A stretch of 64,000 nucleotides of DNA from Candidatus Krumholzibacteriia bacterium (lineage in GTDB: Bacteria; Krumholzibacteriota; Krumholzibacteriia; Krumholzibacteriales; Krumholzibacteriaceae). How positions within the stretch are numbered: position 1 is the stretch's first letter; each line of letters opens with the position of its first letter. This document shows, one piece after another, positions 1 through 64,000 of this stretch. The translations under genes and the position numbers were made by a program. The notes below the pieces were generated by a model. It did no database searches. It was given only the letters and a program-made list of their open reading frames with translations, and had not been told where the DNA came from. The stretch covers positions 96,001 through 160,000 of the forward strand of contig CAWIIQ010000002.1 in the NCBI GenBank assembly GCA_963836185.1. Direction: 5' to 3'.

Positions 1-408
1 AACGGGATGGCGCTCGCCAGGGATATGGGCAAGCCGGTGGTCATCGATTTCTATACATCGTGGTGCCGGTGGTGCAAGGTGATGGACAAGGAAACGTTCA
101 AGGATGAAGAGGTGGCCTCGTACCTCAGCGCGCACTTTATCTCTATAAAACTCAACGCTGAGCAGACGAACACAAAGATCCAGTACGGAGGGCGCACGTA
201 CACTCCCGCCGCCCTCGCCAGGGCGTTCAAGCTGAGGGGCTACCCCTCGGTAGCCTATCTCGACGAGAAGGGCGCGCTGATCTTCGTCGATACAGGGTTC
301 AAGAAGGCCGGCCAGTTCATGGTCAACCTCAAGTATGTAAAAAGCGGGTGCTACAGCAAGGGTGTGTCTATCGAGGAGTTCAGGAGGCGCGGAGGGAAAT
401 GCGACTGA
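1..408 (+). CDS. Thioredoxin-family protein (SoxW/Thioredoxin_2-like), probably 5'-truncated by the window
   Basis: KPVVIDFYTSWCRWCKVMD (CxxC) and RGYPS cis-Pro motif; frame is open back to position 1. Confidence 0.85.
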   Translation, partial: NGMALARDMGKPVVIDFYTSWCRWCKVMDKETFKDEEVASYLSAHFISIKLNAEQTNTKIQYGGRTYTPAALARAFKLRGYPSVAYLDEKGALIFVDTGFKKAGQFMVNLKYVKSGCYSKGVSIEEFRRRGGKCD

Positions 409-507
409 ACGGTCCAGTGACAAAACGTTGACTTGCGCCCGGACGCTGTTCGGGCATATGATACAGTAGTCATGTGATTCACCGACATTTAAACGAGGAA
501 GGCAAAG

Positions 508-1590
508 ATGAGGATAGGAGTGCTTACAGGCGGTGGAGACGCTCCCGGGCTGAATCCGGCGGTGGCCGGAGTAGTGGAGCGGGCGACGATGTACGGTTAC
601 GAAGTGTTGGGACTGAAGAGGGGCTGGGAATCGATCTCGGTAAGGGAGAACGATGGTCATGTGGTGGAGCTGGGTCCCGAGATCATCAGGGAATACAGCA
701 GGCTCGGTGGAAGCAAGCTGCAGTGCAGCCGTACCAATCCTGTCTCAGAGGATAACGACAGGACCGACATAGTAAAAGAGAACATGAAGAAGCTGAAGCT
801 CGACGCGATAGTGGCGATAGGCGGGGAAGACACACTCGGGGCCGCTTCCGTTCTTTTCGACCGGGGGATTCCCGTCGTCGGTATCCCCAAGACTATAGAC
901 CGTGACCTGTACGGCACTGAATACTCCCTCGGATACGATACAGCTCTCAACGTCATCTGCGAGAGCGCACAGCGCATCGCTCATTCGGCCGAGTCTCACC
1001 AGACGATCTTCTTCCTCGAGGTCATGGGGAGGCACGCAGGATGGCTCGCCCTTCGCGGCGGGGAAGCGGCGTTCGCCGACATCATCCTTATTCCCGAGCA
1101 TCCCTTCAGCGTCGGCCATCTCAAGGATGTCCTCCGCGAGCAGCTCGAGATGAGCCGCGACCAGGGATTCGACCAGATCTACAAGATGATCGTCGTATCG
1201 GAAGGATCGCATATCGAGGGCGAGGAGGAGGTCCGCAAGGATACCAAGCTCGACGAGTTCGGGCATTACAGCCTCGGCGGGGTGGGCAACTACCTCAAGG
1301 GACTTCTCGAGCACGATTTCCGCCTGACGAGATATACCGCCCTCGCCTACCTGCAGCGCGGCGCTCAGCCGACCCAGAAAGACAGGGCGATGGGAAGACG
1401 TTTCGGCCATAATGCCGTCGAGATGATAAAGAACGGAGACTACGGGTTTTACGTAGGGGTCCAGAGGGCGAGGCTGGTCAAGGTGCGGATGCCCGAGATA
1501 AGGAAATCCCCCAGCCTGGTCGATGTCGAGAAGCATTACGACACGAAGAGGCTCAACGTAAAGCAGCAGTGGACCGACATGGAGGATTGA
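508..1590 (+). CDS. pfp: 6-phosphofructokinase, probably PPi-dependent (group III-like)
   Basis: GGGDAPG, GGEDT, PKTIDRD and MGR motifs; RBS GAGGAAGG upstream. Confidence 0.85.
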   Translation: MRIGVLTGGGDAPGLNPAVAGVVERATMYGYEVLGLKRGWESISVRENDGHVVELGPEIIREYSRLGGSKLQCSRTNPVSEDNDRTDIVKENMKKLKLDAIVAIGGEDTLGAASVLFDRGIPVVGIPKTIDRDLYGTEYSLGYDTALNVICESAQRIAHSAESHQTIFFLEVMGRHAGWLALRGGEAAFADIILIPEHPFSVGHLKDVLREQLEMSRDQGFDQIYKMIVVSEGSHIEGEEEVRKDTKLDEFGHYSLGGVGNYLKGLLEHDFRLTRYTALAYLQRGAQPTQKDRAMGRRFGHNAVEMIKNGDYGFYVGVQRARLVKVRMPEIRKSPSLVDVEKHYDTKRLNVKQQWTDMED

Positions 1591-1604
1591 CCGCCCGGTC
1601 TTTG

Positions 1605-2762
1605 TCAGTCGCGCCTGAACAGGGCCACCGACTCCACGTGATATGTCCCCGGGAACATGTCGATGAGGTGTATCTCGGAAGGCGTCCATTGCGCCTCGAC
1701 GAGTCTCGCCGCGTCGCGCGCGAATGTCGGCGCGTCGCATGAGACCATGATGATCTCTCTCGGGCGCAGCTTGATTATCGATTTCAGGACGCTCGCCGGT
1801 ATCCCGGACCTGGGCGGATCAGTCAGGACGAGATCGATCTCCCCTATCCTGGAGAATCCCCTCTCGGCAGTTTCCCTTATGAATTTGACATTGGCTGCCT
1901 TGTTCAGCCTGGCCGATGCGACGGCGTTCTTGTGGGCCTGCCGCTGGACCTCGATCCCCACCACGTCTATCGCTCTGCGGGCCATCGGGAGGGAAAAGAA
2001 ACCGACCCCGCAGTAGAGGTCGAGAAACTTTTTCGCCGTCTGTGTCGGGAGGGATACAGCCAGATCCATCAGAGAGTCGTTGAGATAGCGGTTTATCTGG
2101 AAGAACGCCTCCGGATAGACGGGGAAGCTGAAATCGCCCGCCTTCATAAGGATATCGGGCGGGCTGATCACGCCTTCGACGCCCCAGAAATGAATGGCGC
2201 CGAAACTGTCCAGCCTTGACCTTACCTTTGTGCCCGGCGTCAGCGCTTCCGGATCGAGTGCCGATATGGCCTCTCTCATCTCGGGCGGAAGCAGAAGGCA
2301 TCCCTGAGCGGGAAAGGGGACGATCTCGCTTGATTCCCTCTTTGAGAAGCCGGCCACACCGCCGGAGCCGACCTTGAACAGGGCGTGATTGCGGTAGCCG
2401 AAGCGTTCCGGGCATGGAGTATACGAGGCGATTTCCATATCGATCTTGCCGATGCGCTTCAGCGTCGAAAGGAATGTCTCTTTCTTGATCCTCGTTTCTT
2501 CCTCGTAATCGAGATGGAGGAAATGGCACCCTCCACACCGGCCGAAGACCGGACATTGCGCTTCCCGCCTCGACGGGGAAGGCTCTACTATTCCCGTTAT
2601 CTCGCCGAAGAGACAGTTCTTCTTTTTCTTTGTGACGGTGAATTCGACCGTATCGCCTGAGGCGGCGTAAGGCAGAAACAGGGTCATGTCCTCGAACCAG
2701 GCCAGCCCAAGGCCTCCGTATACGACTTTCTCTATCCTTGTTTTTCCGGTTTTTCCTTCCAT
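1605..2762 (-). CDS. rlmD: 23S rRNA m5U methyltransferase, RlmD/TrmA family, with TRAM domain
   Basis: CPVFGRCGGC Fe-S motif, FFQIN, LDLYCGVG, DPPR, catalytic SC, DMFPGTYHVE. Confidence 0.85.
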   Translation of the reverse strand: MEGKTGKTRIEKVVYGGLGLAWFEDMTLFLPYAASGDTVEFTVTKKKKNCLFGEITGIVEPSPSRREAQCPVFGRCGGCHFLHLDYEEETRIKKETFLSTLKRIGKIDMEIASYTPCPERFGYRNHALFKVGSGGVAGFSKRESSEIVPFPAQGCLLLPPEMREAISALDPEALTPGTKVRSRLDSFGAIHFWGVEGVISPPDILMKAGDFSFPVYPEAFFQINRYLNDSLMDLAVSLPTQTAKKFLDLYCGVGFFSLPMARRAIDVVGIEVQRQAHKNAVASARLNKAANVKFIRETAERGFSRIGEIDLVLTDPPRSGIPASVLKSIIKLRPREIIMVSCDAPTFARDAARLVEAQWTPSEIHLIDMFPGTYHVESVALFRRD

Positions 2763-2891
2763 GGGGAATACTATATGTCAATGGCCTCCTGAAATCTACA
2801 CTTTACCGCCCGGCCTCCTGCGCATATTATTCTCCAATACGTCTTACACGCATTACGGCGGCACTGGGCGCCAATTCAGCGGGAGATTTAT

Positions 2892-4103
2892 TTGCGCATC
2901 GGAATGGTGCTTCAGACGACTATACCTCCGCACGATATCCGGGTGGAAAAGGAAGCAGGGACCCTCATCTCGGAAGGGCACGAGGTCCATCTCCTCCTGG
3001 AGGGTGCCGGGGGGCAGCCTCGCGAGGAGATGTGGGAGGGGATGCATCTGCTGCGCGGAGTGAGGATGAGCAGCGCGAGGGAGAAATTTCACAGGTACAC
3101 TTTCAATTTCACCTTCCGGGACAGGCTCTGGCGGCGGGCGATGACCGATTTCGTAAGGAGCAGGAAGATAGATGTCCTGCACGTGCACGACCTTCCGCTC
3201 GTCGGCGAGGCTGTCCGCGTCGGAAGGGCCGAGGGCATACCCGTCGTTGCAGACCTCCACGAGAACTTTCCCGGGGGGCTGCAGGTCTGGTATACCAGCG
3301 GGTGGAAAAAGAAGACGATATACAATTTCGGCCGGTGGTCGCGTTACGAGAGGGAGATCCTGGGAGAAGTCGACGCGGTGATCGCCGTTGTCGAGGAATC
3401 AAAGAAGCGGCTCGAGGGGATCGGGGTGCCCGGCGAAAAGATATTCGTCGTATCGAACACGGCACACCGCAAGGGGGAGGAAACCCCCGTAGATCTCGAT
3501 ATCCTCGAGAAATACCGTGACAGGTTCGTGATCTCGTATGTAGGCAAGTTCTCGGCTCACCGGGGACTCGATGTGATAATCGGCGCGATGCCTGAGCTGC
3601 GCGAAAAGGTGTCCGATATACTTCTTCTTCTGGTCGGCGACAGGAACAAGCCGTACATGGATTACCTGGTCCGCCTCGTTGACAGGCTGGGATGCGGTGA
3701 CGTCGTAGAGATGACCGGCTGGCAGACCTTCGACAGGATCTGGAGCTACATACACGCGAGCGATGTCTGCCTTGTTCCGCACCAGAGGAATCCGCATACC
3801 GATACGACTATTCCTCACAAGATATTCCAGTACATGATGCTGGGCAAGCCGGTGCTCGTTAGCGACTGCCCGCCCCTTGCGAGGGTGATCACAGATTCAG
3901 GCGGCGGGCTGGTCTTCAGATACGACGATCCGGATGATTTCGCCGCGAAAGTCAGGCAGCTGCGTGACGATGCGGACCTTCGCGTGAAGGTCTCCGAAGC
4001 GGGGAGAGAAGCGTTTCTCGACAGATACAACTGGGAAAAGACAAGCGGGGAGCTGATAAGGCTGTACGAAGGCATCGGCCGCAGTCAGGGAGGAAAAAAT
4101 TGA
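2892..4103 (+). CDS. Glycosyltransferase family 4
   Basis: [27 protein letters not shown]-terminal YNWE; TTG start after GGGAG. Confidence 0.9.
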
Positions 4104-5203
4104 AGGTAAAACTGCTCGATCTCACAGCTCAGTATGAAAATATTCGCGCAGAGGTGATGGAAGCGGTCACTGAGGTCTTCGATTCGCAGTACTTTATCAT
4201 GGGCCCGAAGGTGGCGGAGCTCGAAAAGGAGATCGCCGGATACTGTGACACGAAAGACGCAGTCGGCGTGGCATCGGGCAGCGACGCGATCCTCCTCGCC
4301 CTCATGGCGCTCGGGCTCGGCCCGGGTGACGAGGTGATAACTACGCCCTATACCTTTTTCTCAACGGTCAGCAGCATTACGAGACTCGGTGCCCGGCCCG
4401 TTTTCGCCGATATCGATCCCATCACGTACAATATCGATCCGGCCGCTGTTGCGGCCGCTGTCACAGACAGGACAAAAGCGATCCTCATAGTCCACCTTTA
4501 CGGGCAGATGGCAGAGATGGACCCGATACTCGAAGTCGCGGGCGCGCGCGGGATACCGGTCATCGAGGATGCCTGCCAGGCGATAGGTGCTGAATACAAG
4601 GGACGCAAGGCAGGTTCGATCGGGCTTGCCGGTTGTTTTTCCTTTTTCCCCTCGAAGAACCTCGGCGGGGCCGGCGACGGCGGCATCATAACTACGAGCG
4701 ATGAGAAGCTCGCCGGGGACCTGCGCCGGCTGCGGAATCATGGAGGCAGGGAGAGGTACTACCACGACGAGGTGGGTATCAACAGCCGCCTCGATGCCCT
4801 GCAGGCGGCCGTCCTGCTCGTCAAGCTGAGGCACCTCGACGCCTGGAGCGACGGCCGTATCTCGAATGCGGCCCGGTATGACCGTATGCTTGGCGGTATC
4901 GAGGGGGTTACGACTCCGGCGGTCAGCGAGGGAAACCGCCATATCTACAACCAGTATGTGATCCGGGCCCGGCGGCGCGACGATCTCAAGTCTTTCCTGC
5001 AGGAGAACGATATCGGATGCGAGATCTATTATCCCGTTCCGCTTCACCTTCAGAAATGTTTCTCTTTCCTTGGCGGGGCCGAGGGAGATTGTCCCGAGTC
5101 GGAAAGGGCGGCGCTCGAGACGCTTGCGCTTCCGATCTTTACCGAACTGACACCTGAGATGCAGGAGTATGCCGCGGGGAAGATCGTGGAGTTCTACCGG
5201 TAG
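4100..5203 (+). CDS. DegT/DnrJ/EryC1/StrS PLP-dependent sugar aminotransferase
   Basis: [22 protein letters not shown] (PLP lysine), [10 protein letters not shown]. Confidence 0.95.
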
Positions 5204-5247
5204 GCGACAGCCTGCCCGCATCAGTTGGCCGGACAGTGGAGGCTCTC

Positions 5248-6387
5248 TTGAAGATCGTCTGTTTTTCGGAGATCCAGTGGCACTATGTCAGGACGCGCAA
5301 GCAGCAGATCCTGTCGAGGTTCCCGGATGACCGCAGGATCCTCTTCCTGTCAACGGTAGTCAGGGGAAGGCGAAGCAATTTCAGGCCCGAGAGGGACGGC
5401 AATGTCGTGCATGCCTGTGTCCCAGTTCTCAAGAATTTCCCGCAGAAATGGGCCAGGGCTCTCTTTTCTTTCCCTCCGGCGAGGTTTCTCTGGAACGTGA
5501 TGCTTTTCGTATGGCTGAAAATACTACTGCGGGCGACCGGATTTCATCGAAGCGACCGGGTATTCTACGTATCGAACGTTTACTATGCCCCTGTCCTTCC
5601 CCTGCTTTCGAGAAAGCTCATGCTTTACGACTGCAATGACGATCCGGCCTCTTTCCCGAATGTGCCGGGATGGGTCCAGGGCTGCTTCGAGAGGGTCGCG
5701 CGTGATGCTGACGTCGTGACGGCGGTCAGCGCCGGACTCGTCGAAAGGCTCAATGAAGCGGGCGCTGGAGACGCGGTGCTTCTGGGGAACGGCGTCGATT
5801 ACGATATGTTCCAGAGGTCCGCCGCGGCCGGTATCCCGGACGATATGAATGTCCTGGGGCGCCCGGTGATCGGATATGTGGGCGCCATCGCGCAGTGGTT
5901 CGATTTCGAGCTGGTTGAGATGATCGCGAGGAGGTTCCCGGGGGCGTCGATCGCCCTGATAGGGCCTGTCTTCCGGGAAGTGGAGGAGGCGGCGCGACGG
6001 CTAGCGGAAGAGAGAAAGAATGTCGTCTTCATGGGCGAGAAGAAGTATGACGATCTCGGGGCTTACCTTTCATCGATGGATGTATGCATGATTCCGCTCG
6101 AGGTAAACGAGCTTCGCCGCCTGGCGGATCCGAATAAACTCTACGAATACGCCGCCGCGGGCAGGCCGATCGTCACCATGGCCTTTTCTGAATATGTCGA
6201 ATCTCTCGATGGACTCGTATATGTGGCGCGTTCGCGCGGGGAGTTTGCAGACAAGGTCGAGGAAGCCCTCGGAAAGGGAGATGATTCGGAGGCCCTGCGG
6301 GAATTCGCACGCGCGAGAAGCTGGCAGAGCCGGGCCGATGAGATGACCGGGCTTATCGATGAGGCATTAGAAAAGAAACTGAATTGA
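5248..6387 (+). CDS. GT-B glycosyltransferase (TuaH-like)
   Basis: YDCNDD, NGVD, GYVGAIAQWFD, PNKLYEYAAAGRPIV; TTG start chosen from the GGAGG RBS. Confidence 0.85.
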   Translation: MKIVCFSEIQWHYVRTRKQQILSRFPDDRRILFLSTVVRGRRSNFRPERDGNVVHACVPVLKNFPQKWARALFSFPPARFLWNVMLFVWLKILLRATGFHRSDRVFYVSNVYYAPVLPLLSRKLMLYDCNDDPASFPNVPGWVQGCFERVARDADVVTAVSAGLVERLNEAGAGDAVLLGNGVDYDMFQRSAAAGIPDDMNVLGRPVIGYVGAIAQWFDFELVEMIARRFPGASIALIGPVFREVEEAARRLAEERKNVVFMGEKKYDDLGAYLSSMDVCMIPLEVNELRRLADPNKLYEYAAAGRPIVTMAFSEYVESLDGLVYVARSRGEFADKVEEALGKGDDSEALREFARARSWQSRADEMTGLIDEALEKKLN

Positions 6388-6414
6388 ATCCGGACTTATC
6401 ATGAAAGGAGCAGC

Positions 6415-7659
6415 ATGAAAAAGATCATTTCGCTAGCGGCGGCCATGGCATTAACGGTGGCCGTCATCTTCGTGGCCGGTATCCTGCCGTCCTGTTCAGG
6501 CGAAAAGGATACTGGCGGCACGTCGGACCTCTATCTCCTCGAGGAGCTGGAAACTGCCCGCTCGGTCGAGGATCCGGACAAGAGGATCGAGAGGCTCGAG
6601 ATCTTCGCGGCCAACAATGAGGGTCACCCATACCGGTCCATGGCGCTCGAGAGCATCATGGAGACGATGGCTGTCGATAAGGGTGACGTCGAGGGAGCGC
6701 TCGCTTTTTTCGATGTGTTGATGGATGAAGAGACTGACCCTGCGATCCGCGGGAAGCTTCTTTTCGCGAAGTTCGAATTCTTCTGGGAATCTGATTCGCT
6801 GCAGTCGGTCGCTCTCGCGAAGGATGTGATCGACAGCGAAGAGACTGATTTCAGGCTCCTTATGTACATGGCCTATTACCTGATGGGAGCGGAGGGACAG
6901 GAGGAGGTCGCCGACGCCGTATTCTCGCGGCTCATCGAGGTGACGGACGATGAGCACAGGAAGAATCATGCCCGCACTATCTATGCCGAGTTCCTCGAGG
7001 CCGGGGAGCGCGGGGAGGAAGCGGCAGCGGTGCTCGAACTTGCCTCGTCATATACCTTCGCCAACGCTCCCCTGGGGCGCATGCTCTGGGATGAAGGAAA
7101 CCGCGAAGAGGCTCTGGAGAAATATATATCCCTGTCGGCCGGGGCTCCCGGATACCGGAAATATATCAAGCTGGACAGCCTATACGCGATAGTCCATCCG
7201 GAACCGAACGATCTCGAATCGAGGATTGCGGAGCTCAGGATAATCGATGGCCCGCAGATTCCGGACAGGGAGTTTGTCGATATCCGGGGGATGCAGCATT
7301 CGATCTCCGGCTACCGCGGGACGAAGATGGTGATAACAGCCTTCAGCCCCACCTGACCTCCCTGTATTGCGGAGTTGCCGCAAATGGAGGAACTGAAGAA
7401 GGAAGAAGAGACCCTCGGGTTCAAGCTGCTTCTGATAGACGGGAAGGGGATGCTCGGAAAGACCCGCGGTATCATGGATGACAAGGGAGTCACGATACCG
7501 GTGCTTCTTGACAGCCATCAGTATTCACGGGAGGTACTCGGTACGATGTATACCCCGACTACCTACGTGATCGACGCGGCGGGAATGGTGAGGTGCCGGC
7601 TCGTCGGGCATTCGGATGATTTCAACGGGATAATCGCCGATGTACTGAGCCGGATATAG
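6415..7659 (+). CDS. Putative selenoprotein: lipoprotein with helical N-terminal domain and C-terminal TlpA/ResA-like thiol-disulfide oxidoreductase domain (UxxC, Sec at TGA 7354-7356)
   Basis: ORFs 6415-7356 and 7375-7659 share a frame; read-through gives TAFSPT-U-PPCIAELPQMEEL...YTPTTYVID; lipobox LPSC; hairpin follows the UGA. Confidence 0.85.
7357..7390 (+). promoter_or_regulatory. Bacterial SECIS-like hairpin
   Basis: CCTCC/GGAGG lower stem, TTGCGG/CCGCAA upper stem, apical loop AGTTG with G at position 2, 16 nt between UGA and loop. Confidence 0.75.
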
Positions 7660-7671
7660 CCGATTCCGGAC

Positions 7672-7794
7672 AAAAAAAAGGCGGGGACCGTGCCTGAAAA
7701 AAGGGGTGGGGTTCTCGTCACGTTGTCTGTCGAAGTTGCTTCGCAGTCCAGACGAGAACCCCGGAGGGGTGTTCCCCGAACAATTGGGTCTCGC
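7672..7794 (-). ncRNA. Structured small RNA (~120 nt), candidate short 6S RNA
   Basis: Rod-like fold: 5'/3' end pairing, UGUU/GGCA helix, C-rich central bubble, perfect 12-bp GGGGUUCUCGUC/GACGAGAACCCC stem, terminal U8; own promoter. Confidence 0.6.
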
Positions 7795-7800
7795 ATCTAC

Positions 7801-7828
7801 AAGATAACAAAGAATCGTTATAAGTCAA
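7801..7828 (-). promoter_or_regulatory. Sigma70-type promoter for the small RNA
   Basis: Minus strand TTGACT-16 nt-TATCTT with extended -10 TGn, AT-rich upstream; predicted TSS ~7794. Confidence 0.7.
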
Positions 7829-7891
7829 GAATTATTATGTGACAAAATCTGTCAGTTATTCCAGTTATCCTCGTATCAGCTATATATTCAG

Positions 7892-9493
7892 TTAGATACC
7901 AACTCCAACAGGTTCTCCGGCAGTGATAGTGATCATCGCTTCCGATACCTGCTCATGGAGCTCATGGGAAATTTCGAGTTTTTCCGCCCTTTCGAGGACC
8001 GCGACCGCTTCCCTGCTGTCTCCCATTTCTGAATCGAGGACTTTCGCAAGGGCTATCGATGACTTGGCGGTCACCGAGGGAACATTGTTGCACGTGATGA
8101 TGAACCTGTGGATGTCTACCGCCTCGGGAAAATGACCCTGCGACGAGAGCCATTTCGCCGACCTGAGCAGCAGCTGGGGATTGACGTCGACCGACGCGGG
8201 GGACCTGTCCTCGATTATCTCCAGCGCCAGTCTCGCCGCTTCCTCGTTACGGGATTTGAGCAGCAGGTTCTTCAGCACCTTCTCGTTTATCTCGCAGCAC
8301 TCGTCGCTCATCCCATGTTCCCTGTAGAGGACCGCGATGTCCTGCTGAAGTCCGAGGTCCTGCGGACGCTCGCTGACAAGAGTGCCGAAGAGAAGTCTGG
8401 CCCGCTCGATGTTGCCCGAGGAAAGGAGCTCGCATGCCTCGTCGAATCTCGGATCCTTGAGCACCCCGTTGTCGACCCTCGCCTTCTGGACCGATGGATC
8501 GATCCATTTCGCTTCGACTCCCGTCGCCTTGAATACGAGCGCCGTGACAACTCCTCCCATGTATCCGGCAATGTGCGCTACGTATGCCACTCCGGAACCA
8601 CCCATGAAATCGGAAAGTTCTTTGAACGCGACCTGTTGTATGAACCAGAATGGCAGGAATACGAACGCGGGCAGGTAGAAGGTTCCCCAGAACGGCCGGA
8701 ATAAGAGAAGGAAAAAGTAGAAGAACTTTATCTTTGTCATGAAATGCCTGACCGTGAACGCGCCCATCGCCGCGGCGATCGCTCCCGACGCGCCGATCAT
8801 CGGAACTGTCGATCCTGAATCGGATAGGCAGTGCGCCAGGCCGGCGAAGATCCCTCCGAGGAGGTAGAATCCCAGGAATGTCTTTCTGCCCCAGGTGTCC
8901 TCCAGAAGACATCCGACTACCCACAGAAAGAGCATATTTCCGAGGAGGTGCCAGATGTCGCCGTGCAGGAACATATGCGTGATAAATGTGTGGACCCTTC
9001 CCATCCTGCTCGGAACGAGGCCGAGTGCGTAGTTGACATGGCTGTCCAGGACCTTTGCCTCTCTTTCCTTGAGTCTCTTCCAGTCGGTAAAATCGCTCGC
9101 TTCCTGGCTGAATTCCGGGTAGTACGATTCGCCCCTCTCGGTAAGGTCCAGTCCGAACGCTTCGATATCTTTGAACGCGTCGTAAGATCCGCCCATTGCC
9201 GCCATCAGGCCGATCTCGAGATCGTAGTAGTCTTCGGCGTACTCCATTCTCTCGATCCCGCTCGCCTCTTCGGGGCTGATGTACCCGGGCAGGCCGCTTT
9301 CGCCGTTCTTTTCCATGACGTACAGGCGTACCTGCTGGGTATAAAGGTCCCGGTGGACCCGGAACATATCTTCCCCGGTCTGCCCCGACATCGAGGTCGC
9401 GATGATATGCACTACTACGCATGCAGCGATAAGTCCGATCGTGATTTTAGGCTTGAGTGCCAGATCGGCCTTGGTTCCTATGGGGATGATCAT
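7892..9493 (-). CDS. Rhomboid family intramembrane serine protease with C-terminal TPR-like helical domain
   Basis: THMFLHGDIWHLLGNM, IGASG (Ser), AHIAG (His); ATG at 9493 (MIIPIG) after GGAAGAAAGG. Confidence 0.9.
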   Translation of the reverse strand: MIIPIGTKADLALKPKITIGLIAACVVVHIIATSMSGQTGEDMFRVHRDLYTQQVRLYVMEKNGESGLPGYISPEEASGIERMEYAEDYYDLEIGLMAAMGGSYDAFKDIEAFGLDLTERGESYYPEFSQEASDFTDWKRLKEREAKVLDSHVNYALGLVPSRMGRVHTFITHMFLHGDIWHLLGNMLFLWVVGCLLEDTWGRKTFLGFYLLGGIFAGLAHCLSDSGSTVPMIGASGAIAAAMGAFTVRHFMTKIKFFYFFLLLFRPFWGTFYLPAFVFLPFWFIQQVAFKELSDFMGGSGVAYVAHIAGYMGGVVTALVFKATGVEAKWIDPSVQKARVDNGVLKDPRFDEACELLSSGNIERARLLFGTLVSERPQDLGLQQDIAVLYREHGMSDECCEINEKVLKNLLLKSRNEEAARLALEIIEDRSPASVDVNPQLLLRSAKWLSSQGHFPEAVDIHRFIITCNNVPSVTAKSSIALAKVLDSEMGDSREAVAVLERAEKLEISHELHEQVSEAMITITAGEPVGVGI

Positions 9494-9708
9494 GAGCGGA
9501 CCTTTCTTCCAGTCGCCTTTCCTCGCGGAAGGTGGACGTTGCAATATGAGACTGCCCGTAGGGCAGCCGGAAATATCACTGCCGGGCGTGCTGTATAACC
9601 GCTTGTAATCAAATATCTTGTTTAGCTGTTCCCGTCCCGGCCGACCGTTTCGTGAAGTAATCTGCAAGAAGGATTCCAGACCCGTGCCGGAAGGTGGAAG
9701 AGGGGCCT

Positions 9709-10344
9709 CTAGCGGGAGCCGGCCGCCTTGTGGGCCATCGCGAGGGGCACGGGAATGCGGTACTTCGGTGAGCAGGCGAGGACTGTCAGTATCGCAGTGT
9801 GAAGGTCTATCATGTGCCCCGGTGAGACGTAAACGGGCCTTACTCCCGTTCTTGTCCTGAGCACGGATCCTATCACCCGGCCGGACCGGTCCTCGACCGT
9901 GGAACTGTCCCCACGCTCCGGCCCCGGCTCATCGTGCCTGCCGAAGAGGTGCGACTTGGCGCAGCCGATCGATGGTATGCCGAGGTCGATGCCGAGATGG
10001 CTTGCCATGCCCAGGCCCCTCGGATGTGCCGTGCCGTGACTGTCGCAGAGGATCAGGCCGGGGACCGTACGAAGCTCTTTCCACGCTTCCAGTATCGGAG
10101 GTATCTCACGGAACGAGAGCAGGCCGGGGATGTAGGGGAAAGATGTCGGTGAATCCCGTACGACAGTCTCGACCGGTTCGAGGCCGGGGAAGGTGACGAC
10201 GACCAGCGCGGCCCGCGAGGTCTCGCGCCGGGGGAAATGCACGTCGGCCGCTGCGATCGTGGCGACCCTACGTCCGTCCCATTTCGTGCTGACCATCCCG
10301 CTGAGGTTTTTCTGGAGCTCTATTGCCTCGGAAAGGGTAACCAT
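9709..10344 (-). CDS. nfi: Endonuclease V (deoxyinosine 3' endonuclease)
   Basis: PYIPGLLSFRE, DSHGTAHPRGLGMASHLG, IGCAKS, PVYVSPGH. Confidence 0.95.
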   Translation of the reverse strand: MVTLSEAIELQKNLSGMVSTKWDGRRVATIAAADVHFPRRETSRAALVVVTFPGLEPVETVVRDSPTSFPYIPGLLSFREIPPILEAWKELRTVPGLILCDSHGTAHPRGLGMASHLGIDLGIPSIGCAKSHLFGRHDEPGPERGDSSTVEDRSGRVIGSVLRTRTGVRPVYVSPGHMIDLHTAILTVLACSPKYRIPVPLAMAHKAAGSR

Positions 10345-10362
10345 TGCCTGACCTGCGACGCG

Positions 10363-11475
10363 TCAGTGGCTCGGTTCATCGTCTGCGACCAATAACGCGA
10401 GCTTGAAAATCAAACCATCTTTATCGATATGATTTTCACAATTAGTGAAAATTATAAAATGAATATCGCTGTCCGGGAAGTACCAGTGCATCGACCAATA
10501 GCCTGGACCACCACCCGCATGCGCGATGGTCCGATAACCATTGAATACGCGAGGCTGAACACCATATCCATACCCGGTATCTTCACCATTTAAAAGATGA
10601 TAACCGGTTCGAGCTTTCTCCAGGTTCTCTCTGGTCACGATCTTATAAGTATTAAGTGCCTGATAATATCTGTTGAAGTCGCCAACGGTGCTGACTAGCG
10701 CACCTGCTGAATATAAGACTGAAGGACTTACATATTCCGCGTTTTCAAAACCCTCCGGTCCTTTCATATATCCCTTTGATCTCTTCGTGATGATCCTGTT
10801 ATAGTCGTTGTAGTATGTATTTTCCATTTCAGCAGGCTCAAAAATGGATTTCTCCAGATACTCCTGATATGACATCCCTGATGCTTTTTCAATGATGTAC
10901 CCTAGTAAATAATAACCGGAATTGCTATATCGGTATTCTGTCCCAGGCTCGAAATCCAATTCCTCATCGATAAATAGATCGATAAATTCAGAGGGGGTAT
11001 GGTCCCTTCTCCAGACTGACTGGTCAAAATCCTCTGATGACAGGTAATCAGGAATTCCCGATGTGTGTGTCAGGAGATGTTCGATTGTTATTGTATTTCC
11101 ACCTGTCGGATAGTCAGGAATGAACCTCGTTATCGGGTCCTGCAGAGATACTTTCCCTTGTTCGGTCAAAAGCAAAACGGCTGTTGCTGTAAATTGTTTT
11201 GTATTTGATGCTATCTCAAATACATAGTCAGGTGTAAGGGGAACGCCCAGTTCCATGTCTGCCATTCCAAATGCTTTTTCATATATGATCTCACCTCTTC
11301 GCGATATTAAAACAGAACAGCCAGGCTCGTCTGATTTGAATTCTTTTGATAGAGCAGTATTGATCTCATCGATTACCGCTTTTTCATCAATCGAGAATGG
11401 GCTGGCGCCTGAAAGCATAAAGAGCGTCAGGCAGATCAACACGAGGAAACGCGATCTTATCCTGCAATGTACCAA
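10363..11475 (-). CDS. Serine hydrolase, beta-lactamase/AmpC-like family, exported; low GC
   Basis: IASNTKQFT (SxxK), LLTHTSG, YSNSGY (YxN), HAG; signal-like N-terminus. Confidence 0.9.
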   Translation of the reverse strand: MVHCRIRSRFLVLICLTLFMLSGASPFSIDEKAVIDEINTALSKEFKSDEPGCSVLISRRGEIIYEKAFGMADMELGVPLTPDYVFEIASNTKQFTATAVLLLTEQGKVSLQDPITRFIPDYPTGGNTITIEHLLTHTSGIPDYLSSEDFDQSVWRRDHTPSEFIDLFIDEELDFEPGTEYRYSNSGYYLLGYIIEKASGMSYQEYLEKSIFEPAEMENTYYNDYNRIITKRSKGYMKGPEGFENAEYVSPSVLYSAGALVSTVGDFNRYYQALNTYKIVTRENLEKARTGYHLLNGEDTGYGYGVQPRVFNGYRTIAHAGGGPGYWSMHWYFPDSDIHFIIFTNCENHIDKDGLIFKLALLVADDEPSH

Positions 11476-11495
11476 TGGATTTCACTTTCTGAATA

Positions 11496-12893
11496 TCAGC
11501 TTATCTCCACTTCCTCGCCCGGCTCGGGCAGGTGCGCCGGGTAACCCTCCGCGATAAGGGTGTTGAAGAGCTCGCGGGACTGCTCTTCCTCACCGTGCAC
11601 GAGGAATATCCCTTTGACAGTGTCCTTAAGGGGTTTTACGTACTCGAGCAGATCGTTGCGGTCGGCGTGAGCACTGAAGGCGTTCATGATCTCTACCTCG
11701 GCCTTCAGGCCGTATTCCTCGCCGAAGATCTTTACGACGGGCTGTCTTTCGGCGATCTTGCGGCCCAGGGTGTTTCTGGCCATGTAGCCTACGATGAGAA
11801 TGGTGTTTCTCGGATCGCCGATATTGTTCTTGAGGTGATGGAGGATCCTGCCGGCTTCGCACATACCCGACGCGGAGATGATTATCATCGGCCTGTCATC
11901 GCTGTTCAGTTCCTTGGACCGCTCAACATTCTTGACGTACTCGAAGTTGAGCGTTCCCAGCGGATCCTCGCCCGTGTTGAAAGACTTGTACATCTCTTCG
12001 TCATATACCTGCGGATGGTGTGAGAAGATCTCGGTTATCTTCGTGGCGAGCGGGCTGTCGATTATCACGGGGATATCGGGGAGCCTGCCTTCGAGACGCA
12101 GCTGGTTGAGGAAGTAGACGATCTCCTGCGTCCTCTCGAGAGCGAAGGACGGAATGATTATCTTGCCGCCCCTCTTGACCGTCCGGGAGACGCAGTCGGC
12201 CAGCTTTTCCTTGCCTGTCTCGGCAGGATCGTGTACCCGTCCTCCGTAAGTGCTCTCGAGGATGAGCCAGTCTATCTCGGGAGGCTGTTCAGGGTCGTTG
12301 AGTATCGGGATATCCTTCCGTCCGAGATCGACGGCATAAGCCAGCTTGACCTTGTTGTCATCATCCCCGATCTCGATAAGGGGAGTTGCAGATCCGAGTA
12401 CGTGACCGGCATCGTAAAAGGTCACATCGATATCATCTGTGACGTTGACCCTCTGGTTGTAGGGATGGCCCGTGAAAAATTCCAGGGATTCCTGGGCCTC
12501 TTCCTTCGTATAGATAGGCTTTACGGAAGGGAGGCCTTTCCTTTTGTGAAGCTTGCTTACATATTTGGCGTCTGATTCCTGGATGTGCCCGCTGTCGGGG
12601 AGCATGGCAGAGCAGAGATCCCTCGTTGGATCCGTAGTGACGATCCTCCCTCCGAAGTCCTGCTTTACTAGGTTGGGGATGTTGCCGCTGTGATCGATAT
12701 GAGCGTGGGAAAGGATGCATGCGTCGAGTTCGCCCGGCACGAAGTCGAACGTTGAGTTTTTCTCGAAGAAATCCTGCCGGCGTCCCTGGAACAGTCCGCA
12801 ATCGATGATGACCTTCGAGTTTTCCGTTGTGATGAGGTGATTCGACCCGGTTACTTCCCTGACCGCTCCCAGAAACTTCAGCTTGATTCCCAT
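11496..12893 (-). CDS. MBL-fold beta-CASP ribonuclease (YSH1-like)
   Basis: EVTGS, DCG, HAHIDHSG, AGHVLGS, ESTYG, FSAHAD. Confidence 0.95.
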   Translation of the reverse strand: MGIKLKFLGAVREVTGSNHLITTENSKVIIDCGLFQGRRQDFFEKNSTFDFVPGELDACILSHAHIDHSGNIPNLVKQDFGGRIVTTDPTRDLCSAMLPDSGHIQESDAKYVSKLHKRKGLPSVKPIYTKEEAQESLEFFTGHPYNQRVNVTDDIDVTFYDAGHVLGSATPLIEIGDDDNKVKLAYAVDLGRKDIPILNDPEQPPEIDWLILESTYGGRVHDPAETGKEKLADCVSRTVKRGGKIIIPSFALERTQEIVYFLNQLRLEGRLPDIPVIIDSPLATKITEIFSHHPQVYDEEMYKSFNTGEDPLGTLNFEYVKNVERSKELNSDDRPMIIISASGMCEAGRILHHLKNNIGDPRNTILIVGYMARNTLGRKIAERQPVVKIFGEEYGLKAEVEIMNAFSAHADRNDLLEYVKPLKDTVKGIFLVHGEEEQSRELFNTLIAEGYPAHLPEPGEEVEIS

Positions 12894-12941
12894 TGTTCTC
12901 CCTTCAACGACCTTCTATCAGCGTTTGATGCCGGTTGTTGA

Positions 12942-14801
12942 CTAAATGTACGGCTCAAGTTCGATCGTTGCACTCTTTTTCTCGTTGTCTCTCCTGAACT
13001 CGACCTCGACCTTTTCTCCACTTTCACCATGGAAGAGCGAAAGGATGCGGTCGATGTTCTCATCCGTGGCCACGGCGCCGCCTACAGTTTCGAGGATATC
13101 TCCGGGCCGAATGTCGGCCCTGTCGGCCGGTGAGTCCGGTATCACCAGCCTCACGATGAGAGCGCCTTTGTCATCAGCGGAGATCTGCATACCTGAACGG
13201 TCCGGCCAGAATGGATCGCCGGAGGAATCGTTCGGCAGCAGGACGGCAAGCTGGTTCCCATAGTCGAGCCAGGCAGTGAATCTTTCAAGGATGTCGTTTC
13301 CTATCACCCCGGCGATCCCCTCGAAAGCGCCGATTCCCTTGCCGCCGAGAGGCACGGTGAATACCGGACCAGAGAGCTCCGACTCCCCGATCTTTATCGA
13401 TTTGAACCGCGCGACTGCTGCACGGTCCTCGCCTCCCGCTCCTGCCACTACGATATCGACTGTCTTCCTGTCATCCAGAAGGCCGTTAGCGTCTACGAAC
13501 GGTTTCTGCAGGACGGATGAATTCGCGCCTGTGTCTATCAGGAACGTACCCTCGTGCTGCCCGTCCAGAATGGCCGCGGCTGAGAATATCTTGTGCATGA
13601 GGGGAGCCTGTATCGTGTCACCACCTTCGATGGAAGGTTGTGAGCCGGGCCTGAAAAATGTGATAAGTCTTTTTTCGTAGTCGATCCTCGTTACGAATCT
13701 GCTCAGGAAATCGTATCCGAGTACTCCGCCCGCCTCGATGCCCGAGTAGCTTCCTGTCAGGGCGGATATCGGGTAGATGATCGCGGTCTGTTCCTCGAAC
13801 TCGATGCCGCCGGTACTGAATCCAGGAAGCCGCGTCATGCTGAAATCGGTCATCCCGCCGGCTCCGGCGCCGGGAATCTGCCCGTCGGACTCGAAGCCCA
13901 TCGCTTCGGCCAGATCCTCATCGATCATCGTCATTCCAGCGCCTGAATCGAGAATGAAAAGCCGCTCAGGTCCGCCATCCTTTATCCGTACAGGCAGGTA
14001 TATGTGCCTGTTTACGTAGAAGAACTCGATCGTCGCTGAGTCGCCTTCCGAGACGAACCTGAAATCGTCCGCGAGGTCGCCGGGAGGGAGGAAGACAGCG
14101 GGGTCGATCACCGTGTTGATCTCCACGTCGAGCGTTCTGACCTCGAGCGCCTGGCCGATAGCCTTCTGTGAAGTCACGCTTCTGAACGGTATCATTATCC
14201 CGCTGCTCTCGCGGTAATCATGGAACCTCTGCTCGACTGTGCCGGTCATCGATTCGATCTCGATCATCATGATGAGGTATGAAGAGGGATCGATGAAGAT
14301 CCTGCAGGGGTAACCTTCTTCCGGGGTGAGAGCCAGCACATGGTATTCAGACGAATCGACGGCGGCAGTTCCCGCATATTCGAGATCGAATCCATCGATG
14401 CGCGATACATAACCGAAGCTTTCAAGAAGACAGGTCGTGATCTGGTTCTTTCGCGAATCCTCATCGCGCCTTATCTGAAGCATGCCGTTGGGTCCGACCA
14501 TCCAGCTCCGCTCACCGTCGAATCCCTGTCTGATCGTAAATAGCCCGAGCTTCGCTTCCGTCAGGGAGAGGCACGGCATCAGTATCACCGACCTGATACT
14601 GCCCTTCATGCCGGTAGATATCATCTCTACCTCTCCGGTCGATACGACAGAGCGGATCCCGTCAAGCGCATCCCGTCCCCCCAGAGCTTCAACGTGTCTC
14701 TCCAGGAGGACATCCAGGGTGATCTCTTCGGTTCCGGCAGGCGATGCCAGGACTGCCGCCAGAAGGGCGATCGTCACTGAAAGACAGGTGGTTCTACCCA
14801 T
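12942..14801 (-). CDS. Exported retropepsin-like aspartyl protease with two protease domains and a C-terminal PDZ domain
   Basis: Signal peptide; FILDSGA and FLIDTGA; GVLGYDFL and GVIGNDIL; SPADRADIRPGD PDZ motif. Confidence 0.85.
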   Translation of the reverse strand: MGRTTCLSVTIALLAAVLASPAGTEEITLDVLLERHVEALGGRDALDGIRSVVSTGEVEMISTGMKGSIRSVILMPCLSLTEAKLGLFTIRQGFDGERSWMVGPNGMLQIRRDEDSRKNQITTCLLESFGYVSRIDGFDLEYAGTAAVDSSEYHVLALTPEEGYPCRIFIDPSSYLIMMIEIESMTGTVEQRFHDYRESSGIMIPFRSVTSQKAIGQALEVRTLDVEINTVIDPAVFLPPGDLADDFRFVSEGDSATIEFFYVNRHIYLPVRIKDGGPERLFILDSGAGMTMIDEDLAEAMGFESDGQIPGAGAGGMTDFSMTRLPGFSTGGIEFEEQTAIIYPISALTGSYSGIEAGGVLGYDFLSRFVTRIDYEKRLITFFRPGSQPSIEGGDTIQAPLMHKIFSAAAILDGQHEGTFLIDTGANSSVLQKPFVDANGLLDDRKTVDIVVAGAGGEDRAAVARFKSIKIGESELSGPVFTVPLGGKGIGAFEGIAGVIGNDILERFTAWLDYGNQLAVLLPNDSSGDPFWPDRSGMQISADDKGALIVRLVIPDSPADRADIRPGDILETVGGAVATDENIDRILSLFHGESGEKVEVEFRRDNEKKSATIELEPYI

Positions 14802-15055
14802 TTTTTCTCCCGCCGGAAGAGGCCTGTTCACTTCGGAGACTGTCTCTGCGCGGCATGAACTGCCAGCCTGAGGCGATCATACCGCTTTTCGGCGATGTTA
14901 TCACAGCGTGTGGCGGTCCGAGAACCGGTTTTGAATGAAAACCCCTATTTCTCGAAACCGGCTCGCCGGGGGAATAATCATTGCAGATTACAAGGGTGGA
15001 CCTTAAAGGACACCTTTGGACAGATCAAAACAAGGTTCTTCCTGAAGCGCTTGAA

Positions 15056-15089
15056 GGCGAGGCCGGGAATGGGGCCCCGGTCCTCGCCG
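15056..15089 (-). terminator. GC-rich hairpin just after the pmbA stop (possible terminator)
   Basis: GGCGAGG..CCGGG / CCCGG..CCTCGCC inverted repeat; only a weak U-tract. Confidence 0.4.
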
Positions 15090-15092
15090 CGC

Positions 15093-16436
15093 TCAGGTTC
15101 CACTGACAGTCATCGAATCGATGCGCAGCGTGGGGCAGTTGATAGACCCACGCCACTCCAGATCGCTTCCGACCATCGCTATTCCCGAGAGCATCTGAGC
15201 GAATGTGCCTGTGACAGTGAACTCGCTGACCGGCTCGGCGAGTCTCCCTCCGCGGATCCAGATACCCTGGGCTCCCTGCGAGAAATCTCCCGTGCTCCAG
15301 TTTGCGCCGGGGCCCGACATGGATGTGAGGTAGAGTCCGTTGTCGACTCCGGCGATTATCTCTTCGGGCGACTGCTCACCCGCTTTCATGTAAAGATTAG
15401 AAGGTCCGCCTGCGTTTCCCGTTGTCTTCAGCCCGAGCTTCCTTGCCTGGTAACTGCTGAGGAGATAGTTCTCGAGCCTTCCGGCATCGATGATCGTCTT
15501 GGTGCGTGATCTGACTCCCTCTCCGTCGAAAGGCCTGCTTCCGGGCCTGCCTTTTATGAGGGGATCGTCGATGACTGAAACGAGGGGTGAGCCGATTTCC
15601 TTTCCCAGCATATCGACCAGAAATGACGATTTACGGTATATGCTCGATCCGCCGGCCGCGCTCGCGAGGTACGAGAGAAGCTGCCTGGCTGTGACGTCAT
15701 CGAATACTACCGGCACTTCGCAGGATCTCGGTTTGACGGCGCCGAGTTTTCTCAGTGTCCGCTCTACCGCCCTGGAAGCCACTTTCTCGACCGGATCGAG
15801 ACCGGAGAACGAGATCGACGTCGAGTACCACCACGAGGACTGCTTCTTGCCCTTGTTCTCCCCTGAGGATGGATGGTCCTCGGCGGCGCACGAAACACTT
15901 ATCGAGCTCGAGGTCCTGTCGAAGGACTCGCAGAATCCCAGTGAGTTCGCGAGGACGCTCGTAAGTGTGACAGTCGAGCAGGAGGCGCCGTCGCTGATTA
16001 TCCTGTCATCCATTTCGGCCGTAGCCCGCTCGAGCCTCATCGCCATGTCTATCTTTTCCGCGGCTGTGACCGTGGATGTCTTCTCGTCGAATGATCCAAG
16101 GTCCCCTTCGGCGGCGCCGAGCTCTTCCTTGTCGGGCAGGCCGGCGTATTCGTCATGGTCCATGATCCGGGCAAGCTCGACACCCTCGGCGATCAGCTGC
16201 ATGATACTGTCTTCGGAGATATCGGTAGATGTGATGACCGCTTTTCTTCCTCCGATGTAGATATCGATAGCTATCCTTCGAGAACCGGATTCGATCAGGT
16301 TCTCTATGGAGCTGTTGCGTACCGTCACAGAGAACTCGGTGTCCCGGAGCAGGGATACCTCGGCCGAGTCCGCGCCCCGCGAGAGGGCTGTCTCGACCGT
16401 CTTTGCCGCAAGATCCTTGAGCTGTTCTTTATCCAT
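15093..16436 (-). CDS. pmbA: TldE/PmbA protein
   Basis: FDGEG, TGNAGG, TGDFSQGA; ATG overlaps the tldD stop (TGATG). Confidence 0.9.
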   Translation of the reverse strand: MDKEQLKDLAAKTVETALSRGADSAEVSLLRDTEFSVTVRNSSIENLIESGSRRIAIDIYIGGRKAVITSTDISEDSIMQLIAEGVELARIMDHDEYAGLPDKEELGAAEGDLGSFDEKTSTVTAAEKIDMAMRLERATAEMDDRIISDGASCSTVTLTSVLANSLGFCESFDRTSSSISVSCAAEDHPSSGENKGKKQSSWWYSTSISFSGLDPVEKVASRAVERTLRKLGAVKPRSCEVPVVFDDVTARQLLSYLASAAGGSSIYRKSSFLVDMLGKEIGSPLVSVIDDPLIKGRPGSRPFDGEGVRSRTKTIIDAGRLENYLLSSYQARKLGLKTTGNAGGPSNLYMKAGEQSPEEIIAGVDNGLYLTSMSGPGANWSTGDFSQGAQGIWIRGGRLAEPVSEFTVTGTFAQMLSGIAMVGSDLEWRGSINCPTLRIDSMTVSGT

Positions 16437-17854
16437 CACTGGAGCTCGCTTCCTCCCACGGTGATCTCCGATATCTTTATAGTCGGAAGGCCGACGCCGA
16501 CAGGGGCCTGCTGGCCCTTTCCGCAGGTCCATCGTCCGTCGCTGAACGAAAAATCGCTGCCTGTCATCGTTACCCGGGTCAGGACATCGGGTCCGTTCCC
16601 TATGAGCGTCAGGTTCTTGACGGGCGCTGTAATACGGCCGTCTTCGACGAGATATGCCTCGATCGGCACGAAAACAAAATCGCCGTTGGAGATATCGACC
16701 TGTCCTCCCCTGAATGATTTGCAGAAGACGCCCTTTTTCGTTGATTTGAAGATCTCTTCCGGATCGGATTCTCCCGCTGCGAGATAGGTGACAGTCATCC
16801 TCGGCAGTGGAGGGCTCTTGTACGATTCGCGTCTGCCGTTACCGGTAGGCTTGACCCCGAAATGATCCGCGCTTATACGGTCATGCATGAATCCTTTGAG
16901 GATACCCTTCTCTATCAGTACGGTAGGTGTCGGGATCGTCCCTTCATCGTCGAAGTTTATCGATCCGCGGTCGTTCATGATCGTTCCATCGTCGATCACG
17001 GTGACGAGGTCGCTTGCGACCCTGTCGCCGACACGGTCGGTATATGTCGATGTCCTTTTTCTTATAAAATCCGCTTCAAGGGGGTGCCCGACCGATTCGT
17101 GCAGGAGGACGCCTGATTCCGCCGGAGCGAGGATGAGTTCCATCGGGCCGGCCGGAGCGTCGATGGCTTCGAGAAGGAGAACAGCCTGTCTTGCCGCTTC
17201 CTCGCCGTGCTCCGCCGGTGTCATCCCCGTGGTGAAATAACTGCTTCCCAGCCTGCCGCCGCCGCTCGATATCCCTATCTGCCTGTTCCCTTTTGATTCC
17301 GCGACTACGCTTACTGAGATCCTGATCATCGGTCGGGTATCCCTCAGCAGCCTGCCCTCAGAAGTGGCTATCTGAATGGTGCTGAGGCTGTCGGCAAGCG
17401 ACACTGTCACCTTGATCACGCGCGGGTCGTGTTTTCTTGCTGCCTCTTCCGCTTCTTCTATCCAGGCTATCTTCTTCTCGAGCGGTATGCCGGTGACCGG
17501 GTCCTCGACAGGATACCTGTTCGTGAAGGGAACCTCGCTGATCGCGACCGGAGGGGGAGAGGCTCCCGTATCGGCGATCGCCGCGGCGGTCAATGCGGCC
17601 TGTTTCATCTTCTCGAAGGAAAGGTCCTCGGTGTAGGCGTATCCTGTCCCTTCACCCTTTACTGCCCGTATTCCCGCGCCATGGGAGATCCACTTGATCC
17701 CCTCCTTGACGATTCCTTCCTCCATGGTGAGCTGGTTCTCGACAGCATGCTCGAAAAAGATATCGCAGTACAGCGCTCCCCTGGACAGGGCGGCCCCCAT
17801 GACCCTTATCATCTTCTCGTCGGGAATCCCGAAATAGTCGGTGTAGGAAAGCAC
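16436..17854 (-). CDS. tldD: TldD metalloprotease
   Basis: HESVGHPLEAD, DDEG, TGNGRRESY, CGKGQ; GTG start chosen by GGAGG spacing (track start 17863). Confidence 0.92.
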   Translation of the reverse strand: MLSYTDYFGIPDEKMIRVMGAALSRGALYCDIFFEHAVENQLTMEEGIVKEGIKWISHGAGIRAVKGEGTGYAYTEDLSFEKMKQAALTAAAIADTGASPPPVAISEVPFTNRYPVEDPVTGIPLEKKIAWIEEAEEAARKHDPRVIKVTVSLADSLSTIQIATSEGRLLRDTRPMIRISVSVVAESKGNRQIGISSGGGRLGSSYFTTGMTPAEHGEEAARQAVLLLEAIDAPAGPMELILAPAESGVLLHESVGHPLEADFIRKRTSTYTDRVGDRVASDLVTVIDDGTIMNDRGSINFDDEGTIPTPTVLIEKGILKGFMHDRISADHFGVKPTGNGRRESYKSPPLPRMTVTYLAAGESDPEEIFKSTKKGVFCKSFRGGQVDISNGDFVFVPIEAYLVEDGRITAPVKNLTLIGNGPDVLTRVTMTGSDFSFSDGRWTCGKGQQAPVGVGLPTIKISEITVGGSELQ

Positions 17855-17950
17855 CGCGAGCACCTCCGAATGCCGCGCGAAAGACTTAGTATTCAGTTTT
17901 ATCCTCCGGGAATGCCCTTGACCGGCGAGACAGCAACGGACAGGGCGGCG

Positions 17951-17979
17951 TTGCCCCCGGAAATAATAGGTGGTATACT
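17951..17979 (+). promoter_or_regulatory. Sigma70-type promoter for the M28 peptidase gene
   Basis: TTGCCC-17 nt-TATACT. Confidence 0.5.
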
Positions 17980-18014
17980 ATAATGAAAGGCCCCATTTGG
18001 AAAGGAATTTCCGG

Positions 18015-20219
18015 TTGAAACGCTACGTGACGCGGCAACTGCAGCATGGACCCGGCATCGAGGCGGCACCTGCACCGTTTCTTCTCCTGACAATCATATT
18101 CATCATTCAATCTGCGATGGCGGGCAGCAGCCCCGTTTCTGCCCAGGCGTGCGGATTGTGCGAACTGGCCGGGAGAATAGAGCGTGAGGAACTTCTTGTC
18201 ACGGTCAGGGAGTTGAGCGGAGCCGATTCGGTGACAGTCGGCGGCACAAGAACATGTATCGCGACCAGATCGACCCTTCTGCCGGAAAAGCTCATCGCGA
18301 GGGATTACCTGCTCGAACGGGTAGCGGAGCTGGGATACAGCGCAATACGCCAGCCCTTCTCCCTGAGTGTATACTATCCCGCTCTGATCGCCGCCGAGGT
18401 TTCTGTTACCGGGGAGACGTTATGGACAGGCACTAACGAGGGCGAGATATACATGATGACAGCCGCGGAGGACTGGAATACCGCGAGAGTCGTCTCAAGG
18501 ATAGACGCGAGGATATACGATCTGGCCCTCGACCGTTTCGGCACTCTCTGGGCTGCCTGCAAGACGAAAGGGGTGGGGTTCGGGGAACTTCATTATTCCG
18601 AAGACGGCGGAATGACCTGGAATGACAAGGTCATCGGCGACGTCACGAACAGTATCTTTGCGCTCAGTTCGATCGTATTCCTTGAGTCTGACGCGGCGAT
18701 CGTCTCCGGTTCGTTCGGAACGGCGTTCAGGATGCAGTACGCCATGGGTGACTGGCACCTCAGCGCTCCTTTCGATCCGGCTGATTTCATACACAGGCAG
18801 CTGAACGGCTCCGCGTCTTCGGGGCCGATGCATGTCTGGATAGTCTCGGTCGACGGAACGATCTTCGAGAGCGAGAATCTCGGCGCAACGTGGACCAGTA
18901 TCAATCCCGGTTTCGATACTCTCTGGGACATAGAGTTCTCGGGCCCGGACAGGGGAATAGTTGTCGGAGATGGAGTGACTTACCACACTACTGACGGGGG
19001 CGATACCTGGAACACGGTCGCCGTTCAGTCATCGCTTTACACGGTGACGATGATCGATTCCCTCAACGCGGTCGCTGCGGGAATCGGAGGCGATGTGTGG
19101 AGCACGGAGGATGGAGGAGCGACATGGTCGCCGGTCGTATACGATTGCGCCCGTGACGAGGATATCAGGGAGACTGTCTTTTCTCCATCCGAGACGGTCT
19201 GGGCGGTCGGGATGAACATGCCGCTGAAGCTCGAACTGGGAGAGACACAGGTCACCTGCCGCCAGTGGGAGCTCTCAGACACTATCTGGGGCGAGAACCT
19301 GATCTTCAGCAGCGAGGGCCGGACACTTCCCGATGAGAAGATCGTCGTCTGCGCTCATTACGACTCGAGGAACTGGCAGGACCCGTATTGCGCCCCTGGC
19401 GCCGATGACAACGCAAGTGGATGCGCCGGAGTGCTGGAGATCGCGAGGGTCTTCGCCGGAGCGTCATTCGACAGGTCGATCGAGTACATCCTGTTCGACG
19501 GAGAGGAGACGGGGCTGGTGGGCAGCAGGCACTATGTCGCTGTGAGGGACACCGATCTTACAGTCGGCGGCGTCATCAATCTCGACATGATTGGCAGGGA
19601 TTACAGCGGGGGAGTCACGGTAGAGGTGGCAGGCAGGGAGGACCCCCTTGATTCGGCGCTGGCCGCTCTGATAATCGACATGTCGGCATCTCTCCAGCTC
19701 GACCTCGACTGCAACTATATGTTCAATTATTCTCCTACGAGCGACCACAAACCGTTCTGGGAGATTCCGGGCGTTCCCGCGATACTGCTGATTGAGAAAG
19801 AGTATTTCAACAACCCGAACTACCATGCATGTTCCGATGTCGCCGCTAATATCGATTTTGATTACATGACCGATATCGTCAAGGTGGCTGCGGGCTCGGC
19901 GGCGCAGCTGGCAGGGTTGATCAGCGCCGATCCTTTACCCTCGACGGTAGTCCTGCATCAGAATTTCCCGAATCCTCTATTCAACCATACGAGGGTCAGG
20001 TTCGAGCTCCCCTCGCGGCTGCCCGTGGACCTGACGCTGTTCGACCTGACCGGCAGGCGCGTAGTCGCGATGATTACTGATACTCTCGATGAAGGCAGGC
20101 ACGAGTACGCCTGGGACGGAAGAGATCCCTCGGGAGACGCCGTGTCAAGCGGAGTCTATTTTCTCAGGCTGGAAGCCGGAAGTACCGTTCTTGTCAGAAA
20201 GGTCGTTATCGTACGATGA
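18015..20219 (+). CDS. Secreted M28 metallopeptidase with inserted BNR/YCF48-like beta-propeller and C-terminal FlgD-Ig/T9SS-like domain
   Basis: AHYDS, GADDNASG, DGEETG, NLDMIG, YH; SEDGGMTW-type Asp-box repeats; QNFPNP...SGVYF..L...RKVVIVR; start uncertain (17970 or 18015). Confidence 0.85.
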   Translation: MKRYVTRQLQHGPGIEAAPAPFLLLTIIFIIQSAMAGSSPVSAQACGLCELAGRIEREELLVTVRELSGADSVTVGGTRTCIATRSTLLPEKLIARDYLLERVAELGYSAIRQPFSLSVYYPALIAAEVSVTGETLWTGTNEGEIYMMTAAEDWNTARVVSRIDARIYDLALDRFGTLWAACKTKGVGFGELHYSEDGGMTWNDKVIGDVTNSIFALSSIVFLESDAAIVSGSFGTAFRMQYAMGDWHLSAPFDPADFIHRQLNGSASSGPMHVWIVSVDGTIFESENLGATWTSINPGFDTLWDIEFSGPDRGIVVGDGVTYHTTDGGDTWNTVAVQSSLYTVTMIDSLNAVAAGIGGDVWSTEDGGATWSPVVYDCARDEDIRETVFSPSETVWAVGMNMPLKLELGETQVTCRQWELSDTIWGENLIFSSEGRTLPDEKIVVCAHYDSRNWQDPYCAPGADDNASGCAGVLEIARVFAGASFDRSIEYILFDGEETGLVGSRHYVAVRDTDLTVGGVINLDMIGRDYSGGVTVEVAGREDPLDSALAALIIDMSASLQLDLDCNYMFNYSPTSDHKPFWEIPGVPAILLIEKEYFNNPNYHACSDVAANIDFDYMTDIVKVAAGSAAQLAGLISADPLPSTVVLHQNFPNPLFNHTRVRFELPSRLPVDLTLFDLTGRRVVAMITDTLDEGRHEYAWDGRDPSGDAVSSGVYFLRLEAGSTVLVRKVVIVR

Positions 20220-20225
20220 CGACGA

Positions 20226-20813
20226 TCACGCTATGATCACCTCTACGTCACCGAATACCTGTGAGCAGGCTATGACTAGTGTGCTTTCATCTCCTTCTCC
20301 ACCGGGGGAACGATAGCATTTACCATCGGTACTGCCCCCCTCGGGAGCCTTGAGTTCGCCGAAGACGCCGTTGCTCCTGATCTCGACAGGCATGCCTGCC
20401 GGAACTCTCAGCGAGATATCGCCGAAGACCGTATGGAGGTCGAGCTGCCCGTACCCGACTATTCTCCTGACATCGGAAAGGTCGATCGATATCGTGCCGA
20501 AGACCGTGCTCGCGCTCCCGCCCGAAAATTCCTCCGTGCGGACCCTTATGCTGATGTCGCCGAAGGCGCTGGAGTGCTTTACGTAAGGCGAATCGGATGT
20601 TTCCACGGTATCGCCGAACATCCTTCTGCCGCTGTGCCCCGAAGATTTCCCCCTCTTTCTCAGCAGGCTGAATCCCCAGACGATCAGGATGACCGGCCAG
20701 AGTCTCCAGAAACCTCCCCAGAGGTCGATGACACCGAAGCCGTCGAGCAGGGCGAGGATCCCGATACCTATCAGGGCCAGCGCCCATCTGTTTTCTTTGG
20801 TTCTCAGGTTCAT
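20226..20813 (-). CDS. LiaF-like cell-envelope stress protein (DUF5668 + DUF2154-like)
   Basis: N-terminal TM segments with WPVILI; repeated xFGD(I/V) beta motifs; ATG at 20813. Confidence 0.7.
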   Translation of the reverse strand: MNLRTKENRWALALIGIGILALLDGFGVIDLWGGFWRLWPVILIVWGFSLLRKRGKSSGHSGRRMFGDTVETSDSPYVKHSSAFGDISIRVRTEEFSGGSASTVFGTISIDLSDVRRIVGYGQLDLHTVFGDISLRVPAGMPVEIRSNGVFGELKAPEGGSTDGKCYRSPGGEGDESTLVIACSQVFGDVEVIIA

Positions 20814-20814
20814 T

Positions 20815-21312
20815 TTATTGCTCCCGGTTATTGTTGTCAGAGCCGGACCTGGTGAGGGCAAGGACACCAGCGCTGATCAGAAGAAGCGGCCAGATAAATT
20901 TCAGCACGGGAATACTTCCCATCAGAAATATCGTTCCGACTATCGACAGTATCGCTGCCGGCACGAGTATGCCCCTGTCCCTTTTCCCGAACAGGTACAT
21001 CGCGAAGAACCCGAAAGCCGGCGCCAGGATGAAGAAGGGCCAGAGGTGATCCATATGAGCCCAGTCGTATCGTGCGTTGATATTAAAGACCACACCGATT
21101 GTAAGCAGTATCGTTCCCGGCATGATCAGGCCGTCTTTGGTGCGGTCAAATATGAATCCAAGCCAGAAGATGACTCCCATAACGATCAGGATCCATGTCC
21201 AGAGCACTTCCCAGTCGAGATCGAGAGCGCCGAAATTGCCCAGCAGGAATACTATCCCGACCATGATCATGATCAGGCCGGGAACTACCTGTCTCTTTCT
21301 TCCATCACTCAT
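20815..21312 (-). CDS. Multi-pass membrane protein (LiaI/LiaF-TM, DUF5668-like)
   Basis: GLIMIMVGIVFLLGNFG, WP motifs; paralog of the next gene. Confidence 0.7.
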   Translation of the reverse strand: MSDGRKRQVVPGLIMIMVGIVFLLGNFGALDLDWEVLWTWILIVMGVIFWLGFIFDRTKDGLIMPGTILLTIGVVFNINARYDWAHMDHLWPFFILAPAFGFFAMYLFGKRDRGILVPAAILSIVGTIFLMGSIPVLKFIWPLLLISAGVLALTRSGSDNNNREQ

Positions 21313-21316
21313 CGTT

Positions 21317-21883
21317 CTGCCTCCATTTCACGCCGGCCGCATCCCGCGTCACGCGTCTGCCTGCCCGCCCGGTATATCGATTTTTTTCTCGGGATTTACG
21401 ATTATGAACACGCCCGCCGCTACCGTCAGGATCGGCCATATGTATTTGAATACGGGAACGCTGTTCAGAAGGAATATCAGGCTGATCAACCCCAGCACGG
21501 CGGCGGTTATCAATATGCTCCTGTTTTTCTTGCTCAGCAGGTATGTGAAGTAAAGGCCGAGAGCGGGGGCCAGGATAAAGAGAGGCCCCATATTTTCGAT
21601 CGATGCCCATGTATATTTAGTTATCAGAAAGAACACTACACCGTAGATCACGAGGATCGTCCCCGGCATGATCAGGAAGTCACGGCTCCTGTCCATCAGG
21701 AATCCCACCCAGAAGACCACTCCCATTATCATGATCATCCATGTGAAGACCACTTCCCAGTCGGGATGGAAAGCTCCGAAATTTCCAAGGATGAAAAGCA
21801 GCCCGATAAGAATCAGCGCCAGCCCCTGAAGTATCGGTCTTGACCTGAGTTCGCTCATTGTCCTGCCTCCGTTTCACGCCGGC
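21317..21883. repeat. 21-nt direct repeat (21317-21337 and 21863-21883) covering the RBS of both paralogs
   Basis: CTGCCTCCATTTCACGCCGGC vs CTGCCTCCGTTTCACGCCGGC (20/21 identical). Confidence 0.8.
21349..21858 (-). CDS. Multi-pass membrane protein (DUF5668-like), paralog of 20815-21312
   Basis: Shared LGNFGA..DWEV..TW, LIMPGTIL, FILAPA, IWP motifs. Confidence 0.7.
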   Translation of the reverse strand: MSELRSRPILQGLALILIGLLFILGNFGAFHPDWEVVFTWMIMIMGVVFWVGFLMDRSRDFLIMPGTILVIYGVVFFLITKYTWASIENMGPLFILAPALGLYFTYLLSKKNRSILITAAVLGLISLIFLLNSVPVFKYIWPILTVAAGVFIIVNPEKKIDIPGGQADA

Positions 21884-21885
21884 TG

Positions 21886-23032
21886 TCAGCTGCCGGCGGC
21901 AGTCTCAAGAACATGTTCGCATTCCTCTTCCGTATTGTACATATGCGGGCTCAGGCGCACCGCCCCTTCCCTGAGGCTGCAGACGATCCCGGCGTCCCGC
22001 AGCCGCGCGAAGACAGGCTGAGCCTCTTCTTTTTCGCTGTCGAAGCAGAGTATACCTGATTTTTCCCCGTCTCCCAACGGACTCTTTATCCTGAATCCTC
22101 TTTCCATGAGGCCGGCGGCGAGCCGGCCGGTCAGTGAAAGTATCCTCTTTTCGACCGCGTTCTTTCCCAGTCTCAGTATCCTGTCTATCGAAACTCCCAG
22201 CGCGTATATCCCGTGAAGGTTCGGAGAGCCTTCCTCGAACCGCTCCGCCGAATCGCGGTATGTGAAGTCGTAGTCAATAAAATCCCTTGGATCGACCACT
22301 CCGGTCCAGCCTGGGTTCCAGATATCGATCTGGTCGAGAAGTTCCCTGCGGACAGAAGAATATCCCGACTCCCGGAAGACCCATCATCCACTTGTGGCCG
22401 CCGGCGGAGAGGAAATCTATCTTCGATCTCCCGACATCGATCTCGAGAGCGCCCAGTCCCTGTATGGCGTCGACGTGGAGAAAGATGCCCCTGCCGCGGC
22501 AGAAATCACCGAGCGCGTCGAGATCGATCCTCTGTCCTGTAGAGAACTGGACCTGGCTGACGGTGACAGCCCTGGTGCGGGAGTCGCAGACTTCGGCCAG
22601 CATCTCCGCCGTGACCAGTCCGTCGGCGGGTTCGACCATCCGGAGTTCGACGCCCCTTCGCCACAATCCCATCCACGGGTATACGTTGGCGGGGAACTCG
22701 ATTGAGGGCATGACGACGTTGTCGCCATCTTTCCACCGTATTCCTCCGGCGGCTATCTGTACCCCGTGGGTCGTGTTCTTGACGAAAGCGATCTCGTCCG
22801 CCGCCGCGCCTGTCAGTTCCGCGGCCGCGGACCGGACCTGCGCGACCCGCCCGAAGATCTCCTCTTCAGCAAGGGCGCCGCCGGCCAGCAGGGCGGACAG
22901 TCCGTCCAGGGCCTGGCGGGAAGTCAACGAGAGCGGACTTATGGCGGCGTGATTGAAGTAGGCGATATCGCCGGAGGTGGAGAACTCGCTCCTGACATCG
23001 TTCCATATGCCCGTCTTATCGTTACTATCCAT
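21886..23032 (-). CDS. Class V PLP aminotransferase (cysteine desulfurase-like), frameshifted near 22350
   Basis: YFNHAAISP, NTTHG, DAIQGLG, GHKW; continues in another frame as RRELLDQ...RFEEGSPN...RLSPHMYN. Confidence 0.85.
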
Positions 23033-23100
23033 TTTATCCTGCCTCCGGGGGAATCTTCTCAGAAGAAAAGCGGGGTGTACAGTTTAAATAAGGCGCTCGA

Positions 23101-23790
23101 TCAGACTGTCGCCGTATGGATGGCGACGACGCCGAACATCAATTGCTGCCATGTGACACGGGAAAAGCCCGCTTCCGATATTTCAGAGGCTAGTGCGGCC
23201 GGTCCGGGGAACGACCGTATCGAACCGGAGAGGTAGGCATACCCTTCCTTCTCCCCGGTAAGCGTTTTCCCGAGCCTTCCGATGACAAGGCCGGCGTAAG
23301 TATGAAGGATACTTCTGACCGGAGCGGCCTCGGGCTGGCTCGTCTCGAGGTTCACAAAGACCCCCCCGGGCTTCAGTATCCGTCTTATCTCCCTTAGAGA
23401 ACCGGCGAAGAGCCCGCTGCGGCTCCGGAGGTTTCTCGCCGCGAATGTCACCGTAACGAGATCGAATGTTCCGGCTGGAAAGGGAAGGGCGTCCGCCGAA
23501 GCGGCGGCCGGGACTAGCGCTTCGCTGCCTCGCCGCCTTATGCCCTCGCGCAGCATCGGGACGGAGAAATCAGCCGAGATGACAGCCGTGCCGGCAGGTG
23601 AGCGGCGTGAAAGGAGAAGAGAAGTCTCGCCCGTACCGCTGCACATGTCGAGCCAGGTACCCCCTCTGGCGGCGCGTACCGCGATATCGGCGGCGATCCT
23701 TCTCCATATCATGTCGAGACCGAAAGTCAGCAGATGGTTGGTACTTTCGTAACGGCGGGGGATATTTCTGTAAACGTCCTGGAGGTCCAT
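23101..23790 (-). CDS. menG: UbiE/MenG-family methyltransferase
   Basis: NHLLTFGLDMIWRR, LDMCSGTG, DFSVPML, YAYLSGSI. Confidence 0.8.
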   Translation of the reverse strand: MDLQDVYRNIPRRYESTNHLLTFGLDMIWRRIAADIAVRAARGGTWLDMCSGTGETSLLLSRRSPAGTAVISADFSVPMLREGIRRRGSEALVPAAASADALPFPAGTFDLVTVTFAARNLRSRSGLFAGSLREIRRILKPGGVFVNLETSQPEAAPVRSILHTYAGLVIGRLGKTLTGEKEGYAYLSGSIRSFPGPAALASEISEAGFSRVTWQQLMFGVVAIHTATV

Positions 23791-23814
23791 GATCGCCGAT
23801 CTTTCTGACGCGGG

Positions 23815-24495
23815 TCAATCCACGCGGTTACTGTCTCCGGGAAGCATTCCCTGTTCTTCCCATAACCCCCGGCGCACAGTGATCACGGAACCCTTCCATA
23901 CTATGTCGCCCCTGTCGCGCAGCCGGAGTATCAGCCTTGAGAGAGTCTCGGGGACCGTGCCTATCGCGGCCGCGATCTCCTTCTTGGGGATCTCGACGGT
24001 GAATGTCTCTTCCGCTCCACACTGTTCGTACAGGAAGCGGAAGAAGCGCTGCTCGACATCGTAGGCGGTCAGGTAGTGGATCCTCTGTGAGAGGTATCGA
24101 AGCCTCCCGATTATCGTCGAGATGAACTCGCGGCGAAAGGCCCTGTCCTCCAGCAGTGCCTGGAAGTTCGAGCCCGAAATGGCCCAGGCAACGGAATACT
24201 TTGTCGCGATCGCGCTGACGGGATAGCGACCCTTGTCGAAGAATGCGACCTCCGCGAAAGCTTCGAAAGGGCTGACGAGCTTCACGGTCGTCTCCTGGCC
24301 GTCCTCTGCCAGCTTGTAGAGCCTGATGCCTCCTTCTTCGAGGACAAATAGGGAGCTGCCTTCATCCCCTTCGAAGAAGAGATGCTCCCCGCGGGCGATC
24401 TCGATCCTACGCCCGCCCTCCGAGAGCTTCGAGAGCAGCTGCTCGCCGAGATCGCGGAACAGGGCCGTTTTCATCAGTATACCCGTCACGTTCAT
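23815..24495 (-). CDS. hcpR: Crp/Fnr-family regulator (HcpR-like), divergent from hcp
   Basis: LFFEGD cNMP-binding fold, FAEVA, HTH IGTVPETLSR; adjacent to hcp; ATG at 24495. Confidence 0.8.
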   Translation of the reverse strand: MNVTGILMKTALFRDLGEQLLSKLSEGGRRIEIARGEHLFFEGDEGSSLFVLEEGGIRLYKLAEDGQETTVKLVSPFEAFAEVAFFDKGRYPVSAIATKYSVAWAISGSNFQALLEDRAFRREFISTIIGRLRYLSQRIHYLTAYDVEQRFFRFLYEQCGAEETFTVEIPKKEIAAAIGTVPETLSRLILRLRDRGDIVWKGSVITVRRGLWEEQGMLPGDSNRVD

Positions 24496-24570
24496 AGTCT
24501 TGCTATCCTGCATGACAGGCGGTACAATATCAACAGGCGAAATCACAAAAAATACAAATATCCGCCGGAA

Positions 24571-24612
24571 TTGACCCCGGTCAAGGCAGCATATCCTTGT
24601 GTCGGTTATTAT
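24571..24612 (+). promoter_or_regulatory. FNR/HcpR-type operator with class II promoter for hcp
   Basis: Perfect palindrome TTGAC-CCCG-GTCAA (24571-24584); -10 TATTAT at 24607-24612, placing the site near -41.5. Confidence 0.75.
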
Positions 24613-24682
24613 TCGGTTCCGGTGACGCGTGGAAGATATCGGCGCGGACCGGATAGCCCCTGATGGAAAAGGAGACCTGACA

Positions 24683-26320
24683 ATGAACATGTTCTGTTAC
24701 CAGTGCCAGGAAACAGCCGGGAACACAGGCTGCACGAAAGCAGGCGTCTGCGGCAAGTCGCCGGAGACCTCTGCGCTCCAGGATCTGCTCATCTTCGTTT
24801 CGAAAGGTGTTTCGATACCCGGTTCGAGGGCTGTCGAGGGGAGCGACGATTTCATGGCCGCGGGCAGGTACCTGTCAGGTGCGATGTTCGCCACCATCAC
24901 CAACGGCAATTTCGATGACAATCGCTTTATAGAGCTGATCGATGAGGGGATCGCCCTTCGCGACAATCTGATGAAAAAATATTCCGGTGAACTCGAGGGA
25001 ACGATACACGAAGCAGCAGCGTGGTCGCCCGCGCCAGGCGCAGACATCAGGGCCAAGGGACTCGAAGTCGGTGTGATGTCGACGGGGAACGAAGATATCC
25101 GCTCGCTCAGAGAGCTGCTCGTGTACGGCCTCAAGGGCATCGCCGCCTACGCTCACCATGCCTGGGTCCTCGGGTACGAGAGCGATGAGATCTACTCGTT
25201 CATCATGAAGGGCCTCTCCGCGACGACGCGGGATCTTTCAGCCGAAGAGCTCACGGGGCTCGTGCTCGAGGCCGGCAAGTGCGCCGTCGATACGATGGCT
25301 CTGCTCGACAAGGCAAATACGGATACATACGGCAATCCCGAGATTTCGACAGTCAAGACCGGCGTGCGCGGCAATCCCGGCATACTCGTCTCGGGCCACG
25401 ATCTGAAGGATCTCGAGGAACTCCTCGAGCAGACAGACGGGACAGGCGTCGATATCTACACACACGGCGAGATGCTGCCGGCTCACTATTACCCTTCGTT
25501 CAAGAAGTACGGCCACCTCGCCGGCAACTACGGCGGTGCCTGGTACAGTCAGGGCAAGGAGTTCGATTCGTTCAACGGCCCGATCCTGATGACGACCAAC
25601 TGCATCACGCCCGTAAAAGATGGATACAGGGACAGGATATTCACCTCGGGCCTGGCGGGATATCCCGGCATCAGGCACATCGCCGATCGCGCCGATGGTG
25701 GAAAGAAGGATTTCTCGGAGATCATCGGGATAGCGAAGAAATCGGCCGCTCCCGAGCAAATCGAGGACGGGCAGATCGTCGGCGGATTCGCTCACGCCCA
25801 GGTAACAGCTCTGGCAGGTGACATCGTCGAGGCCGTCAAATCGGGTGCCATCAAGAAGTTCGTCGTAATGGCGGGCTGCGATGGAAGGCAGAAGGGACGC
25901 TCTTACTTCACCGAGGTCGCCGAGAACCTTCCGAAGGACGCCGTGATACTGACCGCCGGATGCGCGAAGTACAGGTACAACAAGCTCGATCTCGGTGATA
26001 TCGGCGGTATTCCCAGGGTCCTCGATGCCGGACAGTGCAACGATTCGTATTCGCTTGCCGTCACGGCGCTTAAGCTGAAAGAGGCGTTCGAACTCGAAGA
26101 CGTCAACGACCTTCCGCTGGCGTTCGATATTGCGTGGTACGAGCAGAAGGCCGTGGCTGTGCTGCTGGCCCTGCTTCACCTCGGATTCAAGAACATCAAG
26201 CTCGGGCCCACGCTGCCGGCGTTCCTGTCGCCGAACGTGGTAAAGGTCCTCGTCGATACCTTCGGCATAGCGCCGACAGGTGACGCCGCGGACGATGTGG
26301 CTTCGATCATGGCCGGTTAA
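24683..26320 (+). CDS. hcp: Hybrid cluster protein (hydroxylamine/NO reductase)
   Basis: MFCYQCQET...GC...[39 protein letters not shown]; RBS AAGGAG. Confidence 0.97.
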
Positions 26321-26348
26321 TGACCGGTTATTCGAGACAGTCCGTTCC

Positions 26349-26384
26349 AGGCCCGCCCCGCACTCGCGGAGGCGGGCCTTCTTT
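26349..26384 (+). terminator. Rho-independent terminator after hcp
   Basis: AGGCCCGCC-CCGC..GCGG-A-GGCGGGCCT followed by TCTTT. Confidence 0.7.
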
Positions 26385-26399
26385 ATTGCGAGGCAGCAC

Positions 26400-26428
26400 T
26401 TTACACTTGCGCTTTAAACCTGTAGATT
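26400..26428 (+). promoter_or_regulatory. Putative sigma70 promoter for lepA-hemW
   Basis: TTTACA-17 nt-TAGATT. Confidence 0.45.
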
Positions 26429-26462
26429 GCTGATTATACCTACACTTTCTCCGGACAGGATT

Positions 26463-28260
26463 ATGAAGAATATCAGGAATTTCAGCATAACGGCCCATAT
26501 CGACCACGGGAAATCGACCCTCGCCGACAGGCTTATCCAGGGCGCGGGGCTGGTAACCGCTCGTGATTTCCACGACCAGATGCTCGACACGATGGATATA
26601 GAACGCGAACGCGGTATCACGATCAAGAGCCAGACCGTGGCTATCCCGTACAAAAGCAAGTCGGGCGAAGAATATGTGCTGAATCTGATCGATACGCCGG
26701 GGCATGTCGATTTCTCCTACGAGGTCTCCAGGGCGCTCGCTTCATGCGAGGGTGTCCTGCTGCTGGTCGACGCCAGCCAGGGTGTGGAGGCCCAGACGGT
26801 GGCCAACCTGTACCTGGCCCTCGAGCATAATCTCGAGATCATTCCCGTGATAAACAAGATCGACCTGCCATCGGCCGACGTGAATATGTCGAAGGAGCAG
26901 ATCGAGCTCGAGCTGGGACTCGATTCGGACGATGTGCTTCTCTGCTCAGCCAAGACCGGTATCGGCATCGAGGAGATACTCGAAGCGGTCGTCGAGAAGA
27001 TCCCTCCGCCGAGGGATACTGAAAAGGAACCTTTGAGGGCCCTGATATTCGATGCCCAGTACGATCCGTTCCGCGGGGCGATCATCCACTGCCGCGTGAT
27101 GGACGGCAGTATCAAGCCGGGCGACTCGATAAGATTCATGTCACTGGGAACGATCTACAAGGTCGAAGAGGTCGGGGTCTTCAAGCTGAAACATGTGAAG
27201 CGTAAAAAGCTCTCCGCCGGAGAGGTCGGGTATATCATCGCCGGCGTCAAGACGGTCAGCGACACGAGGATAGGCGATACGGTGGTCCACGAGGGCGATA
27301 ACGTCTCCGAGCAGCTGCCCGGGTTCAAGGTGGTCAAGCCGGTCGTATTCTCCTCGATCTACCCGATCGACTCCAACGACTACAACGCCCTGGCCGACTC
27401 GCTCGAGAAATACAAGCTCAACGACGCCTCGCTGATATACCAGAAGGACTCCTCGGCGGCCCTCGGCCACGGATTCAGATGCGGGTTTCTCGGGCTGCTG
27501 CATCTTGAGGTCTTCCAGGAGAGGCTCGAACGGGAGTTCAACCAGTCGATCATCATGACCTCTCCGAGTGTGCTGTACAAATTCATCCTCGACGGCGGGG
27601 AGGAAGTCGCGGTCGACAACCCGGAGTACTATCCCGATCCTGCTCATATCGAGAGCGCGCTCGAGCCCTACATCCGTGCCAGCATCCTCTTTCCCGGAGA
27701 AATACATGGGAGCGGTGATGCAGCTCTGCCTTAACCGCCGCGGGGAGAACTCGCATTTCAGCTATCCCGCGCCGGGCAGGATCGAGCTTCTCTTCGACAT
27801 GCCGCTCGCCGAAGTCATCCACGATTTTTACGATAAGCTCAAGACGATCACGCAGGGTTACGGCTCTTTCGATTACGAGCTGACAGACTACAGGAAGAAC
27901 GACCTCGTCAAGATCGATATCCTCGTCAACGGCGAAAGGGTCGACGCCCTGGCGATGATCGTGCACAAGGACAGGGCGAGGCCGAGGACCAAGCAGGTAT
28001 GCGACAGGCTGCGCGATGAGATACCGCGGCACATGTTCAAGATCGCCGTGCAGGGCGCTATCGGTGGAAAGATCATCGCGAGATCGACGATCCAGGCGAT
28101 GCGCAAGGACGTGCTGGCGAAGTGCTACGGGGGCGATATCTCGCGTAAGCGAAAGCTGCTCGAGAAGCAGGCCAAGGGAAAGAAGAGGATGAAGACGATC
28201 GGCAAGGTGTCGATCCCGCAGACAGCTTTTGTCGCCGTACTGAAGACCCAGGATGAATGA
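26463..28260 (+). CDS. lepA: Elongation factor 4 (LepA), one extra base near 27690-27697
   Basis: AHIDHGKSTLAD, ERERGITIK, DTPGH, GFRCGFLGLLH, KCYGGDISRKRKLL; split over two frames. Confidence 0.95.
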
Positions 28261-29368
28261 TTCTCCAGGCATATATATCCACGTTCCTTTCTGCAGGACA
28301 AAATGCGCCTACTGTGATTTCTATTCCGTGACAGATTGCGATACTGCCGAAAGGTACATTCGCGCCGTTGAGACAGAGGCAGAACTGCGGGGCGAGGAGA
28401 TCTCCGGGCCAGCCGGGTCGCTCTATGTCGGAGGGGGGACTCCCTCGGCGATCGACCCGGAGCTTGTCTCGATGTTGCCGGGGATCGTATCCCGGTCGCA
28501 CGGCCTCGAGTCCGGAGCGGAAATCACGATCGAGGTCAACCCCGACGATATAACGCCGGCCGCGCTCGAGGCGTATCTCGCCGCCGGATTCAACCGGATA
28601 AGCATCGGTGTCCAGTCGTTCGACGACGAGGAACTGGCGTTTCTCGGAAGGCGCCACGACGCCTCTGGAGCCGCGGCGGCGATTGAAGCGGCCAGAGGAG
28701 CTGGCTTCGGAAGTATCGGGATCGATCTTATCTTCGGGTCCGCGCGGCAGACTGTCGAGAGCTGGAGAGAAAGCCTGGACAGGGCTCTCGGATTCGAACT
28801 CGAGCACATCTCGTGTTATCAGCTCACACTTGAGCCAGGTACGCCTCTCGGAGAGAGGATGCTGGCCGGCGATTCAGTCTGCGCTGAGGAAGAGGTCCAG
28901 AGGGAGATGTTCCTTGAGGCTTCGAGTGTGCTCTCCGGCGGAGGCTATACTCACTACGAGGTCTCGAACTTCGCCCGGGGCGGGGAGAATCGCTCGAGGC
29001 ACAACACACGTTACTGGAGCAGGGTGCCGTATCTCGGCCTCGGCCCTTCGGCACATTCGTTCGACGGCCGGGTCAGGCGCTGGAACCACAATTCTGTGGA
29101 CATGTGGCTCGGTGCGCTTGAAAGGGGAGAGATCCCTCTCGGTGGTGAGGAAGAGCTCACCGTTGATCAGGTAAGGGCCGAACGGCTGATGCTCGGGTTC
29201 AGGACGGTGCTGGGCGTCGAGACAGAGCTTCTCAGGGAACACCCCGGCTGGGAGGAGACTCTCGAGGAGCTTCTCGAGATCCCCCTCGCGACTGTCGAAG
29301 ATGACCGGGTCGTTCCGAACGTCGAGGGATTCCTCGTCGCCGATCAACTGCCGCTTCTGTTCATGTGA
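28253..29368 (+). CDS. hemW: Radical SAM heme chaperone HemW
   Basis: YIHVPFCRTKCAYCDF, GGGTPS, YEVSNF, HNxxYW (HNTRYW); overlaps the lepA stop. Confidence 0.92.
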   Translation: MNDSPGIYIHVPFCRTKCAYCDFYSVTDCDTAERYIRAVETEAELRGEEISGPAGSLYVGGGTPSAIDPELVSMLPGIVSRSHGLESGAEITIEVNPDDITPAALEAYLAAGFNRISIGVQSFDDEELAFLGRRHDASGAAAAIEAARGAGFGSIGIDLIFGSARQTVESWRESLDRALGFELEHISCYQLTLEPGTPLGERMLAGDSVCAEEEVQREMFLEASSVLSGGGYTHYEVSNFARGGENRSRHNTRYWSRVPYLGLGPSAHSFDGRVRRWNHNSVDMWLGALERGEIPLGGEEELTVDQVRAERLMLGFRTVLGVETELLREHPGWEETLEELLEIPLATVEDDRVVPNVEGFLVADQLPLLFM

Positions 29369-29462
29369 CCCTGGATTTCTCTCATTGTCATATTGGATGA
29401 TATCCGATAAAGTGCCGGGCGGAAAGACGCAACAGCGGCGGGGACAGCTTTGCAGGGGGATC

Positions 29463-30242
29463 ATGTCCGGAACGATGCAGGCCAAGGAAACAGTATCCTT
29501 TGAGGAAGTGATCTCCAGGCTGCCTGCCGCCTTCCGCCTCGCTGAGTTGCGGTTGAAAAGGCTCAGATCTCTCATCGACATACCGGATAACGCCAGGCTG
29601 CTTGATATCGGAGCGGCGCAGGGAGAGTACGTAGCCGCGTACAGGAACCTTGGATATGAGGCTGTCGGCGTCGAACCCTGGGATGAGGCGAGATCGGTCG
29701 CGGCCCGGCTCTCGGAACACCTCTCTGTCCCGCTCGAGATAAGGAAGGGCAGGGCGGAGGAGCTGCCTTTCGAAGACGGGACATTCGATGTCGTGATATG
29801 TACTTCCGTGCTGGAGCATGTCGAGGATCTGGACGCGACGATCTCCGAGGTATACCGGGTGCTCGGGCCGGGCGGCATCTTCTGGTTCAACACTGCCAGC
29901 TCGATATGCCCCCGGACGTCAGAGATAGCCGGATTCCCCCTTTTCGGATGGTATCCCGACCGTCTCAAGATCAGGATAATGAACTGGGCGAAGGTCAAGA
30001 GGCCGGAACTTGTCGGTTATACGGAGAATCCGGCGATACACTGGTTCACTCCCTGGAAAGCCCGGAGGATCCTCAGGAAGCACGGGTTCAGGGAGGTCTA
30101 CGACAGGTGGGATGTCAGCAGGGCCTATACCTCTGCCGGGACCAGAGCGTTTGTCTTCAAGGTGATCGCGGGGGGCGGGAGAATCACGAAATTTCTCGCC
30201 GATGTGATCAAGACAGGATGTAACTACACGGCAGTCAAGTAG
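29463..30242 (+). CDS. Class I SAM-dependent methyltransferase (type 11)
   Basis: LLDIGAAQG, AEELPFEDGTFDVV, VLEHV, RVLGPGG; start uncertain. Confidence 0.8.
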   Translation: MSGTMQAKETVSFEEVISRLPAAFRLAELRLKRLRSLIDIPDNARLLDIGAAQGEYVAAYRNLGYEAVGVEPWDEARSVAARLSEHLSVPLEIRKGRAEELPFEDGTFDVVICTSVLEHVEDLDATISEVYRVLGPGGIFWFNTASSICPRTSEIAGFPLFGWYPDRLKIRIMNWAKVKRPELVGYTENPAIHWFTPWKARRILRKHGFREVYDRWDVSRAYTSAGTRAFVFKVIAGGGRITKFLADVIKTGCNYTAVK

Positions 30243-30250
30243 CGATCCCC

Positions 30251-32257
30251 CTACCTGAGAAGGATCATCTTCTTCGTAAGCGAATGCCCGCCCGATGTCA
30301 TCGTGCAGAAATATACTCCTGATGAGACAGGCCTGCCGTCCGAATCATTTCCGTTCCACACGGCCTCATGTGCTCCTTCCCCGAGACGTTCATCGACGAG
30401 TGTCCTGATGAGCACGCCGCGCGCGTCATAGATACGCAGCCGCACGGAGCCCTCTCTGTCGAGGCCGAAGCGGACCGTCGTCGAGGGATTGAACGGGTTG
30501 GGCCAGTTCTGGGACATGAACGGCAGGGCGGGAGGCGATATGCCCGAGGTGACATTGCTGTGGTCACAGAGGATCCAGCCGTCGGGATCGAACAGGACGG
30601 CTGTGGCAAGTTCCGCTGTCTCGATGATAAACGATTCCTCCGGCTCATCGATCCAGAGGACCGTATCTGCCCCGGCCGTTCCGTACGAGATCCGGAAATC
30701 GACAGGCATCGTATATGACGGTTCGACGAGCTGTCTCACATAGATGGAGAGGAAGTTGCGGCCCTCTTCCTCCCAGGAGTTCCATTGCCACTGGTAGGCA
30801 AGCCTGTCGACGCGGGTCAGCCATGGATCGAAGAACCAGTCAAGCTGTCCGCCGTAGAAGCCCTCGAAAAATGCCTCGAACTCTTCGCTGTCCGCGTTGC
30901 CGTAGCTGAACTGAGGGTCGGCGAGATATGCTCTAGTCGCGTCGAAGAAATCCTCGTCGCCCATCACATGCCTGAGCATGTGAACGATCCACGCGCCCTT
31001 GTCGTAGACTACGCGGTTGAAGTAGTACCACGGATCATCGCTGTCGGGATCGCGCAGCACAGGGCCGTCCCAGTAACCCGGCGTGTCCATCGTCTCCATG
31101 TATGCCTTCAGGTCCCCCGGGCCGCCGAGATGCTCGAACCAGAGGGCCTCGGTGTAACTCGCCCAGCCTTCGTTGAGCCAGATGTGGGTCCAGTCGGCGC
31201 AGGTGACCTGGTCACCGAACCACTGGTGCCCCAGCTCGTGGATCCAGAGCCAGTCGTACCTGTGATCGCCGGTCAGGAGCATCGATCCATAGCTCGTAAG
31301 GGTCTGGTGCTCCATCCCCCCGCCTACCTGGCAGATGGCGACGCCGTATTTTTCGTTGACGAACGGATACATCCCGTAGAGCGATGAGAAGAAATCGAGG
31401 GCTGGAACCGAGATATCCAGGTCGATCGCCGCTTGCGCCGCGAGGTGCGGGTATACGTAATTGGTCACCTGCATAGTCTCGCCGGGCGCGTAGATGAACT
31501 GATCGGTCAAGAGGGTGTATTCCGATGCCGAGATCGAGAAGAGATAGGTGGACATGTCGTAATTTTCTTTCCACGTGTACCGACTGAACGGCTCGCCCCA
31601 GCATATCGTGTCGGCCTGGCCGATGAAGTCACCGTTTGAAGCGGCGAACATGCCGGGCCTGACGGACAGGGCGATATCGAATGTCGCCTTGTCGTCGGGA
31701 TAATCCTTGCACGGCCACCACGTCCTGGCGCTCCACGGCTCGCTCAGCGAGTAGATGACCCGGCCCGAATCATGGGTCCTTATAAACAGCCCCGTATCCG
31801 GAGCCATAGTCGGACTGCCCTCGTAGAAGACCGTTACAGTCGTCCGCTCTCCCGAGGCGAGGCCGGCCGGCAGATCAACGGTGAGGACATCTCCGTTTCG
31901 CGAGAATCCGAGGGGCCCGGACCCTTCCTCCTCGACCGAGAGTATCGAAAGGACCGGATCGGCGTTGAGATCGATCTGGAAAAGGGAGTCGGCTGCGCTC
32001 TCGACGATGACGGTCACTCTTCCCTCGACCAGGCCCGAAATCTCGTCAAAGGCGATATCGACGTCGTAGTGTATCGCGTCGAAGAGCATCTGTCCGGGTG
32101 TCGGTTGCGGCGCCAGCAACAGAGACCGGCCCGGGGAACTCAGCGGCCGGTCGAACTTTACAAGCAGATCTCTGTCTATCGCCCCGAACCTGTCCTGGGC
32201 TCCGGCCGCGGAAGCGGCGAGCAGGATGAAGATCAACGGGAAAACAGTTCGTCTCAT
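30251..32257 (-). CDS. Secreted M1 aminopeptidase with C-terminal FlgD-Ig/T9SS-like domain
   Basis: GGMEH, HELGHQWFG-x-NEG, YDKG; MSQNWPNPFNP...KKMILLR; signal peptide. Confidence 0.92.
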   Translation of the reverse strand: MRRTVFPLIFILLAASAAGAQDRFGAIDRDLLVKFDRPLSSPGRSLLLAPQPTPGQMLFDAIHYDVDIAFDEISGLVEGRVTVIVESAADSLFQIDLNADPVLSILSVEEEGSGPLGFSRNGDVLTVDLPAGLASGERTTVTVFYEGSPTMAPDTGLFIRTHDSGRVIYSLSEPWSARTWWPCKDYPDDKATFDIALSVRPGMFAASNGDFIGQADTICWGEPFSRYTWKENYDMSTYLFSISASEYTLLTDQFIYAPGETMQVTNYVYPHLAAQAAIDLDISVPALDFFSSLYGMYPFVNEKYGVAICQVGGGMEHQTLTSYGSMLLTGDHRYDWLWIHELGHQWFGDQVTCADWTHIWLNEGWASYTEALWFEHLGGPGDLKAYMETMDTPGYWDGPVLRDPDSDDPWYYFNRVVYDKGAWIVHMLRHVMGDEDFFDATRAYLADPQFSYGNADSEEFEAFFEGFYGGQLDWFFDPWLTRVDRLAYQWQWNSWEEEGRNFLSIYVRQLVEPSYTMPVDFRISYGTAGADTVLWIDEPEESFIIETAELATAVLFDPDGWILCDHSNVTSGISPPALPFMSQNWPNPFNPSTTVRFGLDREGSVRLRIYDARGVLIRTLVDERLGEGAHEAVWNGNDSDGRPVSSGVYFCTMTSGGHSLTKKMILLR

Positions 32258-32415
32258 TCGTAACTCCCTCAATTACATTCGGTTGTGTTGTTAATTATAC
32301 TATTTCCAGCCTTTTTAAGCAAATGCTCCGGGTCCCTTTGCGCTTTCAATGCGGGGAGAGCTAACTTATAATCCCATTCTGGTCAAGGAGATATGAGCGT
32401 GGAGCGGAGAATGTT

Positions 32416-33777
32416 TTGATAGCGGACAGATTCAGGATCAGCAATGCCCTGAGGGATATCATCGCGAACACCGGATGGCTGTTCGGGCTGAGAATACTGA
32501 GGATGCTCTTTGCCCTCTTTGTAATGGCCTGGGTGGCTAGATATCTTGGCACGGAAGAGTACGGCATCCTCCAGTACGGAATCGCTTTCATGGGCCTTTT
32601 CGTACCGTTCGCCACCCTGGGCCTGCAGCAGATAGTAGTCCGGGATATCGTCCGTGAACCGGAAGCGAGGGATGAGATCCTCGGCACGACCTTCGTCATG
32701 AGGGTGATCGGGGGCCTGGCCGGATTTCTGTTCGTCCTGGTAGCGATATACTTCGTCAGGGAGGGACGCACTGTACGTCTTGTCACGGGTATCGCCGCCC
32801 TGACGCTCTTCCTTCAGGCCTTCGAGTGCATAGACATGTGGTTCCAGTCACAGGTCCAGTCGAAGTATACGGTGATCGCCAAGAGTGTCTCCCTTGTCGT
32901 GGCCAATGTGTTGAGGATCCTGGCGATCCTGATGCTGGCTCCAGTCGCGGCCTTTTCCGTAATACTCGTCATAAGTGTCATCATCTCGAGCACCGGCCTC
33001 GTGATCGCCTACAGATCGAAAGGGCACTCCCTGAGAAACTGGCGATTCAGCGGGGGCAGGGCCAGGAAACTGCTCGGACAGTCGTGGATGCTTATCCTCA
33101 CGGGCGCCTTTTCGGTCATCTACTTCAAGATAGACCAGGTGATGCTGGGGCAGATAGCGGGTGATGAGGAAGTCGGGGTCTATGCCGCGGCGACGCGCCT
33201 TTCCGAGGTCTGGTACTTCATTCCGACTGCCATCGTGACTTCCGTCTTCCCCGCACTGATCAAGGCGAAGGGGAGGGGCGAGAAGATCTACTATGCCAGG
33301 CTCCAGCGCCTATACGATTTCCTCGCGTGGCTGGGGCTGGCGGTGGCGGTCTTTTTCACATTCGCCTCGAACAGGGCGATCCTCATGATATTCGGCGACC
33401 AGTACGCGGCGGCGGGCCCGATCCTGGCAGTGCATATATGGGCCGGTGTCTTCATCTTCCTCAAGGTGGCGATGGGCCGCTGGCTGCTGAACGAAGGCAG
33501 ACTCGCCTTTCTCTTCATAAGCAGCGCTGTCGGGGCGATAATCAATGTAGCGCTTAATATCCCCCTGATACCGCGATACGGAGGGATGGGGGCCGCTGTG
33601 GCTACTGTCATCTCTTACGCGGTGGCGGGGCTCCTGGTCTGTTTCTTCTACAGACCAACGTGGCGTAACGGCTGGATGATGACAAAGGCCCTGCTGGTCC
33701 CGTTCAGGTCGCTTGCTCTTCTGGCAGGAAAGGGAGGAGCCGGAGGCGGCGATTCGGAGAAAACGGATGATGAATAG
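32416..33777 (+). CDS. wzx: Polysaccharide flippase (Wzx/MOP family)
   Basis: ARYLG..EYG, IDQVML, VGVYAAA, LIPRYGGMGAAVAT; multi-TM. Confidence 0.9.
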   Translation: MIADRFRISNALRDIIANTGWLFGLRILRMLFALFVMAWVARYLGTEEYGILQYGIAFMGLFVPFATLGLQQIVVRDIVREPEARDEILGTTFVMRVIGGLAGFLFVLVAIYFVREGRTVRLVTGIAALTLFLQAFECIDMWFQSQVQSKYTVIAKSVSLVVANVLRILAILMLAPVAAFSVILVISVIISSTGLVIAYRSKGHSLRNWRFSGGRARKLLGQSWMLILTGAFSVIYFKIDQVMLGQIAGDEEVGVYAAATRLSEVWYFIPTAIVTSVFPALIKAKGRGEKIYYARLQRLYDFLAWLGLAVAVFFTFASNRAILMIFGDQYAAAGPILAVHIWAGVFIFLKVAMGRWLLNEGRLAFLFISSAVGAIINVALNIPLIPRYGGMGAAVATVISYAVAGLLVCFFYRPTWRNGWMMTKALLVPFRSLALLAGKGGAGGGDSEKTDDE

Positions 33778-35653
33778 GAATATGACAGACCGATCGTTCC
33801 CTGTTGTAATGCTGGTGATACTCGCTGCCGCCGCCGCGGTAAGGATCGCCTTCCTCATTCAGCTCTCGGGAAGCGACCTCGCGGAGATGCTTCCCCTCGA
33901 CATGCGTTTCTACCATGACCTGGGCGCGGCGCTGGCGTCGGGCAGAGGATTGCCCCCGGGCGGGCTGACCTTCAATCCCCTGTATCCTTTCTTCCTTGCC
34001 GCCGTCTTCAGGTTCTTCGGAGAGGGCCTGATGGCGCCGAGGATCATTCAGGCGCTCGCCGGGATCCTGACGATCTGGATGATCTTCCTGTCCGCGAGAC
34101 TGCTCGCTGACGGCCCGGATGGAGACAGGTCCCGGGGCGGATCGAGGGGGGACATCGCCGGCATTGCCGCCGCCGCGATCGCCCTTCTCTATCCACAGCT
34201 GCTTCTGTACGAGGGGAGCCTGCTCGCGACCTCTCTTGTCACACTGGTCATGGCCGCATCGTTCTGGACGGTGCTCAAGATCTCACACGCCCTGCGCGCC
34301 GGTGAGATAAAGGTCTGGCGGCGGACCGTCCCGTTCCCTGCCGCGGCGGTATTCCTGGGAATACTTGCAGGAGCGGGAATAATGGGAAGGCCCAATATAT
34401 TTCTCTTCCTTGCTCCCCTTCTGGCGGCCTGGCTGTTTTTCGCCGCGGGCCGGGACGGGAAGAGATGGAAGCTGACCCTGCTGTATGCAGCCGGGCTTGT
34501 CGTCATCCTCGTCCCAGCATCGGTATACAACGCCTCGAAAGGGGGTACGCCGGCGCCTGTGGCCTCACATGGGGGGATCAACCTTTACGTCGGCAACATG
34601 CGGGGGGCAGGAGGGCTGTATGATCCGCCCGAGGGGATGCGACGCGATATGCGGGGCCTGATCGAGGATTCGAAGGCAGTTGCGGAAAGGATCTCGGGCA
34701 GGAAGCTCAGTGACGCTGAAGTGTCGGCGTTCTGGTCGGCCCGCGCCCGCGAGAGGATCGTCACCGATACGGGCGGCTGGCTCGTCCTCCTCGGCCGCAA
34801 GGCTCTGCTCTTCTGGAACGGAGGAGAATTCGGAGACATCGTCAATGTCGATCTCATGCGGAAGGAATGCCCCGTATTCAGGGTGCTGATCGTCAGATTC
34901 GCGCTGATCTCGGCGCTGGCGCTGGCAGGGATGATCCTTGTCGTCAGGTACAGTTCCGGGAGATGGCCGTTTATGATATTCCTCGCGTCGTCCATGGCGG
35001 CCATAGTCTTTTTCTACTTCAATTCGCGGTACAGGATGCCGTCGGTCCCGGTTCTCGCAGTATCGGCCGGATATTTTATCGCCTGGATGATCGAAAAGAT
35101 GTCGGGGCGCCGGTGGAAGGAACTCGCCGCAGCTGTGACAGTAGCGCTTTTCTTCTTCGTGACTGTTTCCGGAAGGGAAATGTTCATAGTGAACAACAGC
35201 GCGGCATATACCTTCCTCGGCAATCATTACATGACTTCCGGCGATCAGGATAAGGCGATGGAAGCTTTTTCCGAGGCGCTGAGGCTCGATCCGGAAAGCG
35301 TCGAAAACAGGATAAACTTCGCGAGGGTGCTAAGCAGGGCCGGGGACAGGGAACAGGCTCGTGAACACTATGAGCTCGCATGGAAGGCCGCTCCGGATTT
35401 TCCGCGTCTCGCGCTCGAATACGGGTATCTTCTCGACGAACTGGGGATGCGGGCAGAGGCCAGGGTGTTGTACAATCATGCGTGGGATTCCGGGCGAAGG
35501 AACGAGATGGTCACAGCCTGCAAGCTTCTCTCCCGGATAGCGTACGCCGAGGGTGATGGAGATGCGGCGATTAAGTGGATAAGAAGAGCGCTCGAGCTGG
35601 TTCCGGGGGATGAAGAACTCCTCGGTATTCTGCAGAGGCTCGAGGGGTCATAG
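33767..35653 (+). CDS. GT-C (GT39/PMT-like) membrane glycosyltransferase with C-terminal TPRs
   Basis: LDMRFY, PLYP, GRPN, GGINLYVGN, RYRMP; TPR-like AxxAFxEALRLDP. Confidence 0.75.
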   Translation: MMNRNMTDRSFPVVMLVILAAAAAVRIAFLIQLSGSDLAEMLPLDMRFYHDLGAALASGRGLPPGGLTFNPLYPFFLAAVFRFFGEGLMAPRIIQALAGILTIWMIFLSARLLADGPDGDRSRGGSRGDIAGIAAAAIALLYPQLLLYEGSLLATSLVTLVMAASFWTVLKISHALRAGEIKVWRRTVPFPAAAVFLGILAGAGIMGRPNIFLFLAPLLAAWLFFAAGRDGKRWKLTLLYAAGLVVILVPASVYNASKGGTPAPVASHGGINLYVGNMRGAGGLYDPPEGMRRDMRGLIEDSKAVAERISGRKLSDAEVSAFWSARARERIVTDTGGWLVLLGRKALLFWNGGEFGDIVNVDLMRKECPVFRVLIVRFALISALALAGMILVVRYSSGRWPFMIFLASSMAAIVFFYFNSRYRMPSVPVLAVSAGYFIAWMIEKMSGRRWKELAAAVTVALFFFVTVSGREMFIVNNSAAYTFLGNHYMTSGDQDKAMEAFSEALRLDPESVENRINFARVLSRAGDREQAREHYELAWKAAPDFPRLALEYGYLLDELGMRAEARVLYNHAWDSGRRNEMVTACKLLSRIAYAEGDGDAAIKWIRRALELVPGDEELLGILQRLEGS

Positions 35654-35665
35654 AAAGGTATATGG

Positions 35666-36778
35666 ATGCTGACTTTTCTGGCGTTGCTTCTGCGCAGCAA
35701 GAAGACGATCGTGATCGCGGCCGTGGCCGGGTTCATCATATCCGCCGCCATAAGCATGGTCCTGCCGTCAAAATACAAATCGGCCGGAGCCTTTATCCCC
35801 GGCGGCGTCGAACGGGAACTGACCGGATCTAACAGCTTTCTGTCAAGTCTGGGCACATTCAGCGAAACGTATACGACCTTCATCCGTGTAAGCAGGAACT
35901 ACGTTATAGATTACATCATGAGAAGCCAGAGGATGGCCGAGATGATGGATTCGCGGTTCGACCTCAGGAGATTGTACGGCAAGGATACGGTCACTGAAGC
36001 GAGGCGGGAGCTCAAGAAAAGGACCTACGTCAATGTCAGGGATGAGGGAGTGCTCGAGATAATGGTCGAGGCGTCCGACGCCGTGCTCGCGAGAGATATG
36101 GTCGCCGCCTACCTGGAATTCGTCGACAGCATCCTCGTCGGGCTCAACGTAGAAAGCGCCGAGGTGAAGATCGCCTATCTCGAGAGGGATATCGCCCGCA
36201 GAGAACTCGCGAGGGCGGAGGCAGACTCGATCCTGACCGAATTCATGGTTTCCAGGGGCGTCTTCGAGATCGAAAGCCAGGCAAAGGCCGCGTTCCAGAT
36301 CATCGGCGCGCTTACTGCCAGAGTGAGTTCTCTCGAAGTAGAGAGAGACATGATAGCAATGACGAGGCGTGAAGGATCGATGGATCTCAAGCAGATTGAC
36401 CTGGAGATCGAGATGCTCAAGGCCGAGATCGACAGGGCCACCGAGTCCGGTGGCGGCGGGGATCTCTTCCCGGCTCTTTCCGACATGCCGGGGCTCGCTG
36501 CCGAATATCTCGGTATGGTGGCCGAGAGGATGGCGCAGGAATTCTCGCTTGCCTATGTGAGGCTGAAGCTCGAGGACTCCAGGATCTACGCGAACAACAC
36601 GGTCAGCGCGATCCGTGTCATCGACCCTCCAGTGGTCCCGGAGAAGAGGAGCTGGCCGAAGAGAAAGCAGATCGTAATAGTCCTGACGATGGCGAGCGTG
36701 TTCTGGGCCTGTTTTGTCATACTGGTCCGTGAACAGATATCGTCGGCAAAAGATATCCCGGAGGAAACGGGCGGATGA
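35666..36778 (+). CDS. Wzz/polysaccharide co-polymerase (chain-length determinant)
   Basis: N- and C-terminal TMs, coiled coil, VIDPPVVPEKRSWPKR. Confidence 0.85.
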   Translation: MLTFLALLLRSKKTIVIAAVAGFIISAAISMVLPSKYKSAGAFIPGGVERELTGSNSFLSSLGTFSETYTTFIRVSRNYVIDYIMRSQRMAEMMDSRFDLRRLYGKDTVTEARRELKKRTYVNVRDEGVLEIMVEASDAVLARDMVAAYLEFVDSILVGLNVESAEVKIAYLERDIARRELARAEADSILTEFMVSRGVFEIESQAKAAFQIIGALTARVSSLEVERDMIAMTRREGSMDLKQIDLEIEMLKAEIDRATESGGGGDLFPALSDMPGLAAEYLGMVAERMAQEFSLAYVRLKLEDSRIYANNTVSAIRVIDPPVVPEKRSWPKRKQIVIVLTMASVFWACFVILVREQISSAKDIPEETGG

Positions 36779-38175
36779 AGATGGAATTGCCTGACAACCT
36801 CCATGACGGCGGAGAAGGCGAGGGTGGTCCCCGGCGGTTTTCCTGGCGCCTTGCCGGCGCGGCTCTCCTTGCGGCAGTGTTGATCGCCGCTATGGCACTG
36901 TTCCTTCCGTCCGGGGCGATAATGCTTCTGCTGATGACAATTCTCGCTCTGCCGATGATACTCTACCTGACGTCGAAGCCGGAATATGTCCTGGCGATCA
37001 TGCTATTTTTCAGACTCTCGAACCTCGATATATTCCTGCCGATGAGGCTTATCAGGCCTCTTTCAGTGATGATGCTGGCCGCGCTGCTCGCGGCCAGGCT
37101 CGATGGCCGTAAGCTGGTCTTCCGTGACAGGACCCTTGTCATTCTGATAGTCGCTTTTATGCTTACGGCCTTTCACACGATCGCGTTCGCCGAGGACCTC
37201 CCGGAATCGGTGAGAGTGCTTGAGATTTTGACAGGCATATTCATTGTGATCGGCGCTGCCCTGCTCATGGCAGGGTCCAGGAAGTATTTTCTCGAATTTC
37301 TCATCGTCCTGGCCGCCGCGACGATGATCAGTGATTTTCTTCCATTCATCCTCCCGCCCCCAGGCGATTATGCGTCAAAGACACTCATGTGGGGAGAGGG
37401 TGTTCTTCGTTACGAAGGATATCAATTCGAGGCAAACACATTTGCCTTTCACCAGATCTTCATCATCCCCATCCTGCTATTCCTCATGACCAGGTTCGAC
37501 AGGCCCAGGATCGTCCGGCCCCTTATCTTCGCCGCGATTGCCGGGTCGGTATTTGTGCTGATGCTCAGTTTTTCCCGCGGCGGGTTTGTCGGTCTGCTGG
37601 TGATCCTGATAGTGCTGCTGATCGTCGAGAGAAAAAACCGCACGGTCATGACGATAGCGGTGGCGGGTGTAGTCGTCCTGCTCGCGGCCGCGCCTGGACT
37701 CTACTGGGAACGCGTCATCTCCGCGTATGAGGCATCGCAGCATATCACGGAAGATTATTCGGTCATGGTGAGGGTCCAGACAATGAAAGTCGCCGCTATC
37801 CTCGGAGCGAAGAATCCGGTGTTCGGCGTCGGAATAGGAAACTTCATTGCGCAGGCGTCGCGCTACCTTCCTTTTACGAAGGCCGTACATAACGCTTACC
37901 TGCAGGTATTTTCCGAGATGGGAGTGCCCGGCCTCCTGATAGTCTCGTCGATCTTTATCAGAAATATCTTTATAGCCAGGTCGATGATGGGTTCGACCCG
38001 GAACCGGGACAGGGCCAGGCTCGGCAGGTTCCTGATGATCCAGCAGATCGCGGTGACGGTGACGGCGATGTTCATCCCGATCGCGTACGAATTCATCTTC
38101 TGGCTTCCGATGGTGATACCGTCCATCGCGAACATCGCCTATTCGGAGAAGACCGCCGAACCTGAACGTCCGTAG
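36775..38175 (+). CDS. O-antigen ligase/Wzy_C family protein
   Basis: SFSRGG, GVGIGNF, HNAYLQVFSEMG; multi-TM. Confidence 0.88.
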   Translation: MKMELPDNLHDGGEGEGGPRRFSWRLAGAALLAAVLIAAMALFLPSGAIMLLLMTILALPMILYLTSKPEYVLAIMLFFRLSNLDIFLPMRLIRPLSVMMLAALLAARLDGRKLVFRDRTLVILIVAFMLTAFHTIAFAEDLPESVRVLEILTGIFIVIGAALLMAGSRKYFLEFLIVLAAATMISDFLPFILPPPGDYASKTLMWGEGVLRYEGYQFEANTFAFHQIFIIPILLFLMTRFDRPRIVRPLIFAAIAGSVFVLMLSFSRGGFVGLLVILIVLLIVERKNRTVMTIAVAGVVVLLAAAPGLYWERVISAYEASQHITEDYSVMVRVQTMKVAAILGAKNPVFGVGIGNFIAQASRYLPFTKAVHNAYLQVFSEMGVPGLLIVSSIFIRNIFIARSMMGSTRNRDRARLGRFLMIQQIAVTVTAMFIPIAYEFIFWLPMVIPSIANIAYSEKTAEPERP

Positions 38176-39674
38176 CAGGAGAGAAAAAACCCGTCACCCA
38201 GCGGAATGTTGATGAACTCGTAGTTGTCGCTGAAACGGGTATCGAGGATGATATCCCTTTCCTGGACCTTGATCCTGCCGAGATCCTCAAGGCGCTTTCC
38301 ACTATGTACCTGGATATTCCCGAGAAGGAGCAGGTCGGGGTCCCTGTCGAGAACGTGTGATCCGAGGGATTTCATGCGACCCGGCTGATCAGATACGATC
38401 TTTCCCTTTCTCGCGATCTCCGGTTCGGTCAGCCCGAGGATGTCGACGACCGGAAGGCCGCTGTAGAAACCGATCGCTCCCGTCGATCCGCATCCGAGGC
38501 TCGTTCCTTCCGGCAGCCTTGCCGCAAGTTCCTCACCGACCCATCCGAAGGCCTTGACCATAAGACGCTCGCGCCTGATGACCGCGTGGCCTGACGAACC
38601 CGGGGCCATCGCGATACTTGTGAATATGACCGCGAGAGCGGCGGACTGCCATGCGCCGGCCCGGCCCCGAGGTATTTTCTCCTGGGTCATGACGATGCGG
38701 GGGATCACTGCCGCTGCCATGACCGCTATCGCCGGGAGAGAGGGGACTAGGAGTCCGAACTGGGGTGTCGAGGCGCCGCCGGCGAGGGCCGCGATCACCC
38801 AGTTGAGGATGATGATCGAGACGGGTACGATAACAGTGCCGAAATCTTTTCCGGTATCGTTCCGTTCCTTCGTGTTCCGGAAGATGAGCGCCGCGGCTGG
38901 CAGCCAGATGTACCAGGCGGCGAACCGTGCCGTATAGGACAGGCCGTTACGCAGCTGGGCCGCGGGTGCGCCTGTTTTCGCGTAAAATGTGTTCGGCAGG
39001 ACACCGCCGAAATACGAAATCTTCCATACGATATAAGGGACGAGAAACAGCGCAGCCACCAGTATCCCTTCTGCAGCGACCCGCCGCGGGGACTCCCCCC
39101 GGATGATCAGGAGAATGGCGGCCAGGACAAAGAACGCGGCCCCTTCAGGGAACACGAGCGTGAGTATGGCGAATATCGTCAATGTGGGACGTGTCTCGCG
39201 GCCTGTCGAGATAAACAGCATTCCGGCCGTGAGAAGAAATGTGAACATGGGGATCCCGGTGCCCGAGAGCGCCCACGCGGTGAACGGAGTCGACGCCGCG
39301 AGGATCAGCGGCGCCGCGGCTGCCACTCCCGTTCCCGCAGGCTTATTTCCCCTCCCGGCAATGACCGGGGCACAGGCGATCCATGTGAGGATGAGTGTGC
39401 CGGCAGAGAAGAGAAGACTGATGACCCTCGCTCCCGCTGCGGTCGGAATGCCCGCTTTTGACGCAGTGGCCATGATGATGACCCACAGAAAACCTGTATA
39501 ACCTTCGACGCGTTCGCCGGGATTGAATACGAGGCCCTCGCCGGAGGCGGCGTTACGGGCATACCTCATTCCGATATAAGCGTCGTCGGGCACATAGTGG
39601 AACCACCAGAGGCCGCCGGCAAAGACTGCCGCTATCACGGCCGCGAGGATGATGTTTCTCGCCGCGGGAGCCAT
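38139..39674 (-). CDS. GT-C-like membrane glycosyltransferase (arabinofuranosyltransferase-like)
   Basis: DDAYI..RYA.N, GERVEGYT, PNTFYAK, GAIGFYS..PVVDILGL. Confidence 0.7.
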   Translation of the reverse strand: MAPAARNIILAAVIAAVFAGGLWWFHYVPDDAYIGMRYARNAASGEGLVFNPGERVEGYTGFLWVIIMATASKAGIPTAAGARVISLLFSAGTLILTWIACAPVIAGRGNKPAGTGVAAAAPLILAASTPFTAWALSGTGIPMFTFLLTAGMLFISTGRETRPTLTIFAILTLVFPEGAAFFVLAAILLIIRGESPRRVAAEGILVAALFLVPYIVWKISYFGGVLPNTFYAKTGAPAAQLRNGLSYTARFAAWYIWLPAAALIFRNTKERNDTGKDFGTVIVPVSIIILNWVIAALAGGASTPQFGLLVPSLPAIAVMAAAVIPRIVMTQEKIPRGRAGAWQSAALAVIFTSIAMAPGSSGHAVIRRERLMVKAFGWVGEELAARLPEGTSLGCGSTGAIGFYSGLPVVDILGLTEPEIARKGKIVSDQPGRMKSLGSHVLDRDPDLLLLGNIQVHSGKRLEDLGRIKVQERDIILDTRFSDNYEFINIPLGDGFFLSCYGRSGSAVFSE

Positions 39675-39679
39675 CCCTG

Positions 39680-39922
39680 TCAGTTCTCCAGGAATATCAC
39701 GGGGCAGGTGATCGTCTGCTGGATGCCCGGAACGGGCTGGATATTCTCCAGGACTGATTTGCCGATCTCATTGAATGTCGCCCCGTCCACGACAGCGATC
39801 ATGTCATACGGTCCTGACACCGCGTGGACCTCGGTCACGAAATCCATCTTCCGCAGTTTCATGAGTACGTCTTCAGAGGCGCCCGCCGCGATATTGATGA
39901 GTATGAAAGCCCTTGCTCTCAT
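39680..39922 (-). CDS. Stand-alone Lrp/AsnC ligand-binding (RAM) domain protein
   Basis: AFILIN, VHAVSGPYDMIAVV, PGIQQTIT; no HTH. Confidence 0.85.
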   Translation of the reverse strand: MRARAFILINIAAGASEDVLMKLRKMDFVTEVHAVSGPYDMIAVVDGATFNEIGKSVLENIQPVPGIQQTITCPVIFLEN

Positions 39923-40060
39923 GATCGATCCCCCTTTCTTTGCCGCGCTGCTTTTCTGTCTGCGAGGTCCTGCTTCCGCTACTAGAAATTACAGCAGGCA
40001 CCCGCAGCCGGTCAATACAATCAGGAGGGAGGTGATATTATGGAAGGCCTGATATCGATA

Positions 40061-40987
40061 TCAGAAACGGTAGGCGGCGGTAACACGTGTCTGTCTGCCC
40101 AGGTTGTCATCCGGGTCGAATCCGAACGCCAGCGCAAGCCTGGCGCCGCCCAGCTCCGCTGTGACTCCGCACCACGGGATAGTTCTGCTGTAGTTGACGG
40201 TCCTGATGTCAGCTCCTGCCTGCAGCCAGAGGATACTGCTTATCAGGCTCAGCTCTCCTCCGAGGCGGTAACTGCTCAACTCGCCCTCACGGAAGAGGAC
40301 GTCGAACTCGGTGGAGAAACGCCCGTAAATGATCTCCTCGACCGAAGCGGCGAAGGAGACTGTGGGGCCGATCTCCCACGAACTGAACGGGTAGTGGACT
40401 TTGCTCCAGACATCTTTCACCGTCGCGGCAAACCATATGTGACGGGTCAATCTTGTGGTAAGAGCGATATCAAGAGCCGATCCCCAGGCCCCCGCGTCGT
40501 CGACGTCAGACCAGCTCTTCATCATCCTCCAGCTGACGCCTATGTAGTTGTAAGGGTTGAAGCTGAATGCCGCGGAGAGGCCCACAGTTCCCTCGTTCCA
40601 TCCTGAACCCTCGGAGAGCTTCAGGCCTAGATGGGAGATCGTCATCGCGACCGCGAGGCGCCTGACCTCTACCGTTCCATCTATCGATCTGCGATGGTCG
40701 AGAAGGCCCGTTCCCAAAGAGACTACAGTGTATAGATTGTCCATGCCCGGAATCGGTTTTGTCGTTCCGATGCCTATGCCTGGAGATGTGAGAAAGACGA
40801 GATTGGCCGGATTCCAGTACGCGGCCGCCTCGTCACGGACGAGGATCGTGCCTGCGCCGCCCAGCGCCTGGCCGCGCGCGTCCCACCCCAGCGGAAGGAA
40901 GGTCCCGCCCTGCGACCCCTCTTGTGCCGTTAGGGCGCAGGGAAGGAGCAGCAGTATCGCCGCCGTTATGACAAACCGCCGGGCCAT
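40061..40987 (-). CDS. PorV/PorQ-like (UPF0164) outer-membrane beta-barrel
   Basis: Signal peptide; FL..G.DARGQALGGA...AAYWNPANL; terminal YRF. Confidence 0.8.
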   Translation of the reverse strand: MARRFVITAAILLLLPCALTAQEGSQGGTFLPLGWDARGQALGGAGTILVRDEAAAYWNPANLVFLTSPGIGIGTTKPIPGMDNLYTVVSLGTGLLDHRRSIDGTVEVRRLAVAMTISHLGLKLSEGSGWNEGTVGLSAAFSFNPYNYIGVSWRMMKSWSDVDDAGAWGSALDIALTTRLTRHIWFAATVKDVWSKVHYPFSSWEIGPTVSFAASVEEIIYGRFSTEFDVLFREGELSSYRLGGELSLISSILWLQAGADIRTVNYSRTIPWCGVTAELGGARLALAFGFDPDDNLGRQTRVTAAYRF

Positions 40988-42574
40988 CTATCTCACCACC
41001 GCTATGAATGCCTTGTCGACCGTTCTGCCTCCCGCGGTCTCTATTATGATCACTACCAGACAGGGGCCGTTCTTTACCATTTCACCGTCGTCGTTTGTCA
41101 GGTCCCACGCGATATCGAAGCTCGTGCCGGGCCCCGGAACTGTGATGCTTCTGATCCTCTCGCCCCTCATGTCGTAGATGTCGAGGGTTACAGAGGAAGC
41201 AGTCTCGGCGGAGACGACCTGGAAGGTATTGGGACCCCTGAACACTTCGGGATATGTTATTCCGGTTGTAGGGTCGAGTGTCGTCCGGACGGTATTGGAG
41301 ACGGAGCTCATATTGCCCGCCCTGTCCTGTCCGAAAGCCCAGAACTCGTTCGATCCCTCGGTCAGCGTGAGCTCGAATGGATCTCCCTGCGACAGCCCGG
41401 CTGTGATGAATCCGGCGCTGTCTATGGAAGCGCCTGCTTGCCAGTATACGAAGAGGGAATCGGTATCGTCATCGTACTGTATGTAGAGATTGAGCAGCGG
41501 CTGGATCATCCTTGCTGGAGGATCCGCGATAAGCGGCGCCGCCGGAGGCGTCCTGTCCAGCTTGAAGGAGAGATCCTCGATCGACTGGTTGTTGTAGAAA
41601 TCCTTCGAGAAGACCTTCAGCACGTATCCGCCTTCGGCATAGCCCATCGTCCCGTTCGCCGTGTCAGGCGTGTCGACGCTCCAGTACAGGGTGTCGCCGT
41701 CGAGCCAGGTGGACTCGGGGACGGTCCTCGGTCCCTCGAAATTGTCGGGACCTGTCCACGAATACTCGATCCAGCTGATACTGCTCCGGTCGTATGTGCG
41801 ACCGATGATCTCCTGCGGGACCTCAGGGGTATTGGAGGGCACACTGGTCAGGATCTCGAGCTCCGGGCCCTCGCTGTCGACGTAGACATTTCCGCTGTCA
41901 GCGTCACTGTTGCCTGCCTCATCGATCACCGAGACAGTGATAACATGCATGCCGCTCTCGGGCGAAGCGGGTTTCCAGCTGCTGGTCCACTCCCCGTCAG
42001 CCATTATATCGAGAGAGGTGGTCTGTTCCTTGCCGGAGGGCGCCCTGACGGTCATGCTCGACGAGGCCCCTGTCTCCCAGCCCGATATGGCGTAGTAGAC
42101 GGACACCGACGATGAGGTGTCGGGGTATCCCGGCGCATAGACGCCAGGCTCGATCCTGTCTATGTTTACCTGCGGTGAAGTGAGGTCGATGACGACCGTT
42201 CTCAATATGCTCTCGCCCGTTCCTCCTGTCGATTCATAGAGACGCAGGTCGTACTCGCCTTCGGGGAGAAGGGCCCCCGTCCAGTCCGTACCGCCCCATA
42301 TCACCGGATGATCCCCCGCGGCAGCGGGCGCTTCGAGGATCAGCGTGTCGTATACTGTGGTGGATATCTCGTCTTCTATCGTTATGATCAGGGTGTCCAC
42401 CGGGGATGAGAGGCTCGCCGTGACGGTCATCTCGTCCTTGACGCCGTCCCCGTTCGGGGATATCGACGGGAAATTTATGAACAGGGAAGCGCTCCCGGCC
42501 CAGACGGCCAGCGCGGTCACGATAAGGATCCCCTGGATTGTCAGAATCGCGCGTCGCACGTCTACACCTCTCAA
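40988..42574 (-). CDS. Secreted multi-Ig protein with FlgD-Ig-like domains
   Basis: ISPNGDGVKD, DLTSP/DRTPP repeats, IYDMRGERIR...WDLTNDDGEMV. Confidence 0.75.
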   Translation of the reverse strand: MRGVDVRRAILTIQGILIVTALAVWAGSASLFINFPSISPNGDGVKDEMTVTASLSSPVDTLIITIEDEISTTVYDTLILEAPAAAGDHPVIWGGTDWTGALLPEGEYDLRLYESTGGTGESILRTVVIDLTSPQVNIDRIEPGVYAPGYPDTSSSVSVYYAISGWETGASSSMTVRAPSGKEQTTSLDIMADGEWTSSWKPASPESGMHVITVSVIDEAGNSDADSGNVYVDSEGPELEILTSVPSNTPEVPQEIIGRTYDRSSISWIEYSWTGPDNFEGPRTVPESTWLDGDTLYWSVDTPDTANGTMGYAEGGYVLKVFSKDFYNNQSIEDLSFKLDRTPPAAPLIADPPARMIQPLLNLYIQYDDDTDSLFVYWQAGASIDSAGFITAGLSQGDPFELTLTEGSNEFWAFGQDRAGNMSSVSNTVRTTLDPTTGITYPEVFRGPNTFQVVSAETASSVTLDIYDMRGERIRSITVPGPGTSFDIAWDLTNDDGEMVKNGPCLVVIIIETAGGRTVDKAFIAVVR

Positions 42575-42829
42575 ATGGAGTCTGGCGCATTATAAGCAAT
42601 TACAGGGGGTTGGGCAAATATAATATACCCCGCTGAAAATGGCAAGTTCCCCTCTGTTTTTGACTTGAAAACAGCGAGAATCGTGCCTGCGGGAAGATAT
42701 TCGTCCCGGTCCCCCTGAAACTGTCAATAATTCTTGTCCCTGGGCGGATGTTGGATTATCGTTAGATCCCTTTCAATATTTGATGGTGTTCAGGAGATTG
42801 AAAAAAACAGCTGTTACAGGAGAGATAGC

Positions 42830-44485
42830 TTGATAGAGGATCTGATCTTCCAGCTGATCGGTGGGCTCGGTTTCTTCCTCTACGGCATGAAATTCATGTC
42901 TGAGGGTCTCAGAAAAGTCGCGAGCGACCGTCTCAAGAGCATCCTTTCCCATCTGACAAAGAACAGGGTCATAGCGCTTCTTGTCGGGACGGGTGTGACT
43001 GCCGTGATCCAGAGCAGCAGCGCCATGACCGTCATGGTTATCGGATTTGTAAACGCGGGGCTGCTCACCTTTAAACAGGCCATACCGGTCGTGCTCGGGG
43101 CAAATATCGGCACGACATTTACCGCATGGCTCGTAAGCTTCTTCGCGATGTTCAAGATAACTCACTACGCTCTGCCCGCCGTCGGGATAGGATTCCTGAT
43201 GATGGTCGTGGCCCGCAGGTCCCATATACGCCAGTGGGGAGAAGTGCTGTTCGGATTCGGTGTACTCTTCGTCGGAATCGGGTTCATGAAGGACGCCTTC
43301 GAACCGCTCGAGAACAGCCAGCGTGTCCTGGACATCATGGTCAACTTCAGCAGGTATCCGGTCCTCGGAGTACTTGTCGGGACAGTTATCACGATGCTTC
43401 TCCAGAGCTCGAGTGCTACGATAGCTATCGTTCAGGTCCTGGCCTTCAATGGACTGATCGACTTCCCGTCAGCCGTGCCTATCGTGCTGGGCGACAATAT
43501 CGGAACGACGATCACGGCGCAGATCGCAAGGATCGGGGGCACGACGGGGGCGATAAGGATCGCCTGGGCACACACCCTGATGAAAGTCTTCGGGACGACA
43601 TACGTGATGGTTTTCGTATATCTCGGTGTATACACACAGTTTATCGAGTGGCTTATCCCCGGGGACCTCAACTCCGGCAATATTCTTTTCCATATAGCTC
43701 TCGCGCACTCGGTCTTCAACGTGTTCAACGCCTGCTTCTTCCTTCCTCTCATACCGACGGTGCAGAGGCTGATTGAAAAGATGATCAAGCCGAAGGGGGA
43801 CGTGATAGATGCAGCTCCGCAATATCTCGAGAAGCATCTTCTGGAGACGCCCCCGATCGCGCTGGAACAGAGCAAGAAGGAGATAGTGCGGATGCTGGGG
43901 CTAGCAGGTTCATCACTGGAGAAATCGTACGAATTGTACAGTACCGGCAGGATCGGGCTGTCGAGAAAAGTGGCGCGGCTGGAACATGCCGTTGACAACC
44001 TGCAGGCCGAGATCACACGCTACCTCATCGACATATCCATGGAGGAGCTCGAGGAGCAGGACGCCGAGATGATCCCGGTATTCATCCATTCGGTCAACGA
44101 CATCGAGCGGATCGCCGACAATGCGGTGAACATATCCGAGCTCGGCCAGCGGCGCAGCAGCAAGGATCTCAGTTTTTCCGCTATGGCGATCGATGAACTT
44201 GACGCGATGTACAAAGTCGTAAGCGAGATGCTCGACGATGTTAAAAAGGGGCTGGAGATGGAGGACCTCGATGCGGCAAGGGAGGCGCTGATCAAAGAGG
44301 AGGAACTCAATGAGATGCAGCGCTCGCTGCGGAAGTCTCACACGAAGAGGCTCAGTGAGGGCTCCTGTCAGATGCTCTCCGGGATAGTCTTCATCGATTG
44401 CGTCGACTGTTTCGAGAAGATCGGGGATCACCTTTCGAATATCGCGGAAGGTATTCTCGGCGGTTTCCGGTGGGAATCGTCCTGA
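42830..44485 (+). CDS. Na/Pi cotransporter (NptA/YjbB, PhoU-domain) copy 1
   Basis: QSSS repeats, GANIGTT and GDNIGTT, DIERIAD and EKIGDH; TTG start after AGGAGAG. Confidence 0.92.
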   Translation: MIEDLIFQLIGGLGFFLYGMKFMSEGLRKVASDRLKSILSHLTKNRVIALLVGTGVTAVIQSSSAMTVMVIGFVNAGLLTFKQAIPVVLGANIGTTFTAWLVSFFAMFKITHYALPAVGIGFLMMVVARRSHIRQWGEVLFGFGVLFVGIGFMKDAFEPLENSQRVLDIMVNFSRYPVLGVLVGTVITMLLQSSSATIAIVQVLAFNGLIDFPSAVPIVLGDNIGTTITAQIARIGGTTGAIRIAWAHTLMKVFGTTYVMVFVYLGVYTQFIEWLIPGDLNSGNILFHIALAHSVFNVFNACFFLPLIPTVQRLIEKMIKPKGDVIDAAPQYLEKHLLETPPIALEQSKKEIVRMLGLAGSSLEKSYELYSTGRIGLSRKVARLEHAVDNLQAEITRYLIDISMEELEEQDAEMIPVFIHSVNDIERIADNAVNISELGQRRSSKDLSFSAMAIDELDAMYKVVSEMLDDVKKGLEMEDLDAAREALIKEEELNEMQRSLRKSHTKRLSEGSCQMLSGIVFIDCVDCFEKIGDHLSNIAEGILGGFRWESS

Positions 44486-44591
44486 TCCGGTCCTTTTCTT
44501 TATCTCTTGTTTCCGGACGGTTATTGGATTAACATTCAATTTCCTTCCAGATGTTTAAGATGACCTTGACAAAAGTCATGGGAGAAATGCC

Positions 44592-46241
44592 TTGTTTGAG
44601 GATCTGACTTTTCAGCTCATCGGTGGCCTCGGCTTCTTTCTTTTCGGCATGAAGTATATGTCGGAGGGCCTCAGGAAGGTCGCTAGCGACCGCCTCAAGA
44701 ACATCCTTTCGCACCTGACGAAGAACAGGCTCATTGCTCTTTTCGTCGGTGCGGGCGCGACAGCCTTGATACAGAGCAGCAGCGCGATGACCGTGATGCT
44801 CGTTGGTTTCGTAAATGCGAGTCTGATGACGTTCAGGCAGGCCCTGCCCGTCGTGCTCGGGGCCAATATCGGAACGACATTCACCGCGTGGCTCGTCAGT
44901 TTCTTCGCTGTATTCAAGATCACACATTACGCACTTCCCGCCGTCGGAATCGGTTTCCTTATGATGATCGTGGCCCGCAAGTCAACGATGCGTCAGTGGG
45001 GAGAGGTCCTGTTCGGATTCGGCGTTCTGTTCGTCGGGATAGGGTTTATGAAGGACGCCTTCGAACCGCTCGAGAGCAGCCAGAGGATCCTGGACATAAT
45101 GGTCAATTTCAGCAAGTACCCGATCCTCGGCGTGCTTGTGGGGACTGTCGTCACCGTGCTCCTTCAGAGCTCGAGCGCGACTATCGCCCTCGTTCAGATC
45201 CTTGCTTTCAATGGCCTTATAGATTTTGCATCGGCGATTCCCATCATCCTCGGGGACAATATCGGAACGACGATCACCGCTCAGATCGCGAGGATAGGGG
45301 GAACGACAGGGGCGAGGAGGGTCGCCTGGGCGCACACACTGTTCAACGTGATCGGGACGATGTACATGCTCGTATTCGTCTATCCAGGATGGTACAGCCG
45401 ATTCATCCAGTGGATAATCCCCGGTGAGCTCGCGCCGAACAATATCATGCTCCACATCGCCCTTTCGCACTCGATCTTCAATGTGTCCAACGCCATTATC
45501 TTCTTCCCGTTGATACCCGCCCTGCAGAGGGTAGTCGAGAAGCTGGTAAAGCCGAAGGGGGATGCGGTCGATTCCGAACCGCAGTATCTCGAGAAGCATC
45601 TCCTCGAGACGCCCTCTATCGCGTTGGAACAGAGTAAGAGAGAGATCCTGCGAATGCTTGACCTGGCGGAATCTGCTTTTGAGAGCGCTTACGAGATGTA
45701 CAGGACTGGCAGGAACGAACTGGCGAGAAATGTGGCCCGTCGCGAGCAGGCCGTCGACAACCTCCAGACAGAGATCACGAGGTACCTTATCGACATATCG
45801 ATGGAGGAACTAGAACAGGAAAACGCGGAGATGATCCCGGTTTTGATCCATTCGGTCAACGATATCGAGCGTATCGCCGATAACGCGGTAAATATCGTCG
45901 AACTCGGCCAGCGCCGCAGCGACAAGGACCTGAGTTTTTCTGAAATGGCTATCGCGGAACTTGACGGAATGTATACGGTCGTTAGTGAGATGTTCGTCGA
46001 TGTAGCGAAAGGGCTGGAGACGGGAGACCTCGATGCGGCCCGTGAAGCGATGATCAAGGAGGAAGAGCTCAATATCCTCCAGCGCTCGCTGAGGAAATCT
46101 CACACCAGTAGACTCAACGAGGGCTCCTGCCTCATGAGCTCGGGGATCGTGTTCATCGACTGTGTCGACTGTTTCGAGAAGATCGGGGATCACCTGTCGA
46201 ATATCGCGGAAGGGCTGATCGGCGGGCTTCGCTGGGAATAG
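44592..46241 (+). CDS. Na/Pi cotransporter copy 2 (tandem paralog)
   Basis: Same motifs; long stretches identical to copy 1. Confidence 0.92.
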   Translation: MFEDLTFQLIGGLGFFLFGMKYMSEGLRKVASDRLKNILSHLTKNRLIALFVGAGATALIQSSSAMTVMLVGFVNASLMTFRQALPVVLGANIGTTFTAWLVSFFAVFKITHYALPAVGIGFLMMIVARKSTMRQWGEVLFGFGVLFVGIGFMKDAFEPLESSQRILDIMVNFSKYPILGVLVGTVVTVLLQSSSATIALVQILAFNGLIDFASAIPIILGDNIGTTITAQIARIGGTTGARRVAWAHTLFNVIGTMYMLVFVYPGWYSRFIQWIIPGELAPNNIMLHIALSHSIFNVSNAIIFFPLIPALQRVVEKLVKPKGDAVDSEPQYLEKHLLETPSIALEQSKREILRMLDLAESAFESAYEMYRTGRNELARNVARREQAVDNLQTEITRYLIDISMEELEQENAEMIPVLIHSVNDIERIADNAVNIVELGQRRSDKDLSFSEMAIAELDGMYTVVSEMFVDVAKGLETGDLDAAREAMIKEEELNILQRSLRKSHTSRLNEGSCLMSSGIVFIDCVDCFEKIGDHLSNIAEGLIGGLRWE

Positions 46242-46244
46242 CCC

Positions 46245-48359
46245 TTAGGGCCGGCTCTCTTTGGCCTTTCTCATGAGTCTCTCGACATGTTCATTGGAAG
46301 GCGGGTTGAACCTGTCTAGCGTGGCGGCCCTCTGAAGATGCTCTAGCGCCTGCATGTACTCGCCGAGGTTCTCCAGCACGACGCTCATATTGAAATGCAG
46401 CTCTGCTACGTTTAACTGCTCCTTCAATGCCGCGGCCAGTATCTTCCTCGCCTTCTCCCAGTTTCCCAGCTCCATCTCCAGTGTGGCGAGGTTGTTCAGA
46501 GAGACCCAGTCCGCGGGGTAGAGCATTCTCGCGTATCGGTACATACTTCTCGCACCGTCGAAATCGCCTTCCTTCTGGAGTTCGGCCCCCCTGTTGAGTA
46601 CAGCCGATGTGAGATTCCGTATGTAATCATCGTTCTCCGGGTCAAGCTCGAGGGCCCTTTCATAAGCCTCGACCGCTGTCGGGTACATGTTGCCGTGGTT
46701 GCAGGCATATCCGAGTCGTGTCCACAATCTCGCGCTGTCGGGAAAGACCGATACGAGCATCTGCAGTTCCTCCGACGCCTCCCTGAACCATCGGTTCTCG
46801 ATATACGCCTCTGCAAGGTCCGTCCTGTAGGCATAGTTATCCGGTACGATCTCCGATGCCCTGTGGAAATATGTTATCGCCTCGAGCGGATCCTCGAGTC
46901 TCATCTCCGCCGAACCGAGCCTGTGCCAGATATCCGCGTTACCAGGATCTTCCGAGGAAGCCCTCGACCACCATTCGGATGCTTTCTGATAATCCCTCCC
47001 GTGCCAGGCCTGCGCGCCTATGACCGTAGCCGCCCTGCCGACCGGGAGAGGAAGGTCGAGGATCCGGCTTTCGCCCGCCTCGAGCGAGAAGCCGGTGACG
47101 ATGACCGGCGCCAGGTGGAAGATGCCGAGTGCGACGACAAGAACGGCTGAAGCCTTCAGCTCCTTCGCTGAGGCGGCGCTGCTTCGCATTGCCGCGGCTG
47201 CGTATACGGACATCGCAGCCGAGGCGGGTACGATGAGGTCCCACCTCAGGCCTCCCTGGATCTTCGGCGCCGTGAGAAAGATGAATATGACGGCGGATGT
47301 GGCCGTTACGAGGAGAAAACCCATCGAATCCGGGATCTCATCGCCGGATCCCCGCTTCCAGGCCCTCGATACGGCGAGGACAACAGCCAGCAGTGCGGCG
47401 GGGCCCGCCAGGACGATGGCGTTCAACCCCAGCGCCAGGGCGCCGGCCGTCCCTGCCGCGGTCAATGAGTCGAATGCGCGCGAAGCAGCGGCGGCCAGGT
47501 GTGTCGACATCCCTGAAAGGCCGGCGAGCCTCGATGCGGCGAGATCAGCGGCTATCCAGCAGGCAGCAAGTGTCCCTGCCGCTGCCGCGGCCTCGAGACG
47601 GCTTTTCCTGCGCATCGCTGCCGAGATCAACAGATAGAGCAGGGGGGCTGCCAGAAAGATGTTCGATATATGAAGCATGATCGCTATAGCCGCCGCGAGG
47701 GCGGGAACGACGAGCGGGATAGCGCCGCCGCGAAGGCGGACGATCGAAAGGTATATGAACAGTCCCGCTCCGGCGGCAGCGAGGGGTGCGGCTCCGCCAA
47801 GGCCGAAGAATACAGCGAAATAACCGCCCGTCAGGGCAACGGCCGCGGCGGGGAAAGCGTCGCTGTCACTATCCCTGAAAGAGGCGCGGACCGATGCGGC
47901 AAAGAGGAGCCCCGCGATAACGCTCAGCAGGGCGGAGGTCTCGAACGAGTTCCAGAAGAGCAGCCGGTTGAGCAGCTCGAAGAATCCCCGTGACAGGGCT
48001 GTTGCCAGTGGAGCCGATGGCAGGATGGTGATGCCGCGTTCGATGGCGAGCCCCATCGAGTACCCGTCACCCCACAGGAAATGCCTGCTCCTCAGGAGCC
48101 ACATCATCACGAAAGCGGCCGCGGCCACCGCGACCGCCGCTTTCTTCGAGGACCGGCCGGGGATATCAAGGATCTTCCCCAGCCCGTCACGGATCCTGCC
48201 CACGAACAGGAGGAGAAGCGCGGCGGCGAATATTACGGAGGTCGTGAGCGAGACGCTCCTCCACGAGCTCGCGCCCCACAGCACTGTCTCCTGCGAGGTC
48301 GACGCGGCGACCGTCAGCAAGATAAAAGCGATAAAGAATATCCTGACCGTCAGGCTCAC
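46245..48359 (-). CDS. Multi-pass membrane protein with C-terminal TPRs (possibly GT-C-like)
   Basis: Hydrophobic N-terminal ~430 aa with RSRHFLWGDG; TPRs such as AYERALELDP. Confidence 0.7.
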   Translation of the reverse strand: MSLTVRIFFIAFILLTVAASTSQETVLWGASSWRSVSLTTSVIFAAALLLLFVGRIRDGLGKILDIPGRSSKKAAVAVAAAAFVMMWLLRSRHFLWGDGYSMGLAIERGITILPSAPLATALSRGFFELLNRLLFWNSFETSALLSVIAGLLFAASVRASFRDSDSDAFPAAAVALTGGYFAVFFGLGGAAPLAAAGAGLFIYLSIVRLRGGAIPLVVPALAAAIAIMLHISNIFLAAPLLYLLISAAMRRKSRLEAAAAAGTLAACWIAADLAASRLAGLSGMSTHLAAAASRAFDSLTAAGTAGALALGLNAIVLAGPAALLAVVLAVSRAWKRGSGDEIPDSMGFLLVTATSAVIFIFLTAPKIQGGLRWDLIVPASAAMSVYAAAAMRSSAASAKELKASAVLVVALGIFHLAPVIVTGFSLEAGESRILDLPLPVGRAATVIGAQAWHGRDYQKASEWWSRASSEDPGNADIWHRLGSAEMRLEDPLEAITYFHRASEIVPDNYAYRTDLAEAYIENRWFREASEELQMLVSVFPDSARLWTRLGYACNHGNMYPTAVEAYERALELDPENDDYIRNLTSAVLNRGAELQKEGDFDGARSMYRYARMLYPADWVSLNNLATLEMELGNWEKARKILAAALKEQLNVAELHFNMSVVLENLGEYMQALEHLQRAATLDRFNPPSNEHVERLMRKAKESRP

Positions 48360-49633
48360 CAGTCCTCCTCCGCATTCCGGGGCTCGCCCAGTTCGCCTTC
48401 CGTCGCCGCGACTATTACGGCGGCCGAGGCGTCGCCCGTGACATTGACGGATGACCTGAGCATATCGAGTATACGGTCGACTCCGAGTATCAGCGCTATC
48501 CCCTCGAGGGGGACGCCTATCTGCTCGAGCACCATGGCGAGTGTGATCAGTCCTACACCGGGCACGCCTGCCGCGCCGATCGACGCCAGGGTAGCCATCA
48601 GTACTATCGTGATCTGGTCGCCGAACGAGAGGCTTATCCCGTAGACCTGGGCTATAAATACGGCCGCCACCCCCTGGTAGAGGGCCGTCCCGTCCATGTT
48701 GATCGTCGCCCCGAGGGGAAGGACGAAGCTGGCGACCTCATTTGAGACGCCGAGATTATCCTCCGCGCACTCCAGCGAGACGGGGAGAGTGGCGCTGCTC
48801 GAGGAGGTCGAGAAGGCGATCAGCTGTGCCGGGCGTATGCCGCGGAAGAAATCACGCGCCTTCATCCCCGAGAAAAGCCGGACCGCGGTGGAATAGACAA
48901 AGATCATGTGTACGAACAGCCCTGCCGCGACGACGAGGGAATAGCTCAGCAGGGAGAGGAGGATATCGGTGCCGAACTGCCCGACGACTGACGCGATCAG
49001 CGCGAGCACGCCTAGAGGGGCGATCTTCATCACGATGTAGACGAGGCGTATCATCGCCTCGTTGACCGCCTCGAAGAATGTGATCAGCGGTTTTCCCCGG
49101 CCTTGCGGCACGAGTGTCACGGCGATTCCGAATATCAGCGCGAAGAAGATTATCTGGAGCAGGTTCCCTTCCGCCAGGCTTTCGACCGGGTTGAGGGGGA
49201 CGATATCGATCAGTGTGTCTATGACGCCGGGCTTCTCCATCGCTATCTCGATCTTTTCACCGGCCGCTGCTCCGTATGAGCTCAGCAGTCCTTCTCTCGT
49301 CGCTTGGTCGATATTCCTGCCCGGTCCGATCGAGTTGGCCAGAAGCAGGCCTATCGTTATAGCCAGGGCTGTCGTGCAGAGGTAATACCCCATCGTCTTC
49401 AGGCCTATACGGCCCAGCTTGCGGATGTCGCCGAGGCTTGCCGTTCCGACGAAGAGGGAAGAGAAGACGAGGGGCACGACGATCATCCTGATCAATCGTA
49501 TGAACAGCAAGCCTGCCGGCCTGATATACTCCGCCTTCGGCCCGAGGATCAGGCCGAGAGGTATGCCGAGGAGCATCGCGATAAGTATCTTTGTGTGGAG
49601 TTTTGACTCTTTGAGCCACACCAACGGGTTCAT
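48356..49633 (-). CDS. Dicarboxylate/amino acid:cation symporter (GltP/GltT family)
   Basis: AFSTSSSSATLP, GATINMDGT, DRILDMLRSSVNVTGD; ATG at 49633. Confidence 0.95.
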   Translation of the reverse strand: MNPLVWLKESKLHTKILIAMLLGIPLGLILGPKAEYIRPAGLLFIRLIRMIVVPLVFSSLFVGTASLGDIRKLGRIGLKTMGYYLCTTALAITIGLLLANSIGPGRNIDQATREGLLSSYGAAAGEKIEIAMEKPGVIDTLIDIVPLNPVESLAEGNLLQIIFFALIFGIAVTLVPQGRGKPLITFFEAVNEAMIRLVYIVMKIAPLGVLALIASVVGQFGTDILLSLLSYSLVVAAGLFVHMIFVYSTAVRLFSGMKARDFFRGIRPAQLIAFSTSSSSATLPVSLECAEDNLGVSNEVASFVLPLGATINMDGTALYQGVAAVFIAQVYGISLSFGDQITIVLMATLASIGAAGVPGVGLITLAMVLEQIGVPLEGIALILGVDRILDMLRSSVNVTGDASAAVIVAATEGELGEPRNAEEDW

Positions 49634-49739
49634 GGAAGGTCCTCCCGGCAGTCCCGCCTGAATTGCCTTGAATTCCCAGTTAATGTAAGCCAGAATCCAG
49701 TCGATTAAAAGAGTTTTCACCAGCCGGGAGGGACCGCTG

Positions 49740-50468
49740 ATGTTAAAAACGCGGATGGGAAGAGGTGCCGCTGCCGCACTGGTGCTTCTCGCGGCGCTGC
49801 CCTGCGGATGCACTTCCGGCGAGCAGGCATACGCCGAGATGCGCGCGCGGATGGTCCGAGAGGATATCGCCTCGAGAGGGATCTCCGACACGCGGGTCCT
49901 CGAGTCGATGAGGCGCGTGCCGCGCCATCTCTTCGTGCCCGTCCACCTCAGGGATGTCGCGTATATCGACAGCCCCCTCCCGATTGGAGAGGAACAGACT
50001 ATCTCACAGCCATATATCGTCGCGCTTATGACGGAATCGCTCGGTCTGGGCGACAGCGCGAGGGTGCTCGAGATAGGCACAGGATCCGGTTACCAGGCGG
50101 CAGTGCTCTCGGGTATAGCCGATTCGGTCTGGTCGATCGAGATAATCCCGTCGCTCGCCGAAAACGCCGCCGCCCTTCTCGATTCGCTGGGGTATGGGAA
50201 TGTAGCCGTGCGGACAGGAGACGGATATTTCGGCTGGCCGGAGAAGGCGCCGTTCGACGGGATAATCGTGACGGCCGCCGCTCCGGAGCTGCCCCCGAAA
50301 CTGGCGGAGCAGCTCGTCCGTGGCGGAAGGCTGGTTATCCCTGTCGGCAGCAGAAGCCAGGATCTGCTGACATATGTGAAGACGACTTCGGGACTTGAAC
50401 TTCTCTCATCGCTGCCGGTGCGATTCGTGCCGATGACGGGAAAGATAAGGGACGAAAGCGAGGAATGA
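49740..50468 (+). CDS. pcm: Protein-L-isoaspartate O-methyltransferase with N-terminal signal-like peptide
   Basis: VPRHLFV, QTISQPYIVA, VLEIGTGSGYQAA, GDGYFGWPEKAPFD, VRFVPM. Confidence 0.93.
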   Translation: MLKTRMGRGAAAALVLLAALPCGCTSGEQAYAEMRARMVREDIASRGISDTRVLESMRRVPRHLFVPVHLRDVAYIDSPLPIGEEQTISQPYIVALMTESLGLGDSARVLEIGTGSGYQAAVLSGIADSVWSIEIIPSLAENAAALLDSLGYGNVAVRTGDGYFGWPEKAPFDGIIVTAAAPELPPKLAEQLVRGGRLVIPVGSRSQDLLTYVKTTSGLELLSSLPVRFVPMTGKIRDESEE

Positions 50469-51271
50469 CGATGAAGACAACGAAGATATGGCGGATTGCG
50501 ATCGTCCTGCTGGCCGCGGCAACCGCCGGATGCGCCACGTCCGGCATCAACAAGGGCGATATCAACCTGATATCGAGCGGTGAGGAAGTCGCGATGGGGC
50601 AGGAGTTCTCGGCCGAGATCGAGAAAGAGTTCGAGGTATACGACGATACGCAGCTGACCGCGTATGTCCAGTCGGTCGGGGGCAGGGTCGCTGCCATATG
50701 CCACAGGCAGGACATTGAGTACCATTTCGCCGTTATCAGGAGCGACGAGATGAACGCTTTCGCCCTGCCCGGCGGCTACATCTATATCTACACGGGCCTG
50801 ATGAAGGTCCTCGACAACGAGGCGCAGCTTGCCGCGGTGCTCGCGCATGAGATCGGCCACGTGACGGCCCGCCATTCTACGGAGCGGCTCACCGCGATGT
50901 ACGGCGCCCAGATCGCAGTAAGCCTTCTGCTCGGGGATAATCCGCAGGAATACCAGGTGCTGATAGCCAACATCTTCTCCACTACAGGCTTTCTCGCGTA
51001 CAGCCGGGCGAACGAGTACGAGGCCGACAGGCTCGGGACCTCATACACTTCACTGGCGGGATACGACCCGGAGGGTATGGCCGAACTGCTCGGCAAGTTT
51101 GTCGATACGGAGGCGAGGGAGCCCTCGAAGCTCGAACAGTGGCTCTCTACCCATCCGCCCGCCAGGGACAGGATCGGCAAGGTCGACCTGCTGGCCGCCA
51201 GCCTGCCGATGGCCGGGGTCGGCGAGAGAAACGCCGCGGGGTATGCAGAGATGAAGGCGCGTCTCCCGTAG
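50465..51271 (+). CDS. M48 metallopeptidase lipoprotein (BepA/LoiP-like)
   Basis: Lipobox TAGC, NAFALPGG, HEIGH, EYEAD, STHP. Confidence 0.92.
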   Translation: MTMKTTKIWRIAIVLLAAATAGCATSGINKGDINLISSGEEVAMGQEFSAEIEKEFEVYDDTQLTAYVQSVGGRVAAICHRQDIEYHFAVIRSDEMNAFALPGGYIYIYTGLMKVLDNEAQLAAVLAHEIGHVTARHSTERLTAMYGAQIAVSLLLGDNPQEYQVLIANIFSTTGFLAYSRANEYEADRLGTSYTSLAGYDPEGMAELLGKFVDTEAREPSKLEQWLSTHPPARDRIGKVDLLAASLPMAGVGERNAAGYAEMKARLP

Positions 51272-51272
51272 G

Positions 51273-52251
51273 TCACAGCGAGGGATAACGTATCCCGAAT
51301 CTTTTCCCGTAATATATCCGTGTCAGGATGAACACGGCTGCCAGCACCGGTATGTATGCCGGGAACCTGAATCCCGCCGCGAGAGAGTAGGCGAGCGTGG
51401 ATATCTTGGCCGGAAGAAGTATGCCCGTTCCCGGCGATCTTTTCTTCGCCGATACCGACGCGATGATGAAGAAAAGGAGCGATACGCTCGAGCCGTATAA
51501 AGCGGGAGTGTTCCGAGTCAGTACGGACAGTGTGAGCGATCCGGCCATGAGTATCGTCGATATGATCATCCCGGCCCTGCGCCCGAGAACGACACCGCTC
51601 GTCCTGAGCCCGCACTCACGGTCGCCGTCAATATCGGCCAGGGTCGTCGAAAGGTGGACCGCCGCTACGGCGAGAGGGTAGGGGGCAAGGACTCGAGATC
51701 CCCTCGAGAGGCGCGCCGATCGCCGCCCAGCCTGCCAGTGTGTTGAGCATCCCGTTCGCGACCGCGTTCGCCAGCACGTCGAGGACCGGCCTTCTCTTGA
51801 GCCTGAAAGGCTCGAGAGAGTACGCGGCTCCGAGCGCCGCCCCGGCCAGCAGGATGAAGGTGAATCCGCGGGGGAGAAGGATCGCCGCCGCCGCGATAGA
51901 GAGGATGGTGAGTGTTCCCGCCAGCGTCCAGGCCGACTTTGCATCTATCACGCCGTGAGATATCAGAAATAGTTTTCCCGACGCCCTGTCGGCCTCGCGG
52001 TCGGTGATCTGGTTGACGATGTAGGCAGCTCCGACGATCGCGGTGAAAGACGCGATTCCGGCAAGAAGTCGGGTATAGTCGAGAGGAGCGCCGGTGGTCC
52101 TCGACGCGTGCCAGGCTCCGAGCAGGAAGAAGGTCCATACCGGTACGAGGATCATCGGACGGAGGAGGAAGACATAGTCCACCGGAGAGGGCCGCCCGGG
52201 CACCCTCGGCGGAACCCCGCCCGATCCGTCCCGCTCTATTCCCCTGTCCAT
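51273..52251 (-). CDS. UbiA-family prenyltransferase, frameshifted near 51695
   Basis: LLRP, NQITDREAD, YSLEPFRLKRRP, TTLADIDGD..G..T across two frames. Confidence 0.8.
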
Positions 52252-53972
52252 TTTATGAGATGACGTTTCAGCTTGCGCGTCGGCGTCTTGGGAAGTTCCG
52301 AGTCCCTTATCTGGAATTCGTTTATGTGCTTGTAGTCCGGGAGATCGGCGAATATCTGCTTGATCTCGCCCGAGATCACCTCGTGTATCGTCTCTTCGCT
52401 GACAGATCCCTCGCCTCCGTAAGTGGAGACGATCGCGTCATAGTCGGGTACGACGATCGCGCCAGGCCGCGAGTTTCCTTTCCTGTCATCGACCGGCATG
52501 ACGATGCACTCGAGGATCATCCTGCTCGAGCCGAGAAGGGATTCCAGCTCGTCTGGGTAGACGTTCTTTCCGCCCGCCGTTACGATTATCGATTTTTTCC
52601 TGCCGACTATTGTCAGATAGCCGTCCTTGTCGAGGCGCCCGAGGTCACCGGTATAAAGAGACCCGTCCCTCAGCACTTCGGCGGTGGCCTCCGGGTTTTT
52701 GTAGTACTCTTTCATGACATTTCCGCCGCGGACGACGATCTCGCCGATACCCTCGTCATTGGGAGAGTCGATCTCCACGAATACGTTCGGCAGGGCTGGC
52801 CCGACCGTTCCGGGCCGAGGGTCGTCGAAAGGATTGACCGAGACGACAGGAGATGCCTCCGTGAGGCCGTATCCCTGCAGGACCTTGAGTCCGGCGCCCG
52901 TAAGGGCCGCTTCTACGTCCGCTCTCAGGCCTGCCGCGCCGCTGATGCAGAACCGGATATTCTGCAGGCCCGCGGCTGCTCCCGCCGCGGCAGGAGCGGT
53001 CTTTCCGCCGCTGAAGAGTTTCCCTAACCAGCCCTTGATCTTCGCGACCAGTCCCTTCTTTCCGCCGCCGGCCCCCGCACCGCCGCCGAAGAGGAGGGCG
53101 ATATGCTCGAAGAGGAGGGGTACGCCGACGACCAGCGTCACTCCTTCTCTCTGGATGTCCTCGAGGATTATACGAGGTTTGATCGAACGGGCGAATGCTA
53201 TGGTCGCTCCGCGAAAGACTGGTACGAGGAAGTTGACCATCGACGCGAAGGTATGATGCAGCGGAAGTATCGAGAGAAAAACATCGTCATTCGCTATGAA
53301 GACTCCGCTGTGGAGCGATTCTAGATCCGACATCAGGTTGCTCTGAAGAAGGACCGCTCCCTTCGGCCTCCCCGTTGTGCCGGAAGTGTAGCTGACCGCC
53401 GCGATATCGTCCGGGCGGGTCTCCGACTTCCTCTTGAAGAACGAGGCGTCGCCGCTGCTGATCTTGTCCTTGCCTGTGGCCATCACGAGGCCGAGGGTAA
53501 GGGCGCCGGGCGGCACGTCCTCGTCGCCCATCACGATGGTCTTGATGTCGCCGAGGCTCATCTGCTCGATCGATTCTATGAAGACCTTCCTGGAGGCGAC
53601 GATGAACTGCGCCTCGGAATGTATCATCAGGTGGCGGATCTCGTTTTCCTTCATTCTCGGCTCGAGAGGCACGATCACACCGCCGCACGAGGTCACGGCG
53701 GAGTAGACCAGCGTCCATTCCGGGCTGTTCTCGGCGATCAGGATGACTCTGTCACCCTTGTCGAGTCCGGCCTCGACGAGTCCGGCGCCGATAAACGAAA
53801 TGAGCTTCCCGAATTCCTGGTAGGTAATCGACTGGTATCCCCACGGGTGATGCTTCTTGAGCAGGACTGAGGGGCCGAACATGTTGATAGCATAATCGTA
53901 GAGATCTGGAAGTGTCTCGAGCCCGAGCTCATCGAACACGCCCGGACTGATCACGTCATTCTGTATCGACAT
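52236..53972 (-). CDS. Long-chain fatty acid-CoA ligase (AMP-binding)
   Basis: YTSGTTGRPKG, QGYGLTE, TGDLG, GRKK..GKNVYP. Confidence 0.92.
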   Translation of the reverse strand: MSIQNDVISPGVFDELGLETLPDLYDYAINMFGPSVLLKKHHPWGYQSITYQEFGKLISFIGAGLVEAGLDKGDRVILIAENSPEWTLVYSAVTSCGGVIVPLEPRMKENEIRHLMIHSEAQFIVASRKVFIESIEQMSLGDIKTIVMGDEDVPPGALTLGLVMATGKDKISSGDASFFKRKSETRPDDIAAVSYTSGTTGRPKGAVLLQSNLMSDLESLHSGVFIANDDVFLSILPLHHTFASMVNFLVPVFRGATIAFARSIKPRIILEDIQREGVTLVVGVPLLFEHIALLFGGGAGAGGGKKGLVAKIKGWLGKLFSGGKTAPAAAGAAAGLQNIRFCISGAAGLRADVEAALTGAGLKVLQGYGLTEASPVVSVNPFDDPRPGTVGPALPNVFVEIDSPNDEGIGEIVVRGGNVMKEYYKNPEATAEVLRDGSLYTGDLGRLDKDGYLTIVGRKKSIIVTAGGKNVYPDELESLLGSSRMILECIVMPVDDRKGNSRPGAIVVPDYDAIVSTYGGEGSVSEETIHEVISGEIKQIFADLPDYKHINEFQIRDSELPKTPTRKLKRHLIKWTGE

Positions 53973-54085
53973 ACCTGAACCCCCCTGTATATTATCTGCT
54001 CATTCAAGGAACCGGATTCAATCTAGCACCAGTCTGTCACGGCGGGCAATTATTATTAGGACTTTTGCCGCTCGCCGGTTGCAGG

Positions 54086-54382
54086 TCATTCCGGCCCGCC
54101 ATCGAGCTTTTTCCAGAACTGATTGCTCGATGTGAGCCCCCTGACGTTTCTCGACGATTTCATGCGCGTCTTGGCTATACGATCCTTCATATCGGAAAGC
54201 TTGCGTCCGATCTTCGCGTGCAGGGTCCGAATCGGATCCTTGGCCCTGCGGCATTCGTAGAGGGAATATGTGTATTCCCTGGGGAAATGTCTCATCATCT
54301 CGAAGATGAAATCGTGAGATTCGAACTCGTTTTCCATACTGGCCAGAATCGCCTCGAATACGTCGTCTTTCAGCAGATCCAT
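54086..54382 (-). CDS. Small hypothetical protein
   Basis: ~98 aa ORF following the nitroreductase, RBS AAAGGA. Confidence 0.6.
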   Translation of the reverse strand: MDLLKDDVFEAILASMENEFESHDFIFEMMRHFPREYTYSLYECRRAKDPIRTLHAKIGRKLSDMKDRIAKTRMKSSRNVRGLTSSNQFWKKLDGGPE

Positions 54383-54393
54383 CGCGAATCCTT

Positions 54394-54903
54394 TCAGCCC
54401 GCCTGCCATCCTCCTCGATGGACCCGGGACTCGTCATACTGCGTTCGCGCTTTCTTGTCCTCGGCGGGGTGTCCTATGGCGATGAGGCTCAATATCCCGA
54501 TCTTCTCCGGGATGCCGAGGATCGCTCCGATTGCCTCGGTCCGGTCCTCGCGGGGGTGGATCCCGAGCCAGCAGGATCCGAGCCCCAGGGCTGCCGCGGC
54601 GACGAGGATATTCTCAGTCGCGGCGGAACAGTCCTGTATCCAGTAGTCAGGAGAGATGTCGATCTGGCCGCATACGGCTATTGCCGCCGTCGCCTCGAAC
54701 AGCATCTTGCCGTGCGGATGGGCGTCGGCGAGCCTGTCGAGATCTTCCCGCGAGGTCACCGTCACGAAATGCCACGGCTTGAGATTCCGGCTCGACGGCG
54801 CCGACATCCCGGCCTCGAGCAGCCCGGTCATATCGGCGTCACTGACGCGCTCATCGGTGTAGCGGCGGATGCTCCGCCTGGAGAGGATCACATCGATTGA
54901 CAT
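54394..54903 (-). CDS. Nitroreductase family protein
   Basis: RRSIRRY, APSSRNLKPWHF, LGLGSCWLG, IGHP. Confidence 0.92.
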   Translation of the reverse strand: MSIDVILSRRSIRRYTDERVSDADMTGLLEAGMSAPSSRNLKPWHFVTVTSREDLDRLADAHPHGKMLFEATAAIAVCGQIDISPDYWIQDCSAATENILVAAAALGLGSCWLGIHPREDRTEAIGAILGIPEKIGILSLIAIGHPAEDKKARTQYDESRVHRGGWQAG

Positions 54904-54920
54904 ACTGGTCTTCCTTTCGA

Positions 54921-55739
54921 TCACTTATCCGTTATCCCCGCGGTTCTCTGCCTCAACGCCTCGTACATCAGCACGGCCGCCGCGGCTGAGACGTTGAGGG
55001 AATCTGCGATCCCCATCATGGGGATCCTTGTCACGATATCGGGAGAATCGAGCCATATCTCGCCGGCTCCGAGCTCCTCGCTGCCCACCACCAGGGCGCA
55101 GGGTCCCGTAAGGTCCACCGATGTATAAGGAGTCTCGGCATCCGGAGATGAAGTGATGATCTTTATACCCCTCTCCCTGAGCCACCGCGCGGCTTCACCC
55201 GAATCCGCCATCGCCACCGGAACACTGAAGACCGTGCCGAGGCTGGAGCGGATGATGTTCGGGTTATAGAGGTCCGTGCGGGGATCGCTAGCTATCAGGC
55301 CGGTTATGCCGGCAGCGTCGGCTGTCCTGAGCATCGCTCCGAGGTTGCCCGGTTTCTCGACGGCGTCCGCAACGAGATAGAAAGGGTCGTCGACTTGAGG
55401 AAGCGTCGAGAGGGAATGCTCGCGCTGCCTCGCTACAGCGACGATGCTGCTCGAATCTTCCCTGATCGCGATCTTCTCCAGAACGGGCCGGGTTACCTCG
55501 ATCGTCCTGACGCCCCTCTTTCTCATCTCCTGGAGTATATCGCTTTCCTGCCCGCTGCCGACGAGTTCGGAGCAGACGAAAGCCTCCTCGATCTCCACTC
55601 CGCTGCCCAGGGCTCTCGACAACTCACGGGCCCCTTCGATCAGCATAAGTCCGCGGTTGTCCCTGTTGTGTCTCTTGCGGAGTTTCACGACCGATTTGAT
55701 CCGGGTATTCTGGATGCTGGTTATCTTTTTATCGTCCAT
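54921..55739 (-). CDS. TrmH/SpoU-family RNA methyltransferase
   Basis: KPGNLGAMLRTADAAG, GSEELG, IPMMGIADSLNVS. Confidence 0.92.
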   Translation of the reverse strand: MDDKKITSIQNTRIKSVVKLRKRHNRDNRGLMLIEGARELSRALGSGVEIEEAFVCSELVGSGQESDILQEMRKRGVRTIEVTRPVLEKIAIREDSSSIVAVARQREHSLSTLPQVDDPFYLVADAVEKPGNLGAMLRTADAAGITGLIASDPRTDLYNPNIIRSSLGTVFSVPVAMADSGEAARWLRERGIKIITSSPDAETPYTSVDLTGPCALVVGSEELGAGEIWLDSPDIVTRIPMMGIADSLNVSAAAAVLMYEALRQRTAGITDK

Positions 55740-55830
55740 ACTCGTCCTGCGGAGCCGCCAGCCGCCTGTCTGATACATGATCATAGTCAGTGGGGACTCT
55801 CTGGAAGGGATGTTACAGAATATTCTGCGG

Positions 55831-57495
55831 TTATTCAATCCGATAGTCTTCGACCAGCCGCTCGACCCCGCGGTCGAGTTCTTCCCGCGTGAACCAGCGG
55901 CCGCGGGCCATGACGCCGATCTGGTCGCCGATATTGCTGATGTCATCGAGAGGATTCCCGGCGAGCAGCAGAAGATCGGCCCTTCTGCCTTTCTCGATCG
56001 TCCCGAAGTTGCCGTCGCGATCCATCCTGTCGACGATGACTCCGGCGTTTTTTGTCGCCATCTCGAGCAGGTCGTAAGGGGCGAATCCCGCTTCCGCCAG
56101 GATCTCGAACTGGTGGATATAGTGATACCCGGGTATGACTCCCTCGTTGGACACCGCTCCCCCGAGGGTCAGCATTACATCTCCTTCGTGGAGCGCAAGG
56201 GTCAGCTCGGTGAGGAAGGGCATCATCTCGTTCCTTCGCCAGGGCCCCTCGTTCCTGCAGCTTGTCACGTTGCGTCCCTGAGTGCGCCACATCTCGACAA
56301 GTCCGGGCGGGACAAGCCGGTATTCATCTCCATCCAGCACCGTCCCGGTATCCTCGATCAGCCGGCAGATGATCTCCTTCTCGACGATCGTCGATACCGC
56401 GCTTATATCGTTGTCCCTCAGGAGCCTGACAGTCTCGTCCATGATGGTGTAGTCATACGGATACTCTTTTTTCCTCGTTCCCCGCCTGTTCTCATCGCTG
56501 TCGCCGTATCCGAACCAGAAATGAGACTGCAGTTCGCTGACGTGGCCCAGCTCCGCCTGTCCGGATGTCGCGACGGTCTCGAGGGGGACCTGGTCCGGAA
56601 GGTGGCCTGTTACGTAGATGCCGATCCGGTTCGCCTCGTCCACGGCGGAGAGGTATGTCTCTTTATCGATGAAATCGTACATCTTTATGAAATCGTATCC
56701 CGATTCCTTCAGGCTCCGGACCTGAGCCCTGGCCTGGGATCCATTCTCGGCCACGAAGTAATGAGGCATGATCACGTATCGGCCGACGGTCATAAAGGGG
56801 ATCACCCTGAAATGCGAGAGCGCCAGGCCGATCAGGAGCAGGGCGGCAGTCGAACCGGCGAGGACCGGCACCCTGAAGATGCCGCGGATCCTTCTCGCGC
56901 GGCCCCTGCGGGCGTCGACCCTGTCTATCAGTACGAGCAGCAGCCAGACCGATATCCCGATGGCGAGGGGAAAGAGTGTTACGGCTATCCTGAACAGCCG
57001 GACGATCCTGTCCCTGCCGCGCTCCCTTCCGGAGAGCCCCATGAGAACCGGTCCGTTTGTAAGGATCGTGGGGCCCTCGAGAGTCCCGTCCGAAGTACCC
57101 TTGCGCCATTCCAGGTTGAGGCTGGTGCCGTCGAAGGACCTCACCGTCGTGATCCCGTGCGCGAGGTAGAGGAGGAGCTGGCGGGGGTCGGTATCGTGAA
57201 CGTCGAGGTGCGTATGCATGTCGGCCAGGCCGGGAATGAGAAAGGCGCCTGCGCCGTCGATGATGGTCGCTCCGTCAGGGACAGGCGTCGCTGTCGACGG
57301 CCCGATCATGCTGATCAGGCCGTTTTCGACCAGAACGGTATGGTCCTCGAGAAGAAGCTCACCATTCATCGGTATCACGTTGACATTTACGAAGGCGACT
57401 GTCTCGTCGGCGCGGGCGTGTCCCGCCCGGGAGAGAAAAAGAGCCATGGCGATGATCGCCGTGGCCATGGAATATCGGCATCGTACGGCATGCAT
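55831..57495 (-). CDS. Amidohydrolase family protein with internal TM hairpin (copy 1, catalytic Asp missing)
   Basis: PGLADMHTH, GITTVR, KMYD, TGH, GRRADLLLLAGNPL. Confidence 0.85.
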   Translation of the reverse strand: MHAVRCRYSMATAIIAMALFLSRAGHARADETVAFVNVNVIPMNGELLLEDHTVLVENGLISMIGPSTATPVPDGATIIDGAGAFLIPGLADMHTHLDVHDTDPRQLLLYLAHGITTVRSFDGTSLNLEWRKGTSDGTLEGPTILTNGPVLMGLSGRERGRDRIVRLFRIAVTLFPLAIGISVWLLLVLIDRVDARRGRARRIRGIFRVPVLAGSTAALLLIGLALSHFRVIPFMTVGRYVIMPHYFVAENGSQARAQVRSLKESGYDFIKMYDFIDKETYLSAVDEANRIGIYVTGHLPDQVPLETVATSGQAELGHVSELQSHFWFGYGDSDENRRGTRKKEYPYDYTIMDETVRLLRDNDISAVSTIVEKEIICRLIEDTGTVLDGDEYRLVPPGLVEMWRTQGRNVTSCRNEGPWRRNEMMPFLTELTLALHEGDVMLTLGGAVSNEGVIPGYHYIHQFEILAEAGFAPYDLLEMATKNAGVIVDRMDRDGNFGTIEKGRRADLLLLAGNPLDDISNIGDQIGVMARGRWFTREELDRGVERLVEDYRIE

Positions 57496-57585
57496 ATTGC
57501 GTTCTTTCGATCCAGTCTCGCGGATAATTCACTTGAACCCCGCCGCGAGCCGTATTAAAAGGGTATCAGACAAGGGTACGTACTT

Positions 57586-58302
57586 ATGAAGAACGGTTAT
57601 ACATTATTTGTGCCAATTCCGGCGTTCCTGCTTGCGGCGATACTGCTCGCCGGCGGCTCACTGCGGGCGATGGAGGCTGAGATGACCGATAACGGCTCCA
57701 GGACGAACAGGCATGTAGTGCTTCTCGGCGCTTCTATCGGGGAGAAGTGGGATATATCCGCCCTTCCTGAAAGAACGGGCGACAAGGGATTTACATTCGA
57801 GTACGTGGGCAACTACTCCCCGGACAAGAGCGAGCTGCTCGCGGGGATCCTGTCGCGCACCGAAGGAAAGCCCGACGCGATCATCCTCAAGGAGTGCGCG
57901 GCCTATTTCCCCGGCAACGAGGAGAAACTCAAGCCGATGATCAAGGGCTGGGTAGGCGAGTGCCGCGAAGCGGGTGTCGTCCCCGCCCTGGCTACCGTCG
58001 TCCCTGTCGTCTGGTCCTTCCCGCTGAGGATATTCATCTACAACCTGTCGAAGGGTAAATGGGGCTGGCCGAAGGGGACGTTTGCCGCGGTGACCGCATT
58101 CAACGACTGGATCAGGGAATATGCCGCCTCGGAGGGGCTCGTGGTCGTCGATCTCGAGGCCGCCCTGAGAACGAGTGAAACGGACAGGCACCTCAGTGGC
58201 AGGTACGCGATAAGAGACGGGATGCATCTCAACGCGAAGGGGTACGGGCAGCTCGACTCGATGCTCGTGCCGGCAGTCTCCAGGATAGAATTTCCGGATT
58301 AA
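57586..58302 (+). CDS. Exported SGNH/GDSL-like hydrolase
   Basis: Signal peptide; LLGASIG, FNDWIREYA, DGMHLN. Confidence 0.75.
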   Translation: MKNGYTLFVPIPAFLLAAILLAGGSLRAMEAEMTDNGSRTNRHVVLLGASIGEKWDISALPERTGDKGFTFEYVGNYSPDKSELLAGILSRTEGKPDAIILKECAAYFPGNEEKLKPMIKGWVGECREAGVVPALATVVPVVWSFPLRIFIYNLSKGKWGWPKGTFAAVTAFNDWIREYAASEGLVVVDLEAALRTSETDRHLSGRYAIRDGMHLNAKGYGQLDSMLVPAVSRIEFPD

Positions 58303-58316
58303 GTCCGTGCCGGAGC

Positions 58317-59945
58317 TCAATACGTCTCGAGGAAGTCGGAGAGCCTCCGATCGAGCTCGTTGCGGCTGTACCATCTTCCCCCCGCCATCACACCTGTTAT
58401 CTTCCGCGTACTGGATATGTCCTCGAGGGGATTCCCTTCGAGCAGGACCATGTCCGCCCTCATACCTGCCCCTATCGTGCCGAAATCGCCGTCGAAACCC
58501 ATACGGGATACGATCGATCCTGCGTTCCCCGTGCCCGCGACGAGCGCCTCGAACGGGGTCAGGCCGGCCTCGACGAGGATCTCCATCTCCCTGTGAAGAT
58601 GGTGCCCAGGCACCATACCCTCGCTGCTCGTATCCGACCCGATCACGATCGTGACCCCGGCGCGGTGCATCTGCCTGGTCAGCTCTAGGAGGAAGGGCTG
58701 CATCCTGTTTTTCCGGTAATCCCCCTGATCGCGAAGGGAGGTGACGCTTCTTCCGCTGGTGCGCCACAGCTCCACATCCTCTTTTCGTATGAGACCGTAC
58801 TCGGGGCCGGAGAGCACATCGGCGTTGTCCAGGATAAGGCGATACATCGTCTCCTTGACGGCGAGCGTCGAGATGGCTCCCATGCCGCTCTCCTTCACCA
58901 TGGCGACTGTCCCCGGGATCGCATCGTAATCGAACGCGAAGTGCCTATCCGCTCCCGGGTCCTCTTTTCCCCTGCCGTACCTGTAGCCGATCCAGTGATA
59001 TGACTGGAGCTCGTCTATATGCGCCATCTCATCCTGTCCCGACCGGAGGATGACATCGAGTGGGATCTGATCGGGAAGATGCCCCGTCACATACAGGCCG
59101 GTCTCCGAGGCCTCTGTCACCGCGGCATCGTATTCCTCGAGGGTCAGGTGGTCGTAGACCTTGAGGCAGTCGTACCCGGCCTCTTTCTGGCGCGATACCT
59201 CGCGTGCCGCCTGCGCGGGGCTCTCAGAGATGTAATAGTCGGGGGTGAGGACGAAACGGCCGGCCGTCATAAAAGGGATCGTTCCCGAATCCATCAGGAA
59301 GAAGCCGGCGGTGGCAGAGATGATGAGCAGGAGAGCGGCCGCTACGGCGTTCCTGGCGGAGAAGAGCGGGACACCGCCTGAGATCCTCTTGAGGAGAAGA
59401 ACACAGAAAAAGATAAAAAATCCGATGAGGGCGGGCGTGAGAAGGACCGCGGCTTGAAATGCCCTGATATATTTCTCGATACCGTAGTTGCCATCGAACA
59501 TCCCGCTGAGCACGGGGCCGCTGCTGTATATGGCCGGGCCGGCCAGGTCGCCGCTGGCGACCCTCTCTTTCCAGGAGAGGTTCTCCGGCGTTCCACTCAT
59601 GGCCCTGACGGTCGTGACGCCGTATGCGAGATAGATGATGAGATGATCCGGATCGCCGTCCCAGGAGGCGAGATGCGTGTGCATATCGGCCAGTCCCGGG
59701 ATAAGGTATTGCCCCCGGCCATCTATGACCGAGGCCCCTGCCGGTGGAGTGAACGAGTCCTCGTCCACGATCGCGGAGATCTTTCCTTTCTCCGTCACGA
59801 CGGCCATGCCGTCGACGACCCTCTCGGTATCCATCGGGATGATCCGCACATTCCGTATCACGGTGACCGGAGCGGAGTCCGAGGCGGACGGAAAGAGAAG
59901 GACAGCCGCCACGAAGGCCTTTGAAATATAAGAGTATAGAGACAT
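58317..59945 (-). CDS. Amidohydrolase family protein with internal TM hairpin (copy 2)
   Basis: PGLADMHTH, KVYD, TGH, AH, GSD, ADMVLLEGNPL. Confidence 0.85.
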   Translation of the reverse strand: MSLYSYISKAFVAAVLLFPSASDSAPVTVIRNVRIIPMDTERVVDGMAVVTEKGKISAIVDEDSFTPPAGASVIDGRGQYLIPGLADMHTHLASWDGDPDHLIIYLAYGVTTVRAMSGTPENLSWKERVASGDLAGPAIYSSGPVLSGMFDGNYGIEKYIRAFQAAVLLTPALIGFFIFFCVLLLKRISGGVPLFSARNAVAAALLLIISATAGFFLMDSGTIPFMTAGRFVLTPDYYISESPAQAAREVSRQKEAGYDCLKVYDHLTLEEYDAAVTEASETGLYVTGHLPDQIPLDVILRSGQDEMAHIDELQSYHWIGYRYGRGKEDPGADRHFAFDYDAIPGTVAMVKESGMGAISTLAVKETMYRLILDNADVLSGPEYGLIRKEDVELWRTSGRSVTSLRDQGDYRKNRMQPFLLELTRQMHRAGVTIVIGSDTSSEGMVPGHHLHREMEILVEAGLTPFEALVAGTGNAGSIVSRMGFDGDFGTIGAGMRADMVLLEGNPLEDISSTRKITGVMAGGRWYSRNELDRRLSDFLETY

Positions 59946-60038
59946 GCCGGATACAGTATAAGCGAGTAAATCCTTGAATAACAGGTTAATTCATGAGATA
60001 ATCTATAATACTTACAAAAAGAATCGAGGAACCGAATC

Positions 60039-60923
60039 ATGCTGAATTTTGCATTCAGACACGGATTCGTCGCTGTTGTCGTCACCACCGCGACCTTCGC
60101 GGGCTTTACCGGCGGCTGGGACGGAACGACCCCCCTGATCATCGATCATACCTGTGCCGACCTCGCCTCGGTCCCGCCTGGATACGTCGATTCAGTAAAG
60201 ACTTACATGAAACTGCACTATGCGCATACCTCGCACGGCAGCCAGCTGACTCACGGAGTGGATACGATCGAGGCGTATGACGCGTTCTACTCGGTCAACA
60301 TCGGCGACAGTTATCTGCCGGATGAATCAGGAGCATTCTGTATATTCAGGGGGCAGGAGGACAGGACGTATATAGAGCCCGAGCAGTACTGGGCCACAGC
60401 GGCGGGCATGAACGATACGCGCGACGTCCTCAATAACAACCCTCAGATCAGAGTATCGATGTTCGCTTGGTGCACCCAGCTCAGCAGCGCCACAGAGGAG
60501 TATGTACAGGCATACCTCGATTCGATGATGCAGCTCGACTCGGAGTTCCCGAACGTGACCTTCGTCTACATGACCGGTAACGCGCAGTCGGCCGGCGCGG
60601 CGGCGAACCGGTACGCGAGAAACCAGCAGATCCGTCAGCACTGCATCGATAACAACAAAGTCCTCTACGACTTCGCCGACCTGGACTGCTGGTGGTTCAA
60701 TCCGGACACCCAGGAGTGGGAATTCAATACGTACACAGATTACTGGGGAGACATCTATCCGCTGCAGCACACGCAGTATGACGGGGACGAGCTCGCGCAC
60801 ACGACGGTGGAGAGCTGCGTGCAGAAAGGCAAGGCGCTCTGGTGGATGATGGCGACGCTGTCGGGCTGGCCGACCGCAGTGGAAGAGAGTTCCTGGGGCT
60901 CGATCAAGCGGAGCTATCGCTGA
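60039..60923 (+). CDS. Secreted hypothetical protein (possibly SGNH-like fold) with C-terminal SWGxIK tail
   Basis: Signal-like N-terminus; HTSHGSQL, RNQQIR, LYDFAD; ends TAVEESSWGSIKRSYR. Confidence 0.75.
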   Translation: MLNFAFRHGFVAVVVTTATFAGFTGGWDGTTPLIIDHTCADLASVPPGYVDSVKTYMKLHYAHTSHGSQLTHGVDTIEAYDAFYSVNIGDSYLPDESGAFCIFRGQEDRTYIEPEQYWATAAGMNDTRDVLNNNPQIRVSMFAWCTQLSSATEEYVQAYLDSMMQLDSEFPNVTFVYMTGNAQSAGAAANRYARNQQIRQHCIDNNKVLYDFADLDCWWFNPDTQEWEFNTYTDYWGDIYPLQHTQYDGDELAHTTVESCVQKGKALWWMMATLSGWPTAVEESSWGSIKRSYR

Positions 60924-60939
60924 CTGGAGCATCTGATCG

Positions 60940-62040
60940 ATGAAGACATGTTCGAAGTGCATACTTCCCGAAACATACCCGGGAATCAGATTTGACGAGG
61001 CCGGAGTGTGCGATCAGTGCCTTTCGCACAGGCCGCGCGCATCGAGAGGGGAAGAGAAGTTCCTCGAGATCATCGATTCTTACAGGGATGAGAGCAGAAA
61101 GTACGACTGCATCGTGGCATATAGCGGCGGCAGGGACAGTTCATATCTTCTCTGGTACGCCACGCACCGTCTCGGCCTCCGTGTGCTCGCGTGCTTCGTA
61201 GATAACGGATACGTCCCGGAGCAGACGCTGGCGAACATAAAGAACGCTACAGAGACGCTCGGTATCGACCTGGTCATCAAGAAGCACGAATACGTGAGCA
61301 AATGCGTCCGGCACACGCTGAAGTCATGGATCCGGAGACCCGATCCCGGAATGATCGGCCTTCTGTGCGCGGGATGCAATTTCGCCCTGAGATACTATCT
61401 TCTCGAGATGGCGAAGGAGAATCAGGTCCCGCTGGTGATCTTCGGGCTTGGCGAACCAGAGCCCCGGACGACATTTGCCGAGAGACTTCTGATGAATGAT
61501 CCGCGCAGGAAGATGAGCAGATCCTCCCTGGGTATCGGGTTTGCCTCGCAGATCGCCTCCAATCCGGCCTACCTGACCAATCCGAAGGTCCTCTCGATCT
61601 ATATGAAGGAATATATTTTCAGATGGGCGCCGTCGATCAGAAAGATCATGACGAGGAAGGTCGCTTATCCAGAGATGAGAGTGCTCGAACCGTTCTACTA
61701 CATCGACTGGAACGAGGAGGAGATCGTCTCGGTGATCCAGAACGAGCTTAACTGGGAAAAATGCACATACAGCGGATCGAGCTGGCGGACTGACTGCGAG
61801 ATCGCGACCTTGAAGAACTACCTGTACAAGCAGACACTCGGCTTCTCAAAGCTCGAAGAGCTGCTGAGCAACATGATCAGGTACGATATGACGACGAGGG
61901 ATGAGGCGGCCGAAAGGGTCGAGAAGGAAAGCTATATCTCCGAAGATTTTATCCGCGAGTTCATCGATGGGATGGATCTGGACTACAACGTGTTCCAGTC
62001 GTCCCTCGACATGCGCAACGGCAACCGAACCGCCAGTTAA
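60940..62040 (+). CDS. PP-loop N-acetyl sugar amidotransferase-like protein (WbpG-like)
   Basis: CSKC..P....FDEAGVCDQC, YDCIVAYSGGRDS. Confidence 0.8.
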   Translation: MKTCSKCILPETYPGIRFDEAGVCDQCLSHRPRASRGEEKFLEIIDSYRDESRKYDCIVAYSGGRDSSYLLWYATHRLGLRVLACFVDNGYVPEQTLANIKNATETLGIDLVIKKHEYVSKCVRHTLKSWIRRPDPGMIGLLCAGCNFALRYYLLEMAKENQVPLVIFGLGEPEPRTTFAERLLMNDPRRKMSRSSLGIGFASQIASNPAYLTNPKVLSIYMKEYIFRWAPSIRKIMTRKVAYPEMRVLEPFYYIDWNEEEIVSVIQNELNWEKCTYSGSSWRTDCEIATLKNYLYKQTLGFSKLEELLSNMIRYDMTTRDEAAERVEKESYISEDFIREFIDGMDLDYNVFQSSLDMRNGNRTAS

Positions 62041-63530
62041 CCCGGTATCTTGAAGTGTCTTCTCTCCGATTTTTTCAAAAGTATGAAGACGTTGAGGATG
62101 ATATATACCGCCGACGTCGCAACTCCCAGAACGACGATCCTCTTGTAGTCCGGGGTGAGGTAATTACGTATAAGAAGCCAGCTGACAAGGTGTATGGCTC
62201 CGCCCAGGGCGATACACCCGAGGACTACCCTGGCGTATTTCGCGAACGGGAACTCGATGACCCTGTTCGCGTAAACGGGGATGATGAAGATATGCGTGAC
62301 AAGTATCGGCAGTGTGGTCCCGAGGGCTACGCCGACGATCCCGTATTTACGGATCAGGATCACGCTGAGGAGGATGTTGGCGAAAGCCTCGCCCAGCATC
62401 AGTAGCGCGTAGAACTTGTGCTTTGAGATGCCGAACAGCATCGATATCGGAGCGATCTGGATCGTTCCGAAGATAAGGCCCACGGTCAGGATCGCGAGCA
62501 CGTGGTACGAATCGAGGTATTCAGGCCCCATCCACCTCAGTATGAAAGCCTTCCCGAATATAAGGATCGATCCTCCGATAAACACCGACATGATTGCGTT
62601 GAGTTTTACCGTGACGATATATTTTTCCCTGATCTGCCCGAAATCACCTTTCCCCTCGAGGCTGCTGAAGACAGGTTTCATCAAAGCGATGGCATTTGTG
62701 ACGAGCATAAGATAGTAAGCCGCCACACGGCTGCCGATGTTGAAGTGTGTCACGAAAGTCAGCCCGAGGAACGCCGTGATGATGAACGCGGCGATCTGGA
62801 ACCTGAACTGTTTGGCGATATTAGCGAGGAAGCTGAAGAAACTGTATCCCAGGAGCATCCGCGCGACCGTTTTTGTCGCCATCATCGGCTGGACCCTTGT
62901 ATCGGGATACTTCCATTTCATGTAGGCGATAGTCAGTGCGTACTGCATGAGGTCCACACAGAGGGTGATCACGGCCAGCGAGATTATTCCGTATCCACGG
63001 CCGAGGAAATAGACTATCAAAGCCGTCCGGATGAGGAGCTTGATGATACCGATGATGTATACGATGTCGTAACGGAGATGAGCGTAAAGAAATCCGTAGA
63101 CACTCCTGATCGGGAAGGAGAGGGCCATGTCGAAGCCGACGAGAAGGATCACAGTCCGGAAGATATCCACATCTTTCGGATCATCCATGAACATGGGGCT
63201 GACAAGCGCGATTACGCCTGACGCGATCAACGCGAGGACCCCGATGAGCAGAAAGATGATCAGAGAGGTATTGAAGACCTTGTCGCGTTCCTCGTGGTCT
63301 TCCTTGCCAAGGGCTCTCGCGATGAACCTCTCGTTCGCTGTCGATATGCCCAGCTCGAAGAATCCGTAATATCCTACCAGGGTCCCGACGAGGATCCACA
63401 ATCCATACCACCGGTCTCCGATTGAGTTGATCACGAATGGTATCATGAAGAAAGCGACGGCGATGTTCAGGACAGGATTCAATACCCTGAAGAAAGAACC
63501 GCGGATGATGGTGCTGGCCAGTCTGGACAC
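62037..63530 (-). CDS. Oligosaccharide flippase family protein
   Basis: YGLWIL...GYYGFFELG, YGIVGVALGT; multi-TM. Confidence 0.88.
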   Translation of the reverse strand: MSRLASTIIRGSFFRVLNPVLNIAVAFFMIPFVINSIGDRWYGLWILVGTLVGYYGFFELGISTANERFIARALGKEDHEERDKVFNTSLIIFLLIGVLALIASGVIALVSPMFMDDPKDVDIFRTVILLVGFDMALSFPIRSVYGFLYAHLRYDIVYIIGIIKLLIRTALIVYFLGRGYGIISLAVITLCVDLMQYALTIAYMKWKYPDTRVQPMMATKTVARMLLGYSFFSFLANIAKQFRFQIAAFIITAFLGLTFVTHFNIGSRVAAYYLMLVTNAIALMKPVFSSLEGKGDFGQIREKYIVTVKLNAIMSVFIGGSILIFGKAFILRWMGPEYLDSYHVLAILTVGLIFGTIQIAPISMLFGISKHKFYALLMLGEAFANILLSVILIRKYGIVGVALGTTLPILVTHIFIIPVYANRVIEFPFAKYARVVLGCIALGGAIHLVSWLLIRNYLTPDYKRIVVLGVATSAVYIILNVFILLKKSERRHFKIPG

Positions 63531-63663
63531 GATAAAGGCTCCAGGAGAATCGGTTTCCGTTCGCGCCGCCTGTTTGTCGCGACATCTCTGTTCGAGCAGA
63601 AACCTATCAGCATCAGATCAACCGGACAACCTTAATCTGTGGTGGATAGATCTCCGGAAGACA

Positions 63664-63999
63664 TCACCGGATGTTGTAATAGATCGAGATGCGGTGGAAA
63701 TTGCCCAGGTCCCCATACGGGGTCCAGGCGTAATCCAGATTGAGCCCGCCGAGTATAGCGACCCCGCCGCCGAGGGTGACGCCGTCGCCGAGCCTGTATT
63801 CCTGCCCGCAGTAACCGGCTCTTATAGCCAGGGTCCGTAAGATATCGAGTTCAACCCCGGCATTGAAGTAGACATCCTCGTAACGGGGCTTGACAAGATC
63901 CAGCCCGTACATCAGCCGCATCGTCTCGCCGCTGATATTGAAAGCATGGCTCGCGCCGGCCCGCGTCGTCGTGGGCAGGGGCTCGTCGATCGTGTCGAA
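63664..63999 (-). CDS. PorV/PorQ-like beta-barrel, C-terminal part (runs off the window)
   Basis: EPLPTTTRAGAS, LAIRAGY, LDYAWTPYGDLGNFHRISIYY. Confidence 0.8.
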   Translation of the reverse strand, partial: FDTIDEPLPTTTRAGASHAFNISGETMRLMYGLDLVKPRYEDVYFNAGVELDILRTLAIRAGYCGQEYRLGDGVTLGGGVAILGGLNLDYAWTPYGDLGNFHRISIYYNIR

Positions 64000-64000
64000 G

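Follow-up and report, generated by a model that had tools for sequence, protein, structure and literature searches.

The locus and its reading frame

The window analysed here is a 64,000-nt stretch of DNA from a Candidatus Krumholzibacteriia bacterium (assembly GCA_963836185.1, contig CAWIIQ010000002.1, positions 96,001 to 160,000). On its forward strand, a frame begins with an ATG at 6415, passes through a single in-frame TGA (7354–7356) and ends at a TAG (7657–7659). A first-pass annotation had noted that the ORF ends in a TGA exactly where the first cysteine of a thioredoxin fold belongs and that the frame stays open to 7659, and this was borne out when the frame was read over the window. 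The 414-aa read-through product that it gave, AFSPT-U-PPCIAELPQMEEL with YTPTTYVID, matches our translation, which reads AFSPT-U-PPCIAELPQ around the motif and YTPTTYVID further on. As it had also foreseen for gene callers, the mechanical ORF list splits the gene in two, giving pieces of 313 aa and 94 aa. The features of the locus are as follows.

6415–7659, + strand: whole gene, 414 aa with the TGA read as selenocysteine (open frame, conservation, AlphaFold2 model).
6406–6410, + strand: Shine–Dalgarno-like AGGAG, 4 nt 5′ of the ATG (by sequence).
6415–6495, + strand: predicted lipoprotein signal peptide, with Cys27 at 6493–6495 (conservation; lipidation inferred).
6526–7239, + strand: TPR-like alpha-helical arm, residues 38–275 (AlphaFold2, fold matches).
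7240–7656, + strand: TlpA/ResA-type thioredoxin-fold domain, residues 276–414 (Pfam, ResA 2f9s, Foldseek).
7354–7356, + strand: in-frame TGA, predicted Sec314, which opens the U-P-P-C motif; Cys317 at 7363–7365 (conserved column).
7357–7390, + strand: SECIS-type hairpin within the coding sequence, 16 nt after the UGA (folding, pairing, frozen silent sites).
Parts of this hairpin, + strand: lower stem 7357–7361/7386–7390; upper stem 7367–7372/7378–7383; loop AGUUG 7373–7377.
7372–7374, + strand: Glu320, at the position of ResA Glu80, three residues past the second Cys (invariance, alignment with the ResA-type Glu).
7555–7557, + strand: Pro381, at the cis-proline position, with Thr before it (invariance, alignment to solved TlpA-family chains).

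Conservation and recoding of the TGA

The protein was used to search 61 genomes, 46 of which are the source genome and the rest of its order. Within genus, family and order, TGA was found in all 40 places that span the site; the column was inspected directly in 35 of these (30 fetched loci and five more). One of the 46 order genomes had the N-terminal part only, and five gave no orthologue-level match. Three distant homologues, which belong to a different family within the class, also have TGA; two of the three are 21–22% identical over the full length. A wider profile, run over 151 genomes of the phylum, gave TGA in 53/53 matches above 200 bits, two of which carry a second stop; outside the order only 17 of 111 genomes were carriers, so the gene is patchy there. 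This conservation across relatives rules out a sequencing error at the TGA; in two sequencing runs consulted, reads gave no useful cover at this codon.

Because the pattern used for a GTDB scan (see below) had demanded part of the hairpin, metagenomes were scanned with a codon-neutral pattern, in which TGA, TGC or TGT was allowed and silent sites were free. At least 119 loci were returned (∼340 estimated). Among the matches listed, six were dropped as chance, and the 113 real ones, scoring over 25 bits, comprised 110 with TGA and three with TGC. A Cys-only pattern aimed at P0002 and P0003, two close forms with Cys, matched no metagenome stretch. Two database proteins, at 81–83% identity, have Cys at the site, which reflects either a true change or a U written as C. 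As the first-pass annotation had suggested that homologues might do, two database relatives and distant Cys proteins carry Cys at the TGA column, and in the profile alignment the U falls on the first Cys of WxxWCxxC, not on the preceding Trp.

It is very hard to credit that the TGA is instead a true stop, a Trp or Gly codon of an alternative code, or an error, so that a TPR lipoprotein would precede a fragment that is either separate or dead. Such a reading could draw on the frameshifts in selB in assembly GCA_963836185.1, on the 300–345 aa N-terminal piece that databases carry as a protein, and on the truncated product that may be expected in some amount under selenium shortage. A stop at this position, however, would cut the thioredoxin fold in two, and the 30 aligned orthologues speak against it twice over: residues 331–414 are as conserved (0.65) as the front of the protein (0.52–0.63), and neither TAA nor TAG replaces TGA in any of them. 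An alternative code or Trp read-through was rejected because TGA is the commonest stop in the source genome, ending 668 of 1234 long frames, because the sole tRNA with a TCA anticodon is tRNA-Sec, and because the TGA aligns with Cys, the Trp column being a different one. We conclude that the TGA at 7354–7356 is almost certainly recoded as selenocysteine, a prediction from sequence; at the level of the lineage, SelB-dependent insertion of Sec314 appears near certain. As judged from the sequence data, the interval 6415–7659 thus represents a real, well-supported selenoprotein gene, with a predicted function.

A SECIS-type hairpin overlaps the active-site codons

The 47 nt from the UGA fold with −15.3 kcal/mol (z −3.3), whilst the energies of longer windows are unremarkable (z −0.1 to −2.0). 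The bSECIS model described in PMC13188914 has a loop of 3–9 nt, an upper stem of 4–16 bp, a G within the first two loop positions, a spacing of 16–37 nt and an energy of at most −7.5 kcal/mol. Checked by hand against these values, the hairpin agrees on each, with a 5-nt loop (AGUUG), 6 bp, a 16-nt spacing and −15.3 kcal/mol. Across 30 orthologues the upper stem is paired in 99.4% of cells, compared with 27–76% for slid controls, and one of its pairs is altered on both sides in two of the 30. The lower stem was absent from the consensus of these orthologues. The coding consequence is a set of frozen silent positions: Ala319, Glu320 and Pro322 are encoded by GCG, GAG and CCG in 30/30 orthologues, while at 97 conserved degenerate positions outside 315–325 the mean share of the commonest codon is 0.55 and none reaches 100%. 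The codon for Glu320 also makes the top of the hairpin.

The GTDB pattern scan returned at least 116 loci (∼180 estimated). Of the 116 listed, 112 are TlpA-type P-T/D-U-x-x-C domains and four were dropped as chance. In the 112 listed matches, stem pair 17–27 is C-G in 42 and U-A in 70, with no mismatches, an alternation which ties the choice between Ala and Val to the silent base of Pro. Pairs 15–29 and 14–30, which the pattern did not set, are paired in 112/112 and 109/112 of the same matches. Among the metagenome matches listed, 107 of the 110 TGA forms have all six stem pairs, and the three distant Cys forms have two, four and five. A hairpin with covariation is therefore present 3′ of the TGA, the outcome that a SECIS search had been expected to give; the GTDB and metagenome sets overlap and the covariation is largely inherited by two large clades, so that cell counts overstate the number of independent events. 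With three covarying pairs across phyla, the hairpin offers a clean training set for SECIS models. The hairpin of selD has the same letters, CGGAGUUG, as that of this gene, 6 nt further from its UGA; these common letters are possibly a lineage-typical recognition loop for SelB.

Selenium machinery and other selenoproteins of the genome

For the selenocysteine genes that the first-pass annotation had proposed to look for, the result was mixed in one respect. The source genome has selA, selD and tRNA-Sec, all above their family cut-offs; the tRNA is 98 nt long with a TCA anticodon, the only such tRNA found, and selD (G000:C1:1062116) itself carries a TGA. selB was also found, but frameshifted in the assembly: it lies in three frames, with about ten single-base indels relative to its congeners (G000:C1:47922–49806), in 5/5 of which it is intact and above cut-off. 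The genes flanking selB, one tuf copy, dsbD and the Cys TlpA paralogue likewise carry indels, and loci with single-base indels lie at C1:47922–49806, C1:71071–72260, C1 near 780.8 kb and C3 near 169.7 kb. Assembly noise is the likelier source of the selB frameshifts, the assembly looking locally indel-noisy, and a gene called broken in this genome should be viewed with caution. A SelB C-terminal domain was found in 150/156 genomes of the phylum, which suggests that selenocysteine use is near universal in the Krumholzibacteriota lineage. Co-occurrence with selB was, for the same reason, rejected as discriminating evidence for the present gene; it is necessary without being discriminating.

At least six likely selenoproteins are encoded in the source genome, three of them predicted to be exported. 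A first SECIS-based scan of the genome was too noisy to define the selenoproteome. Amongst the individual genes are a Sec peroxiredoxin, PrxU (TxxU, over cut-off; L050:1306–2097), and a SelW-like CxxU protein with TIGR02174 over cut-off (L344:654–884, − strand). A predicted exported protein resembling OS_HP2/DUF1573, with U-G-C (L347:2897–3952, on G000:C3), is followed directly by the Cys TlpA paralogue and by a hydrogenase-like operon. There is also a UshA-like predicted exported lipoprotein with a PAG-U-G motif and four CxxCH (L343:4290–5675; G000:C1:1044289–1045674, + strand), which scores 199.5 of 275 bits with NF041198, under the cut-off, and is likely a multiheme selenoprotein by its sequence. 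It was matched in 80/80 phylum genomes tested, carriers and non-carriers of the present gene alike, so a specific link between the two was rejected. Outside the order its best matches usually have a second stop, which suggests two genes.

Architecture of the protein

AlphaFold2, given a 31-row alignment, produced a model with a mean pLDDT of 91.3, laid out as a signal helix, a loose linker (22–34), helical hairpins (38–275) and a thioredoxin fold from about residue 276. The signal has a basic start, a hydrophobic core and L-P-S-C; Cys27 is invariant in 31/31 aligned proteins in an otherwise variable signal (residues 1–27 average 31% conservation), and relatives have LSGC, LGGC or VTGC. The putative lipobox proposed by the first-pass annotation has this invariant cysteine and, at −2, a Pro that is atypical of lipoboxes. 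Export is highly likely in this clade on these sequence features, and lipidation at Cys27 is predicted, with the same reservation about the proline.

A helical, TPR-like region before the domain had also been proposed, at ∼290 aa; the helices are there (residues 38–275) and the length is nearer 240 aa. Folded alone, the arm is all-helical with a pLDDT of 94.5. Its best fold matches are TPR/HAT superhelices, with rmsd 5–9 and a Z of about 13, such as helical repeats often reach. A Foldseek search with the arm gave nothing at E 0.001, and its match to Pfam TPR_7 is 14.3 bits, under the cut-off; several distant relatives carry precomputed TPR Pfam matches. On these models, ‘TPR-like’ seems a fair description.

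The C-terminal part had been described as a complete TlpA/ResA-like domain with a cis-Pro, and the profile and fold comparisons agree. Across the TGA, residues 281–398 match Pfam AhpC-TSA PF00578 at 46.5 bits (cut-off 26) and Redoxin PF08534 at 40.8 bits (cut-off 26.6). The closest folds are Etrx2, ResA and DsbE (Z 20.4, 20.1 and 19.9; rmsd 1.8–1.9; 134–137 residues aligned); for ResA 2f9s, which Foldseek also ranks first, Z is 20.1 and rmsd 1.9 over 135 aligned residues. Glu320, invariant in 51/51, aligns with the Glu three residues after the second Cys of ResA-type proteins, and the invariant Pro381 is placed on the cis-Pro by the profile alignment. With its (C/U)xxC motif and cis-Pro position, the domain belongs to the broad TlpA/ResA/CcmG-type fold.

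Distribution, phylogeny and database truncation

The first point to note is that the gene is not the oddity that the first-pass annotation took it for, being one member of a large family in a class that is already catalogued. The 112 listed GTDB matches are labelled mostly Acidobacteriota (Thermoanaerobaculia, Holophagae) and Krumholzibacteriota, with further labels of Eisenbacteria, Gemmatimonadota, Fibrobacterota and Latescibacterota; a few labels among these listed matches occur singly and are possibly misbinned. Of the 77 real listed matches with long flanks, 68 have at least 280 open codons before the U and 66 have a signal-like start; a loose pattern finds a lipobox-like Cys in 44 of these 66. 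Six of the 77 are short forms that have no arm. These short exported forms (L061, L069, L081, L086, L111 and L112), of about 175–200 aa, have the same PT-U-xxC and hairpin, and several armless forms occur in Acidobacteriota-labelled records. Before the cis-Pro, members of the Acidobacteriota type carry Phe or Tyr, and those of the window's clade Thr.

Close database relatives of two members are cut before the active site in 33/35 and 75/75 cases; three further matches beyond the 75 are distant Cys proteins. The truncated relatives are named hypothetical or TPR protein, and the top rows end at profile position 305. Annotation thus nearly always truncates this family at the TGA, and recognition of the gene corrects a systematic error by which relatives lose the active site.

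A quick tree (LG+G4) that included part of the arm, with the Sec column masked, separated 22 Sec forms from 15 Cys forms with an SH-aLRT of 98. In a domain-only quick tree the window's clade stands apart from the other Sec forms, without starred support. A single origin of the Sec forms is allowed by these sequence trees and not proven.

Genomic neighbourhood

The gene lies 27 nt from an upstream glycosyltransferase gene, within a colinear block kept across the order (window 7–12893). The block is led by a thioredoxin-like protein, phosphofructokinase and RlmD, continues with two GT4-type glycosyltransferases around a DegT aminotransferase and then the present gene, and goes on to a rhomboid-TPR protein, endonuclease V and an MBL-fold protein on the other strand. 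A glycosyltransferase is upstream in 24/30 loci, and the aminotransferase directly upstream in four. A functional link to the glycosyltransferase/DegT operon was rejected, since this order-wide block is lost in other families and phyla. Scans of the locus for promoters and terminators gave only chance-level counts.

Comparison with known proteins

That UxxC thioredoxin-fold proteins are a known bacterial selenoprotein class, as the first-pass annotation held, is clear from Table 1 of the review PMC13188914, which catalogues them under PF00578, PF08534 and cd02966. Since the review names families by domain plus motif, our gene would fall in that class, with which it has in common the Pfam domains, the UxxC motif and a SECIS right after the UGA. 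It is set apart from the catalogued forms, as the review's text and table present them, by the export signal, the 240-aa TPR-like arm and the fixed P-T before the U. An exported TPR-bearing form is absent from the review's table, and the words TPR, tetratricopeptide, lipoprotein and Krumholz have no occurrence in its text. Exported selenoproteins of other kinds are known, of multiheme cytochrome and ABC substrate-binding types (PMC13188914). BSepDB (PMC13326102), which covers Thermoanaerobaculia genomes and takes its members from tblastn searches with known families, may already list some of the genes found here under a general label; ‘Krumholz’ had no match in the searched part of its supplement. 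Text look-ups in PMC9312934, PMC12013277 and PMC13745706 gave neither TPR nor tetratricopeptide, and our literature searches found no paper on this TPR-TlpA selenoprotein family and no selenoprotein study of Krumholzibacteriota. The exported PT-U form with a TPR-like arm is accordingly new, whilst the UxxC class itself, the recoding mechanism and the fold are not; the catalogue of bacterial selenoproteins gains an exported, TPR-bearing subfamily.

Amongst proteins with Cys, those of known TlpA type (ResA of Bacillus, CcmG/DsbE, TlpA of Bradyrhizobium, StoA and pneumococcal Etrx) have the same fold (Z about 20), an anchor outside the cytoplasm (predicted here), a motif with an internal Pro, the cis-Pro position and the Glu at +3; a DsbD-type donor in the genome is a further likeness to ResA-type systems. 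The present protein differs in having Sec for the first Cys, Thr where ResA-type proteins have Trp before the motif, Thr before the cis-Pro, a large helical arm and no link to cytochrome maturation genes, and with the ResA NCBIfam model it scores 43 of 170 bits, far below the cut-off. Closer in layout are Cys-type exported TPR-TlpA proteins (WGxWCxxC; P0084, P0087, P0108, P0109 and others), which have the same length and order of parts and form Atlas clusters of 390–450 aa from Acidobacteriota, Aminicenantota and Fidelibacterota. These are only about 20% identical to the window protein, have Cys for Sec, and lie on the opposite side of the branch from the 22 Sec forms; we found no experimentally tested function for any of them.

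Two existing models describe ResA-like folds with Sec, NF041054 (WAxxUGC, ResA-like) and NF053656 (TUGYCR), and the latter has the motif T-U-x-x-C-R in common with many distant family members. The window protein reaches 40 of 300 bits with the Sec thioredoxin-fold model, far under the cut-off, and NF053656 gives at most 26 of 100 bits among 12 family members. When the window protein, P0002 and 12 further Sec members were compared with ResA NF002854, TlpA NF047696, StoA NF041202, DsbE TIGR00385, NF041054 and NF053656, none passed.

Possible function

Thiol/selenol redox chemistry is a highly probable prediction for this domain. The best mechanism that our analysis offers, and one to which we lean, is that of an envelope reductase fed by DsbD, whose arm would bind clients. 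Very probably, SelB would bind the hairpin 16 nt downstream of the UGA and insert Sec314. The protein would then be exported, lipidated at Cys27 and anchored in the membrane. The exposed Sec314 would make the nucleophilic attack on a disulfide of the client, and Cys317 would resolve the mixed bond, leaving a Se–S bond, in an active site shaped by Pro381 and Glu320 as in ResA. DsbD may well relay cytoplasmic electrons and so re-reduce the enzyme. The TPR-like arm could select or hold clients, for which apo-cytochromes c and exported Cys or Sec proteins are candidates. In TlpA/ResA proteins the motif's first residue acts as the exposed nucleophile and its second resolves the mixed bond, reduction being restored by DsbD or CcdA; a Glu at +3 marks extracytoplasmic reductases of CcmG type, and a Thr that precedes the cis-Pro is usual in isomerases, not in CcmG-type reductases (PMC5909903). 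If the reductase role is true, the family provides a natural Sec/Cys pair with which to test the benefit of selenium in extracytoplasmic disulfide control.

In the source genome there is a homologue of DsbD, split by a frameshift, that has an N-terminal domain. Pairing of DsbD with TlpA domains is textbook knowledge, and a modelled complex would pass on resemblance. It also has a CcsB over cut-off and seven frames with at least two CxxCH, besides a UvrA-like one, and a second exported TlpA, of Cys type, that could do the job of ResA. In this genome the gene adjoins neither dsbD nor ccsB. The lack of linkage to ccsB or dsbD, the second Cys TlpA and the Thr before the cis-Pro lean against a fixed role in cytochrome maturation. 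When neighbourhoods were compared across families and phyla no neighbour was kept across the family, so that partner and client are guesses.

The same selenoprotein could, rather less probably, be an isomerase or repair chaperedoxin, for which CnoX is a comparison: the arm would hold damaged envelope proteins, and Sec would shuffle wrong disulfides or reduce oxidised Cys or Sec, much as in DsbC/DsbG or CnoX. The 240-aa TPR-like arm, the presence in the genome of at least two other predicted exported selenoproteins and the Thr before the cis-Pro in the window's clade, an isomerase trait (PMC5909903), would suit such a role. Fold and sequence are nevertheless of TlpA/ResA type with the +3 Glu kept, the Thr is Phe or Tyr in Acidobacteriota-type members, and the exported UshA-like selenoprotein, occurring in 80/80 genomes, provides no specific link. 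There is less still to recommend an envelope peroxidase, or an electron donor to one, in which Sec would resist over-oxidation. The PxxxTxxU motif of peroxiredoxins (PMC13188914) is missing, the motif present is a UxxC with cis-Pro and +3 Glu, and the genome has a separate Sec peroxiredoxin.

To return to the DsbD-fed reductase, a bolder version, which is improbable as it stands, would make the Sec forms a single old multi-phylum clade of envelope chaperedoxins, coupling DsbD to the TPR arm so that multiheme cytochromes and exported selenoproteins stay reduced while they mature. If true, there would be an extracytoplasmic reducing branch based on selenium, carried unseen by hundreds of genomes from sediment and soil; its SECIS would overlie the catalytic helix, RNA pairing dictating Ala or Val next to the ResA-type Glu.

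Two genomes of the class (L042, L043) also encode a different secreted redoxin, with the motif G-Y-G-U-x-Q-C and a hairpin 3′ of its UGA, which is a candidate for a separate selenoprotein family.
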